Origin: Selaginella moellendorffii
Taxonomy: Eukaryota; Plantae; Lycopodiophyta
NCBI RefSeq assembly: GCF_000143415.4
Contig: NW_003314271.1
Location: 2,950,186-3,014,185, forward strand
Direction of reading: 5' to 3'
Length of the DNA stretch: 64,000 nucleotides
Position 1 is the stretch's first letter. Each line of letters starts with the position of its first letter. The notes beneath the pieces are model-generated. The model saw only the letters and a program-made list of their open reading frames with translations, ran no database searches and was not told the DNA's origin. The translations under genes and the position numbers were made by a program. Positions 1-64,000 of the stretch are shown here, piece by piece.

Positions 1-545
1 CCACTCAAGCCCATGCTCACTCCCACCCAAGGCCCCTCGGCCCCAGTCTCAACCTCAAGTCAGTTTGGAAGCACCACTGGAGAGTTCCTTCAAGACTGGT
101 TCTTGGACCTCACTATCCCTACTAGTACTTTTGGAACCCCCTGCAGCCCCCCCCCCCCCCCCCCCCCCCCGGGAGACGCACGCTTTGGGCTTTCACCCTT
201 TGACCCGTATTAGTATTTGGACTTAGTCTCTGGCTCAATCTCGGACCCGATTTCGGATCCGACTTCGGATTCGGTCTCGGACCCGATCTCGGACCCGACC
301 TCGGATTCGGTCTCGACCCGATTTCGGATCTGATTTCGGATCTCGGACTCGGTCTCGAACTCGGACTTGAACTCGGTCCCCGAGTCGGTCTCGGACTCGA
401 TTCCGGACTCTATCTCGAACTCGGTCCTAGAGTCGGTCTTGGACTCGATCTTCGACTTAGTCCCATCCAATGAACTCTTTGTCATTTTGGTCATGCTTTT
501 GGGGTTCCTTTAGCCTACGACACCTCGGCGAGTTGGTTCCTTACA
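1..545 (-). mobile_element. LTR fragment, family B (runs off the window start)
   Basis: Ends in ...GGTTCCTTACA at 545 (TGTAAG terminus on minus strand). Colinear with 52080-52621. Contains a poly-C run (148-170) and a CTCGGA-type hexamer array. Confidence 0.7.
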
Positions 546-652
546 TTCCTAGGATATTGGGTAGATTCATCCCTAAGAATATTTGCTAAGGCATAGTAGA
601 AAGTGCAAAGCTATCCTCCTAGTCTAGAGGAGAATAACCGAAAGAAACGTGT

Positions 653-844
653 TACAAGCTTTTGAATTTGGACTTCCCGGAGGTCACCCAGACCAGTACT
701 ATTCAAACCCAAGGACGCTTAACCCCAAATATCCCAAGATCCTTAACCGATTGGAAAAGGGGTGCACTCTTATTCATAGGCCCTTTCCCTCTATATTTGA
801 ACCCCATGGACCGTCTTTTGAGTCATTCCCTTTGGTTGCTTACA
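653..844 (-). mobile_element. Solo LTR of the Cassandra-like (5S-containing) TRIM
   Basis: 192 bp, homologous to the LTRs at 3866-4059 and 4265-4454, ending CTTACA. Flanked by CGTGT (648-652) and CATGT (845-849). The paralogous empty site near 9040-9060 has a single GGTGT. Confidence 0.85.
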
Positions 845-3800
845 CATGTGAAGCCAGAAGCAAGTAGTAAAGGGATAGAACTAAACCATATTAATCAAAG
901 GGCATAACCAAAGGTGGTTATACAAGTTAGGAGTGGAGAATTAAGAGGGTCCTTGAGCGTGTTGCTACTAACAACTGTGATATCATGGAGAATCTAAAAT
1001 ATGAAATTATCCATTTTAGACTATATGGCAATTAAAAAGCTTGCGAAAGGAAAAGCCTTAACAAACTAAAGGACAAAGTTCCTTCAATATTCCCAAAGAC
1101 AATTCTAGGTAGTTTATTAGGTAGAAAACTAAGTGTAAATGGTTCATAGAACATGCGAAATCAGAGTGGCACAACAGAAGCGTGGTCTTGGAGCTTGCCA
1201 TGAGGCAATGCTATTAAAATCGAGGAAGTAGTTCCCGAGTGTTTAAAGGGATGGCTTTAAATGAAAGTTGATGGTTAAGAACTTTCACACTTATGCATAA
1301 ACCATGTTACAGTGGTCGGATGACTTACTAAACGAGGTTGGCAAGTCAGGGGAACAAATACCCTAATTGAAGGTGCTAACTTTAAAAGGGGTGGCCCATG
1401 GGGCCAAGCATGGAGGAGTCTATACATGATCACAGATTTGTCAAGTGAGAGGACTTGGTAGTGTAGATGACCTAGGTTTCTAAGCTGTGATCCGTAACAC
1501 GCTTTGGGTATAAATTGGCGCACCAGCATGGGGAGTCACGCCAGGCATCCTGGGTGATGCCATCCGTAGATATATATACGGAGGTTGGGTTTGAGTCCCA
1601 ATTCTCTAGTGCTTGGGTTCGAGTCCCAAATCACTAGGGCATGGTGATGGTTTGGAATATAAGGACACTTATATTTCAGTGGTTATAGACTCTCAATGAA
1701 GAGATTGGCTTGGGCACATCGCTAAGCAGGGGATGCCTCGGAGTCGTGATGCATGGTTAGATTGCTTAGAGTGAAAGCTTAGCATATCTAACTTGAACAC
1801 TTTGGTGCAAATGACACCAAGTACGTGGTGAATGAGATGAGGACACCCAGTCTTAGTTGATATGGACCCTTGGCCGGAAGGGCTGACTTGGGTGCACCAC
1901 TAAGTGTGGGGGATGCCTCCAGGGTCATAGTCAAGAAGTTAAAGGTCTGGAAGACTTAGTATCTATTGGCAGACTTGTTAAGGTGACAAAGGTTAGATCA
2001 TGAGGTGATCTTACAACTAAACAAAGACAAAATCTTTGTGAAGTTAAGGAATAAGGTTCCTAATTCAAAGTGTTGATTTGAACTATTGATGATGGTGAAG
2101 TGGAAATAACACCTAAGGGAAATGAGCTATATCAAGGCATTGGCATAGTGAGTCTGGAGAAAGTAGTCTATATAAGAGACCCATGGAAGGGTCACAAATT
2201 TGGGCCGTGGATAAAACCCACAACAAAAAATGCTAAAGAGACATACTAGAGGTGAACACCCTCTAGACTTGGCAAAGAAAAATCTTTATTATGGAACCAA
2301 AAAAATACCTCAAATGGAGGTAGTGATATTATGTTGTTGAGTGCAACAATCAAAGGATAAGGGCAAAGACTAGTGGCTAAGGAAAGAGCCATAGGAATTA
2401 TGGGAAGGAATCCAAATAGCAAGTTAGGCTAGGAACACCAAGGTGTTGGATGATAACAGATTGTGGAAAAGGCAAAGTGTTTCCAAGGATGAATTCCCAA
2501 TTGCTCCAATTTGGTAAAAGTGAAAGCTCCAAAGGAGGGAGGGGTAAGGTAGCCAATTGATAGGGCCATGGAGAGCCCTAGCACAAATTATGATAACTGG
2601 AACTTAGTGCTAAAAGTGGCACGAAATAGAAAAGAGGATGATGGTGCCCTCAAGTAAAGAACTTTCAAGGATAGGGAAGTGGAGTTGCACAATATGTGCA
2701 ATGCAAGATGTCAAAGACACCTAGAAAATCGACTTTGAGAAGTTAAAATTAAGAGTTCCAAAAGTGCAAAAGTTATATCGATAAAAATTGAGACTACTTA
2801 AGAATGATTGAGATAGAGAAGGTGTCTTTTAGGGGTTTAGTGAGAACTAAACCAATAAAAAAAGAGAACCACCACAAATGGTCGAACAAATCTTTATGTT
2901 GAATAGATTATACTCCTTAGAAGTTGGACAAGGCATGGTGAGCCTTGGGTGTCAAACCATTGACAAATATTGGCTAGGTGCTAAAGATGGAAAAGGTAAT
3001 ACATGCTAATGTTGCTTTATAAAATGGTTTATCATTCGATGAAGATATCGAACTTCGTCTATGGGTGGTGAAGTTGTGAGACATAAATCCCTAAGCCCCA
3101 AAGTGGAGCCGAAAGAGTGCCACATAGTAGTGGCCGAAGTAAAAGCCAAACGAGCGTAATACGTTTGGATTAAAAGCTCTGACTTGAAAGGTCGAGAGCG
3201 GGAGTGGAACTCCTAATGGAGTGCTTCAGGAACGAGAATGAAGCAAGTAATAAGAGAGTCTCTAGAAAAGGGACACAAGAGGACTAACACATGACACATG
3301 GTGGAGTTCGAGATGGACCCGACATGAAGTCCAAGATGGAGTCGGAGATGGACTGAGATGGAGTCTAAGATGGACCCAAGATAGAGTCCGAGATGGAGTC
3401 TGAGATGGCTCAGATGGAGTCCGAGATGGCCCAAGATGGAGTCCGAGAAGGACCTGAGATGGAGTCCGATGTCAAGACTAAGACTGAGACCAAGACCGAG
3501 ACCAAAATTGGGACCAAGACCGAGACCGAGACCGAGGCCAAGGCTGAGACCGAGCCCAAGCTCAAGTCTGAATCTAAGTCCAAGTCCCAGTCCCAGTCCC
3601 AGTCCGAGGGTGAAAGCCCAAAGCGTTCGTCTCCCAGACCCTAGGGTTTGGTGAGCTCCAAAAGTATAATAGGGGGAGGACTCCAGTGGAGTCAGTTTGG
3701 CCAGGAAAGGCTAGTTTGGCCCAGGAAGGCTGTACCCAGGTGTTGGGTGATGGGATAACCACTGGGAAGTCTAAGGCTAGAGTGAATATGGACCAACAAA

Positions 3801-3865
3801 CGGGGTAGTTTGGTGAAGTGTTCAAGAGCCGGCTCTAGTTCCCTCAAGAGATCGAATGGCCAATG

Positions 3866-4454
3866 TGTAAACTCTTGAGTTTAGACTTCCCAGGAGGTCA
3901 CCTAACCCAGTATTATTCAAACCCAAGGACGCTTAACCCCAAGTATCCTAAGACCCTTAACCGATTGGAAAAGGGGGTGCACTCTTATTCATGGGCCCTT
4001 TCCCTCTATATTTGAACCCCATGGACCATCTCTCAAGTCGTTCTCTTTGGTTGCTTACAATCCACCACGCTTCCCTACAAGTTCACACCCTCGTGAATGG
4101 AAGCTGAGAGCCACAGCTCTCCCGAGAGCCCTGCTCTCTTGACACCCTACCCCTCGAATCGAGCCCAGCGGGAGCAAACTGGACCAGCCATATGTCAATC
4201 AATATATCGTGTGATTCCCCTAGTCAACCAATAGAGTCGGACCCAAGACCCCTCTAATACCAAATGTAAGCTCTTGAGTTTAGACTTCCCGGGAGGTCAT
4301 CCAGCCCAGTATTATTCACACTTAACCCCAAGTATCCCAAGACCCTTAACCCTTAAAGATTGGAAAAGGGGGTGCACTCTTATTCATGGGCTCTTTCCCT
4401 CTATATTTGAACCCCATGGACCATCTTTCAAATCGTTCTCTTTGGTTACTTACA
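3866..4454 (-). mobile_element. Complete Cassandra-like TRIM (589 bp) with 5S rRNA-derived LTR domain
   Basis: LTRs 3866-4059 and 4265-4454 with TGTAA...TTACA ends. Met-tRNA PBS-like CCTCTAATACCA (4251-4262; minus TGGTATTAGAGG). PPT-like tract at 4060-4075. TSD CAATG/CAATA versus single CGATG in the empty-site LTR copies (about 5694, 11584). No ORF. Confidence 0.9.
3884..3936 (-). promoter_or_regulatory. 5S rRNA-like Pol III internal control region (A box / IE / C box) inside the TRIM LTR
   Basis: Minus strand GTTAAGCGTCCTTGGGTTTGAATAATACTGGGTTAGGTGACCTCCTGGGAAGTC aligns with plant 5S GTTAAGCGTGCTTGGGCGAGAGTAGTACTAGGATGGGTGACCTCCTGGGAAGTC. Copies also near 670-723 and 4283-4326. Confidence 0.85.
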
Positions 4455-4958
4455 CAATACTCACAGTTCAAGTGTGGGTGGCACTACCTACTTGGATACC
4501 TGGTGTGGCTCAACGGAACCTCGCTCTAAGCCCATGGCTAAAGCACCCAAAGGCGGAAGGTGGGGAGAGTACCCATGAGGCTCACGTAGAGCCACAGTGT
4601 TCCAAAATGTTGTCCTAATGTCCTAGACTATGAGTGGTCCTTTGGTGTAGTGACCAATGATACAGTCATGTGGTGAGGAAGTCCCAAAGGACAGTGGGAC
4701 TTAGTAGTCGGGCCTGTGGACTTTGTCCCAATGGCAGTTTTGGCGGCCATGGACAGAAAAGGGATTTGGTGGGGACTGTAAAAGAGATATTGGGAAAGGC
4801 CATGTTTATGGGCATCTTAAGGATGCTAATGAGTGGACCTAGGATGGTCACTCATGGATGGATGGCCTAGTCTTTGAAAGATGAGACTGTGATGCAGGTG
4901 GTGTTGGACCAATTATGTGACCAAGGTGAATGGGCATGGCCTTAGCGTAACGGGCTGG

Positions 4959-7900
4959 TGTAAGCGACTAATTTTTCCATTCTACTTTAGTCACTTAACC
5001 ACACCTCCGACCACTTGGAGGAGTCTCATTCACAACCTCCATAAGTCCCATTCCGGACTTGGGGCTTGCTAGCCCCGAGAATGGCATCCATGCCACTCAA
5101 CCTTTGCACTTGGTCCAAGTGCTCCACGTGTCCGATCCCATGACCGACACCCAAAGGTACCACTGACATCTCGGCCCGTTNNNNNNNNNNNNNNNNNNNN
5201 NNNNNNNNNNNNNNNNNNNNNNNNNNNNNNNNNNNNNNNNNNNNNNNNNNNNNNNNNNNNNNNNNNNNNNNNNNNNNNNNNNNNNNNNNNNNNNNNNNNN
5301 NNNNNNNNNNNNNNNNNNNNNNNNNNNNNNNNNNNNNNNNNNNNNNNNNNNNNNNNNNNNNNNNNNNNNNNNNNNNNNNNNNNNNNNNNNNNNNNNNNNN
5401 NNNNNNNNNNNNNNNNNNNNNNNNNNNNNNNNACCACTAAGTCCCATGGTCCTCTAGGACTTCCTCACCACACGACTGTGTCCTTGGTCACTACCCCAGA
5501 GGACTGCTCCTCTTCCTTTCCACAGTCTAGGCCTTTGGGACAACATTTCGGAACACCGTGGCCTTACGCGAGCCACCTGGGTACTCTCCTTGCCTTTCGA
5601 CTTTAGGTGCTCTAGCCATGGGCTTAGAGCAAGGTTCCGTTGAGCCACGCCTGGTATCCAAGTAGGTAGTGCCACCCACACTTGGACTGGGAGCATCGGC
5701 CAGTCGATCTCCCGGGAGAACTAGAGCCGGCTCTTGAACACTTCACCAAGCTACCCCGCTTGTCGGTCCGTATTCACTTTAGTCTTGGACTTCCCAGTGG
5801 TCAGTTCATCACCCAACACTGGGTCTGGCCTTCCTGGGCCAAACTGGCCTTTCCTGGCCAAACTGGCTCCACTACAGTCCTCCCCCTTACTATACTTTTG
5901 GAGCTCACCAAACCCCCCAGGGTCTGGGAGACGAACGCTTTGGGCTTTCACCCTCTCAGACTCGAACTCGGACTCGGACTCGGACTCGAACTTGGACTCG
6001 GACTCAGACTCGGACTCGGACTCGGACTCGGGCTCGGGCTCGGTCTCAGCCTTGGCCTCGGTCTCGGTCTCGGTCCCGGTCTTGGTCCCGGTCTCGGTCT
6101 TGGTCTCGGTCTCGGTCCCGGTCTCGGTCTCGACCTCGGACTCCATCTCGGACTCCATCTCGGTCCATCTCGGACTCCATCTCGGATCCATCTCGGACTC
6201 CGTCTCGGTCCACCTCGGACTCCACCTCGGACTCCATCTCGGGTCCATCTCGGACTCCATCTCGGGTCCATCTCGGACTCCGTCTCGGTCCATCTCGGAC
6301 TCCATCTCGGATCCATCTCGGACTCCGTCTCGGTCCACCTCGGACTCCACCTCGGACTCCGTCTCGGTCCATCTCGGACTCCATCTCGGATCCATCTCGG
6401 ACTCCGTCTCGGTCCACCTCGGACTCCACCTCGGACTCCATCTCGGGTCCATCTCGGACTCCATCTCGGGTCCATCTCGGACTCCGTCTCGGTCCACCTC
6501 GGACTCCATCTCGGACTCCATCTCGGACTCCATCTCGGGTCCCTTTTTGGAGCCTTGCTTATTGCTCACTTTGTGCTCGCTCCTTGAGCACTTTGTTGGG
6601 AGTTCCACTCCCGCTCTCGACCTTTCAAGTCGGAGCTTTTAGTCCAAACGTGTTACGCTCGTTTGGCTTTCACTTCAGCCACTACCACGTGGCACCCTTT
6701 CCAGCTCCACTTTGGGGCCTAGGGATTTTGTGTCTCACAACTCCACCACCCATAGACGAAGTTCGATGTCCTCATCGAACGGTAAACCATTTTATAAAGT
6801 AACTCCCGCATGTGTTACCATTCCCATCCTTGGCACCTAGCCAATATTTGTCAATGGTTTGACATTGAAGGCTCACCATGCCTTCTCCATATTCGTCAAT
6901 GGTTTGACACCAAAGGCTCACCATGCCTTGCCCATCCTCTAAGGAGGATAGTCTCTCCAACTTAGAGACTCACTTGACCACCTAGGGTGGTTTGCTCCTT
7001 TTTATTGGTTCAGTTCTCGCCAAACCCGTTAGAGACACCCTCTCTAACTCAATTCCACTACTCATTCTTGAGTAGTCACAGATTCCATTGATCTACCTTT
7101 ACACTTTGGAACGTTTACTCTTGACTTTTTGGAATCAATTTCCTAGGTGTCTCTGACACCTTGCCTTGCACATTTTGTGCAACTCCACTTCCCCTCCTAG
7201 GAAGTTCTCTACTCGAGGGCACCCTCATCCTCTTTCCTATTTTTGTGCCACCATTGGCATTACGTTCCATTTATCATTATTTGTGCTAGGGTTGTCCACG
7301 GCCCTATCTTTTGGCTACTTAGTTGCTCCCTCACTTAGAGCCTTTCCTTTACCCAATTGGAGCACTTGGGAATCCATCCTTGGAAGTCCACTTCTTTCTC
7401 CGCAATCTGTTAGCATCAAACACATTAGTGTTCCTTGGCTAACTTTGCCACTTGGATTCTTTCCAATGGATTCCACGGCCCTATCTTGGGCACTCGTCTT
7501 TTGCTTCTATCCTTGGATTGTTGCACCAAGCAACATAGGATTGCTACCTCCATTTTTGAGGTTTCCTTTCGATTCCATAGCAAACACTTTGCTTTTGCCA
7601 AGTCCAGAGGGTGTTCACCCCTAGTACGTCTCTTTAACATTTTCTGTCGTGGGCTCTATCCACGGCCCAACTTTTTGAGACCCTCCCTTGGATCTTTTAT
7701 AGAGACTACTTTCCTTGGACTTACTATGCCATAACATTGACATAGCTCATTTCCCTTAGGTGTTCTTCCCACTTGGTCACCTCAACCAAACCACACCTTT
7801 ATCAATAGTTCAAATCAACACTTTGAACTAGGAATCATATTCCATAACCCAAACAAAGACTTTGTCCTTGTTTAGCCCCAAGATCACCTAGTGATCTTAT

Positions 7901-10900
7901 CTTGACCCCTTAATAGGTCTATCAATAGGGACTAGGTCTTCCAGACCCTTCTGAGTTGTTGATTATGACCCCGGGGGCATCCCCCACACTTGGTGGTGCA
8001 CCCAAGCCAGCCCTTCCGGCCAAGGATCCATAGCAACTGAGACTGGGTGTCCCCATCTCATTCACCACGTCCTTGGTGCCCTTTGCACCAAAGTGTTCAA
8101 GTTAGATATGCCGAGCTTTCACTCTAAACAATCTAACCGTGCATCACGACTCCGAGGCACCCTCGCTTGGCGGTGTGCCCAAACCAGTCTCCACACTGAG
8201 AGTCCATGACCACCGAAAAATGAGTGTCCTCATATCCCAAACCATCACCACGCCCTAGTGAGTTGGGACTCGAACCCAAGCACTAGAGGGTCGGGACTCG
8301 AACCCAACCTCCGTATATGCATCTACGGATGGCATCACCCAGGATGCCTTGCGTGACTCCCCACGCCGGTGCACCAACTTATACTCAAAGCGCGCTATAG
8401 ATCACAGCTTAGGAACCTAGTTCCTCCACATTGCCAAGTCCTCTCACTTGACAAGTCTGTGATCCTGCATGGACTCCTCCATGCTTGGCCCCATGGCCCA
8501 CCCTTTTTGAAGTTATCACCTTCAACTAGGGTATTTGTTCCCCTGACTTGCCAATTTCACTTTGGCAAGTCCTCCGACCACTGTAACATGGTTCCTGCAC
8601 AAGCGTGAAAGCCCTTGATCATCGACTTTCATTCAAAGCCCTCTCTTTGAACACTCAGGAACTACTTCCCTAACCTTGATAGCCTTGTCTCATGGCAAGC
8701 TTCAAGACCACGCTTCTGCTGCGCCACTCTGATTTTGCGCGTGCTTTGAACCATTTACACTTGGCCTTTCTAGGTACTAAGCTACCTAAAATCATCTTTG
8801 GGAACCTTGAAGGGACTCTGTCCCTTAGCTTGCTAAGGCCTCCCTTTTTGCAAGCTTTCCAATTACCATATAGTCTAACATGGACAATTCCATATTTTAG
8901 ACTCTCCATGGCATCACGATTGCTAGCGGCAACACCCTCGAGCCCCCACTTGATTCTCCACTCCCAGCTGGCATAACCAACCTTGGTTATGCCCTTCGAT
9001 TCCTATGGTTTGGTTCTATCCCCTTACTACTTGCTTTTGGCTTCACACCTTTCCTTTGGTCATTCTCCTCCAGACCAGGAGGATAGCTTTGCACTTTGTA
9101 TCATGCTTTAGCAAGTATTCTTAGAGATGAACCTACCCGATAGCCTAGGGAGTGGTTCCTCAATCCAAGTATGCTCACCCTATAATCCCACACACCGAGA
9201 TTACGTTGTTGTTTATGAGCATTTACATGCCCATTACTAGCCTTGCCAAAATTCCATTTTTGGCTTTGTCCAATTCAAGTAGATAGTCTTCTCCTGTCTC
9301 CGCCACCTTGGGCATTTGGATAGCACCTTCTATCCATCATTCGCTAGAGACTTAATCCTTTGGGCCTTATCTATTGCCCTCGCGACATCAAACACCACCT
9401 TCTGGTGTTCTAGAGTGTTCGGGTGTCCCAATGATGGCTTCCTTGACAATGAGTATTTCCTTTTATGACATTGACTTACTATATCGCAACATAAGCAACT
9501 TATCCCCCGTAAAGGTATATCCAACTTCCCTATGCCATTAAGAAGGCTTGGGTAGCTACCTTCTACCCGTTTAACCAATTATTTTGTACCTCTCGCTAAG
9601 TTGCCTTATAGATGTCAAGTCCTACAACTCATTGCTGGTGCTTCCACACCTCCATCATTATCTGGGTCACCACACTCCAACTGCATGCTCTGCAGCTTAG
9701 GCTATGCCATTCCTATTTCCATTGGGATTCCTTTGGCAAGGGGTTCTCATGAACCCACCAACATAGCCTCAAGGTATCACACCTTGGCACATTTGGTGTC
9801 TCCACACTATCGGCTCCACGAGCCTACCTCTATGACACTTTTTCTTTGTGTCTAAGTCTTTGCCAAGACCAATACCGCTCTTTCTCATGCCAACCATCTG
9901 TTAGCACGGCACCATAGAGGTCACACACAACTTTGTTTCAAAGTTGTTTTCTTTTTGGGAACACCTTTCCCACGACTTTAGCATGGCACATTTTGCCATC
10001 GATGAGATACCCTCTGTTCTCATCCTTGGATCCTATGATCCCCCCCATCCTTCGTGGGGTACCACACACTTCAGTCCAAATGCTTCCATCAATCCTTTAG
10101 GATTATTCCTTGACTCTATTGGAGTCATCCAGCTTTTTGGACTTTGTCATCCGACAACCCATGAGGTCCTACCTTTGAGGTGCCAGCTCACTGGAATACA
10201 ACTTCTTGTATTCAGGTCCTACTCACAAGGACCATCTTTGCAAGTGTTACTCTGACACTTGATTTGTTCTCTTGGGGCAACCTTTTGCCTCTTAGGACCA
10301 CTTGTCCATGTGATGAGAATACCAACTCATCCTCTAAGTACATCCCCAACTCCTTGGGTTGTTCTAGCATTTATCAAAGGTAACCTCAGCTACCATTTCG
10401 AGGACTTGTGTCCTCTCCTATATTTGACCTCCCATGGTCATCAATTCCGGTCTCAAAGTTATGAGCTTGGCCTCAACTATATGAGGGTAATCTTATGACT
10501 CCTTTATTGTTTTGGAGTCATTATCTTTCCCGTGATCCCAATTACAGTTGTTTACCACAACTACGTTAGCCTGTTTGCTGCGTCAAACGCTCATCTAGAT
10601 CACATCCTCAGCTCTCTGAGGAAACCTTATACCGTTCCCAAGATCCCAAAGTCGTTCTATTATTGGCCCTTTTCTATCCATCACATCGTGCCCAAGTTCA
10701 TGCATGAACTTGAGTGGTGAGCCATGTCCTCTCGACATGCTACTCCTCAAGGATAGGCCCACTCCTAGGACCTTCCAATGCCAACATCAATGGTGATATA
10801 CTTGAGCACCAATAAAAGTCGGACTAAGGAACAGCTCCGATACCAAATTGTAAGCGACTAAATTTTCCATTCTACTTTAGTCACTTAACCACACCTCCGA

Positions 10901-12345
10901 CCACTTGGAGGAGTCTCATTCACAACCTCCATCAGTCCAATTCAGGACTTGGGACTTGCTAGCCCCAAGAATGGCATCCATGCCACTCAACACTTGCACC
11001 TGGTCCAAGTGCTCCACGTGTCCAGTCTCAAGATCGACACCCAAAGGTACCACTGACATCTCGGCCCGTTATGCTAAGGCCATGCCCATTCACCTTTGCT
11101 GCACTAGTGGTCCAATACCACTTGCATCACCATCCCGTCTCTCCAAGACTGGGCCATCTGTCCACGAGTGGTCATCCTAGATCCACTCCTTAGCATCCTT
11201 AGGATGCCCACAGACCTGGGGAATAGCCTTCCCCAAAGTCCCTTTGTCAGTTCCTACCAAGTCCCTTTCTGCCCCTGGCCGTATTTGCCAACACTGTCAC
11301 TGGATCGAGGCCCACAGGCCCGACCACTAAGTCCCATGGTCCTCTAGGACTTCCTCACCACACGATTGTGTCCTTGGTCACTACCCCAGAGGACTGCTCC
11401 TCTTACTTTCCACAATCTAGGCCTTTGGGACAACATTTCGGAACACCGTGGCCTTATGCGAGCCACCTAGGTACTCTCCCTGCCTTTTGCCTTTAGATGC
11501 TCTAGCCATGGGCTTAGAGCGAGGTTCCGTTGAGCCACACCTGGTATCCAAGTAGGTAGTGCCACCCACACTTGGACTGGGAGCATCGGCCAGTCGATCT
11601 CCCGGGGGAACTAGAGCCGGCTCTTGAACACTTCACCAAGCTACCCCGCTTGTCGGTCCGTATTCACTTTAGTCTTGGACTTCCCAGTGGTCAGTTCATC
11701 ACCCAACACTGGGTCTGGCCTTCCTGGGCCAAACTGGCCTTTCCTGGCCAAACTGGCTCCACTGCAGTCCTCCCCCTTACTATACTTTTAGAGCTCACCA
11801 AACCCCCCAGGGTCTGGGAGACGAACGCTTTGGGCTTTCACCCTCTCAGACTCAAACTCGGACTCGGACTCGGACTCGAACTCGGACTCGGACTCGGACT
11901 CGGACTCGGACTCGGACTCGGGCTCGGGCTCGGTCTCAGCCTTGGCCTCGGTCTCGGTCTCGGTCCCGGTCTTGGTCCCGGTCTCGGTCTCGGTCCCGGT
12001 CTCGGTCCCGGTCTCGGTCTCGACCTCGGACTCCATCTTGGGTCCATCTCGGACTCCATCTCGGGTCCATCTCGGACTCCGTCTCGGTCCACCTCGGACT
12101 CCATCTCGGACTCCATCTCGGGTCCATCTCGGACTCCATCTCGGGTCCCTTTTTGGAGCCTTGCTTATTGCTTGCTTTGTGCTCGCTCCTTAAGCACTTT
12201 GTTGGGAGTTCCACTCCCGCTCTCGACCTTTCAAGTCGGAGCTTTTAGTTTAAACGTGTTACGCTCGTTTGGCTTTCACTTCGGCCACTACCACGTGGCA
12301 CCCTTTCCAGCTCCACTTTGGGGCCTAGGGATTTTGTGTCTCACA
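4959..12345 (-). mobile_element. Full-length (about 7.4 kb) non-autonomous LTR retroelement, family A (LARD-like)
   Basis: Near-identical LTRs 4959-6739 (contains a gap) and 10849-12345 with TGTAAG...CTCACA ends. PBS AGCTCCGATACCA at 10833-10845 (minus TGGTATCGGAGCT). PPT-like TGGGTGGTGGAGT next to 6739. The 4-kb interior has no recognisable gag/pol ORF. Confidence 0.85.
5955..6545. repeat. Compound hexamer/dodecamer tandem array (GACTCG, GTCTCG, CTCGGACTCCAT) inside the family A LTR
   Basis: Directly visible. A shorter version is at 11845-12150 and a decayed version at about 3300-3610. It generates the many overlapping low-complexity ORFs. Confidence 0.95.
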
Positions 12346-12497
12346 GTGCAATGGTTAAGTGGCATGGATGTTATTCTTGGGGCTAGCAAGTCCCTAATTC
12401 CAAAATAGGATTTACGGAGGTTGTGAGTAAGACTCCTCCAAGTGGTCAAAGATGTGGTTAAGTGACTAAAGTAGAATGGGAAATTTAGTCTTTTACA
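12346..12497 (+). mobile_element. Terminal remainder of a plus-strand family A LTR
   Basis: Reverse complement of the family A LTR end, finishing ...GTCTTTTACA. Continues the LTR broken at 4958. Confidence 0.75.
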
Positions 12498-14835
12498 CAA
12501 AGGTGGTTGGATTAAGTGCATGTGCAAAGTGCTGGCTACAACATTCTCAACTTGATCCACTCTGACATATTTGACTCCACACAAAGCAAAAGCCTTTGAA
12601 ACCGAATGCTAAATTACACAGCCTTTGATGAAGACAATGTAATTGTTAGAAAGCATAATATGATGCTTTCTAACACATTTCAATTGCAAATGTGTGTTTG
12701 AAGATATCTAGAAGAATGCTCTAATCTTTAGGAGTGGCTGTGCTCAAACCATTATACCATTGTAGTGCTGTCTCTTGGAGATATATGGGAAATTCACACA
12801 AATGTTGAGCATCATCCCAAAAATGATATATGGCAATCATTGTGAAGTGATCGAATCAATGGTACACATCATCCCTAGGATTCCCATGAAAGACATCCAG
12901 TTGAACTCGAGGACATCAAGCAATTGCATCAATTGCTACTCTAGAATCAAAGGAAAAAGAGGCTACTACTCTACCATAAAGATGAACAAAAAGGAAAGAG
13001 CAAAAAAAAAAAGTTGAGAAAAACTACAAGAAAAGGGGGATCTAGATAATCAAAAGCTAGATCTAAAACAAAATTCCAAATCCAAGTACTTCTTAGAGAT
13101 AATCAAAATTACCCTTCATCTCCACTTATGTGAATGTATGATATGGAAATAGAATACAGAAATGTGTATATTAATTAACTAGAAAACACTAGTTTATAGA
13201 CATATGCAAATGGTCTGGATTGAAACAAATTTGACATCTACCAAATCCCATTATGCTAATATTAGTATACAGCATTGTAATTGCACATCTTGTATTACAA
13301 AGTAATAGATATATATTTAATAAAAACTAAGTTATCATAGTAAATTTTATATGAGTAGTAAAACTACATCTTATTTTAATGAAATTTTAGAGTTTGATTA
13401 TCTTTAAAATTAAATATAAAGTTTTGTTTTGTTTGTATTCTTTTATTTATTACTAAACAAATGAAACCTATTCTTTTTTATTTATTCTTAGCTAAGTGCA
13501 CTCTATTATTTATATTAAATTATCAATATATAAATTAAATTAGGATTTTATTTTTGATAAAAAAATTTTTATATAAGTATTTCTTATCTTAATTTTCATA
13601 TTTTTATATTATGGTCATAAAAAACATTTACAATAATACTATAAAATTTAATTTATAATTCTAATAATTTGCTACATGTTGCATGTAGCAATGCTTAGTT
13701 TACTTAATAGTGGTGTTATTCCTACTTATTAATGCAATTGATCAAATAAAGTTTATAATTATAAGCATGTTTGTAATTTATAAACACAAGATTAATCTTA
13801 TTGCATATCAACTTTTAGATGGTAGAATAAAAAAGAATAAATGGTTAAAGAAATTTTATAAATTAAAAATATGTTTATAAATTATAAATACAAAATTAAT
13901 CTAAATGAATAACAACCTTTAGATGGTGGAATATCATAGAATATCCAAGAATATTCTTTGTATATCCACTACCATCTCAGTACCCTTACAGATTTGTTTA
14001 AGCAAATAAAAAATTTGATACAATCATATATATTTATAAGTAAAGTCTACTTTTGGGATATTATATACAATATAAAAATAATTTTGTAGAAGAAGGGTTT
14101 TATCCATATATTTGTGCTTACAGAATATTATTTTTAAAGGTTACTATTGTTCTCTCCAATACAATGAATGACATTTTTTTTAGTAAATTTTAAAAATTTA
14201 AACCATTTATTAAATTTATAATTAATTAGATATATATAAATCAATTGTCAATCTAAAATTACATAAAGAAATTCATCATGGTCATAAAAATCTAATTTCA
14301 AAATTGTGTTTATTGTGAATTGGTTATACTAGGTTAGCCCCTTCACATAATTTGTTATAAGAAAAAATTAAACCACTTTTTATCTTAGTTTCTATTTTAA
14401 TTATATTTCTTTTACATTTTTCTCTTCAATTCGAATCTTGTGTCCCATGTTTACTGCGGCAAAAGACCTACTTTACCTCTTAGGCAATCGCGACCGGGTA
14501 AAGCGGCGAGCGCTGATCGATTCTTTCTCCGCGGCGAGACACGAGCAAGGGAGCATTCAATTGATCGCAACGAGGTGGGTTTTAGATTTGGGCGCTAGTC
14601 TTGTCTTGTGCGTCAACGCAACGGCGATGGCAGCGATTGTCGGTACCGTGGGGCCGATTTAACTCGCGCTCCAGCGGCTCAGACCTCTCTTTCCTTGTCA
14701 GGGACCGCGGGACTTCCTCTCCTTGTGCTTTGCTTAAATTTCTCTCCTCCTTTGTCGAGTTGGGTGTTCTTTCGTTTTTTTTCCGAGAGACAAGCAGCGT
14801 TCGTAGTGAATCTACTAGGTATGGTTTCTTCTTTG

Positions 14836-14866
<31 letters not shown>

Positions 14867-15116
14867 GCTCCCTCCCTCCCTTTTTCTTGTGCTTACTGGC
14901 TTCTGGGAGAGAATTGAAATGCTTTCTCCTGGTCGGTTTGTTCTTCCTCGGAGTTTGAGTTGCGATTGATTTTATCCTTTTGCTGAGTTTTCTTTCGCAT
15001 TCGCAGGCCAGCACCAAGATCACGAACTCGACTCCACCGCAACGCCACCTCAGGCAGTGAATTCTCTCCCCGCAGCTGTGGATCACCACCAGGAATCAAC
15101 GTCGCCGTCGTCGGTG

Positions 15117-15419
15117 ATGGCTTCTCTCAGCCGGGGGGTGTCGATCAGGAGGCAGGGGTCGTCGGGCCGGAGCTGGGCCGACACGCTGGGACTTAACAAC
15201 CCGGTGGAGCCGGCGCAGAGATTTAGCAGTAGCAACACCAGGGGCGGAAAGGGCGATGGGATCACCAAGAAGACGATCATGGCCCCGGACAGCGACGACG
15301 ATCGCCACCGCCAGCACCACCATCGCACCAGTGCAAAGTCCTCGGCAAAGTCTTCGTCGTCGAGGGGAGGCGGTGTTTTCAGCTGGCTCAAGAACAGGTT
15401 TCGAAAGGCGAGATCTTGA
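15117..15419 (+). CDS. Small MAPK-substrate-like protein (MASS / At1g80180-like), 100 aa
   Basis: N-terminal MASLSRGVSIRRQGSSGRSWAD resembles the family motif SFRRQGSSGxxWDD. Basic C-terminus. Upstream 5'UTR intron with (CT)n at 14840-14866. Confidence 0.7.
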   Translation: MASLSRGVSIRRQGSSGRSWADTLGLNNPVEPAQRFSSSNTRGGKGDGITKKTIMAPDSDDDRHRQHHHRTSAKSSAKSSSSRGGGVFSWLKNRFRKARS

Positions 15420-15815
15420 GCCTTCTCTTCTTTTCCTCTTTCTTTTCTCTCTTTTTTTCTCTCGACGCACGGGTGGCGAGGACGGGGAAACGATTGAGTG
15501 CTCACAACCTGCGATCCAATCCTTAGAAACGTAGAGCTTCTCTCTCTTTTACTTTCTAGACCTTCTTTTCCCTTGTGCTTTTGGGCATCATATTTTGTCA
15601 AGCTTTGATGTACATGGCGATGATACGATACGACACGACTTTGTTCGATTCCTTTGACTTTTTCGATCTCTCTCACGCGGCGGCCACACGCATTTGTTTC
15701 TGCATGCAAGTGTTTACTCGCAAGTTGCAAGGGCTGAATTCGTCTCTGACAGATAAAAGTGGGAGCTTGACACATAGATCACCAGCAAAATAGTGGTTTA
15801 GAAAAACAGGAAACT

Positions 15816-15897
15816 CGTGGACGGCAGGATTCGAACCTGCGCGGGCAAAGCCCACATGATTTCGAGTCATGCCCGATAACCACTCCGGCACATCCAC
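15816..15897 (-). tRNA. tRNA-Ser (anticodon CGA)
   Basis: 82 nt GTGGATGTGCCGGAGTGGTTATCGGGCATGACTCGAAATCATGTGGGCTTTGCCCGCGCAGGTTCGAATCCTGCCGTCCACG. Anticodon stem CATGA/TCATG, long variable arm, GGTTCGAATCC T-loop. Confidence 0.97.
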
Positions 15898-16145
15898 CTT
15901 AAACACACAACCCGAGTTTATTTCCACACCTTTAGGCTTTAAGCACGGAAAGAGTGACCGGCCGAAGAACATACGCCTCTCCCGTTCCATCGAGAAACTT
16001 ACGAGCTCTTTATCCTCTTTGTCTCTCTTGAAAGCTGGGGAGGGATAGAGCTCTGCCTGGAGCTTGAAAGGATTTGCTCGCTACTCCACCAGTCCAGGCC
16101 CTGCGAGTTGTGATTGCTGAAAGCTTTCCTGCGCACCACCCCCCC

Positions 16146-19100
16146 CTACCAGTTCTCCAGCCACTGCGGCGCAGCGCTCGACTCTTCGGATGTAGCCGAG
16201 GGACTGATGAGCAGATGATGGCTGTCGTCCGCCCGTGACGTCTTCAATGCCGACTGGAGCCGACTTAACACCTCGAAAGGCACGTCCGTGCGGCACTCGA
16301 GCAGCGCCTCCCAGTCGAGGCCGGCGAACCACGGCTGGGCCTTGATCTCCTCCATGCCTCGGCTGCCGAGCCTCTGGGAGACGTCCACGACCAGCAGCTG
16401 GAGATATAAACACAAAGAAGTTACTGGCTGATCATCTGTGGCTTGGAATAAATGAATCAATGAATACCTTGTCGATCAAGTCAACGAGTTCGCCGCTGAA
16501 AGTGGAAGGGAAGACTAGCTGCCTACCGGCAATCTTGCTGTAAATATCCAGCTCGCTGTCTCGCCACGATCCGAACGGCAGCTCGTTTTGTACCATGTAA
16601 TACAAGAGCACTCCCAAAGCCCACCTGAAAGAAATATCATACACATTTGCCGAGAAAAAGCATGAAAAAACAACGGTTGTTCTTACCAGTCAGCACCAAA
16701 GCCGTGACCTTGACCTCTGATAATCTCGGGGGCGAGAAAATCAGCCATGCCGCAGATAGTGTAAGCTCGTTCGTCTAACAGCTTTTTGCCAAACCGAAAA
16801 TCAGCAAGCTGCACGTCACCATGACAGAAAATAAATTGGTAAGATACACAAGGAAAAAGAGAGGAGAGTTAGTCACCTGTAGTCGTCCTTTTCTATCCAG
16901 CATAAGCATATCTGGAGATACTCCACGGTAAACAACTCCATCCTGGACTCGAAGCAATGAATCAATGGAAAAGAATTTCCAACAAGAAATCAAAATGTAC
17001 CTTATGCATAGAGTCAATCGCCATGGCGACAGAGGCACCAATAAACCGGGCCGAGTCTTCCGAGAGTGGCGTGTTCAATATCAGGGACAGCGGCCCCCCC
17101 AACGCGCAATTGAGAAGCATTGCAGCGTACCTCTCATCCGCAGAAGTGCATACCACTTGCGGCACGTACAAAGACGGGCTTAAGTCTTGAAACAGAAACT
17201 TTTCCTGCAGCACTTGAGACTCCCTTCCGAGTGCTTTGATAACTTCCAAGGGATAACGCTTCATGCTAAAAACCTGTCCTGCTCTTCAAAGAGAGACAAC
17301 GCATGAAGTAAAAGGAACAAAAAAAAAAACAAGGACTGTAGCATTACCTGTTTTCTTTAAACTAACCAGCCCAACCTCGCAGCAATCTGTCGTGTATACA
17401 GTTTCTTGCCATTCCTGCATGTGGAAGTCGTAGTTTTAAATTGCAAAAGCTGTAGACTCGTACAAACTTACCAAGTCTCCTAAATCACTAGTTATCGACA
17501 GAGTGTCCAGCTTTGCAGATTGCTGCTTTCTCAAAGAGAGTATCTTCTCCCGCAGCCTGAAAACGTAAATGTTAGAGCGCGGACAAACGGAGCAGAGAGA
17601 GCACCATACTTCATGTTGTCTTCGATGACTCGGTCCAGCTGGCCAACAGCTTTCTCGAGAGTTTCCCTGCTTATAGCCCAGCACTCAACATCACCAACTG
17701 CAACTGCGGTCAAAGAACGTGAAGGCTCACCCCGTAGCACCCATTCGCCAAAGTAATCCCCCTCACCCTTTCTATCGGTCAGATTTTCTAAAGCTCCATG
17801 GTGCTTTACATCAACAAAACCCTTCCGTAAGAGATAAAAAGTAGAGACTTCAGCGCCCTGCGTAAGAAAACAAACGACTCAGTATCTCGTTGGTTACACC
17901 TAATGCCACTGTACCTTTTGTGCTATCACTGCCCCGTCCCGAAAGCTAACTTCCGATAATGAATCGGCGAGACGGACAAGCTGCGCTATATTCAACGTCG
18001 CAAGGACTTCTACAGCCCGCAGATGTTTCAGTGCGGATCTTCGAGTGTTCATCGACAGTAAACCTCTAAATGCTTCTCGACCAAGCATCCACAGTGTACC
18101 TTCGGTAACAGCGCGAATAGACGCCTGACGGGGCTTATTATACCTGCATAAGCATCCAAAGTGTTGAGTAAAAAATATGAAATGCTCGAGAAAGCGACTT
18201 ACATCAATGCCAGCTCTCCAAAACAAGGGCTATTGTAAGCAGTGTACTGGTTCACAATTGTTCCCAAGTCATCTTCGCTTTGATTTTCATCCTGCACGTT
18301 GGCCGGTTATGCCAGAATTGTTTTATCGCGTTTAACTTTTACCTGAGCCACCAACACGTCAAACTTGCCGCTTTCAACGATGTAGAAGTGATCGTCTTCG
18401 GCCCCCTGTTGATAGAAGCATTTCTCGTAAACACTCTATGATTACGGGATGATCTACCTGACGAATTATAATCTTTCCAGGTTGAACTTGTACTTTCTCA
18501 AAACAATTGTACAGCGTTTCCCATTGTTTCTCTGTGAGATTGTGAAAGAGAAAGTTGCCCTGTAAAGCATGCTTGATTCGCGCCTGAAGTCTTAACCAGA
18601 GTCAAGCTTTTACACCAGCTTACAAATAAGACGAGCAAACCTTCTCTTCATCGGTTTTTATCTGCTGCTCAGACGGCGGCACCCATTCTGTTTGATGCTC
18701 TAGAGAAGCTTCAATTGCTCGCAGCTTTGCAGCAGACACTTCATGGCTCGCTGGACGCACCTGCTCTGCGGGTTCACTGTAATCCCGCGGCTTAAACGGG
18801 AGCTCCGCACCTTTACAGTGGAAAACCGCATTTTGATTGTGATTCTCCTGCGACAGAAGAAGAGAAGTCATAAATGCACACACAAATAAAGTAAGCTTGT
18901 ACCTCTTCCAAGCCGTCAATGTTCACAACAATGATTGTGATATCATCAGTACGGGTCTCATACTGCAACCATAAACGGTATGATTCAGCTACAATCGCCG
19001 CACATGCATCACGTGGATCCTTGTGTTTCGCTACCTGAAAATCCGAATGCCATTAGATTAAGGATGCTAGTCTCCAACCATCACTACAGCTTACCATGTC

Positions 19101-20120
19101 GACAACATCCTGGCTTGAGAGGAACTCAAACACGCCATCGCTTGCGAGGACGAAGAACGGATGCGTACCATTGATCTCGAAAGATGCCACCTCCGGCACG
19201 GCAATCACTCCAATCCGTTCAGCAACTGTGTCACCTATGCTTCTTGTAAAAGCTGTCCCCGGGTACATTCCATTTGCCACCCACAAGCGGGGAGGATCCC
19301 CATCGTCGTCCTCCTCCCCACCCCAGCACTGTAAAGCAGGACTCTTCAGGCCCTCAAGTTGGTCCAGTGTGAGCACTCTAGCTCCACACGTTTTGACCCT
19401 TTCGCACTCATCAGTCCTGAAAGGAGTCTGGTCACTTGAAAGATCTACCGCAGTCAGCTTACCGTTGATCCTCTCAGCAAGCACGGCTCTGGAATCACCA
19501 ACATTTGCAACGTACAGAGTCTTCCCCCGGACGAGAACTGTTATAGCCGTGGTACCACTCATGGAGTCGTCAACCTGAGAGCGGTGGAGCTGGAGATTCG
19601 TGGTGATAAAAGCCGACTGATAGGCCTGGACAACGTCCGCGGTGAAGCAGCCATGCTTGAGCAGATTCTCACACAAGTGCTTCTTCGCGAACTGCGAGCA
19701 CTCAGCACCAAACTCGCCGTGGCCATCAAACACGCCGAAAAAATGGTCGTTGGGATTCTTCCCGAAGTGAGTATGTACACAAAAACTGTCTTGGTTGGCC
19801 TTGTCCAAAGCCTCCGGATAGTAGCCCCTCTGCGAGAGGAACGAGAACCGGAGCTCGAAATTGCCATCTGGAACCTGCGTAATCTTACAGCCACTGGCAG
19901 GAAGATACTGACTAGAGAGCCTTGCTAGCCTCGGCAGCCCAATGTCCGCATCAGAAACTCCCAGCTTATCCCCACCATCATCACTCAAATCCCCGCTCAA
20001 GTCATCCACCATCACGAAGTCCTCCTTGGGAGCCTTAGAGCTGTTAAAGTTCGCGAGGAGGCCGGAATTGGCATTCCCGAATGCTCCGGAGCTACTATCT
20101 TTCCCACAAACGCAACCCAT
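16146..20120 (-). CDS. PP2C + cyclic-nucleotide-binding + AGC-like kinase multidomain protein (At2g20050-like), multi-exon
   Basis: PP2C motifs [27 protein letters not shown]. cNMP-binding exons ([21 protein letters not shown]). Kinase exons ([31 protein letters not shown]). N-terminal MGCVCGK acylation-type signal. Confidence 0.92.
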
Positions 20121-21237
20121 GGACTACGTGCTGTCTCATAGCAACCTGTGATGATCCAATCCCTGCGACCAATTCCCACTCATCTGCTCTGTCCCAGAGA
20201 ACTGGAAAACTAAATCCTCCTGTTCTATCCTGATCCTCCCAATCCTGTGTTCTAAGTGTTCTAGATTCCCAAACCCACCAAACTTCTGCGCTGTGCTTCT
20301 TCGTCGAAGAAGCCACGGAAAAAGATTGGATGATGCTTGTAGCCTGTGCGCTCTTCCCCGAGGAAAGCTGTCCATATATTTTATCTCCCTCCCAACTTGA
20401 CTTTGGCGAAGGATTCTTTAATCGCCCCCAGCCATTGCAAGCTAAAATCTAAAATTTAGATCTCCAATTTGTGTACCTGGCTCTGTCACGAGGGGGACAG
20501 CATTGTTTCTGGCAAAAAGAGAGGCCGCGCTAGCGACGTTGGACCCCGCACAAGCAACAAAACACGCGATGCCAGCGCTCCGGGGATAAAAGAAATCGCC
20601 TGCCTCCAAAATCCACAGCCGGAGCGTCAGCATTTATGCGCGGTAGCCCGAGAATGCGGGCAGGAAGACGTACCGGATGAAATCCCCGCGCCGCCGCCGA
20701 CGCCGTCGCCGCCGCCGCGCCGCGGAATGTAGAGCGCCTCGCCGCTCCCGATTCCAAGAGCTAGCACCGGGGCGTCGGATCGAGCTCGCTGGCGCTCGCC
20801 ATTCCCAAACCCTTCTCGAATAAGGAATAGCGCGCACAAAACTTCACTACCTAGAATACGTTCCAAGTGTGGATAGATCCTAATCGCACCGCCCGATGGA
20901 GCGGGATTACGTAATGGAATGTGTAGCCATTGCAATCTCCCGCGTCCACGTGGCGGGATCGTAGCGGTCACTTTGGCGGGTCCAGAAAACGTAGGAAAAA
21001 ACGAGCGAGCTACCGTACACTTAAAACGAGGCGCGGATAAATCCGAGCAGCGCGACAAAGAACGAACGTCCTTTTCGTAATTTTTCCTTTGGGCTGCCGA
21101 TCACAGTGGACAAATAATTTACCTAGTTCCTCACGCTCGTTTCTCTCCTTTCCAATAATCGAGCTTTAAAGCTCTCTCTGCAAGTTCAAAGCTCTCAAAG
21201 TCTTCTAGCAAAAAGAAAGAAGGAACAAAGAAAAGAA

Positions 21238-23077
21238 ATGGAAGCACTGACCTTGAGCTGGATTCTAGCAATGGCTGCTTTGTGTGTTTTCCTGGCGCTC
21301 GTCTGGAGATTAAGGCTGCCACCATCCATGAATTTGCCACCGGGACGAATGGGCTGGCCTCTCGTCGGCGAGACTCTAGAGTATCTCGCAACCAGGCCGA
21401 TCGGAGTGCCTCAGCCTTTTATTGCGAAAAGAGTCGCACGGTCTGTTGCTGGATTTGAGGAACTTTGTTCTTTAGCGTCCTGAAAAGAGGAAAGCTTTGT
21501 CTTGCAGGTACGGGAGTATCTTCAAGACGCACCTGTTCGGGTGTCCCACGATCGTGACGACTGATCCGGACTTTAACAGGTTTGTCCTCGCCAACGAAGG
21601 GAAATTGTTCCAGAGCTCCTATCCCGCTGGCGTTGATCGCGTCCTCGGCAAGTTCTCGATGGTGCAGGCCAGCGGCGAGCTCCACAAGAGGATGCGAGCT
21701 TTGACGGTGAGCTTCATGCAAGCCCAGAGTCTCAAGGACAATTTCCTGCAAACAATTCAAGCGCGAGTGATCAGTCTCTTGTCAACTTGGGAGGGACGAG
21801 TTGTTAAGATCCAGGACGAAGCACAATCGGTAAGAATGAATAGAAGGATCCAGGCTTTGACGATCGCTTACTCTGTGATCAGCTGTCATTCGACTGTATT
21901 GTTGGTCACGTCCTGGGCATGGATCCTGGAGCAGAGAACACAAAAACCATAAAGGAGGACTTTTTCAACTTGGTGTACGGTTTGACAATACCTTTGAGAA
22001 TCCCGGGAACTCGGTACTGGACAGCCATGAAGGTTCAGTTGGATCCTGTTGAATGAAGAATCTTGTACTATTTTGGAGTGACAGGGACGGCAAAACATCG
22101 TGAGGCTCGTCGAGCAAATGGTCGCGGAGAGAACGACAAAGCCTTGCACAGCTCGCAAAGATTTCCTTCAACAATTGCTACAGGATGACAATGGAAAGAA
22201 TCTCACCTTGGAACAGATAAGCGACTTCATCGTGTTCATGCTCTTTGCAGCACACGATACAACAGCGACAGCAATGACCATGGCGATCAAATACCTTCTG
22301 GCTAATCCACAAGCGCTAAATCAGCTGCAGGTACGCTGCTCATATTTAGCATCAATATCCTGCAAACCATACATTTAGGAAGAACACCTTGAGATTCGAA
22401 GGAACAAAAGGAGTCCAGACGAACCACTAGAATGGAATGATTACCTTCAAATGACCTTCACTCAACACGTAAGTCGCACAGTCCGAAGCTGTTTTTAACT
22501 GTAGAGATTAGCAGGTTATAAACGAGACACTGAGGCTCACTAACGTGCTAACATCTGCCCATAGGATAGCTCTGCAAGACGTTCAAACTGAAGGTGAGAG
22601 CCCAGACAGAATATAAATTTGGTCTTACTTCCTGAGCGTGAACTTCATAGAAGGATATGTGATACCGAAGGGCTGGAAAGTGGTTTCCAGCTGGACCACG
22701 ATACATCTCAATCCAAAACTTTACGCAGAACCATTAGAGTTCAACCCCTGGCGCTGGAAGGTAAACACAAAACTTAACCTGAAGCAGGCTCATAACTTTG
22801 CTGCAGACTCAAAGCGTTAAGTACTTCACTCCTTTTAGTGGCGGCCCAAGATTTTGTACCGGATCTGAGCTAGCTAGACTGGAGATCGCGCTTTTGCTGC
22901 ATTTTATCATAACCAAATACTCGTAAGAAACAGGAAAACTACATTTAAGAAACGCTAACAAACCTGCTCTTTTCTAGGTTGCACCCTGCTGAAGACGACG
23001 AAGCTGTTTATTTTGGAACTGTGAAAATGCGGAAAGGTCTCCCTGTTACTGTCACCAAACTCTCACAGATTCTATAG
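21238..23077 (+). CDS. Cytochrome P450, CYP85 clan (CYP90/CYP720/CYP724-like), multi-exon
   Basis: N-terminal TM, LPPGRMGWPLVGETL, YGSIFKTHLFGCPTIV...NEGKLFQSSYP, I-helix FAAHDTT, ETLR, FNPWRW, heme motif FSGGPRFCTG. Stop TAG at 23075-23077. Confidence 0.92.
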
Positions 23078-23392
23078 CTTTCTACAAAAAAAACCGAGCG
23101 ATAGTTAGTGTCAAAGCAAAATGAAACCACACTTACACATCAGATTAGACTTCTTCGGACAAATAATAAGAGACGTTAGCATGTTAAAACGCGTAGAAAA
23201 GAAACTAGCGACAGTGCTTCATGGCTATAACTTGAACGTCAACCAAATTAAAACTTGCTCAAAACTTGTAAGGAACCCAAGCTTGGATTCTCTCAAGACA
23301 AAAAATCTCTCTTGCTGGGAGAACTGAGAGACGACCCTGGTTTCTTGTGAATTTACAAGAACTAGAAACCAAAAGAACCTGGAAAGGAAGCG

Positions 23393-24217
23393 TCAGTCCT
23401 CATCGTCAATTGCCAAGTTCAAGGTGTGCATCCTAAAGCCTGCTTTTTCCATTGTATCTACGATCTCCGACGCAACATTTGTTGCCTGGATGATTGTCTT
23501 CTTAGTGAGCTGAAAATGGAGGGTTGGGAACCCGGTGAGGCTTTCGAGCGATATAAAAAACAAAAAAAGAGAGAAGAAGCCCCGCTTACCGAAATGGACG
23601 TCAAACCTTCAAATGTAGTTATCCTCACATCACTGACGTCTTCCATTGCCTGGCACGAGAAGAGAAAAATATAAGCAAAGATTGTAAATGGAGATCGAAG
23701 ATGGCATACCTCTAAAGAGCTTTGGACGATTGGAATCGATACGTCGGGCATGGAGCCTTCGGCCTGTGTGCCACAAGACACCTCCCGTGAAAACTTTAAG
23801 AACAAACTCTACAAACCTTGAGCATCATGACGAGCTTCTCTGCTTCCGTTTGTTCTTCTTGCGCTGCTCCCCCAGACTCCTCTTCTTTCGCTGTCTCTGG
23901 CTCAACCTACATTCGCCAGGATCTTCAAACAATCCAGGCCTCACGACAAAGTGCAAAGATCTGACCTGTGAATCGTCCGGGGCCGCCACAGGCGCATCCG
24001 AATCGACCGCCGCCTCTGTGGATTCAGCGAAGACGCGAAAGATCCTCCAATGCGGCGTCGGTCCTCTGGGCGCGCGCATCCGCCATTGCTGATGGAGATG
24101 AGACTGATGATGCCGGAGAGACAAGCAGGCGCCGCTAACACACCCTAGGGTTTGGACCTGGCAAGAAGAAGCGGGAGAAGGCGCAAGGAGAGGACGAGGC
24201 ACTAGAGCGGCCGCCAT
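23393..24217 (-). CDS. Plastid-targeted HMA-like protein (At5g14910-like), multi-exon
   Basis: Transit-peptide-like N-terminus. Spliced exons give AEGSMPDVSIPIVQSSLE-AMEDVSDVRITTFEGLTSIS-LTKKTIIQATNVASEIVDTMEKAGFRMHTLNLAIDDED, matching the remembered family C-terminus. Confidence 0.75.
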
Positions 24218-24467
24218 AGCCGGGGAAAATGTATAGCCGGGGAAAATGCTTGCTCTAAAATCTGCCACGTGGAACCTCTAACCTAAACCCATATTCAATT
24301 TTCAAAAACCGCATATTCCATACCCGGGAAAAACCACGCTTTGTTTATTAGCATCGCAGTACGCCGCGAGAACAGTGCCTTGGGAAATGGAAATGGTGAA
24401 TATAAGTCCATGGATACATGATCATAGATTTCCATGCGAAAGCTTGAGAGAGCTTGAGACTTACTGA

Positions 24468-26080
24468 TCAAGAAGCCTTTGATTTTGCTTTGGAGATATC
24501 TCTTCCATAAAGACCAGCGATCCCAGCTGCCGGATCATTTTGTTTTACCAGAGATTCGCCAACCAAAACCTGAGAAGAAAAGTCTGAGAATCAATACAAG
24601 AAAAGCTATCTAGCTATGGTACGCACCGCGCGGACTCCAGCTTTTTGAACGACTGCTATGTCTTCTGGAGTAAAGAGCCCGGATTCTCCCACCACCTAGC
24701 ACAGAGAAAGGTTTTGTAGATGTTTTCTGTGAGAATTCCCAAGCATTCCCAAGGAAATAGACTAACCATGATTCCCAAAGCATGGATTATATCCATCCTT
24801 GCGGTGGTGAGGAGTTTCACGGTGTTGTTAATGTCCACTTTGAAAGTTTCTGCGTGTTTCTTCCCTCACAGTTAGATTGCTGGCAACTCGAATCACGCTT
24901 ACCAAGATTTCTATTGTTGATACCAATGAGCTCTATTCCAGGTAGCTCCAAAACACGGTCCATCTCTGTTCCATTGTGAACCTAGAAAAAACCCGAGTGA
25001 AGATCCAGGTGTGAGCCAGCTTTCTCACCTCAACCAGAGCCGACATGCCGTTTTGTTTCACAACTCTCATCAAGGAACGTAACTCGTCGTCGGTTAAGAC
25101 AGACGCGATCAAAAGAACCGCGTCGGCTCCCTTTGCACGAGCGTAATATATTTGCCATGGATCAATGATAAACTCCTTACACAACAGGGGACACTACAAG
25201 GAAAATTATCAGCAAACAAAAATAAAAAAACGTTCAAAGTCAAGTAGTATTTCTTGCCTGAACTTGAGCTGCCCGAATCAAGCTTAAGTTCTCGAAGCTC
25301 CCCTGAAAATCTCAATATAAATCTCATGTTAAGCAAATCATAAACGCTAGCATGCCTGGAAATATTTTGAGTCCGTGAGCACGCTCAAGCAAGAAGCTCC
25401 GCCATTCTCGTATGCCTTTGCAATACGAACCTGAAACAAGAAGAGAACTTAATACTTCAGAAACGAGAAAATGAAGAAAAATTCCACCAAGAAAACTATA
25501 CCGGATCGAAGTCGGGTTGAATCACACCTCGACTTGGAGAAGCCTTCTTCACCTCAGCAATCAACGCCGGGAGTCCAGTTTCAGCTGCTCGATCTTTCAA
25601 GACTTTCACAAAGTCTCGAGCCGGTCCATCGATCAGAGGAAACTTTTCTTTCATCTCATACAATGGCAGCTTTTTCTTCATCTGTAAAGGAAAAAATCTA
25701 TAGTGATCCATCCACAAAAGAATAAGAGAAAGAAAAACAACTTGCCTCGGCAACCTCTGTCTCTTTGTACCAAATAATCTCTTCCAGAATGTTGCGCGGC
25801 TTCTCATCTCCATCCTTGAGCACGTAGCCGCTGGGAGCAAGCCTGCGAATCGAAATGCGCTGCCTCGCTAGATCCCTTTGCTTCTGCTCGAAAGCCGACC
25901 ACGCATCGCTGCTTCTCTACAAGACAAATCCATCAATAGATAGAAAAAATGTAGGCGCCCGGGCCTCGATCGATCGATTATTCGGCTTACCACGCAGCTG
26001 ATCCGCAATCTTGGACGGACGCCATGGATCCAGTCGAGGCGATTGGCACTGGCGCTCTCTTTGAATCCTAAGCAAGCCAT
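24468..26080 (-). CDS. IGPS: Indole-3-glycerol phosphate synthase, plastidial, multi-exon
   Basis: [71 protein letters not shown]. Stop TGA at 24468-24470. Confidence 0.95.
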
Positions 26081-26317
26081 AAACCCTACGAGGATATTCT
26101 AAGAGGATGACTTGACTCTTGTTGACTCCCGTCCCGTCAACGGTCAAGCGTCTCCCGGACGATATTGCCGTGTAGACGAGGGTTCGATCATAGTCCTCTG
26201 GGCTCCAGGCAAGGTAGGCTATTTCTTCCGCAACGATCATTCTTTTGCGACGATCGTCTTGTGTAGATCCGCGGCTGGGCCGCATTTCAGCGTAATCCGC
26301 TGGATCGGCAGGGAAAT

Positions 26318-28406
26318 ATGAGGATTTTCGAGCTCGCGGCCACTCTCCTGCCGGCACTGTTCGCGGTGATCCTCGCGTTTTCTCTTCCGGGCGCCGCGGA
26401 AATCTTCTTTGAGGAGCGATTCGACGGTATGGCAGCAGCATTGCTCGAAATGTTTCATAAATTTTGGTGAATCCCTTATTCTCCTCGCTGACCCTGACAC
26501 ACTGTGTGTGGCGTGGTCTCGTGTGTGTTCTTCCAGATGGATGGGAGCATAGCTGGGTGCAATCCGATTGGAAGCGCTCGGATGGTCTAGCCGGGAACTG
26601 GCGGCACACGGCCGGGAAATGGCACGGTGATCCTGATGACAAGGGTACGCATTCTTCCATGTAAGCTTGCGCTTGATCTAAGGGTGGTGATATTTCCGTT
26701 TGGTTTTCACAGGTATCCAGACATATCCAGATTCTCGTTACTTCGCTATCTCGGCTCAGTTCCCGGTGCTCAATACGAAAGGAAAGACGCTTGTGATTCA
26801 GTACTCCGTCAAGCACGAACAAAAGATCGAGTGTGGCGGGGGATACATCAAGTTGCTCAGTGGCTACATGAATCAAAAGCGATTTAGTGGAGATACACCT
26901 TACAGGTTGAGATTATAGAGTTGAATTCCTCTCTAACGTTTTTCTCTCTTCCTTTTTCTTTGCAGCATAATGTTTGGTCCCGACATTTGTGGAACTCAAA
27001 CAAAGAAGATCCACACGATTTTGCAGTATAAGAGCCAGAACTATCCGATTCGGAAGGAAGTCCCTTGCGAGACGGACCAGCTCACTCACGTTTACACGTT
27101 GATAATTCGTCCAGACGCGACTTACAGCATCCTCGTCGACAACAGAGAGAGGGATTCGGGCAGTCTCTATACCGACTGGGATATGCTACCTCCAAAGCGG
27201 ATCAAAGATCCAAACGCTAAAAAGGTTGGTGTGACTTTCGTTTTTAAATTTGTTACGCTTTGCTCTTTGCATTTTTTCAGCCTGCCGATTGGGAGGATAA
27301 AGAGTATATTGTGGATCCAGATGACAAAAAGCCAGAGGTATTTATTCTTCTTCTCGCGATCTTGAGAATATATGCTTGGTTGTAATGCAGGGGTACGACT
27401 CCATTCCAGCAGAAATTCCAGACCCAGACTCGACAAAGGTTTTAATTTCCTTGCAATTTTTTTTTTGATCCTTGTCTTTTGGTTTCAACAGCCTGACAAC
27501 TGGGATGAAGATGAACATGGAGTATGGAAAGTACCAAACGTGCCTAATCCTGCTTATAGAGGACCATGGAAACCGAAGGTATTATCTTTCTTTTTCCCCC
27601 TGAAATGCGTTTATTGAAGCCATTCATTTCAGAAAATAAAAAATCCCAACTATAAAGGAAAATGGTCGCCATTGGCTGACAATCCAGGTATTCTCTCGTC
27701 TTGACTTTATTGTTCTTATTGCTGTTCATTCGGCAGAATTTGAGGACGATCCCGACTTGTATGTGTTTCCGAATCTCAAGTACATCGGTATAGAACTTTG
27801 GCAGGTAAAAGCACAATTATCTCATTTAACGAAGGAACGCTAAGCGCATTGACAGGTGAAATCCGGAACTCTCTTCGACAATATCCTTGTATGTGATGAT
27901 CCTGAATATGCCCGATCGGTGGCAGAAGCTACGTGGGGTGCCAACAAGGATGTAAGTTATCACACTCATGATTCTCCTTAAACTTGCTGCATTTTGCAGT
28001 TGGAGAAAGAGGCTTTTGATGAATCTGAGAAGCGGAGACAGGAACAAGAGGAGGTACAGACTTTTGCATCATCGTAGATGACGGTTTTACATCGTGAATC
28101 TAGAAAGAGGCGGCGGCGCACAGAGCTGAAAGGGACCGTAGAAGATCGAGACACGACGACGACTACCACTACAGGCGCAAGGAGCGCATGAGGGATCGGA
28201 TGAGAAGAAGACATCGATTGGTTCGTAGTGATTCTTTTCCTTTCCGTGTGGTGCTCTACATTTACACGTCGTGGTTTTGCTTTTTTCCATTTCCTGGCCG
28301 CAGGATGATGACGACGATGATTATCATGTGAGCATCTTCTTTCTCGCAAAAGGCTCCTATTCAACCTTGCTAACGTTGTTGTCATTTCGTGCAGGATGAA
28401 CTGTAA
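26318..28406 (+). CDS. CRT3: Calreticulin, CRT3-like, multi-exon
   Basis: Signal peptide, [32 protein letters not shown]-domain repeats, Arg-rich basic tail typical of the CRT3 subgroup. C-terminal HDEL is completed by a final DEL-stop exon (28395-28406). Confidence 0.9.
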
Positions 28407-29935
28407 GAGGCTGGCCGGCACTTTCCTCTTTTCAGAGGTGCTGGTTTGAAATGTGCTTGGAGAATGAATGGACACGGGATGGGTGAATGGACAGACCATC
28501 GCGAAGTTGAGCTTTTCATTACTCTCGTCCCACTCCTCCAACATCTACGTCGTTGTGATGCAAGCCAAAGCCGCGCCTTGGTGAGCAAGAGTGACGTCTC
28601 AACCCCGAAGTAAACGCGCTGTGAGCTTTCCACACTTAGGCGTGATGCTGAGGCACTAACTGTTACATTTTTCTAGGAGGCGTCGCTGTCGATGCCACGA
28701 TTGGATGCTCCTCTGTGAGCCTTACGGAAGCGGCCGCGGGATAAGAGAGATCGGTTTTTCCAAACTCACGCAAAGATTTAAACAGGTGCGTTTCCTTCCC
28801 TTTCAGAGCTTTTGTCTTTAAGTTTCGAGACAGGGATTGTTTTGTTTTAATGCTTCGATGCGTCAGTTTGATCCGCTGCTGGCCTAGCAACCTTGCAAGC
28901 AAGCAACAGTGCTTGTTTCTTCCCTTGTTCGTCGTGTTTGGTGACTCGAAGAAGAGAGAAAAAAAGAAAAACTTGGCTCTCTGGGCTTGTATGCTTGTGG
29001 CTTTGCTTGCTCGGTTGGGTTCGTAGGTAGCTGTATGGTTGAAGCATTCATTGTTTTGAGTTTAAAGTCTTCTCTTTGTGGATTCCTTTCGTGGCGAGAT
29101 ATAGTCTCGAAGCTCTCGGTGGACGCAAAAACTATAAACTATGGAGAAATCTCTAAAGAACAGTGTGCTTGATACTCCTTGGTTTGTGCCGGATTGAAAA
29201 GATTGGAATTTGGCTTGCTTTGCTTGGAAGTGGTGGTGGTGCTTGTGTCCATTGATTGCTACGGGGGAGAGCATTGCATTGCTTCCGCGAATAATTGCCT
29301 GGAGTAAAGCTTCTCTCGTGGACGGCTGGGATCTCTTGCCGCCTATCCGACGGTAACGATCGCGAGCGCTATTTTACGGCAGTTTTGAGGTTAACTATTA
29401 CGGGCATATTCTATTTTATTTTATTTTGGTGTTGGCGTACGAAGGCGCGGGTTTAACAATGTATGGGTGGGAATAAAAGAAAGAATGAAAGACGCCAAAA
29501 AAGAAGGTGAGAGAGAAGAGGAGCGTCTCGAGTGACCCGGCCAGGGCACCGCGCGAGGGATTGGATGGAGTGCTCGGCTATGGCGCTGCTGGTTGGGGAC
29601 ATCGTCGCCGGTGAAATACGATTCTAGGTCTCCTCCTCTCTCTCTCCCTCCCTCCCTTTGCTCGCAATCGCCTGTCGCGGAAGATACAAGGAAGATTTTC
29701 CATCCGCCGCCAGTACGAAAGATTTGATGCATCGGTGTGGCAAATGTGAGGGATCGTCTCACTCTACACGGCAGGGATGATGGAAGCTCACGGATTGCGC
29801 GTGGAGGATCTTGTCGGCTAGAGGTAAAATCATCTCTGTGTTTTTCTTTTTCTCGTTTTTTTTTTTTTTCCTTCTTTGATGATCTCGCGTTTGTTTCAGG
29901 AGCTACAATTCCCTTGAGTTAGAACACCGGAAAGA

Positions 29936-31785
29936 ATGGAGAGGTCAAGGCAGCAAAGGCGATGGAATACAGGGCAATTGATGAAGAGCTTGGATGAATC
30001 GCAATTACCAAGGTCTGTAGAGCCCAGTAGTAGCCATGGGAGGAACCTCGCATCAAGGCTGGGAATGACGGAGGTCTCGTGCTTTCCCAGCTCCCGATCA
30101 AGACGAGCGTCCAACAGGATGGAGTTTCTTAGAGACAACACAGCGGGGTCATCGAACTCACGGAGGAGGATGGAAACGAGCAAGATAAACTCCGAGCGGG
30201 GGAAAGGAATTCGCATCATAAACAACGAACTGGCCCGTGAAAGAGAAGATCTCGCGGCCGCCAGCCTTTCCGACGAGGACGACCAAGTCTTTGATCTGTC
30301 GCTGCTGGAAGGAGCCTCCTACCCCAACGTTTTGGGGGCAGGGACGAGCATGAGAAGCTTGAGTTGCAAGCGAAAGAGCTCTTCGTTTGTTCGCGGCAGC
30401 ACAAGCACTGGAAGTGGCGGCTCCGGCAAGGCAAAGATGGCGGAAGAGCAAGCTCTAAGAAACCAAAGAGGACTTCATAACTTGCGAAGGTCGTCAACTT
30501 CGATAGACGGGCAGAGGCTAAAGGTTTCCAGGAGGAATGCCGATGCTCCAGAAGGCGGGGCCTCCTCTTCCTCGTCGCCTTTGCGTTTGTCAAGAGACTC
30601 AACCGCGCCGGACTACGATCGGTTACTAAGTTCCGCGAGCTCACTCACAAGAAGGCCGGCTGGTGGCACTGTCGACACGCGTGGCCGGAGTCGTAATTAT
30701 GATCCAAGCAGCTCGGCCGAAACGGTCCCGAGGAGCGTGAGGAGTGCGCTGCATCCTCCGGAACGATCGACATTTGCGAGAAGGGATTCCAGAGAAACGC
30801 CGGAATCGAGCAGCCAGGCCTTCACAAAACGGAACATTTCGAACTGCTTTGGAAGCGGTCGAAGATCGCCATCTCCGAGGCCGATTGGTGGCCATGAGAG
30901 AGGCTCCCGCCACCTTGCTGCTTCGAGCTCGAATCCAGTGCAAGCTCCGCCATCCTCGTTGCTCTCGGCGGCATTGGAAGCAGCGGCGACGCCGTCGTCC
31001 TCGAGCTCGTTTCGCCAACAAGGTGGCCAAGTTTCCTCGAGCGGTGACAACAATCAGTGGTCGACACCAACAATGGCTTCTGGGTGGGAGTACCATCGTC
31101 CCCGGCTCATGGCGGAAGGCCTCGCGAAGGTAAAAAAAGAGAAAGCTTCCTCTGTTGATCACTTCTTCGGGAACTTGCTATCCAGATCCTATTGGCGTTG
31201 GAGCGGGTTGAAAACGACGAGGAGTTGACGCATGAGGTGAGGGAAAGCTGTTTTTGGCAGCCTAGGTTCTATAGGCCTAAGATGATTTTTTGCAGCAGCT
31301 GTTGATGCTGGAAGCCACCGTCTTGTTTGGCGGGATGGCGGTCCACGATCGCCACAGTGACTGGAGGATGGACGTCGATAACATGACCTACGAAGTAAGC
31401 TCCGAGTTTTCACAAAAAGGAAGTTCTAAACTGGAAGAAATTCGGCTCGCAGGAGCTCCTCGCCCTCGAAGAGAAGATGGGAAGCGTAAGCATTGGAGTG
31501 AGCGAGGAGAGGATAGCTCATGGATTGCAAAAGTGTCGATTCAGTACGCTGTTTGCCGGGTGCGGGCAGGATGGCGAGCTCAAGTGTAGCATCTGCCAGG
31601 TGAAAAAAACTGCGATTCTGGAACAGGAGATCTAAACGTTTGGCTCTCGCTTCCAGGAGGAGTATCGCAATGGCGAGCAGCTGGGGCGGATCGAGTGTGG
31701 TCACAAGTTCCACATCGGTTGTATCAAGCAGTGGCTTGGACACAAGAACTTATGCCCGATCTGCAAGGCCACGGCAGTGTCGTGA
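29936..31785 (+). CDS. RING-H2 E3 ubiquitin ligase (MBR/BIG BROTHER-related, CTL-type), multi-exon
   Basis: Long Ser/Arg-rich disordered exon, then HDRHSDWRMDVDNMTYEELLALEEKMG and RING CSICQEEY...CGHKFHIGCIKQWL...CPICK. Stop at 31783-31785. Confidence 0.9.
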
Positions 31786-31989
31786 TCTCGTGCACGTCAA
31801 CTTGTGAGTTTCACGTCCTTGTTCTTTCATTCCACACACATCCTAGTTTTTAGAAAGAATAAACTCTAGACTTTTCTTTCAATGGCATCTTAAAGCAGGA
31901 ATTCTCGAGACTATCTTTGTTTTCCAAAGTCAATAATAGACTTTAAAGGCGAGAGAAACTCCATGGAAACTACCCAGGCTTCGTTTCGC

Positions 31990-32260
31990 CATCCAAAGAT
32001 TGCATTGGGCCGTCCAGAGAAATATCTTTGCAGGAGCTTCTCGCGCTTTACTAAAGTGTGGAAGTTCTCGGGATGGCGAGCTCAAATGTAGCATCTGCCA
32101 ACTTTGACTAAGAGTTTGAGGCATTGTTTTCCAGGAGGAATTTCGCAATGGCGAGGATCTGGGCGAGATCGATTGCGGTCACAAGTTCCACGTAAACTGT
32201 ATCAAGCAGTGGCTTGGACGCAAGAACTTGTGTCCAATCTGCAAAGTCACAGCAATGTGA
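31990..32260 (+). pseudogene. Partial tandem duplicate of the RING gene 3' exons
   Basis: Repeats GAGCT(T)CTCGC..., GATGGCGAGCTCAAATGTAGCATCTGCC and the last exon (CGHKFHVNCIKQWLGRKNLCPICK), with internal deletions and a lost splice donor. Confidence 0.8.
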
Positions 32261-32743
32261 CAAGAGAAAGTTCGTGGAATCCAACCGTTATGCTAGTAGT
32301 CTTTCCATTTCGCTTTCATGGATCGCTCAGGACGAACGGTGGCGATTTGGCCAGGCGAGGAAACTTCTAAAGATTCGTAGCAAGCATCCAGGCAAGTTGG
32401 AGCGTATAGTCTACGTAGGGGGTGGGCACGGATACGTAGACGTGGCGAGAGATCCATCGCACGCGCGTGACCGCGAGAGCGAGAGATCACTCGTCCTCCA
32501 CGCAAGTCGCGAGACGCCAGGCGCAAATAATGGCTGTGTCAGGCGGACACGACACAGTAGAATCTCCTCCCTCCGAAACAATCCAAGCATTGTGGAAGAA
32601 CCACTTTGAGTTAGCTTGAGAAACACCCATATAATCTCTTCCTCTCCTCGACAGCTCTCTTCTTTGTAGATCTTGGAGCGCGAGCGAGAGAGCGATTACT
32701 TCTTCTTCTCGATCGTCTTCTTCTTTGTGATAGTTTCTTGGCA

Positions 32744-34015
32744 ATGGAGATCCACTCGCGGATGTGCGTGGCCAAGGCCGTCCCCGCCACCGCCCCTCCG
32801 CTGGTCCTCCTCACGCCGCTCGACCTCTTCCACACCAGCCAGATGCCCATCGTCCTCTTCTACGAGAACGCCCCCGCCGGAGCAGCCGCGCGCATCGAGT
32901 CGGGGCTCGCAACCGTGCTGGATCACTACCCGGAGCTGGCGGGGCGGATCGGGCGCGACGAGCAGGGCCGCCACTGCATCCATCTCAACAACGAAGGCGC
33001 GATCTTCGTCGAGGTGGTGTGCTCCTCCGAGCTGGCTCCCTTCCTGGACAAGCGCGGCAACGACGTCAAGGATCTCGTCGGCTCGTCGACGCTGGAGCTG
33101 GGCGATGGGATGAACCGCGTGCCGCTCATCATCCAGGTGACGCGCTTCGCTTGCGGGGGGCTGGCCCTCAGCTGGGAGGGACACCACCGCGTGTGCGATG
33201 GCTCCGCCCACACGCAGTTCTTGCTCAACTGGGCATCTGCTGCAAGAACCGGATCCCTCACTCCAGGATTCGTCCCGCTCATCCACGACCGATCTTTCTT
33301 GTCTCCCAGGGACCCCCCGGTCGTGGAGGATCCACTAGTGGAGTTCGTCCACAAGCCCATGTCGCGCACCACCGTCCCGGGGCAAGAGGTCCTCACTCTC
33401 ACGGAAAACTTGACGAGCAAGCAGATCTCCCACCTCAAATCTCTCTGCGGAAACAAATACACCACCTACGAGACTTTGAGCGCGCACTTCTGGAGGTGCA
33501 TGACCGCGGCCAGGGACTTTGAAGACCGGAGCACTCTGGTCGGGCATTTTTGTCCCGCGAATGGTCGTTCCATCCTCAATGCCCCGCCCGGGTTTTTTGG
33601 CAACGCCATTTACCACACCTTCGTGCAGACGAGCGCCGCGGATCTGCTGGATGGATCGCTGGAGCACGCCGCGGGGCTCATCCGGCAGGCCGTCAAGCGC
33701 GCCAGCAACCGGGTGTTTCTCGAGTCGGTGATTGATTATCTTGCGCTGGAGCAGGCGGGCGAGGATGATCGGCCGCCGCAGGCCGAGGCCAAGGACCAGA
33801 GCTGGATCCCGAATGTCATGATCCCGTGCTGGTCGAGGTTTCCGCTGTATGAGGTTGACTTTGGGTTTGGCGATCCGTTCCGGTTCTCCACCGTGAATGT
33901 GGGGATCGAGGGGGTGTTCACGATTGGGCCGCCGCGCAAGGACGGGATCACGGAGGTGCTCATCAATGTGCGCAAGGAGCACGCCCAGAGCCTGCTCGCT
34001 CACCTCGGCAACTGA
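32744..34015 (+). CDS. BAHD acyltransferase (copy 1), intronless
   Basis: LTPLD, HYPELAGR, IQVTRFACGG, HRVCDG (HxxxD), FFGNA, DFGFG. First ATG at 32744. Confidence 0.95.
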   Translation: MEIHSRMCVAKAVPATAPPLVLLTPLDLFHTSQMPIVLFYENAPAGAAARIESGLATVLDHYPELAGRIGRDEQGRHCIHLNNEGAIFVEVVCSSELAPFLDKRGNDVKDLVGSSTLELGDGMNRVPLIIQVTRFACGGLALSWEGHHRVCDGSAHTQFLLNWASAARTGSLTPGFVPLIHDRSFLSPRDPPVVEDPLVEFVHKPMSRTTVPGQEVLTLTENLTSKQISHLKSLCGNKYTTYETLSAHFWRCMTAARDFEDRSTLVGHFCPANGRSILNAPPGFFGNAIYHTFVQTSAADLLDGSLEHAAGLIRQAVKRASNRVFLESVIDYLALEQAGEDDRPPQAEAKDQSWIPNVMIPCWSRFPLYEVDFGFGDPFRFSTVNVGIEGVFTIGPPRKDGITEVLINVRKEHAQSLLAHLGN

Positions 34016-34941
34016 GCGGACTCTCTAGCTCTTGAGTCTTGCTTGTATCATGTATTGTTTTCTTTCATTTTGATCGTCTTTACGTTATTATTATTATTAT
34101 TATTATTCTTGTTCTTGTTCTTGTTCTTGTTCTATTTGTTGCTCAGTAATAAGAAAATGATCTTGACGTACGGAGCCCATGCACGGAAGGCACTGTGTGA
34201 ACACGACAGGAATGAATGATACGTGAGAGGTCAAGCAAGTAACGTATGGGCCACTGCCGGAACTTTTACTTTTTTAACAACGTCTCCAGGAAAGCTGGAA
34301 GCATTTATTTGTTTATTTGATTTGTCTCAGACGGATCACGAGATCACGCCTTCCAAGTAACATTGATTCGAATGCGTGTTGGCTTGTCCAAATGCCACCA
34401 CCAGGCATCAGTTTGGCTGCTGAGAAAGAGTCTTTATTCATGCCTTCCATCAGAAACAACAACATTCAGCGCTATAATATTTTTCTATGAATCGGGATCT
34501 TTTGAGAGCAACAGCGTTCCAACCAGCCAGGCTTGCGCTCTTTGTTTTCTGGCCTTCAATTGATTCCGTGAACATGGGCTAGTCTATAGTGTTGCATCAT
34601 TTCTGGCCCCCTGAAACCAAGCTTTAGGTCTTGCAATAATACCTTTGGGACCCCCGATGATCCCTCGTATTGCTTTGGATTGGATACTATTTCCTCGCAC
34701 TGGAGGTGGAGACTTTGTGGTATGATAGCGTGGGGCGATGTCCATCCTCAAGTAGTTACCGAGGAAGTAGGAATTCCAAATCAGAGATAGCTCAAACTTG
34801 CGCCAGTAGAACAATGTGATAGTTTCATGGGCTGCGTGGCAACAAGCGAGCCACAGCAGTATCGTGAAAGCAATGCAAGCTCCAATTACTCGCAAACCCT
34901 AAGAACATTTTTTAAAAGTATCTTGGAATCGAGGGAAAACG

Positions 34942-36387
34942 ATGGCTCCCACCAAGCAGCGCCACCACACCGTAGTGCTGGTGCCGGCGACTGGATTCGG
35001 GCACCTCAACCCGGCGCTAGAGCTCGCCCGGCAGCTCGCCCACCGGGGAGTCGAGGTAACTATCATTGTCTTCCACGAGCACCTCCCCGTCGCCCAACGC
35101 CGGGTGCTCAAGTCCCCCGGCTTCGACGCCGCTCGCGCCAGCATCCGCCTCGTCCCATTCCCGGAGCCACTGCGAGGCGACAACCCCTCGCAGCCCATCG
35201 CGGCGCTGACCCAGGTGATCCGGGAGGAGTTCAAGCTAGATCTAGATCAAGCAGCAGTCCCAGCAGAGAATGGGAAGGTCACGAAGCCCAGCCTCCTCAT
35301 CTCGGATTGCTTCGTCAAGTGCCAGGACACCGCCGACGAGCTCCATATTCCACGGGTGGTGTTCTGGACCGCCGCCACTCTGAGCGAGAGCATCTTCGCC
35401 AGCGTCCCACTGCTCATATCCACGGGCCACATCCCAGTCCACAGTTAAGTCAACACTCCTCATTGACTAAACCTCGGGCCGTTAACTAACCTCGGCTTGC
35501 TTGCAGCGAGCCCACACAAGGACAAGATCGTCTCGGTCCTGCCCGGAATGCCGGTGCCGCTCGCCACCACCCGGCTACCACTCTGCTTCTACGGCGTCGA
35601 CCACGATTTCTCCCCGTTCGCGATCGCTTGCTTCGAGAACTCATCGCGGGCGCAGGGATTCCTGGCCAATACCGTCGAGGAGATCGAGGCCGAGGTGGTG
35701 GCCGTCCAGCGCAGCCAGCTCCAGCGCTACTTCCCAGTCGGCCCCCTCATCCCGCCCGAGGTCCTTGAGGACGCGGTGGATCACCCGGTCATCCACTGGC
35801 TGGATGGAAAGCCACCGCTCTCGGTGCTCTACATCGCGTTTGGGACGGAATCCATCCTCCCGCTCCACCAGTTTGAGAAGCTGGTCGCCGGGCTGGAGTC
35901 GAGCAAGCGGGCGTTTGTGTGGAGCATGAGAAAGGTGGTGCCCGAGGCCGAGGACGAGTTCTACGACTCGGTGAAGAGGAGGCTGGCTGGGCAGGGGCTT
36001 GTCGTGGATTGGGCTCCCCAGAGAGCTATCCTGGATCATCCATCCATCGGCGGCTTCTTTACGCACTGCGGGTGGAACTCGACGCTGGAGGCGCTGTGCG
36101 CTGGGGTGCCGACGCTGTGCTGGGCGTTTGGCGCGGAGCAAAACATGAACAGCCTGCTCATGACGCACAAGTGGGGGATCGGCGTGGAGGTCGGGCACGG
36201 GCCGGATTGCGACGTGGACGAGCGGGGTATTGGGGCGGCGATCGAGGGGCTACTGGCGGGGGAGGAGGGAGCCGCGATGAGGAAAAGGGCGATGGAGATG
36301 AAGGGAGTGGTGGCGGCGGCGATGGAACCGGGAGGGTCGTCTTACGAGAGCATGAACGAATTCGTGAGGACCTTTTGTCCAATGTAA
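34942..36387 (+). CDS. Family-1 UDP-glycosyltransferase (one intron, 35444-35506)
   Basis: VLVPATGFGHLNP N-terminus and PSPG box WAPQRAILDHPSIGGFFTHCGWNSTLEALCAGVPTLCWAFGAEQ. The GT-AG intron restores frame. Confidence 0.95.
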
Positions 36388-38219
36388 ATTGAAGATGTTT
36401 ATAATTATTAAGATCATTGACTGATCAAATGTTCGATGGAATTTAGAAGTGTACAGGAGGGAAACTAGGAAGAATTCTGCGAGGACAGCATCTACCTTGA
36501 ACTCTCCAGTGAAGACATACAAGGGATCGATCGCTTTTAATTTCTTGACACCTCAATAGGACCGATCATCACCAAATAATGATTTTGTCTTTGCATTTGT
36601 AGCGTCATCTTGAGCAGATACTTGGAAGTATTGATGGATAGTGTGTAGCGTTTATCTGCTAGAACTCGACAAAGTCAAAACAAAAATGTTAGGAGTCGGT
36701 GAGCCTGCTTTGCTCGTTTTTAAAATACTGCGCTTATCATGCACTTTTCTTTTCTTTTCTAAGTTCTTGGACTTAGCAGATCGTTTCATAGCCAGGTTTC
36801 TTGACCTCCAAAGCTACAGTTTTTGCCTGTTTTATCATTCTTATCGCCACAGCATAAAGATCCTTCACGATTGGAGGCTCTTCAACGTGATTCCTCACAG
36901 GAAGTACCACAGTGACATGTACATTCTCGATTTTCGTTTTGCTAGGGCCAAGCTGGCAGGCTGGCTTTACAACTACATTTTCCTCTCTCGAATTGCGTTT
37001 AAGGTGCGAAATCATTGTTAAGCTCACCATGGCAGCTGCTGGAAGAGCGCTGCCCAAGGCTAGTGGAATTCCGAAATGGTGTCTCAGAAAGAATTTTGAC
37101 CAGACCACGATGATTAGATAAGATTATCAGCCTCCAGATCCCAAAACTCGAGCGATGGCGAGCCGACTAGCTATCTAAATTATAACTATATTATTGAGCT
37201 TTTGCAATGCGAAGCTTGAATAACAATATTACTGTGTTCACTTCTTAATTATCCTAAATATTAATAACATAGTTTATATGTATGAATATACATGTATTAT
37301 ATTACAAGTAAATATGAATCACATATGAACTATTCAATTGGGACTGAATCTAGTTAAAACTCACATTAGTAGGTAAAGGGTTGGCAGAATCCTTCCTTAT
37401 TTGTGTTCAAAATTGTTCTACTTTGTTTATTCCCTCATTCTTTCTATTAAATTTAGATTTTTTATTTTCATTCTTTTCTTATAACAAACTCTTAAAATAT
37501 AAAACATTTATGTGTATTACATTGTAGCAACATTAGTATATACTATTTTAACTTATGATTTATCCAGCCAAGCTTAAATAATTTTGCAAGAAAAAAAGGT
37601 TTAGATCATTTTATATGTTAGAGAGCATTATGTTTAGTTTCTATGTTCAGCGTAAAACACTTATAAATTAATAAAAAAATTATAAGAATACTTAAAATCT
37701 TGTTGATATTCTCCATATTGATGAAGGCATCTCATATTTTAGTTGTTAATTAATTTGGTAAATTTCTTGATTAGTTTATGCCTCTCAATACTAGCAATGA
37801 TGGTTACTTCTGCATCAGAGAACTCACTGCTAAAATAAATATAAAAAAAAAGAAGCAATAAAGATTTTAACACTTGACACAAGGATGTCCTCACTAGAAA
37901 ACTTCAGAATGCCTATTTAAGTAAGAATTCTTTTACTCCCCAAATACAAATACTAAATTTTTATCTTTATCCTAAGTTGTGAAGGGAGAAACATTTATAA
38001 TTAAAGAAGAATTTTAAGATATATAAACTCCATCACAATCAATATTGACAGTGTTGTGTGGACATTGTAGGCCATTTTTGTGATTTGAATTTTCTATATA
38101 ATAGTGTATGAAAGGTACATTATATATAGTCATACTCTTGAAAACTAATTAGTTAAAATTTTAAATATGGTATTAGGGCTTTACAAATATAAAACATTTA
38201 TATTTTTAGAATAGTTTCT

Positions 38220-38780
38220 AGGACCAGCCACGAGGCCTTTTTTCAGCCTTTGAATGTTGTGTTGCATTGAATCGATGGAAATGGTGAGACGTATGAATCA
38301 AGCAAAAGCACTCTGTCATGAAATGTCAGGTAAAAAAAAGGTGTTTTAGTATGCAATTCTTGCTGGTTTTGGTGGTAAATTCCATACTGCCAAGGTAAAA
38401 TTGAATGCCACTCCACTCTCTAGTACCTTGTAACACTATGGTATATATAACTTTTCACAAAACACCTACCTCAATTAAGTAGAGATTGGTCAAGCCAAAA
38501 ATGTGTTTGATCTCCAGCTTGTTAACATGCCAGCCCAAGAAGGATCTAATAAATTGGAATCTAATGTTAGATAGCTCATGAGAAATGGTTGTAACTAACA
38601 AGCCATAAATCATTTCAACTCACTTAAGCTTGATATAGTGATTCCAAATAAGATTTTGTTTCTGGTGGTTTAGATCACATGTGGTAACATAAGACAACAA
38701 TGTTGTCTCCGTCATAGTCCCAAATCAACAACTGCTAAAGGCAAAGAAACTGCTATGGAATAAGTAATTTTGAACTGATT
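38220..38780 (+). pseudogene. Possible decayed PPR-gene remnant
   Basis: Broken peptides QAKNVFD, ..MP..KDLINWNLML..NG resemble PLS-class PPR motifs. Many stops and frameshifts. Confidence 0.3.
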
Positions 38781-38882
38781 AGTACTTCAAAGCTAAAAAG
38801 TGGCCACTAAGAATCTGGATCCTGATGAGTAGTTAACATATTGACTCTGTAGAAATATAAATCTATCAAGCAACGTTTAAAT

Positions 38883-40175
38883 CTAGAAATATCCCTGAGT
38901 ACAGTTGCCAAGGTGAGTGACCAAGCTCTGGGCGTGCTCCTTGCGCACATTGATGAGCACCTCTGTGATCCCGTCCTTGCGCGGTGGCCCAATCGTGAAC
39001 GCCCCCTCAATCCCCATATTCACAGTGGAGAACCGGAATGGATTGCCAAACCCAAAGTCAACCTCATATAATGGAAACTTCGACCAGCACGGGATCATGA
39101 CATTTGGGATCCAGCTCTGGTCCTTGGCCTCGGCCTGTGGCGGCTGGGCATCTTCACTCGCTTGCTCCAGCGCCAGGTAGTCGATCACCGACTCGAGGAA
39201 CACACGGTTGCTGGCGCGCTTGACGCCCTGCCGGATGAGCCCCGCGGCGTGCTCCAGCGATCCATCCAGCAGATCCGCGGCGCTCGTCTGGACAAAAGTG
39301 AGGTAAATGGCGTTACCAAAAAACCCGCTCGGGGCATTGAGGATGGAACGACCATTGGCGGGACAAAAATGCCCGACCAGAGTGCTCCGGTCTTCGAAGT
39401 CCCTGGCCGCGGTCATGCACCTCCAGAAGTGCGCACTCAGCGTTTCGTAGGTGGTGTATTTGTTCCCGCAGAGAGATTTGAGGTGGGAGATCTGCTTGCT
39501 CGTCAGGTTTGCCGTGAGAGTGAGGACCTCTTGCCCCGGGACGGTGGTGCGCGACATTTGCTTGTGGATGAACTTCACTAGTGGATCCTCCACGACCGGG
39601 GGATTTCTGGGAAACAAGAAATATCGGTCGTGGATGAGCGGGACGAATCCTGGAGTGAGGGATCCGGTTCTTGCAGCAGATGCCCAGTTGAGCAAGAACT
39701 GCGCGTGGGCGGAGCCATCGCACACGCGGTGGTGTCCCTCCCAGCTGAGGGCCAGCCCCCCGCAAGCGAAGCGCGTCACCTGGATGATGAGCGGCACGCG
39801 GTTCATCCCATCGCCGAGCTCCAGCGTCGACGAGCCGACGAGATCCTTGACGTCGTTGCCGCGCTTGTCCAGGAAGGGAGCCAGCTCGGAGGAGCACACC
39901 GCCTCGACGAAGATCGCGCCTTCGTTGTTGAGATGGATGCAGTGGCGGCCCAGCTCGTCGCGCCCGATCCGGCCGGCGAGCTCCGGGTAGTGATCCAGCA
40001 CGGTTGCGAGCCCCGATTCGATGCGCGCCGCCGCCCCGGCGGGGGCGTTCTCGTAGAAGAGGATGATGGGCATCTGGCTGGTGTGGAAGAGGTCGAGCGG
40101 CGAGAGGAGCACCACGCGTGGGACGGAGGCGGGGACGTCGGACTTGGCCACGCACATCCGCGAGTGGATCTCCAT
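38883..40175 (-). CDS. BAHD acyltransferase (copy 2), intronless
   Basis: Nearly identical protein to copy 1 (HRVCDG, DFGFG), inverted, with a 6-aa longer C-terminus (CTQGYF). Confidence 0.95.
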   Translation of the reverse strand: MEIHSRMCVAKSDVPASVPRVVLLSPLDLFHTSQMPIILFYENAPAGAAARIESGLATVLDHYPELAGRIGRDELGRHCIHLNNEGAIFVEAVCSSELAPFLDKRGNDVKDLVGSSTLELGDGMNRVPLIIQVTRFACGGLALSWEGHHRVCDGSAHAQFLLNWASAARTGSLTPGFVPLIHDRYFLFPRNPPVVEDPLVKFIHKQMSRTTVPGQEVLTLTANLTSKQISHLKSLCGNKYTTYETLSAHFWRCMTAARDFEDRSTLVGHFCPANGRSILNAPSGFFGNAIYLTFVQTSAADLLDGSLEHAAGLIRQGVKRASNRVFLESVIDYLALEQASEDAQPPQAEAKDQSWIPNVMIPCWSKFPLYEVDFGFGNPFRFSTVNMGIEGAFTIGPPRKDGITEVLINVRKEHAQSLVTHLGNCTQGYF

Positions 40176-40519
40176 CGCCAAGAGGAAGAAACTAACGCAA
40201 AGAAGAAGAACGAATCGCTCTCCTCAATTATACGATTTTTATCTTCCACAATGTTCGGAAAGATTCGCCTGACACGCCTGCCTTTAGCGTGGAGGAAGCG
40301 AGATCGCTCATTTTCCCCAGCCATGAATCTCTCGTCACGTCGACGTATTCGTGTCCGACTATAGCCTCGATTGGGATAGCTTACAACTTGGTCCTCTGGT
40401 GTCGCAAAACTTTCCCGTGGCAGCCAGGTAGTCAGATAGAAAAACCAAATCCCTGAGATTCATATTCGTGTCATGGTGTCCACTATCCTTCTTCGAAAAT
40501 CGCCCCATCACACATGGCT

Positions 40520-40860
40520 GCTCTGGGTCCATGCGAAAAGGAAAAGTTTGTCTAGCATTCCATCAACTTGTGAATGCCGCGATTGTCACAGACTTTGCAG
40601 ATTGGGCACTGCTTGATACAATACTTGAGACCGCAATCGAACTCGCTCAGTTCTTGCTCCTTATTGCAAAATTCCCTCCAAGAAAAATCCGAGAAGAGAT
40701 TACACTGGAGCTCGGCATCCCGACCTTTGTAATCCATGAGCTACGGAACCCCATCCTCTCTTCAAGCGCGAGAAGCTCCTGAAAAGATTTCTCTCTTGTC
40801 GCACGAGAACTAATGCACATACCTCATAAGTCATATGTTGTCATTGCAGATCTGCTCTCC
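40520..40860 (-). pseudogene. Second decayed RING-gene 3' remnant upstream of BAHD copy 2
   Basis: Minus strand gives DN-(M)TYE-like sequence, ELLALEE and FDCGLKYCIKQCPICKV, with deletions. Confidence 0.75.
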
Positions 40861-41105
40861 AAGGAACATTGGGGATATGATACACATCCTCCTCTTCCTA
40901 ACAAATTATTCATTTGTGATCTTGCAAAATAATGGAACACGGACTTTTGGAAGAAAAATGACTTCACCTTTTGACTTCCGCGTCGGAGAATGAGCACTAG
41001 CAGTCACCCTTGACTTCAGCAAAAGCGATGATGATTGATGTGGCTGATAAAAGAAACAAATTTGACACTGGGATCACAAGTCACTTCACTCGGTTGCAAG
41101 GGAGA

Positions 41106-43280
41106 ATGTTGCGCACAATTCTCGTGCTTCTGTCACTGGCAGCTGCAAAAGGAGAAGATCGTGCAACGCTCTTGCGCTTCAAGAACCAGGTGAGCGATCC
41201 ATTATCCACACTCAGTACCTGGAACACGAGTTCTGGCGTAGATTCGTGTCACTGGCATGGAGTCAATTGCTCCAGCTCGGGCCGGATCACTGGACTTGAT
41301 CTTCAGTCACTATCACTGCCCAGGCCTGCTTTGCTCGATGCGATCCAAGACCTGTCCCATCTAGAGGAGCTCCACATCTCCCAGACCAATTTCACCGGAT
41401 CGTCCACCAATCGTTCGCTGCGAAGTTGCAACCTGGAAGCTCTCGACTTGTCTCAAAACAAGCTCACTGGCGATGATAATCTTCTGCTTCAGATCCTCGA
41501 GAGCTGCGGCGGGACGATCAGAGCTCTCAACCTTTCTTCCAACGAGCTCACTCGCGATGATATGCTGTCGTTGCCCCTCTTCTCCCGGGAGAGGTCTTGC
41601 AACTTGACGGTCTTGGACGTCTCAAACAACCGGCTCGTCGGCGAGTTTCCTCCCAGGATCCTCTCCACTTGCGTTGAACTTCAAAAGGTCTTCCTGTCCA
41701 GCAACAATCTCTCTCAGATCTTTTTCCCCGGCTGCAAAAACCTGATTAGTATCAACATCTCGTTCAACCAGATATCGGGAGAGTTATTCGCTCCCGAAAG
41801 CAGATGTACCTCACTGAAAGTTCTCGCTATCGCTCGCAACGCCTTCTCCGGGGATTTCTTCTCGCTGTTTGGAGCAAGCCAGCGCTCGCACAACTCCAGC
41901 TCGAGCAGCTTCTTTCCCGTCGTTGAGAGGATCGATGCCGCCTACAACAAATTCACGGGTGAGGTTCCAGCGCATATTGGAGTGCTCACGAGGTACATGG
42001 ATCTCAGCTCCAACAATCTCACCACCATAGGAAACCAGCAGCTTTGCAGCTCCAACTCAAGCCTGGAAAGTTTGCTCCTACAGAACAATCGCCTGGATGG
42101 TGAGCACAATGTGTTTGGCTCCCTCCAAAGGTGTGCTAGTTTGAAGATGCTGGACGTGAGCTTCAACACGCTTGCCGGAGAACTCCCCAGCAGCCTATGC
42201 CAAAACCATCCACAGCTCAGGCACCTGATCCTCTGGGCGAATAGCTTCGAAGGACAAATACCATCCGCTTTGGCCAAATGCAAAAACCTCGTCAACTTGA
42301 TGCTGAGTTTCAATCGTTTCGAGGGAGAGATTCCATCACAGCTCTCCGACCTGCAAGACCTGCAATGGTTGAGCTTGAGCAACAACAGGCTTAGTGGTGA
42401 GATACCTGCTGCGCTGGGACGCCTCCACAGGATGACCGTACTCCAGCTAAGAGACAATCGCCTGCAAGGAGAGATTCCATCAGAGCTCGAGCAGTGCGAG
42501 AATTTGCTGATGATAGACTTTGCCGGCAACTTGCTGAGTGGAAATATCCCTGCTCGCATCGGCAAAAGTTCGAGTAGCCTCCTGACACTGGTACCTCGAG
42601 TAGAGAGAAACTTGGGAGAGTTGAGGTACGTGACACCGGCGCTGGCTCTTCCAACCTGCACTGGAGCGAGTGGAGTTTTTGGAGTCCAGGGAATTGCACT
42701 GGAGGATTTTGAAGCATTGCTTGCCGCGAGAACCAGGTGTGATGCTCACGTCGGTTTCTTTCCCCCGGTTACTCTCGATCTCAGCAGCCCCATTTACTTG
42801 GACGTCTCGAACAACAACCTCACTGGAGAGATACCGCTCGAACTTGGCAGGATGGAGGATCTTATAGTCCTTGGTCTCGCCTACAATTCTCTCACAGGAG
42901 AAATCCCGGCAGGCTTTGGAACCATCCCGACTCTGGACACGGTTGACATGTCGCACAATCTCCTCCAAGGTGGCATTCCGGGCGGCTTTGCGAGTCTCGG
43001 CACTCTCACCCGGCTCAACGTCTCGTATAACAACCTGTCTGGAATCGTTCCCCAGGGCCCCCAGACTGGAACTTTTATCCTCGATGGAAATCCCCGCCTG
43101 TGCAACCATCTCGAGGTCCCGGGCTGTGCCGCCCCGGTTGATGCCACGCCACAAAGTTTTTCACGGGGTGGCGACGATGGCTTCGGCGGCATCGTTGGGA
43201 TGGGAGTTGCTCTTGGAGTCGTCGCATTTGTACCCAGCGCCATTCTGTCCTTCAGGTATTTATCGCCACTGTTCTTCTAG
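41106..43280 (+). CDS. LRR receptor-like protein (no kinase) with BRI1/BRL-type island domain, intronless
   Basis: Signal peptide from ATG 41106, LRRNT cap (WN..CHWHGVNC), many plant LRRs, an island of about 70 aa, four further LRRs, GNPRLC cap, GxxxG-rich TM, then stop after a very short tail. Confidence 0.9.
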   Translation: MLRTILVLLSLAAAKGEDRATLLRFKNQVSDPLSTLSTWNTSSGVDSCHWHGVNCSSSGRITGLDLQSLSLPRPALLDAIQDLSHLEELHISQTNFTGSSTNRSLRSCNLEALDLSQNKLTGDDNLLLQILESCGGTIRALNLSSNELTRDDMLSLPLFSRERSCNLTVLDVSNNRLVGEFPPRILSTCVELQKVFLSSNNLSQIFFPGCKNLISINISFNQISGELFAPESRCTSLKVLAIARNAFSGDFFSLFGASQRSHNSSSSSFFPVVERIDAAYNKFTGEVPAHIGVLTRYMDLSSNNLTTIGNQQLCSSNSSLESLLLQNNRLDGEHNVFGSLQRCASLKMLDVSFNTLAGELPSSLCQNHPQLRHLILWANSFEGQIPSALAKCKNLVNLMLSFNRFEGEIPSQLSDLQDLQWLSLSNNRLSGEIPAALGRLHRMTVLQLRDNRLQGEIPSELEQCENLLMIDFAGNLLSGNIPARIGKSSSSLLTLVPRVERNLGELRYVTPALALPTCTGASGVFGVQGIALEDFEALLAARTRCDAHVGFFPPVTLDLSSPIYLDVSNNNLTGEIPLELGRMEDLIVLGLAYNSLTGEIPAGFGTIPTLDTVDMSHNLLQGGIPGGFASLGTLTRLNVSYNNLSGIVPQGPQTGTFILDGNPRLCNHLEVPGCAAPVDATPQSFSRGGDDGFGGIVGMGVALGVVAFVPSAILSFRYLSPLFF

Positions 43281-43533
43281 AGTCCTTCGAAAAAGATTGG
43301 GGAGTGAATCAGGCATTGTCGGAATCTCTTAACGGCGGCCACTGTATGCCCGCGGAACTCTTAGCTCTTGCAGTTAAAACGCTGTCGATACGTATCAGAT
43401 GCTGCAAGCGTTACTCGCAAGCAGGACTACAATTCTTACAAGCTTACCTGGTTTTATTCACGTTGACCTGTAACATGAAATAAGTAGCAAGAATAAAATG
43501 GTAATATCAACACCTTGTTAGACGCTTGCATTG

Positions 43534-45727
43534 TCACGACTTCGTCTTCCTCGACCTTCCTTTGGAAACTTGTGAGGCGTTGAGCGGCAATGATGGCTTT
43601 TGTGTTGTTGAATTTTGCTGCCTAGGAAGAACGTTATGAAGATTCTTCCGAAGCCTTCCAACTGGTTGCTCAGCGCTCTGAGCCAGAACCGCGGTTGCCG
43701 TTACAAACTGCTTATTTGGTCTGAGGCTCATCTCTTCCGGAGCTGACGAACTGAAATTCAAAACGAAGTGAGGTATGTGTGCCTAAAACCTATAAACTAA
43801 CCGAAACTGCAAGCTTTCGCTTACAACGTTGCGAAGCTTCGAGTCGCAGCCTCGTTCATGCTGCAATGGATCGTATGATTGCGCTTCCATCTAAAGAAAT
43901 CGCAGAATAAGTACCGTTCCTTTCCCTTCCTTTTACCTTGGATAAAGACAAGCTGACCATGTCCCTCACATCGTCAGGCACGCTTGTTGCGGTGCGCATG
44001 GCTGGAGGAAAAGGCAGCAGCTCCTCAGACGTGGCAATTCTCTAAGGTAGGAAACGTAGTTTATGGGGATAGATACGAAAACAAATGTTTACCTTGGCCA
44101 GGAGAGAGCCATTTTGTGACGGCAACAGAATGTAGAAACAGACGAACGAAGTAGGACATCCAGTTTCAATGTCGGTGTCGGACTTACAGAGAAGGCCCGT
44201 GTCCTTAGAGTGCAACTCTTGGCAAAGAGCTGCGAAGACTGGACAACAAACAGAGTTAGCAGATCCAAAAATGTAAAGTGCATGCTATGGTACCGTGATC
44301 ATTGTTTGTTGAATCAGCCCCTCCAGGATTTAGTTCAATGTCGGCCTCCGAAGAAGAAACCAGCACGTACGGCATGCCAAATAGCACACTTTCACTAAGC
44401 AGCGCTAGATAGACGGAGCCAATTACGTGGAAGTAAGCAGCTGCACCAGGCTCCGGAGGAGCAACCAGCGAAGGCATTTGCATTACCGTGTCCTCTCCAA
44501 CTTGAAGACAGCTTCTTGCAAGATCATGTTCATCCAGGTCACTTCCTGTGACGGGACAAATCGCTCTCTTGCAGTGTAAGATTGAACCGAGCGGTAATCC
44601 ATGGCACCGACAGGCCTGAATTTGTAAATGTCAGGTAAGAAAATATGATAGAACCTCGGAAACAAACCTGGCATGGTTTTATCACGTCATGAAGTCGCAA
44701 CACGGCGGGATAAAGCGTGCAAAAAATCTTCCTGGTAGAGTTGAGCAAAGGTGACTGGAAGCAAAGCACTCCTTCGAGTGACCCTTCGTCATCGGTTCCA
44801 AGTTCTCGCAGCCACTCTTTGACGAGGCGTGACATGTTTGCTGAATCTGACAAAAGCAATCAGAAACACCATGAGCACGCAAAGGCAGCCATTTTGCAAC
44901 GAACTCCATTGCAGTCTCTGAAAGGTGCAGTTCTCGAACTCCGTGATATCGACATGAAATTCTCCTGTGAGCTTGGGCTGTGGGTACAGGCATTGGTCGT
45001 TGGTATGATCGGAGAGGTCGAGCTCGATGAAGTCAATCATGATGCATCTGGCCGCTGCTTCCTGCAAAAAACAACGAGTGATTTCATCCAAGTTACTAGC
45101 TACGTATTTGAAGAAGAGTAGGACTTACGAGAATTGCCTGTCTAAAGGATGCAGCGGGCTCACAGAAACAATTGGTGATCACTACAATTCTCTTGGTTGC
45201 TGTTTCTGGCGACCACTGACTTGAAAGTAGAGAAGACAAGCTTGACACTGGAACGATCGAATCGAGTTGTTAGTTAGTGAAGGAGCCTCGAGAACGAAAA
45301 GTATTATGTCCATTTACCCTGTCCAGTTCCTTCTTGGGGCATCGCAGAAGCAGCCGTGAGACCATTCACAACAGCGTAGTGGAAATCTCTGTAGCTGAAA
45401 GGCGCTCGGGGCTCAAAGACAATCTCCAGCTGAAAGTCAAGAGGGATCCATGAGAAAGATAAAGACTAAGAGATACACACCTTGTAAGATTTCTGCCCCG
45501 GATCGAATTTGATGGCGCACAGGCCTATGCTCTCGATCGCCGCCAGCGCGCCGCTCCGGTGTGCTCGCAACACCGCCAGATTGGCAAGCCGCAACAGGCA
45601 CTGAATCGATCAAGATCAGCCAAGCCAATGCCAATGCAGGCCTGCATGGCGATCGTACCTGCTGGATCGATCCAAGAACAGCGCCCTGGAGGCGCGAGGC
45701 GTCGACGACGAAGCAGAGAAGCGCCAT
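43534..45727 (-). CDS. M1AP (meiosis 1 associated protein)-like protein, multi-exon
   Basis: Spliced peptides LSESVLFGMPYVL, VFAALCQEL, FYILLPSQNGSLLAKRIATSEELLP, YDPL are colinear with remembered animal M1AP C-terminal motifs. Also CRCHG/CPVTG Cys-His motifs. Confidence 0.65.
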
Positions 45728-46327
45728 AATATTGTAAAACCCTAGCCTAGAGGATTCCCTCTCAAAACGTTTAAAGTAAACATACCTTGGTTGTAAACTT
45801 AGAAAGAAGGGAGGAAGGAAACCACGACGAGCTTGACGCTGTGAAGCTCGTCACAGAAGCGTCGAGCAGCGATCATCTCCTTGGTCCCTGTAAAAACAAA
45901 TCACCATGAAAAATCGAATTGCATTGTTTCTTACTTCATAGAAATCATCCGCAGAGAAGTTCTAACGCTCAGAAAGCTGAAAACGATAGAATCTACATGT
46001 TTCCCCCTCTGAAGCTCCTCTCTTCCCTTCCCCCCGCGACCCTCCAAGAACCTAGGATCCGATTCATCAGCTGCCCTCACAACCTAAAGATCGATCAATC
46101 TCGCCGCCGCTTCGCTCTCTCGATCGACACTGCCCCCGATCAATCTTGGGTTTGCGCGCTCAAGGGTACTTCCCCGCCACTCTATTTTTATTCTGCCAGT
46201 GCGGGCGGTAGTGTTCCCAGGTCTGCTTTTCCTCGTCGCTCTCCCGCCGCCAAAGGTTTTGCCTTTGTTGATTTATTTTCTACATGATATTAATATTAAT
46301 AATGTAATATATATATATCGGGTTTTC

Positions 46328-47838
46328 ATGGAGGACAACACGGATAGGAAGGTGATTGCGATGTCGAGAGGCTGCGGCGGAAGTCTGAGGACTTTTTCGC
46401 CACTCCGCCTTGTAAGCTCGACTCGGACAGCTTCCCTCTAAAGTATGGCCTCATCACAATCCATTGCGACCGGATGCCAGACTACGACCAGTTCCGACTC
46501 CTCGAGGTGGAGCCCCCAGCCATCAACGCGGTGCATCTCTCGCGAGCCTTGCCGTTGCCAAAGGAGTCCGAGCTGATCCTTTTGGCGACAGTAAACTGCA
46601 GGGCATGCAAGAGCTTCTGCTGACTACATTCCGGGAGTTTACGTCGCCATTGCCCGAACTTGCTTTTGGTATGCTCGACGCGGGCGATGATGAAGATTTG
46701 GAAGAATCCTTGGAGGATGGAGCGAGTGAAAAAGAGGCCGCCGAGGGTGAGGGTTTCTCTCTTTTGTTGGCTGCTACTTATCCATTGATGCTTTTAGTCC
46801 GGCGAATGAACAAGACAGATGCAAGGTAAGAACCGTTACAGAAACGTACGTACTAATGTAGATCTGATGCCATTGCGCAGTCATGGGCTATGCCAAAGAG
46901 ACTCCAGATCTTTTTGCAGAAGACGATGAAGATGTAGAAGACCCGACTAGCCTGCAGCACAGGCACTCCAATGTTTTCGTCAAAGTTTACAGGGGCCTTT
47001 GCGAGGAACTGCGGGTGGCGGTGGACCTCAAAAACAGCACCAGTGGAAGGTACATAAGAAACCAAATAGCTCAAAGCTCTTGACATGAAAACATTTGCTT
47101 GCAGTAGCGAGAATGTCTATCAGCTGGCTGCTGTTGTCATGAAAAACCTGGCTCTGGAACGAAGGGAGCAATGGCGCCCGGTTTGCATCCAGGTGTGGGG
47201 CACGGTGAGATGGTACTACGGGTATGTCGAAACCCACGAGTTTGTTCAAGTGGAAAACGAGGAGCTAGTTGAGGAGAGTCTGGCTTGTAAGTGCAGAACA
47301 GAATATTCGTCTCCTAACTCGATCCCCTGCAGGTTTTCCTCTGACGAAGAGAGAAGCTCTTTCTTTGACCGTCCCGGGGAGTGTGCCACCACGTCGGATA
47401 ATGATCCGGAAGAAATTTGCGGAATGGAAGGCGAATCTTTATGGTCAAGAGATGAAGATCCCAGATGGGAGGTATCCTTTCATCGATCCATGGGTATAGA
47501 GTTTCAATTTGATCTGTTTTTATTGTTTATTCGCATGAGTTTTAGGGACAAAGGATTCTAGACCAGCAGCTGACGGCGAGCTCGCAGCTGTTTTACGAAG
47601 GGATGCTGAAAACCTTGGTGGGTCGGGAGGTGACGAAATGGACTCCTCGCGACGTGAGTTTTTATTTTTATTTTTTTTAATTGATCGTTTTTGTTTGGTA
47701 AACAAGTTTACAATGTGTATTATAGGAGAGGGGAGACGGTTAAGTTGGCAGAAAAGATTGGTATTCCAGAGGATCAATGATGTACCAGGGCTCATGCAAG
47801 AGTTGAAACAATCTCGAGAAACTGGAAAATGTTGTTGA
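46328..47838 (+). CDS. Hypothetical multi-exon protein, unknown function (boundaries approximate)
   Basis: Run of coding-like acidic exons separated by short GT-AG introns. No family recognised. Confidence 0.35.
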
Positions 47839-47949
47839 CAGATATATGCATTTCAATAAAGTTGTATTTTGTTCCTAGTTTAATATCGGCAAGATTTTAT
47901 GGTTGACAAGTTTTTAAATCTACCTCTACTCAAAAGAGAAGGATGTCTA

Positions 47950-50900
47950 AACATCCTGCCGGCTTGCGGATTGTTAAGTGTTCAGCCCCAATTGCGGAGC
48001 CTCTCCCTCATACTCCCATTTTCAATTTTGTTTTAAGCTTTTTGCGGCTGAGTTGGATTTGAGTGGTTATTTAGTTCATGTTTGTCCATGAGCCAATATT
48101 TCATATATGGGGTGTTATGTTTATATTAGATAAGTATATGACTTGATGACATGAGTTTAGTGTTTGAGTCTTCTGAGGGCAAGTTAAAGAGTGATTATTA
48201 GTTGTTTTGCAACTAGTGATTGTTTGTAAACTTTGTTAAGGACTATTGACACTTGCTTTACTTGATGATGATTTAGCAATGATGGGCTTACTTTACCGGA
48301 TGTTGTTGTGGAGGATTGTGTCGTTAGACTTACATGGTTTTTCCATATTGGCATATCGATTCCATGTTTGTCAATGTCATTTAGTTATGTTTAGTCAGTG
48401 GTGTTGGATTTCATTGAGTCTTGGATGTGGTAAATCACTCCTTGATGATATGTTATTTATATTTGAGTATTGTTGGAGGATTTGTCTCAGATACTGATTA
48501 ACGTATCTTCAACTTTGGTTAGCTTGGTTGTTGGAGAGCTTTGAGTGGTGATTCACTCTTGCATTCTTCTAGCTTTATTTTGGTGTTGATGGCATTAAAG
48601 TGGCCCCTTGCTGTTGACATTATTAATGTTGAAATTCAAGTGAAATGAGATGTCTCTCCTTATGATTGATATTGAGTTTCATTAGTCTTAATGAAGATAG
48701 TGTTAATGATTTGGTTTTAGTTTTGTGTTGTTAACATTTATGCATTTGTTAGTTAATAATTATATTAGCATTTGAATGAGCTAAGTAACAAGTTGAGTTA
48801 GTTGTGTTCTAGACGAGATTGTTTAGTACAGGTTAAGCTTTAGCTTTTCCTTGAAAAGTGATTTAGTCGTGGATAATACTAGCTTTACAAGAAGAAGAGT
48901 TAGTGATTGATATTGGAATATTTGAGTCTTTATTAGGTTTGAGTTCGGATATATCGATCATTAATGATTCTTCATGTGCTTATTATAAAATGAGTTACGT
49001 CTTGCTATAGATGGATTCATGGAGGATCAATTAAATGATCACTTATTGAGCATAGCTTCGTTAACTTTTGGATTGGTGTATATATGCTTTTCATTAGCTT
49101 TGCACTATAAAGTTTAACTTATGGATGTGTTAAGGAAGATATTGTGGGTTGTACCATGATTTCTCTTTATCATTGAAGTTAGTTTATGTGAGACTCATAA
49201 TCATTGTTATGCAAGACTTGGTTATAGGCTTTTTCGAGCTTTTGGTTCCTTGAGTTTTCATGCCCATTGTTCCATTTGTTAAGAGTTGTTGAGGAAGGCA
49301 TTTTGGCTTGTTAGTTTTGATGTTGAAATTAGTATTTGCATTTGGCAATCATTGGTGATGATTGATTATTATCTAGGTTAGTTGATTATCCTTGTCAAAA
49401 AGTTTTTCTTGATTGTTGTTAATATAAAATGATTCGTTGTTCTTCCAGATGGTGGATTCTTTTTTCGACGATGATTATGTATCTCTTCATTGATGGGATG
49501 ATTAATGATTTTCATGATGGTTAGTTATTCACTTTGATAACTTTTGGCTTTTCGCAATACCACATGTTCTTTATGGTTTGCTCTAAATTTGTCTCTTGGG
49601 TTTTAGATATTGGTAGGATGTTGCTAATGCTTGCTTGAGCAACTCTGGTTCCTTGGTGTTATTGACTAAGATCTATTCAGATTGACTAGTGAGATAGTTA
49701 GCATGAACAAGTGTTTGTTAGTTTTACGGCATTCACTCTGTTCTGTTCATTATTGCTATAATTGGTTTTAATATATTATTACCTTTGGGTGATACATTCG
49801 CGAGCATCTTGCTTAGCAGTCGATGATACTTTGTGATCTTTGAGTTATCTTGTGTAGTTTGGCATTCTATTTGCAATCTTTGATAGTTATGTGTTATCAT
49901 TGAGTTTTCTTGATGATACATTTGCTATTAAATTTTGTTGGATAGTGAATCGTATGTTTTCTAGCAATAGTGATCTTGGTGGTTCCTATACTCTTATACT
50001 GGTTTATCGGATGATAACTTATTTGGAATACTTTTGTGTTCTAACCTAAGATTTGTTCACTGATAATTCAGTCTCTTAAATATCATTGTCTCTGACTTTG
50101 ATATTGTCCATCTATTGATCTTTGAGTTTAGGCCAGTATAGGTAGATTGGCTTTGGCACTTCATGTGTATGCTGACATCTCTAGTCATGGGGTAACTACT
50201 GTAGACTGGTCACATCACCCGCCTCTCTGTCGATGTTCCTTATTTCGTTAAAAGAGCGTAACCGTGTAAACAACTCTAACTGCCTATTTACAGTAGTGTA
50301 TCTAAACCTTACCGACGGGTTTGATTTCTTTACTCATGAGGGTTGGGGCCTCTAACTTCTCTTTTTATATCCTTATGGGCAGGGGCATATCACACTTTTG
50401 TAAGTTGAGTGACACCCAGAGTAGCAAGGGTGGTTGACTTTGTTGGTCATTTCCTTGTCGGCAACGGTCGGAAGATGTCTGAGCTGGTAGCACATCCACA
50501 TTAGACAAAGAGGTTGCCTCATAACTCATTTAAGTTCGTGCATTTCTTATATAGTGTGATCACCGTGAACTTTTAATAGAGTTGTTTCTTTGGTGATGGT
50601 CTAAACTCGAGTATGCATCGATGAGGACATTGATTTTCCCTAAGGGGGGGAGAGTGTTGCAAATGTGACTTTGGGTATCAAAAGTTATCTGTCAGCTAGT
50701 CCTTACAAACACTCTTTCTTTACTGCCATGATGGCAAGAGGTTGGTATTGCTAGACCCTTTATTAGTCCCTCTTGTGTTAGTGGAGTTAACTGGGCATTT
50801 CGAGTGTACTTAGACCGGACGAGCATAAGGACGAAATTCCCACGTGCTATTAGCTAACCATACTTAGCCCAGTAAGGAGTTCCCATCTCATTGTGTTTTG

Positions 50901-51170
50901 CACTGGCTAGTGACAAGAACCCTCGCGTATTGAGATTAGTCCCTCAATATTGCTGGATGATAGCTTACCGTGTTTGCGAAACACCCTCGCTATCATGCCC
51001 TTTGTGTTAATCTCATTTCAGTCCTAAATACTATTTATGGAAAGTGTCTAGATTTGCTCATTTAACATATCTACGGAATGTAGAGATTATCCTGAACACA
51101 ATGGTGTTCATCCTGTGTCCAAATTCGTAATCTACAGACATTCCATATTTAGTAAGTTTCAAGTTTGTCT
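47950..51170 (+). mobile_element. Highly decayed LTR retroelement (internal region plus LTR starting about 50655)
   Basis: C-depleted, T/G-rich tract ending in GATGAGGACATTGA...AAGGGGGGGAGAG-TGTTG (PPT then TG), the same end architecture as family A. Boundaries approximate. Confidence 0.5.
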
Positions 51171-51859
51171 CAAAGACTAACTCCTAGCACTAAAGGAGGC
51201 TTGGGGTGAAAGCCTAAAACATGTGTTCCTCAAGGCGGGGGGGGGGGGGGGGGGGGGTGGGGGGGTGTTAGGTAAGTTAGGTATAGCTAACCAACCTGAA
51301 GTATAGTTTAGCTCCTGTTTACGTGTCTGTCCTTGTTCTATGTCCGGCTTGGGTCTAAGCCCAAGTTCCATACTATACTAGCTGGTAGAGTGTGCATATC
51401 CTCATGTTAGGCCACCAGTATGTTGAAATAGCACTAGACTTTGTTTGGCTCTATTTGGTATGTTGGTCTTGGCATTGGGATGCTGGATGCTCTAAGACTG
51501 TTCCAAGTCATTCCGTGCTCTTGTCTCTTCACTCCTTGGGCTGTATACTCGAGAGTTGCTCCGTGGTCCAATTTTATTGCTCCTTGGCTCTATGCTTGGG
51601 AGTTTGGCTCTGTCCCTTCATTCAGTGGCCCAAGGCCCTGAAACTTGGGTTCTGCACCACTATCTTTTAGACACATGGCATGTGACATGTGGCATATAGA
51701 GGGTTTAGGTTCTATTTTGTGGTTATCCTATGATAAATCACCATAGGATAAATTTTAAAAAACATGTGCACTACATAAGCACACCAAGCGTTTAGGTTCT
51801 TAATATTCCTTGGTACAATAAAACTTGATTATGGGACCTTCTAAATCCTATAGATTAGG

Positions 51860-52621
51860 TGCAACACTTGCTTTGGGGCACCGGGGGGAAACACAATGGC
51901 TTAACTACCTGGTATAGGTATCTTTACTCCCCCACTTCCATCATGAAGGGAAGGCCCAAGCCCCTAGGAGGGGTGAGGACCAATGAGCCACAATGTACTC
52001 AAGTGGGGCACCACTCCACATGAGTCAGGAGCACTATAGTTGGTTTTCTTTCTGGAAGTGGGAGTTTCTTTTGAGCACTTCCTTAGGTGGCCCTTCCGGC
52101 ACCACTCAAACCCATGCTTACTCCCACCCAATTTCAACCTCAAGTTAGTTTGGAAGCACTATTGGAGAATTCCTTCAAGATTGATTCCTAAACCTCACTA
52201 TCCTTACTATACTTTTGGAACCCCCTATAGCTTTAGAGACACACACTTTAGGCTTTCACCCCATGACTTGTATTAGTATTCGGACTTGGTTTTGGACTTG
52301 ATCATAGACTCGACTTTGGACTCGGTCTCAGACTCGACCTCAGACTCCATCTCAGACTCAACCTCGGACTCCATCTCGGACTCGATCTCAGACCCAATCT
52401 CGAATCTTGGACTCAGTCTCAAACTCGGTCTCAGACTTGGTCTCGCACTCAGCCTTGGAGTCCGTCTTAGACTTGATCTCAGACTTGGCCTCGAACTCAG
52501 TTTCAGAGTCGGTCTCAGACTCAATCTCAGACTCAGTCTCATCCGATGAACTTTTTATCATTTTGGTCTTGCTTTTGGGGATCCTTTAACCTACAACACC
52601 TCAGGGAGTTAGTTCCTTACA
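51860..52621 (-). mobile_element. Family B LTR, probably solo (left edge uncertain)
   Basis: 52080-52621 is colinear with 1-545, including the GACTCG array and the ...GTTCCTTACA end. Confidence 0.7.
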
Positions 52622-52899
52622 GAGAGTCGCAGTAAAGATCTTTGAGAGTGCTGGAGACTCGGTGCAGGATTGCCTACATTGTTCTCTCAAACATATACTT
52701 ATCAATCGGGAGGTGGGATAAATTTTTGATGATTTGAAACTTGATGAAGTCGAGACAAGTGAGAAAATTTTAAGAGTGATTTATAAGGTTTTAAATATAT
52801 AGGGAAAAAGGCCCATAAATAAAAGTGCACCTTTTTTCCCAATTGGTTAAAGATCTTGAAATATTTAAGTTAAATGTCCTTGAGTTTGAGTAATACTGA

Positions 52900-54450
52900 G
52901 TTGAGCTTCCCAAGAAGTTTAAATTCATAAGTTTACAATTTGGTAAGAAGGTCCAAGAATGGGTACATAAAATATTCTTGGGGCTATATAACTACTATTA
53001 AAAATTTATTAAACAATATTCAAAAATTACTCTACCTTAATAGACTAAACAAGAAAAAAGAAAATAATATAAATAGTGGAATGCAAAGTAGCATCCATCT
53101 CAAAAGAAAGTTAAAGAAAGCAAAGTGCTTAAGGAGTGGCAACACTATTTTATAAAACACTTCAAGGTGTACACAGATAATATGGCAGCAAAACACTTTT
53201 TATCATAACCAAACCTATGAGAAAAACATAGTACATGGGACAATATTTTGGCTAAGTTTAATCGTGAGATCCTGTATAAACCTAGGAAAAACAATATCAT
53301 AGTAACTCTAAGTCGGAAAACAAACTTGAAATTGGCAATATTTAGTGCAATAACAACCTTCTAGGATGGTGTGTAAACAATGCATGAAGACAATGGTTTA
53401 GCATATGAGGTGTTGCTAAGGAACAAAGAGGCATGGGATGCTTACTAACGAAATGAGCTATTTAGGGAAGAAAAAATTGATTATATAAAACACAATGGAC
53501 TTATTTATTACAAGTAGATAAGGGTATATATTTGAAAAGGGGAATGAAGGAAGGTAACTTTAGAAGAGTGTTATGATAAACCTTTTATAGGATATAGTAA
53601 AGTGACCAAGACAATGAACTTGCTTAAGAGAAACTATTACTAGCTAAACATGGCTAAGGATATACAAAATTATGTAAAAACATGCCTAAAATATCAATAA
53701 GTGAAGGTTATGACTAACACTAATAGGGGTTTATTGTAAAACTTTCTAATCCTAAATAGTCTATAGAAATGTCTTATAATGGATTTGATCATGGAATTCC
53801 CCTCAAGTGAGGTTGTGATAGTATTGGTAAATACCCTTAGAAAACGATTTAGGATGGAGGCAAGATCTAAAGATAGGGCGAAGTAAGTCTAAAGACTCTG
53901 GCTTGAATTTAATATTTTCCAGAAGACAACTTGCTAAGGAACTAAAATAGTATTTTTATGTTTACTCTCGATGAAAAGCAATAAAAAAATGGGAATAGAA
54001 AAAGCTCCCTTAGTAATCTAGCAACTGTTAGACCGATTTCAAAATACTATGCCAAAAGAGTTGTTGGTGGCTTTCTACCCATTATCTAATAATAGCAAAA
54101 GTACCAAGTCAATACTCCACCTTTTACAAGTGCAAGCAATTTGTCTTGAGAACATGACATTATTCAGTCATGAGAGAAAGACTACATAAACTAAGAAGAG
54201 ATAATATTTTACAAAAATATGTAAAATTTGAAGAAACTCAAGATTCACTAGAAAAGGCTCATTATAGACAAGTAGGAAGACATTTTGCTAAAGAAATCAT
54301 AGCTTCAACGATTCTATAAAAAGGGCTAATACTTTGGTATAACTTAATAAAGTTTTATAGAGAATGCAATATTTGTCAGAACCAAATATACACAAAAAAA
54401 TAGACCTATAAACTTCATTTTAAAGCTCTATTTCGTTAAAGTGGGAATTG
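52900..54450 (+). pseudogene. Ty3/Gypsy pol (integrase) remnants
   Basis: Broken peptides DIQNYVKTCLKYQ*VK, GLL..., MDLIMEFP (53660-53805) and AHYRQVGRHF...FYRECNICQ (54255-54380) match integrase HHCC and core-start motifs. Confidence 0.65.
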
Positions 54451-54864
54451 TCATTATCCCACTTGTAAAATAAGGTTTCCAAACCTTTATATAGTATATA
54501 AATATAACAAAATTCAACTGCATTGAGGCACATGCCATTTTATTTTAAACAAGGAAATGTCTACTCAATCACTTCTCCTCCCCCTGCCACTGCTTCACCT
54601 CTCTCTTCTCCTTGTCATCGTCGTCCAATTTCTTTCCATCCTTTTAATATTGGCTCAGTTGCTCCGAGTCTAGATGGAGCCCAAGTCCCCATTCAATCTT
54701 TACTTTCCCATTATTAATAAAACAACTTCGTAGACTTCCAATAACATGCTGTAACACTTCTAGTATAATGCAAATCCTCTCAAAGAATTGTCTTTTAATA
54801 TTAATACAATTGCATGGAACACCATGCCATAATAAGTTACATTTTTAAATAAATACATGCCATC

Positions 54865-57800
54865 TCAGACTGTTATTTTTTGCCTCCAACGCCTATACAA
54901 TAATCTTGGAATTTCATCACTCTCCACACTATCAGGATTTAAACCCAATAGTAATGCCATCTCTTCTCTAATACGTCCACGCTCATGTTCAGTGGTCGAA
55001 GAACCCATTCGGTTGAGCAGATTATGGAGATGCGGATAGTGCTTGGCTAGACAATATACATGCCATAAATGATGACTGGTGTCTGTCCGATCAAATGGCT
55101 TCTGATATACCGTTCCATCTGCCATTTGGTTGATTTCTGCAGCCACCTCCTGGACTGGCCGGTTCTCTATCACCATCGCTCCAAGCCGTTTTGCAAGGTC
55201 GCCCAGAACATACGGTTTCTTCTCCCTAGTTTCCATACTGCAAGAGATGGGGTGCACTGCATATGTGTGCGTGTTCACTGCAGTTTTAATCGGCGAGTCA
55301 TCGATGATAAGGATTTCACTTGAGCTAGCAGTCCGGTTCATCACTACAGCCTCTGGCTTGACGAAGATGGGCTTGCTACCCCTCACATGGACCATAGTCA
55401 AGCAATCCTCCTGCGTTAGGAGAAAGTCAAATGGTAATATTACTCGCGTCTGATCGTGCATCATCTGTAGCAACGTTAATGCATTGTGGCGCATCATGGA
55501 TGTCCAAACTCCCAATTGCAAATTGAACCCGGCCCTCTGTTTTAAGTGTCGCATGGTCATTATTAGATCCCGCAGTTTCTCCCGTGTGATTAATGTGAAT
55601 CTGTCTCTTTTGACCAACTTGCGACCGCAGGCTTTGGAGGGTGCAATGACATTCGAGGACGAGCCACGCTCATGGGAGAAAAGGACACCGTTCAGATCAA
55701 AAACGATACAGTACCTTCGCCGTGACTCTGAAATGAAATGCGTCAGCATAAAAAATGGTACAAGTCAATTTTACCATCTACAATATTAGCGAATGTTGCT
55801 CCCGATGGTCGTTGAGAGGGTTTTGGTCGAGGAAACGTGAAGGGCGGAAATACTCTCCTCTGCAATGTGGGGTCAATCGCATCCGATGGCGTGTGGGCAC
55901 ATGCCATTTCAGCTGTAGACTCTGGTACAACTGGCTCAACAGTGGCATGGGGTGGTTCCGATGGCGTGTGATCACACGCCATTTCAGCTGGTGCCTCCGT
56001 TGGCAAAGTGGACATGACCGAACAAGCAGCAGGGGCGGTGTAGGGAGGTTCCAACGGCGCGTAGTCAGACGATTGGGCACACGTTGAGTCCATTGGAAAT
56101 GAGGATACGACCGGCTCGGCGGCTGGGGTGGCCTCATGTGGGTTCAATGGCGCCTGGTCACCGTCAGTTGGATACGTGGACAAGATTGACTCAGTGGTAT
56201 GGGCAGCATCAAGTGGAGCGTGGTCAGCTTGCTTGGCGTTGATATGGATAGTAGCCTCCACCAGCTCTGATGACTCTTGCAGCCAAGTAGAGTCCACTGG
56301 CGGATCCATATGCATGTCCAAATATCTCCCTTCGATTGAGATGGTATCCTCCCGTGCTACTAAAAACAAACTCATTAGCACATTGAATCGACTATACTGT
56401 ATTTACCATCAACTGCTATTGAGGAACTAGGACCGATATCACTTGAGCGCACTGCTGATTCTGAAGGATTGGACATACGTTTCGACCCTTGCTTGGCACT
56501 ATCCTTCCTCGACACTAAAGGCTAGAGTTTGTAAATTCAACTGAATAATCTCTACTTACCATTTGCTCTGCGACCTACATGGACAATGTTAGAAATGGTA
56601 AAAGGTTAGGAATGGATGTATTATTATTTACCTGATGGTTTGTCTTGTATGACCTTCCTCCGCCGCTCTTTGGCCACCTCAGGCTGGCCATCGTCGTCAT
56701 CATCGTCGTCGTCGTTATTGTGATCGTCACCATTGTGAGGACCATCCAAGTCCTCTTCGTCCTCCTCTTCTTTGTCCTCCTCTTCTTTGTCCTCCTCTTC
56801 GTCCTTCTGCTCTTCTTGCTCATTATCTTTCTCTGGCTCCTCATCCCCCTCCTGCATTTCTTCCATAGGTTGCTCAGGCTGGATGGCTTGTTCTTCCAGG
56901 ACCATCTTGGGAAAATCATCTGGCCGAGTCTCCATCTCAAAATACAAGACATCCATAGCTTGTTTTAGTGCGTGACCTAGGACCGTATCCTCACCCGACT
57001 GTCTTAACATGGTTTCTGCACGTTCTTGCACCCTTCGAAGACGACGAGATGAGAAAAACGTGGCCCTGCCTTGAAAAGCTTCCCTCATCCATTGTACCTC
57101 TCCATTGAGATTGGGGAAGGGGAGTCCGCCATAGGAATCTGAGTCATGAGGTGGTGACTGCCTGCTTTCACTCAGCCCTTGATCTGCAATGAATGGCATG
57201 AGCACACACGCCATAACCGCGAGGCATTACCTATCATCTTTTCGTTGCCCTTCTTCCTTTTCGAATCAAACGCCTCTGATCTCGACGACTGTCCAACGTG
57301 CTTTCGCTTTTTATGACCACTGTCAATTTGAGCTTGGCTGGTGCTTGCCTGTTTTGCCTTTGAAGAAGTTTCTCCTGCAAGGAATGGCATGAGACCACAC
57401 GCCATTGCAAATATAATTTGTACCTCCTTTTTTCCTATTGCTTTTCTGTTTGTCCTTCTTCGATGCGCCACCAGTGCGCTTTTCAGTCCTCGTGTCTAAA
57501 TATTCACAACGATCTATAATCAAAATGGCGTGAGGCCTCACGTGACCTTACCTTGTGCAGGTTGTGAGCTCGGCCCAACATGGGTATCTTCAAAAGTAGC
57601 TGTTAACGCCGTTTCAGCATCTGGGGGTGGCCACGCTCCTGCATACAGAGCTTGTGAGATAACATTTAAACTTAAAGTGTGTACTCACCAGGTTCGCAGA
57701 GAAGATACTGTTTTTCTTTGGCAACTGTAATTATATGCTCCATTGAAGTCATCTCTTCAATGGAGTTTGTCACCGCAACACAAGGGACACCCTTGAGTAG

Positions 57801-60487
57801 TGCGGCTCGAAAGAATAGTCCGCCGCAGTTGTACTTGACAACGCATTTGCCCTTGGAGTCGGAAGCAGATGACCCACCCGCTATTGCGTTGAAGACCCAG
57901 CTGAGCATTTCCCATGCTGCACCTGGAGCTTTCTTTGGATTCGAAAGCTCCATAGCCGTCTTCAGTTCCTCAGGCACGGGTAAATTGACCTCCCTCAGAT
58001 CAATTCGATTGGCCTTGTCGAACGAAGCTGGGAAGTCACTCCAGTCCCACTCTGCTGCAGGACCAATAACAAGGGCGAGTGTGAAGATGCGGACATTCGT
58101 CGGTATCTTCTTCTTAGCCATTATCCCATGGATCTCCCGCATCTCCTTGCCTTTCAACCGAGCCTTCACCTCGTTCAAGGCCTTCCAGAACTTGTGATAG
58201 GATTCGGAGTCGTAGATCATATAGTGGACTGAAGATTCCACCTCCGCAAGTCCCACCATTAAGTCAATGATGGAGCTGACTTCGTCTGCATGAGTGATCT
58301 CCTCGTTTGTGAAGTCCATCACACAAAAGATGTTCTTGACCTGCTCATCTCCGCGGGAAACGATGCTCCTCCACCTTTGATCCTCATCCGAATTCAAGTA
58401 TACCCGGTAAGGTTCTCGATAGGCCTCTGCTGCGGGGTCGAGCTGTTTCTGAAGCCGGCGGTCGACATCAATCTTAATGAAATTTGGATACTGATCCAAC
58501 TTCTCAGCTTTACTTTTCGTGGCATCCCGCAGCAGATCGATGAACTTGGGGGCCCCCTTCACGTACTCGTCGATGTCTTCATTTGACAACTCCAGCGCTT
58601 CCATCATCTCTTGCGTGGTGTCGATGCTCACCCTCTCCACGGCCACTTGCTCGAAGATCCAATCCTTCAATAGCGCACGAGCTCTCAGAGTCGTGCACAA
58701 GTCCTCGTATGTCACAATATGGCCGGGAGTCATTTTGGTCTTGTTGAAGACAACCTCACCACGTAGAAGAGCATTAGCCACTGTCAGAAGGTCGTCGTCG
58801 TCTAGAGACCGCGAGAAACGCAAGGCGTTGAGCTTCAAATCATTGGGCTTCCGGCCGTCCTCCACACCCATTGAGTTTGGCAACTCCCCGTCATGGTACC
58901 TCCTCAGCACATCTACCCATTTGTCAAAAACAACTTTTGTCGCGAGTAGAATGTTATGGATGCTGAGTGTGTCATTGACCCCCAGTGTTTTCGAGAGAAG
59001 ACTCAAGAATTCCTGCAATGGAAATGGCGTGAGGCCACATGCTATGCCACATGCAACGAGGCTTACCTGCCAGGCGCTAGTTGCTAGTGCACGTCCTTGT
59101 CCTGGTTTTTGTGGCTTCTTCAGTTGAACCCAGAGCTTCCGTGTTCGTGCCAATGTCTCGTGCAGACCCGATTTGTAGCACGTTTCTTGCTTGACATTCT
59201 GCGCGTGGGAGATGTATATGATAGATCGGAGGGGCGAGTTGCCTTTTATCAGGCGGACAACTCTTGTCTTGAAGACTTTCTTCACCTCCTCGCCCACCAT
59301 AATATCCACAACTATCTCTTGCATCGCCAAGCTAGAATGTTGCCCGGAGACGGCATAGAACCGGATGTTCTGATCGTCCAACACCTTCCTATTGATCAAG
59401 TCTGGAAACCTCGTCTCGCCCTTCATTGTTCGGTAGTAGGGGATCACGTCTGCGATGTCGGGTGTTACTGGACTTGCCAGCATCTTCTGCTTCAGTTTCT
59501 CCACCCACTCATCAGATACTAGCCTGTGGTTGTATTTGCTTTGGATGTCGATACGGCTCACGTCGATTGTATATACATTGTTGGAATAGTAACAAGTACT
59601 ATTATCTGCGACGATTTTTGCTGCCTCTTCTTGCTCTTTCTGCTCTTTGCGGCTCTTCTTTTTGGTGGGTGTAGTGTTCGAACCCGAGGCAATGGCATCA
59701 CTGAGTAGCTTCTTTTTTGGAGCAGGAGAGTCGGACGTCGGCTTGAGCTTGACCACCCTTTTCTGCTTTGAGGTAGTTTCCAGATCGACCCCCTTCCCCT
59801 TTGCTTCGCGAACTGGAGTCACTCTCAACGGCTCAATGTTGGAATATAGTTTTTGAACATCGCCGTAGGTGAGGTCCGTGGATTCCATGTGATCTTCATA
59901 GACCCGCAGCGTCTTTGAAATTGTGGGCCTCCTGGACAACCTCTCCCTAGCTCCCTCTAGGAATTCCTCATAGCCGCTGCCCCCCTCCGGGAAGCCGCTA
60001 GGATGTGCAAGGTGGATCTTGAAGGCAGACGCTGTCTCTACCACAAGTGCCAGTCCATATTCTTGCATGGAACTGCATGGAGTGTCTGTCACTTGGATGA
60101 GGATCCCCATGCATTCTTTTCTCCCACCATCTGTGTTGTACAGCCTCAGATCCTCGCCTTCTATCCCGAAAGTCCAACTGGTGAGCTCCTCCCCCTTCTC
60201 TGCATCCACATTGACAGTGGCTGGAAGAAGAACGCAATTCCTCGCCTGTTCAGAAATGCACAACAATTAGAGCTGACAGATGAAAAGCTAGTAGCTGGAA
60301 ATAACGTGAGGCCACACGCCATTCACCACTGCATCAGATGTCTTGAGGCTGCATCCTAAGATGGCGTGAGGCTACACGCCATCTGTAACCGGACTGCACT
60401 CGAGAGCCCAATCGGTGCATGCCAATGTTGCTACTGAATGGCATGTGGCCTCATGCCATTTTCTACTTGGCCTAAAAGACTTACCAT
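54865..60487 (-). CDS. 11-exon, about 1650-aa protein: ParB/Srx-like, degenerate methyltransferase-like, acidic/low-complexity linker, FCP1/NIF-like HAD domain
   Basis: Manual GT-AG splicing of 60487-60485, 60245-59067, 59012-57689, 57638-57552, 57513-57424, 57374-57231, 57183-56632, 56574-56560, 56514-56407, 56359-55775, 55727-54865 totals 4950 nt with an open frame. Motifs: TIDVSRI..NHR..EWVEKLKQKM..FYAVSGQHSSLA; IVFDLNGVL..VWTS..TQEDC..IIDDSPIK. Confidence 0.7.
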
Positions 60488-60704
60488 TTGAAGCCGAATG
60501 GAGGCGTGACAACCGGACTCGCTGGCGAATGTGCACTGTGTGTGCAGCGGATTGTAGCAGCAAGGCTACTCTGCCACTTACAGTTGGAGAGTGGCGCTGA
60601 AATCTCCCGGGACGCCAAGTGGGCTGCGTGTGGGTGGCGGAGTGGGCGGCGGAGTTGGCGGCGAAGTTACAAACTGGGTGTGTCTTGAAGTGGACGCTGA
60701 TGCA

Positions 60705-60860
60705 CACGAGCGCGATGCGAGCGCGAGTGGACGCCGATGCACACGAGAAACCTGTAGAGAAGTGGGAGCGCGAGTGGGAGCGCGATGCGAGCGCGAGTGG
60801 GAGCGCGATGCGAGCGCGAGTGGGAGCGCGATGCGAGCGCGAGTGTGCGAGCGCGAGTAC
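60705..60860. repeat. CpG-rich tandem repeat, unit about GCGCGATGCGAGCGCGAGTGGGA
   Basis: Directly visible, about 220-370 bp upstream of the ATG at 60487. Confidence 0.9.
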
Positions 60861-61758
60861 GAAGCAAAATGCAAAACCTAACCTCACACGCGCGAAATGT
60901 CACGACGGTTGGTAATCCCGCCACGTCATCATTTCTCGGACTTGGGGGCCACCATTAATTTCTGGATCGGCGCGCGCATGCGTGAAATCCAAAAGAAATC
61001 CGCAACGTCATCATTCCTCGGACTGCATGCACGCGAAATCCAAAAGAAAGATCATGATTGGGATATCATTTAATACCCTCGCTATATTTATACCATGCAT
61101 GATTGGATATTCCAAAGCATCTTGTATTTCCAAAAATGCCAGATGTTCAGCTAAATAAATTGTCAGAGGATTTGATGTGACGTTCAAGCATGTGGGCTCA
61201 TGCAATTTTGATCCCAAAAAATGCATCAAAAAATGCTCGGCGTCATCTGGCGTTATCTCTTGAATGGCGTGGGGCCGCATGCCATTTTCAGGAGCACATA
61301 GGAGTATATTCCTAGAATATTCTGACACGCGCGAGATTGTTTTGAGTTTCCTGGAGATCCAACCGTTAGATCGCAACTAGATTTTACAGAATGGTATACA
61401 ATGTCCTTCTTGATGACCCTGCAAAGAAGCATCTCGATCGGACACCACATGAGACCACACGAGCCTTACAATGTTTCAGGGGCATTTGCCATAGATCCGA
61501 CCGTTATTTTGCTCCAAGATTCTACAGTTTGGTGTGCATTGACCTTTCCATCGACACTACAAAGGGACATCACAATCAGATGCGGGATCACAAGAAACCA
61601 ACTTCACTAACTCTGGTTTCACCAAGATCTACGTAAGGAGTTATGAAATGAAAGGACCCTCTCTATTGAAATGTGTTTATGGTCCTAAGGGCATTGTGAC
61701 ATATCCAAGGATTTTGCATCAAGTTCTGTATTTGCATGTTTATCAAGCTACTGAATTG

Positions 61759-61792
61759 CTAAACCCTAAACCCTAAACCCTAAACCCTAAAC
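61759..61792 (+). repeat. Interstitial plant telomere repeat (CCCTAAA)4
   Basis: CTAAACCCTAAACCCTAAACCCTAAACCCTAAAC. Confidence 0.95.
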
Positions 61793-63252
61793 ATGTGGCA
61801 AATGCTGCGTGAAGAAAGATGCCCTTTCTGGGCAAATGCTGTAAGAGGCAGATGCCGAGCAGATGTATCTCAGGCTAGTGAAGGGGACAAACGAAAGCTA
61901 GCAACCAAAGGAATGTAAGCAACCAAAGGAATGTAAGTAGGGCATGTGTTTGTAAGTTTAAAAATGCCTCAACCACTTAAATTCCCAAGTAAATAAAGCT
62001 GTTTCTATTTTTGGTACAGGTAAACTTTATAGCGTGTGGGCTCATGCAATTTTGAACCAAAAAATGCACCAAAAAATGCTCGACTAGCATTNNNNNNNNN
62101 NNNNNNNNNNNNNNNNNNNNNNNNNNNNNNNNNNNNNNNNNNNNNNNNNNNNNNNNNNNNNNNNNNNNNNNNNNNNNNNNNNNNNNNNNNNNNNNNNNNN
62201 NNNNNNNNNNNNNNNNNNNNNNNNNNNNNNNNNNNNNNNNNNNNNNNNNNNNNNNNNNNNNNNNNNNNNNNNNNNNNNNNNNNNNNNNNNNNNNNNNNNN
62301 NNNNNNNNNNNNNNNNNNNNNNNNNNNNNNNNNNNNNNNNNNNNNNNNNNNNNNNNNNNNNNNNNNNNNNNNNNNNNNNNNNNNNNNNNNNNNNNNNNNN
62401 NNNNNNNNNNNNNNNNNNNNNNNNNNNNNNNNNNNNNNNNNNNNNNNNNNNNNNNNNNNNNNNNNNNNNNNNNNNNNNNNNNNNNNNNNNNNNNNNNNNN
62501 NNNNNNNNNNNNNNNNNNNNNNNNNNNNNNGTAAGCAACCAAAGGAATGTAAGTAGGGCATGTGTTTGTAAGTTTAAAAATGCCTCAACCACTTAAATTC
62601 CCAAGTAAATAAAGCTGTTTCTATTTTTGGTACAGGTAAACTTTATAGCGTGTGGGCTCATGCAATTTTGAACCAAAAAATGCACCAAAAAATGCTCGAC
62701 TAGCATTATTCTTTGAATGGCGTGTGGCCTTATATTGCCATAAATGACACAGCATAATTATTCCTTTACACGGCGAATAATCTTGGAGCACATAGGAGTA
62801 TATTCCTAGAATATTCTGACACGCGCGAGATTGTTTTGAGTTTCCTGGAGATCCAACCGTTAGATCGCAACTAGATTTTACAGAATGGTATACAATGTCC
62901 TTCTTGATGACCCTGCAAAGAAGCATCTCGATCGGACACCACATGAGACCACACGAGCCTTACAATGTTTCAGGGGCATTTGCCATAGATCCGACCGTTA
63001 TTTTGCTCCAAGATTCTACAGTTTGGTGTGCATTGACCTTTCCATCGACACTGCAAAGGGACATCACAATCAGATGCGGGATCACAAGAAACCAACTTCA
63101 CTAACTCTGGTTTCACCAAGATCTACGTAAGGAGTTATGAAATGAAAGGACCCTCTCTATTGAAATGTGTTTATGGTCCTAAGGGCATTGTGACATATCC
63201 AAGGATTTTTCATCAAGTTCTGTATTTGCATGTTTATCAAGCTACTGAATTG

Positions 63253-63285
63253 CTAAACCCTAAACCCTAAACCCTAACCCTAAAC
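63253..63285 (+). repeat. Interstitial plant telomere repeat, second copy with one CCCTAA variant
   Basis: CTAAACCCTAAACCCTAAACCCTAACCCTAAAC. Confidence 0.95.
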
Positions 63286-64000
63286 ATGTGGCAAATGCTG
63301 CGTGAAGAAAGATGCCCTTTCTGGGCAAATGCTGTAAGAGGCAGATGCCGAGCAGATGTATCTCAGGCTAGCGAAGGGGACAAACGAAAGCTAGCTATAA
63401 ACATGACGGGATGCAAATAGATTACTAGGCTGGTCCTGCGAAAATCAAAAACCATAATTGAAAACATTGAAAATGCAAAAAGAAAGGTTTATAATATTTT
63501 TGAATTTTAAGCAACCAAAGGAATGTAAGTAGGGCATGTGTTTGTAAGTTTAAAAATGCCTCAGCCATATAAATTCCCAAGTAAATAAAGCTGTTTCTAT
63601 TTTTGGTACAGGTAAACTTTATAGCGTGTGGGCTCATGCAATTTTGAACCCAAAAATGCACCAAAAGATGCTCGACTAGCATTATTCTTTGAATGGCATG
63701 TGGCATTATATTGCCATAAATGGACGTACACACACAGCATAATTATTCCTTTACACGGCGAATAATCTTGGCGCGGATCGCTGACATGGCATGGCAAAGT
63801 TCGAATCACTGACATGGCACAGCTGGATCGAGGCAAGGACATGATGTGACAAAGTTCAACCTCCGACAGCAAAGTCTAGAAGCTACTCAGTTTGAAATTT
63901 GTCAGAGGAATCATAAGATCTGGTTTGTCAGAGGATTTGATGTGACGTTCAAGCGTGTGTTATTTTTGAATTCTCGAACTCATTCCTAGGTCTATCATTT

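What the first reader, a model, noticed from the sequence alone, without database searches (positions are those of the whole stretch)
42560..42830. BRI1/BRL-like steroid-binding island domain in a kinase-less receptor-like protein
Seen: island GELRYVTPALALPT-CTGASGVFGVQGIALEDFEALLAARTR-C-DAHVGFF...SPIYLDVSNNNLTGEIP, four LRRs before the TM, and a stop right after the TM with no kinase downstream. Known: BRI1/BRL islands have the pattern C-x-GAG-x-L-x-EF-x-GI-x2-E-x-L...C followed by SM(I/M)(Y/F)LD(I/M)SYN in the same position, and canonical BRI1 kinases are regarded as missing from lycophytes. Inference: an ancestral or derived small-molecule-sensing ectodomain that would need a co-receptor kinase (GxxxG-rich TM, SOBIR1/SERK-type). 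Relevant to the origin of plant steroid perception.
Basis: partly seen in the sequence, partly recalled or inferred. Interest (0 to 1): 0.75.

Follow-up and report, generated by a model that had tools for sequence, protein, structure and literature searches.

The report
Kinase-less BRI1-like receptor in Selaginella
This spikemoss (Selaginella moellendorffii) gene encodes an intact cell-surface protein whose outer part descends from the plant steroid-receptor (BRI1/BRL) family, but it has no kinase and lacks the residues that family needs to hold the steroid, so it is probably a co-receptor-dependent sensor for some other signal.

Summary
Window 41106-43280 (+) is one uninterrupted 724-codon ORF. 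It encodes a signal peptide, LRRNT cap, about 17 LRRs, a 76-residue island with two cysteines, four LRRs, a cysteine cap, one TM helix and an 8-residue tail. No kinase-like sequence exists anywhere in the 64 kb.

It is S. moellendorffii SELMODRAFT_409609, 97% identical to RefSeq "BRI1-like 3".

In an ML tree the gene and eight kinase-less Selaginella paralogues form one clade (100/98). That clade is sister to seed-plant BRI1+BRL1/3+BRL2 (joint clade 99/98), and the grouping survives removal of the island columns.

The island's Cys-to-Cys core matches the BRI1/BRL island only profile-to-profile (P 4e-5). Pfam's Island model and my own island HMM do not detect it.

Pocket residues invariant in 75 BRI1/BRLs are replaced: Trp564 by Met/Val (polymorphic between alleles), Tyr642 by His, and Lys/Arg601 by Pro.

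The gene is under purifying selection (dN/dS 0.33). A frameshifted tandem copy on the other haplotype drifts (0.84).

So the ancestry claim holds and the steroid-binding claim does not. Signalling through SERK/SOBIR1-type partners is plausible but only inferred.

The scan has already reported this family on at least 14 other pieces of this genome, with the same reading.

The parts
41106..43280 (+). Complete single-exon CDS, 724 codons plus stop. RefSeq-style models start 75 nt upstream, at the ATG at 41031.
   Evidence: ORF list and translation. It is 100% identical to SELMODRAFT_409609 over the parts that model keeps and 97% identical to RefSeq 'BRI1-like 3'.
41106..41279 (+). Signal peptide (residues 1-16) and LRRNT cap with Cys48/Cys55 (residues 17-58).
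   Evidence: Pfam LRRNT_2 at residues 17-56, E 4e-10; sequence.
41280..42563 (+). About 17 LRRs before the island (residues 59-486). They include the BRI1-typical 'LILWAN..EGQIP' and 'LQWLSLSNNRLSGEIP' repeats.
   Evidence: Pfam LRR_1/LRR_8, motif scan, alignment A2.
42510..42512 (+). Codon for Met469, the position of BRI1 Trp564 (the LRR-core residue essential for brassinolide binding).
   Evidence: The A2 column is W in 75 of 75 BRI1/BRLs; here it is M, with V in the other allele and T in paralogue P0006. W564H is null in BRI1 (PMC13481262).
42564..42791 (+). Island domain (residues 487-562) with Cys518 and Cys545. The core motif is C-x-G-A-x-G-x-F-x-V-Q-G-I-x-L-E.
   Evidence: hhalign of the island-only profiles against BRI1/BRL gives P 3.9e-5 over 33 columns. 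There is no Pfam Island hit.
42792..43076 (+). Four LRRs after the island (the 'C3' region, residues 563-657). A Q-T-G-T (QxxT) loop sits in the last repeat.
   Evidence: Motif scan and A2/A3 alignments. The QxxT/S loop is described as a SERK-contact feature in PMC10834447.
43077..43175 (+). C-terminal cysteine cap (Cys666/Cys674) and outer juxtamembrane stretch. Net charge of the last 20 residues is -2.
   Evidence: family comparison: BRI1/BRL +1 to +4; the Selaginella paralogues scored 0 to -8.
43176..43247 (+). Transmembrane helix (residues 691-714) with two GxxxG motifs.
   Evidence: Sequence.
43248..43280 (+). Eight to ten-residue cytoplasmic tail and TAG stop. An AG|GT at 43254-43257 is a possible but unused splice donor.
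   Evidence: the RefSeq models end with the same tail. No kinase exon lies downstream.

Best explanation
The gene encodes a functional, secreted-pathway, single-pass membrane LRR receptor-like protein. Its ectodomain descends from the same lineage as the BRI1/BRL brassinosteroid receptors. It belongs to a Selaginella-specific family of at least six kinase-less loci.

Shown:
- the domain architecture;
- the absence of a kinase;
- the sister position to seed-plant BRI1/BRL;
- homology of the island core;
- loss of the invariant steroid-pocket residues;
- purifying selection on the intact alleles.

Inferred:
- It binds a ligand other than the classical brassinosteroids on the island/LRR surface.
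- Having no kinase, it signals by ligand-dependent recruitment of a SERK co-receptor through its last four LRRs (QxxT loop).
- It makes use of an adaptor kinase of the SOBIR1 type through its GxxxG transmembrane helix and acidic juxtamembrane stretch, as angiosperm ID+4LRR receptor-like proteins do.
For: Architecture and no kinase.

All nine paralogous proteins stop 5-20 residues after a TM helix.

Lineage:
- The colinear single-stretch phmmer score of residues 300-690 is 177-227 bits for all island-bearing BRI1/BRLs, against 146 and 122 for the best ID+4LRR RLPs.
- In the ML tree the Selaginella clade has support 100/98. It is sister to BRI1+BRL1/3+BRL2 (99/97), and the joint clade has 99/98.
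- The same topology appears at 97-98 SH-aLRT with the island columns removed.
- The top 22 Foldseek hits are BRI1/BRL3/BRL1/BRL2 at TMq 0.77-0.82, against PSKR1 at 0.37-0.46. This holds with both MSAs.

Island core homology: hhalign P 3.9e-5, against 0.39 for RLP islands.

Not a classical BR pocket: read with PMC13481262.

Selection:
- dN/dS is 0.33 against the allele P0001 (21 nonsynonymous, 20 synonymous; binomial p 5e-4).
- dN/dS is 0.84 against the frameshifted tandem copy.

RLP-type features:
- eJM charge of -2 here and down to -8 in paralogues, against +1 to +4 in BRI1/BRL;
- two GxxxG motifs;
- a QxxT loop.
These are interpreted with PMC10834447.
Against:
- No PSKR, PSY1R, EMS1, NILR1, fern or bryophyte BRL sequences could be put in the tree.
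- The island is predicted with only moderate confidence (pLDDT 44-79) with the BRI1-containing MSA and poorly (29-58) with the Selaginella-only MSA, so its fold is not independently established.
- The Yx8KG/Kx5Y lysine motifs typical of RLP islands are absent, by my own reading of the island sequence printed.
- GxxxG motifs are found only in this subgroup of the family.
- Binding to SERK or SOBIR1 was not tested.
- dN/dS rests on 41 differences.
Confidence: 0.6

Rival explanations
1. One reading: a steroid (brassinosteroid or precursor) sensing ectodomain that passes the signal on through a co-receptor kinase. This would explain how Selaginella responds to brassinosteroids without BRI1.
For: - It is of BRI1/BRL ectodomain lineage and has a homologous island core.
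- Selaginella elongates on BR treatment yet has no BRI1/BRL kinase (PMC3862569).
- The BR pocket is structurally plastic, and BRL2 still binds BRs despite pocket changes (PMC13481262).
- Gly644, Phe658 (as Tyr) and Ile682 (as Val) are kept.
Against: - Trp564 is W in 75 of 75 BRI1/BRLs and W564H is null. Here it is Met, it is polymorphic M/V between alleles, and it is T/V/L/M in paralogues.
- Tyr642 (75/75) is His, Lys/Arg601 (75/75) is Pro, and Gly613 and Leu615 (75/75) are changed.
- The Y-G-G-H-T-S loop is replaced and is 4 residues shorter.
- The Pfam Island profile and my own island HMM fail.
Confidence: 0.08
2. A non-signalling decoy or negative regulator. The kinase-less ectodomain would sequester a ligand or SERK co-receptors, in the way BIR-type pseudokinase receptors or truncated receptors dampen signalling.
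For: - There is no kinase and only an 8-residue tail.
- The SERK-contact QxxT loop and C3 region are conserved.
- Purifying selection is strongest on the island and C3 region, with dN/dS 0.11-0.17, though on very few changes.
Against: - No cognate kinase-bearing BRL exists in S. moellendorffii to be antagonised: none appeared among the top hits, and the literature agrees.
- The acidic eJM and GxxxG TM are features tied to adaptor-kinase recruitment, not to decoys (PMC10834447).
- A family of six or more diverged paralogues fits varied ligand recognition better than a single titration role.
Confidence: 0.2
3. A decaying remnant of a former BRL receptor kinase that lost its kinase and now has no function.
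For: - The family shows copy-number variation.
- There is a frameshifted tandem copy on the other haplotype (1-nt deletion at CDS position 488, dN/dS 0.84).
- The pocket residues are lost.
Against: - The ORF is intact over 724 codons in both haplotypes.
- dN/dS is 0.33, significantly below neutrality (p 5e-4).
- Paralogues only 36-40% identical all keep the same architecture, the island QGI motif and the second Cys.
Confidence: 0.07

Closest known systems
BRI1 / BRL1 / BRL2 / BRL3 brassinosteroid receptor kinases (LRR-RLK subgroup Xb)
   Same: - Colinear ectodomain at 36-41% identity over the last 390 residues.
- An island of about 70-76 residues with two cysteines placed before the last four LRRs.
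- A shared C..G.A....QGI..E island core.
- BRI1-typical LRR motifs and a QxxT loop.
- Sister position in the tree.
- Best structural matches in the PDB.
   Different: - No kinase, with a tail of 8 residues.
- About 21 LRRs instead of 25 (BRI1); BRL2 also has 21.
- The invariant pocket residues Trp564, Tyr642, Lys/Arg601, Gly613 and Leu615 are replaced.
- The island is not recognised by Pfam PF20141.
- The outer juxtamembrane stretch is acidic rather than basic, and the TM helix has GxxxG motifs.
BRL-like LRR receptor-like proteins noted by Ngou et al. 2024 (PMC10834447)
   Same: Kinase-less proteins whose ectodomains fall with BRI1/BRL; their function is unknown.
   Different: Those are described as highly similar to BRL1/BRL3 and as keeping the BR-binding residues. 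The Selaginella family branches outside all seed-plant BRI1/BRLs, lacks those residues, and is not mentioned in that paper's main text (zero occurrences of 'Selaginella').
ID+4LRR receptor-like proteins of angiosperms (RLP23, RXEG1, EIX2, Cf-type) that work with SOBIR1 and SERKs
   Same: Island followed by four LRRs, QxxT/S loop, acidic outer juxtamembrane stretch, GxxxG transmembrane helix, short tail, tandem duplication and presence/absence variation.
   Different: - They fall in separate clades in the tree.
- Their islands are unrelated (hhalign P 0.39).
- This island has no Yx8KG or Kx5Y lysine motif.
PSKR1 (phytosulfokine receptor, LRR-RLK Xb)
   Same: Island followed by four LRRs, and a SERK-dependent C3 region.
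   Different: Only the post-island LRRs align, and TMq is 0.37-0.46 against 0.77-0.82 for BRI1. From my own knowledge, the PSKR1 island is about half as long.

Membership tests
BRI1/BRL receptor kinase family | Cytoplasmic Ser/Thr kinase domain after the TM helix | tested here: not met
   The stop comes 8-10 residues after the TM helix. tblastn with six C-terminal (kinase) pieces finds nothing in 64 kb. There is no kinase Pfam domain in this protein or any paralogue.
BRI1/BRL receptor kinase family | Ectodomain groups with BRI1/BRL in a phylogeny | tested here: met
   The Selaginella clade is sister to seed-plant BRI1+BRL1/3+BRL2, with the joint clade at 99/98 and at 97 without the island columns. 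PSKR, EMS1, NILR1 and non-seed-plant BRLs were not available for the tree.
BRI1/BRL receptor kinase family | Island of about 70 residues with a conserved Cys pair, inserted before the last four LRRs | tested here: met
   The island is residues 487-562. Cys518 and Cys545 align with BRI1 Cys609 and Cys635, and four LRRs follow.
BRI1/BRL receptor kinase family | Island recognised by the curated family profile (Pfam PF20141) | tested here: not met
   No hit at E<=10, while the control BRI1 (P0026) scores 111 bits. My own HMM of 79 islands gives 6.2 bits, E 0.12. Island-only phmmer gives 2 bits or less.
BRI1/BRL receptor kinase family | Island homologous at profile level | tested here: met
   hhalign of the Selaginella island profile against the BRI1/BRL island profile gives P 3.9e-5, probability 70%, over 33 Cys-to-Cys columns. 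Against RLP islands it gives P 0.39. Support is moderate, not strong.
BRI1/BRL receptor kinase family | Conserved brassinosteroid pocket (Trp564, Tyr/Phe599, Lys/Arg601, Leu615, Tyr642, Gly644) | tested here: not met
   The corresponding residues are M469, V509 (a Tyr lies one residue earlier), P511, V524 and H548. Only G550 is kept. All six columns are invariant (599 and 601 within their residue class) in 75 BRI1/BRLs.
BRI1/BRL receptor kinase family | Binds brassinosteroids | not testable with these tools
   This needs a binding assay with the purified ectodomain.
ID+4LRR receptor-like proteins (SOBIR1/SERK-dependent class) | No kinase, single TM helix, short tail, island followed by four LRRs | tested here: met
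ID+4LRR receptor-like proteins (SOBIR1/SERK-dependent class) | Acidic outer juxtamembrane stretch, GxxxG in the TM helix, and a QxxT/S loop in the last LRR | tested here: met
   Net charge -2, two GxxxG motifs and a Q-T-G-T loop. The charge is weak here and strong (-4 to -8) in paralogues P0387-P0389.
ID+4LRR receptor-like proteins (SOBIR1/SERK-dependent class) | Yx8KG or Kx5Y lysine motif in the island (over 75% of RLP islands) | tested here: not met
   The island has a single Lys (K487), with no Tyr six residues on, and no KG nine residues after Tyr508. This is my reading of the sequence; the motif definition is from PMC10834447.
ID+4LRR receptor-like proteins (SOBIR1/SERK-dependent class) | Groups with RLP ectodomains in a phylogeny | tested here: not met
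   Eleven RLPs form clades outside the BRI1/BRL+Selaginella clade.
ID+4LRR receptor-like proteins (SOBIR1/SERK-dependent class) | Constitutive SOBIR1 association and ligand-induced SERK recruitment | not testable with these tools
PSKR/PSY1R, EMS1, NILR1 (other LRR-RLK Xb) | Ectodomain and island closest to one of these | tested here: inconclusive
   PSKR1 is excluded by PDB sequence and fold comparison. EMS1, NILR1 and PSY1R could not be fetched. RefSeq's own names for the family (BRI1, BRI1-like 2, BRI1-like 3) suggest that BRI1/BRLs are its best named matches.

The most novel reading that the evidence does not exclude
This family is the missing brassinosteroid (or other sterol or small-molecule) perception module of lycophytes. 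The BRI1-lineage island ectodomain would work without its own kinase, through SERK/SOBIR1-type partners. It would represent either the pre-kinase or a kinase-shedding state of plant steroid receptors, and would explain why Selaginella responds to brassinosteroids without BRI1.
Probability: 0.07. Interest if true: 0.9.

Novelty: new variant of a known kind. Interest (0 to 1): 0.48.

Why it matters
Several papers state that Selaginella has no BRI1/BRL homologue (PMC3862569, PMC9223546, PMC6744412). Those surveys appear to have looked for receptor kinases. PMC4926431 states that it required a predicted kinase domain; for the three papers above this is my inference.

The genome in fact holds a family of kinase-less proteins whose ectodomains are the sister group of all seed-plant BRI1/BRLs. 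This matters in three ways.

- It changes the taxon sampling for any reconstruction of how the steroid-binding island arose.
- It supplies obvious candidates to test for the unexplained brassinosteroid response of Selaginella, even though the sequence evidence makes classical binding unlikely.

Tried and rejected
No expression or 3'-end data were obtained and no other route was tried.
- Exhaustive representative search. The 150 best hits were swamped by giant multi-LRR proteins with summed repeat scores. This gave no useful relatives beyond P0003.
- Region-limited word search. Ranking was again driven by repeat summation, so it served only as a source of RLP and outgroup sequences.
- P0335 (Diphasiastrum) and P0370 (Marchantia) were checked as possible PSKR-like references. 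They turned out to be TDR/PXY-like and were used as outgroups.
- Island-only phmmer and island HMM. No significant match to BRI1/BRL.
- AlphaFold with a Selaginella-only alignment, as a control for MSA bias. The island came out at pLDDT 29-58, so the island fold has no independent support. The LRR scaffold still matches BRI1/BRL best.
- A spliced kinase. Rejected at the genome level.
- No complex prediction was sent, because no Selaginella SERK/SOBIR1 sequence was in hand and binding is only inferred.
- Two script calls returned no answer and were repeated.
Full report
**What is there**

The + strand ORF 41010..43280 reads, from the Met at 41106, as a 724-residue protein. Its parts are:
- signal peptide, residues 1-16;
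- LRRNT cap with Cys48/Cys55 (Pfam LRRNT_2);
- about 17 LRRs;
- a non-LRR island, residues 487-562 (window 42564-42791), with Cys518 and Cys545;
- four more LRRs, starting at residues 563, 586, 610 and 634;
- a Cys666/Cys674 cap;
- a transmembrane helix, residues 691-714;
- an 8-residue tail and a TAG stop at 43278-43280.

tblastn with the C-terminal 380 residues of six BRI1/BRL/LRR-XII proteins found nothing kinase-like in the 64 kb. An AG|GT at 43254-43257 could in principle be a splice donor. However, the RefSeq models end with the same tail. The next gene on the other haplotype lies on the opposite strand and has no kinase domain.

**Identity of the locus**

The protein is identical to S. 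moellendorffii SELMODRAFT_409609 where that older model is not gapped. It is 97% identical to RefSeq 'receptor-like protein kinase BRI1-like 3', 749 aa.

The RefSeq protein lies on the other haplotype scaffold, GL377594.1, fetched as L001. There the locus is tandemly duplicated:
- Copy B (L001 15237-17546) is intact.
- Copy A has a 1-nt deletion at CDS position 488, which the annotated model P0003 skips with an intron.

The window haplotype carries a single copy.

**Is it BRI1/BRL-like?**

Against PDB sequences, BRL3, BRL1, BRI1 and BRL2 align colinearly through the island in one stretch (query 315-675, 207 bits for BRL3). PSKR1 and the RLP RXEG1 align only after the island.

Single-stretch scores for residues 300-690 were compared:
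- every island-bearing BRI1/BRL fetched: 177-227 bits;
- the best two ID+4LRR RLPs: 146 and 122 bits.

I built an ML tree (IQ-TREE, LG+C20+F+G4 by PMSF, 57 rows, 399 columns). It contained 29 BRI1/BRL1/3/BRL2 sequences, 11 ID+4LRR RLPs and 8 LRR-XI/XII and other kinases as outgroup. The result:
- The window protein and eight Selaginella paralogue proteins form one clade (100/98).
- That clade is sister to the seed-plant BRI1/BRL clade (99/97).
- The joint clade has support 99/98.

With the island columns removed (322 LRR-only columns, quick LG+G4) the same three groupings keep 97-98 SH-aLRT.

Rows left out of the tree:
- Six proteins for which no cap-anchored segment was found: P0387, P0391, P0411, P0056, P0427 and P0280.
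- Two more, P0039 and P0075, which also dropped out at that step.

No PSKR, PSY1R, EMS1, NILR1, fern or bryophyte BRL could be fetched. The tree therefore excludes the RLPs and the LRR-XI/XII groups, but not those families. For PSKR1 the PDB sequence and fold comparisons serve instead.

**The island itself**

On its own the island is too diverged for ordinary searches:
- Pfam PF20141 'Island' gives no hit at E<=10, while a control BRI1 scores 111 bits.
- Island-only phmmer finds only the Selaginella paralogues (P0006 at E 1.7e-4). It gives 2 bits or less for BRI1/BRL islands, although always at the right place.
- My HMM of 79 BRI1/BRL islands gives 6.2 bits, E 0.12.

Profile against profile, the picture is different. 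The Selaginella island alignment matches the BRI1/BRL island alignment over 33 Cys-to-Cys columns with P 3.9e-5 (probability 70%). Against RLP islands it gives P 0.39.

Across the whole Selaginella family the Q-G-I triplet, the following Leu and the second Cys are invariant. Paralogue P0388 is visibly closer to the BRI1 wording.

**Structure**

An AlphaFold model of residues 300-690 built with 75 BRI1/BRLs in the alignment has pLDDT 83, with the island at 44-79. Its 22 best PDB matches are BRI1, BRL3, BRL1 and BRL2 (TMq 0.77-0.82, about 3 A). PSKR1 gives 0.37-0.46. That model is biased by its alignment.

A control with only the nine Selaginella sequences leaves the island at pLDDT 29-58. The LRR scaffold in that control still matches BRI1/BRL first. 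Foldseek also uses sequence.

The island fold is therefore not independently established.

**Steroid pocket**

I mapped the residues tested in PMC13481262 onto alignment A2 through a Brassicaceae BRI1. The table compares each AtBRI1 residue with the column content in 75 BRI1/BRLs and with this gene.

| AtBRI1 residue | In 75 BRI1/BRLs | In this gene |
|---|---|---|
| Trp564 (W564H cuts binding ~100-fold and phenocopies the null) | W in 75/75 | Met469; Val in the other allele; Thr, Val, Leu or Met in paralogues |
| Tyr642 | Y in 75/75 | His548 |
| Lys/Arg601 | K or R in 75/75 | Pro511 |
| Tyr/Phe599 | Y or F in 75/75 | Val509, with a Tyr one residue earlier |
| Gly613 | G in 75/75 | Ser522 |
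| Leu615 | L in 75/75 | Val524 |

The Y-G-G-H-T-S loop is replaced and is four residues shorter.

Residues that are kept:
- both Cys;
- Gly611, Gly620, Ile621 and Gly644;
- Ser662;
- hydrophobic residues at positions 657/658 and 681/682.

This is a conserved scaffold with a remodelled pocket.

**Is it functional?**

Against the intact allele there are 21 nonsynonymous and 20 synonymous differences. This gives dN/dS 0.33, with binomial p 5e-4 against neutrality.

Nineteen of the 21 replacements lie before the island. The island and the C3 region carry one each.

Against the frameshifted copy A, dN/dS is 0.84. This is the pattern expected for a live gene beside a dead duplicate.

**The family**

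Searches with this protein and with P0006 return only S. moellendorffii proteins as close relatives. The proteins are:
- P0001, P0002 and P0003;
- P0006 and P0033;
- P0384;
- P0385 and P0386;
- P0387;
- P0388, P0389 and P0390.

They are 34-40% identical to this protein outside its own subgroup. None has a kinase domain. All complete ones end 5-20 residues after a TM helix.

No kinase-bearing Selaginella BRL appeared.

**Likely mode of action (inferred)**

The last LRR carries a Q-x-x-T loop. The outer juxtamembrane stretch is acidic: -2 here, 0 to -8 in the paralogues scored, against +1 to +4 in six BRI1/BRLs. The TM helix has two GxxxG motifs.

Ngou et al. (PMC10834447) link these features as follows:
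- the QxxT/S loop to SERK recruitment;
- the acidic stretch plus GxxxG to SOBIR1 association in ID+4LRR RLPs.

They report SERK and SOBIR1 in embryophytes.

I therefore favour a ligand-binding RLP that signals through such partners, with a ligand other than classical brassinosteroids. Tandem duplication, copy-number difference between haplotypes, a dead copy and deep paralogue divergence resemble the dynamics of RLP-type sensors more than those of a conserved hormone receptor. None of this was tested biochemically.

**Literature**

- Cheon 2013 (PMC3862569), Zheng 2022 (PMC9223546) and Zheng 2019 (PMC6744412) state that Selaginella or lycophytes lack BRI1/BRL.
- Peng 2016 (PMC4926431) states that islands exist only in seed plants.
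- Ngou 2024 describes BRL-like LRR-RLPs as a category. Those are highly similar to BRL1/3 and retain the BR-binding residues. The word Selaginella does not occur in its main text.
- I found no paper in the searchable library that describes this Selaginella family. Subscription-only papers, for example Wang and Mao 2014 and Furumizu and Sawa 2021 (both seen here only as cited references), could not be read.

**Earlier notes of this scan**

The scan has reported kinase-less BRI1-like genes on at least 14 other pieces of this genome, with the same reading. I reached the ancestry and pocket conclusions from my own tests on this locus. Statements in those notes that other paralogues are transcribed were not checked here.

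**Verdict**

- The BRI1/BRL ancestry is supported.
- The 'steroid-binding' claim is not supported.
- Co-receptor dependence is plausible but inferred.

This is a new variant of a known kind, of moderate interest.

Noticed in passing
L001:10893-13066 (other haplotype, GL377594.1), corresponding to window 41106-43280: The other haplotype carries a tandem duplicate of this gene about 4.9 kb upstream of the intact allele. That duplicate has a 1-nt deletion at CDS position 488 and dN/dS 0.84. RefSeq model P0003 hides the frameshift behind an intron. The window haplotype has only one copy.
   Followed up: yes
window 38883-40181 (-): An intact 432-aa BAHD-type acyltransferase (Pfam Transferase, E 8e-50) lies directly upstream. 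On the other haplotype the neighbourhood holds two such transferases and a UDP-glycosyltransferase, a small cluster of the specialised-metabolism type.
   Followed up: partly
window 40250-40364 (+): The first exon of RefSeq model P0003 corresponds to sequence about 750 nt upstream of this gene's start, inside a long spurious ORF. This suggests that some upstream exons in the annotated models of this family are artefacts.
   Followed up: no
P0335 (Diphasiastrum complanatum) and P0370 (Marchantia paleacea): These are TDR/PXY-like LRR receptor kinases of a lycophyte and a liverwort. Their kinase domains score best against the BRI1 kinase among solved structures (about 227-230 bits).
   Followed up: no
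P0447, P0456, P0461, P0473 (Macadamia, Rehmannia, Durio, Theobroma): Angiosperm BRL3/BRI1-like proteins of 834-913 aa have a Pfam Island domain but no kinase domain on record. They may be the BRL-like RLPs of Ngou et al. 2024, or truncated gene models.
   Followed up: no
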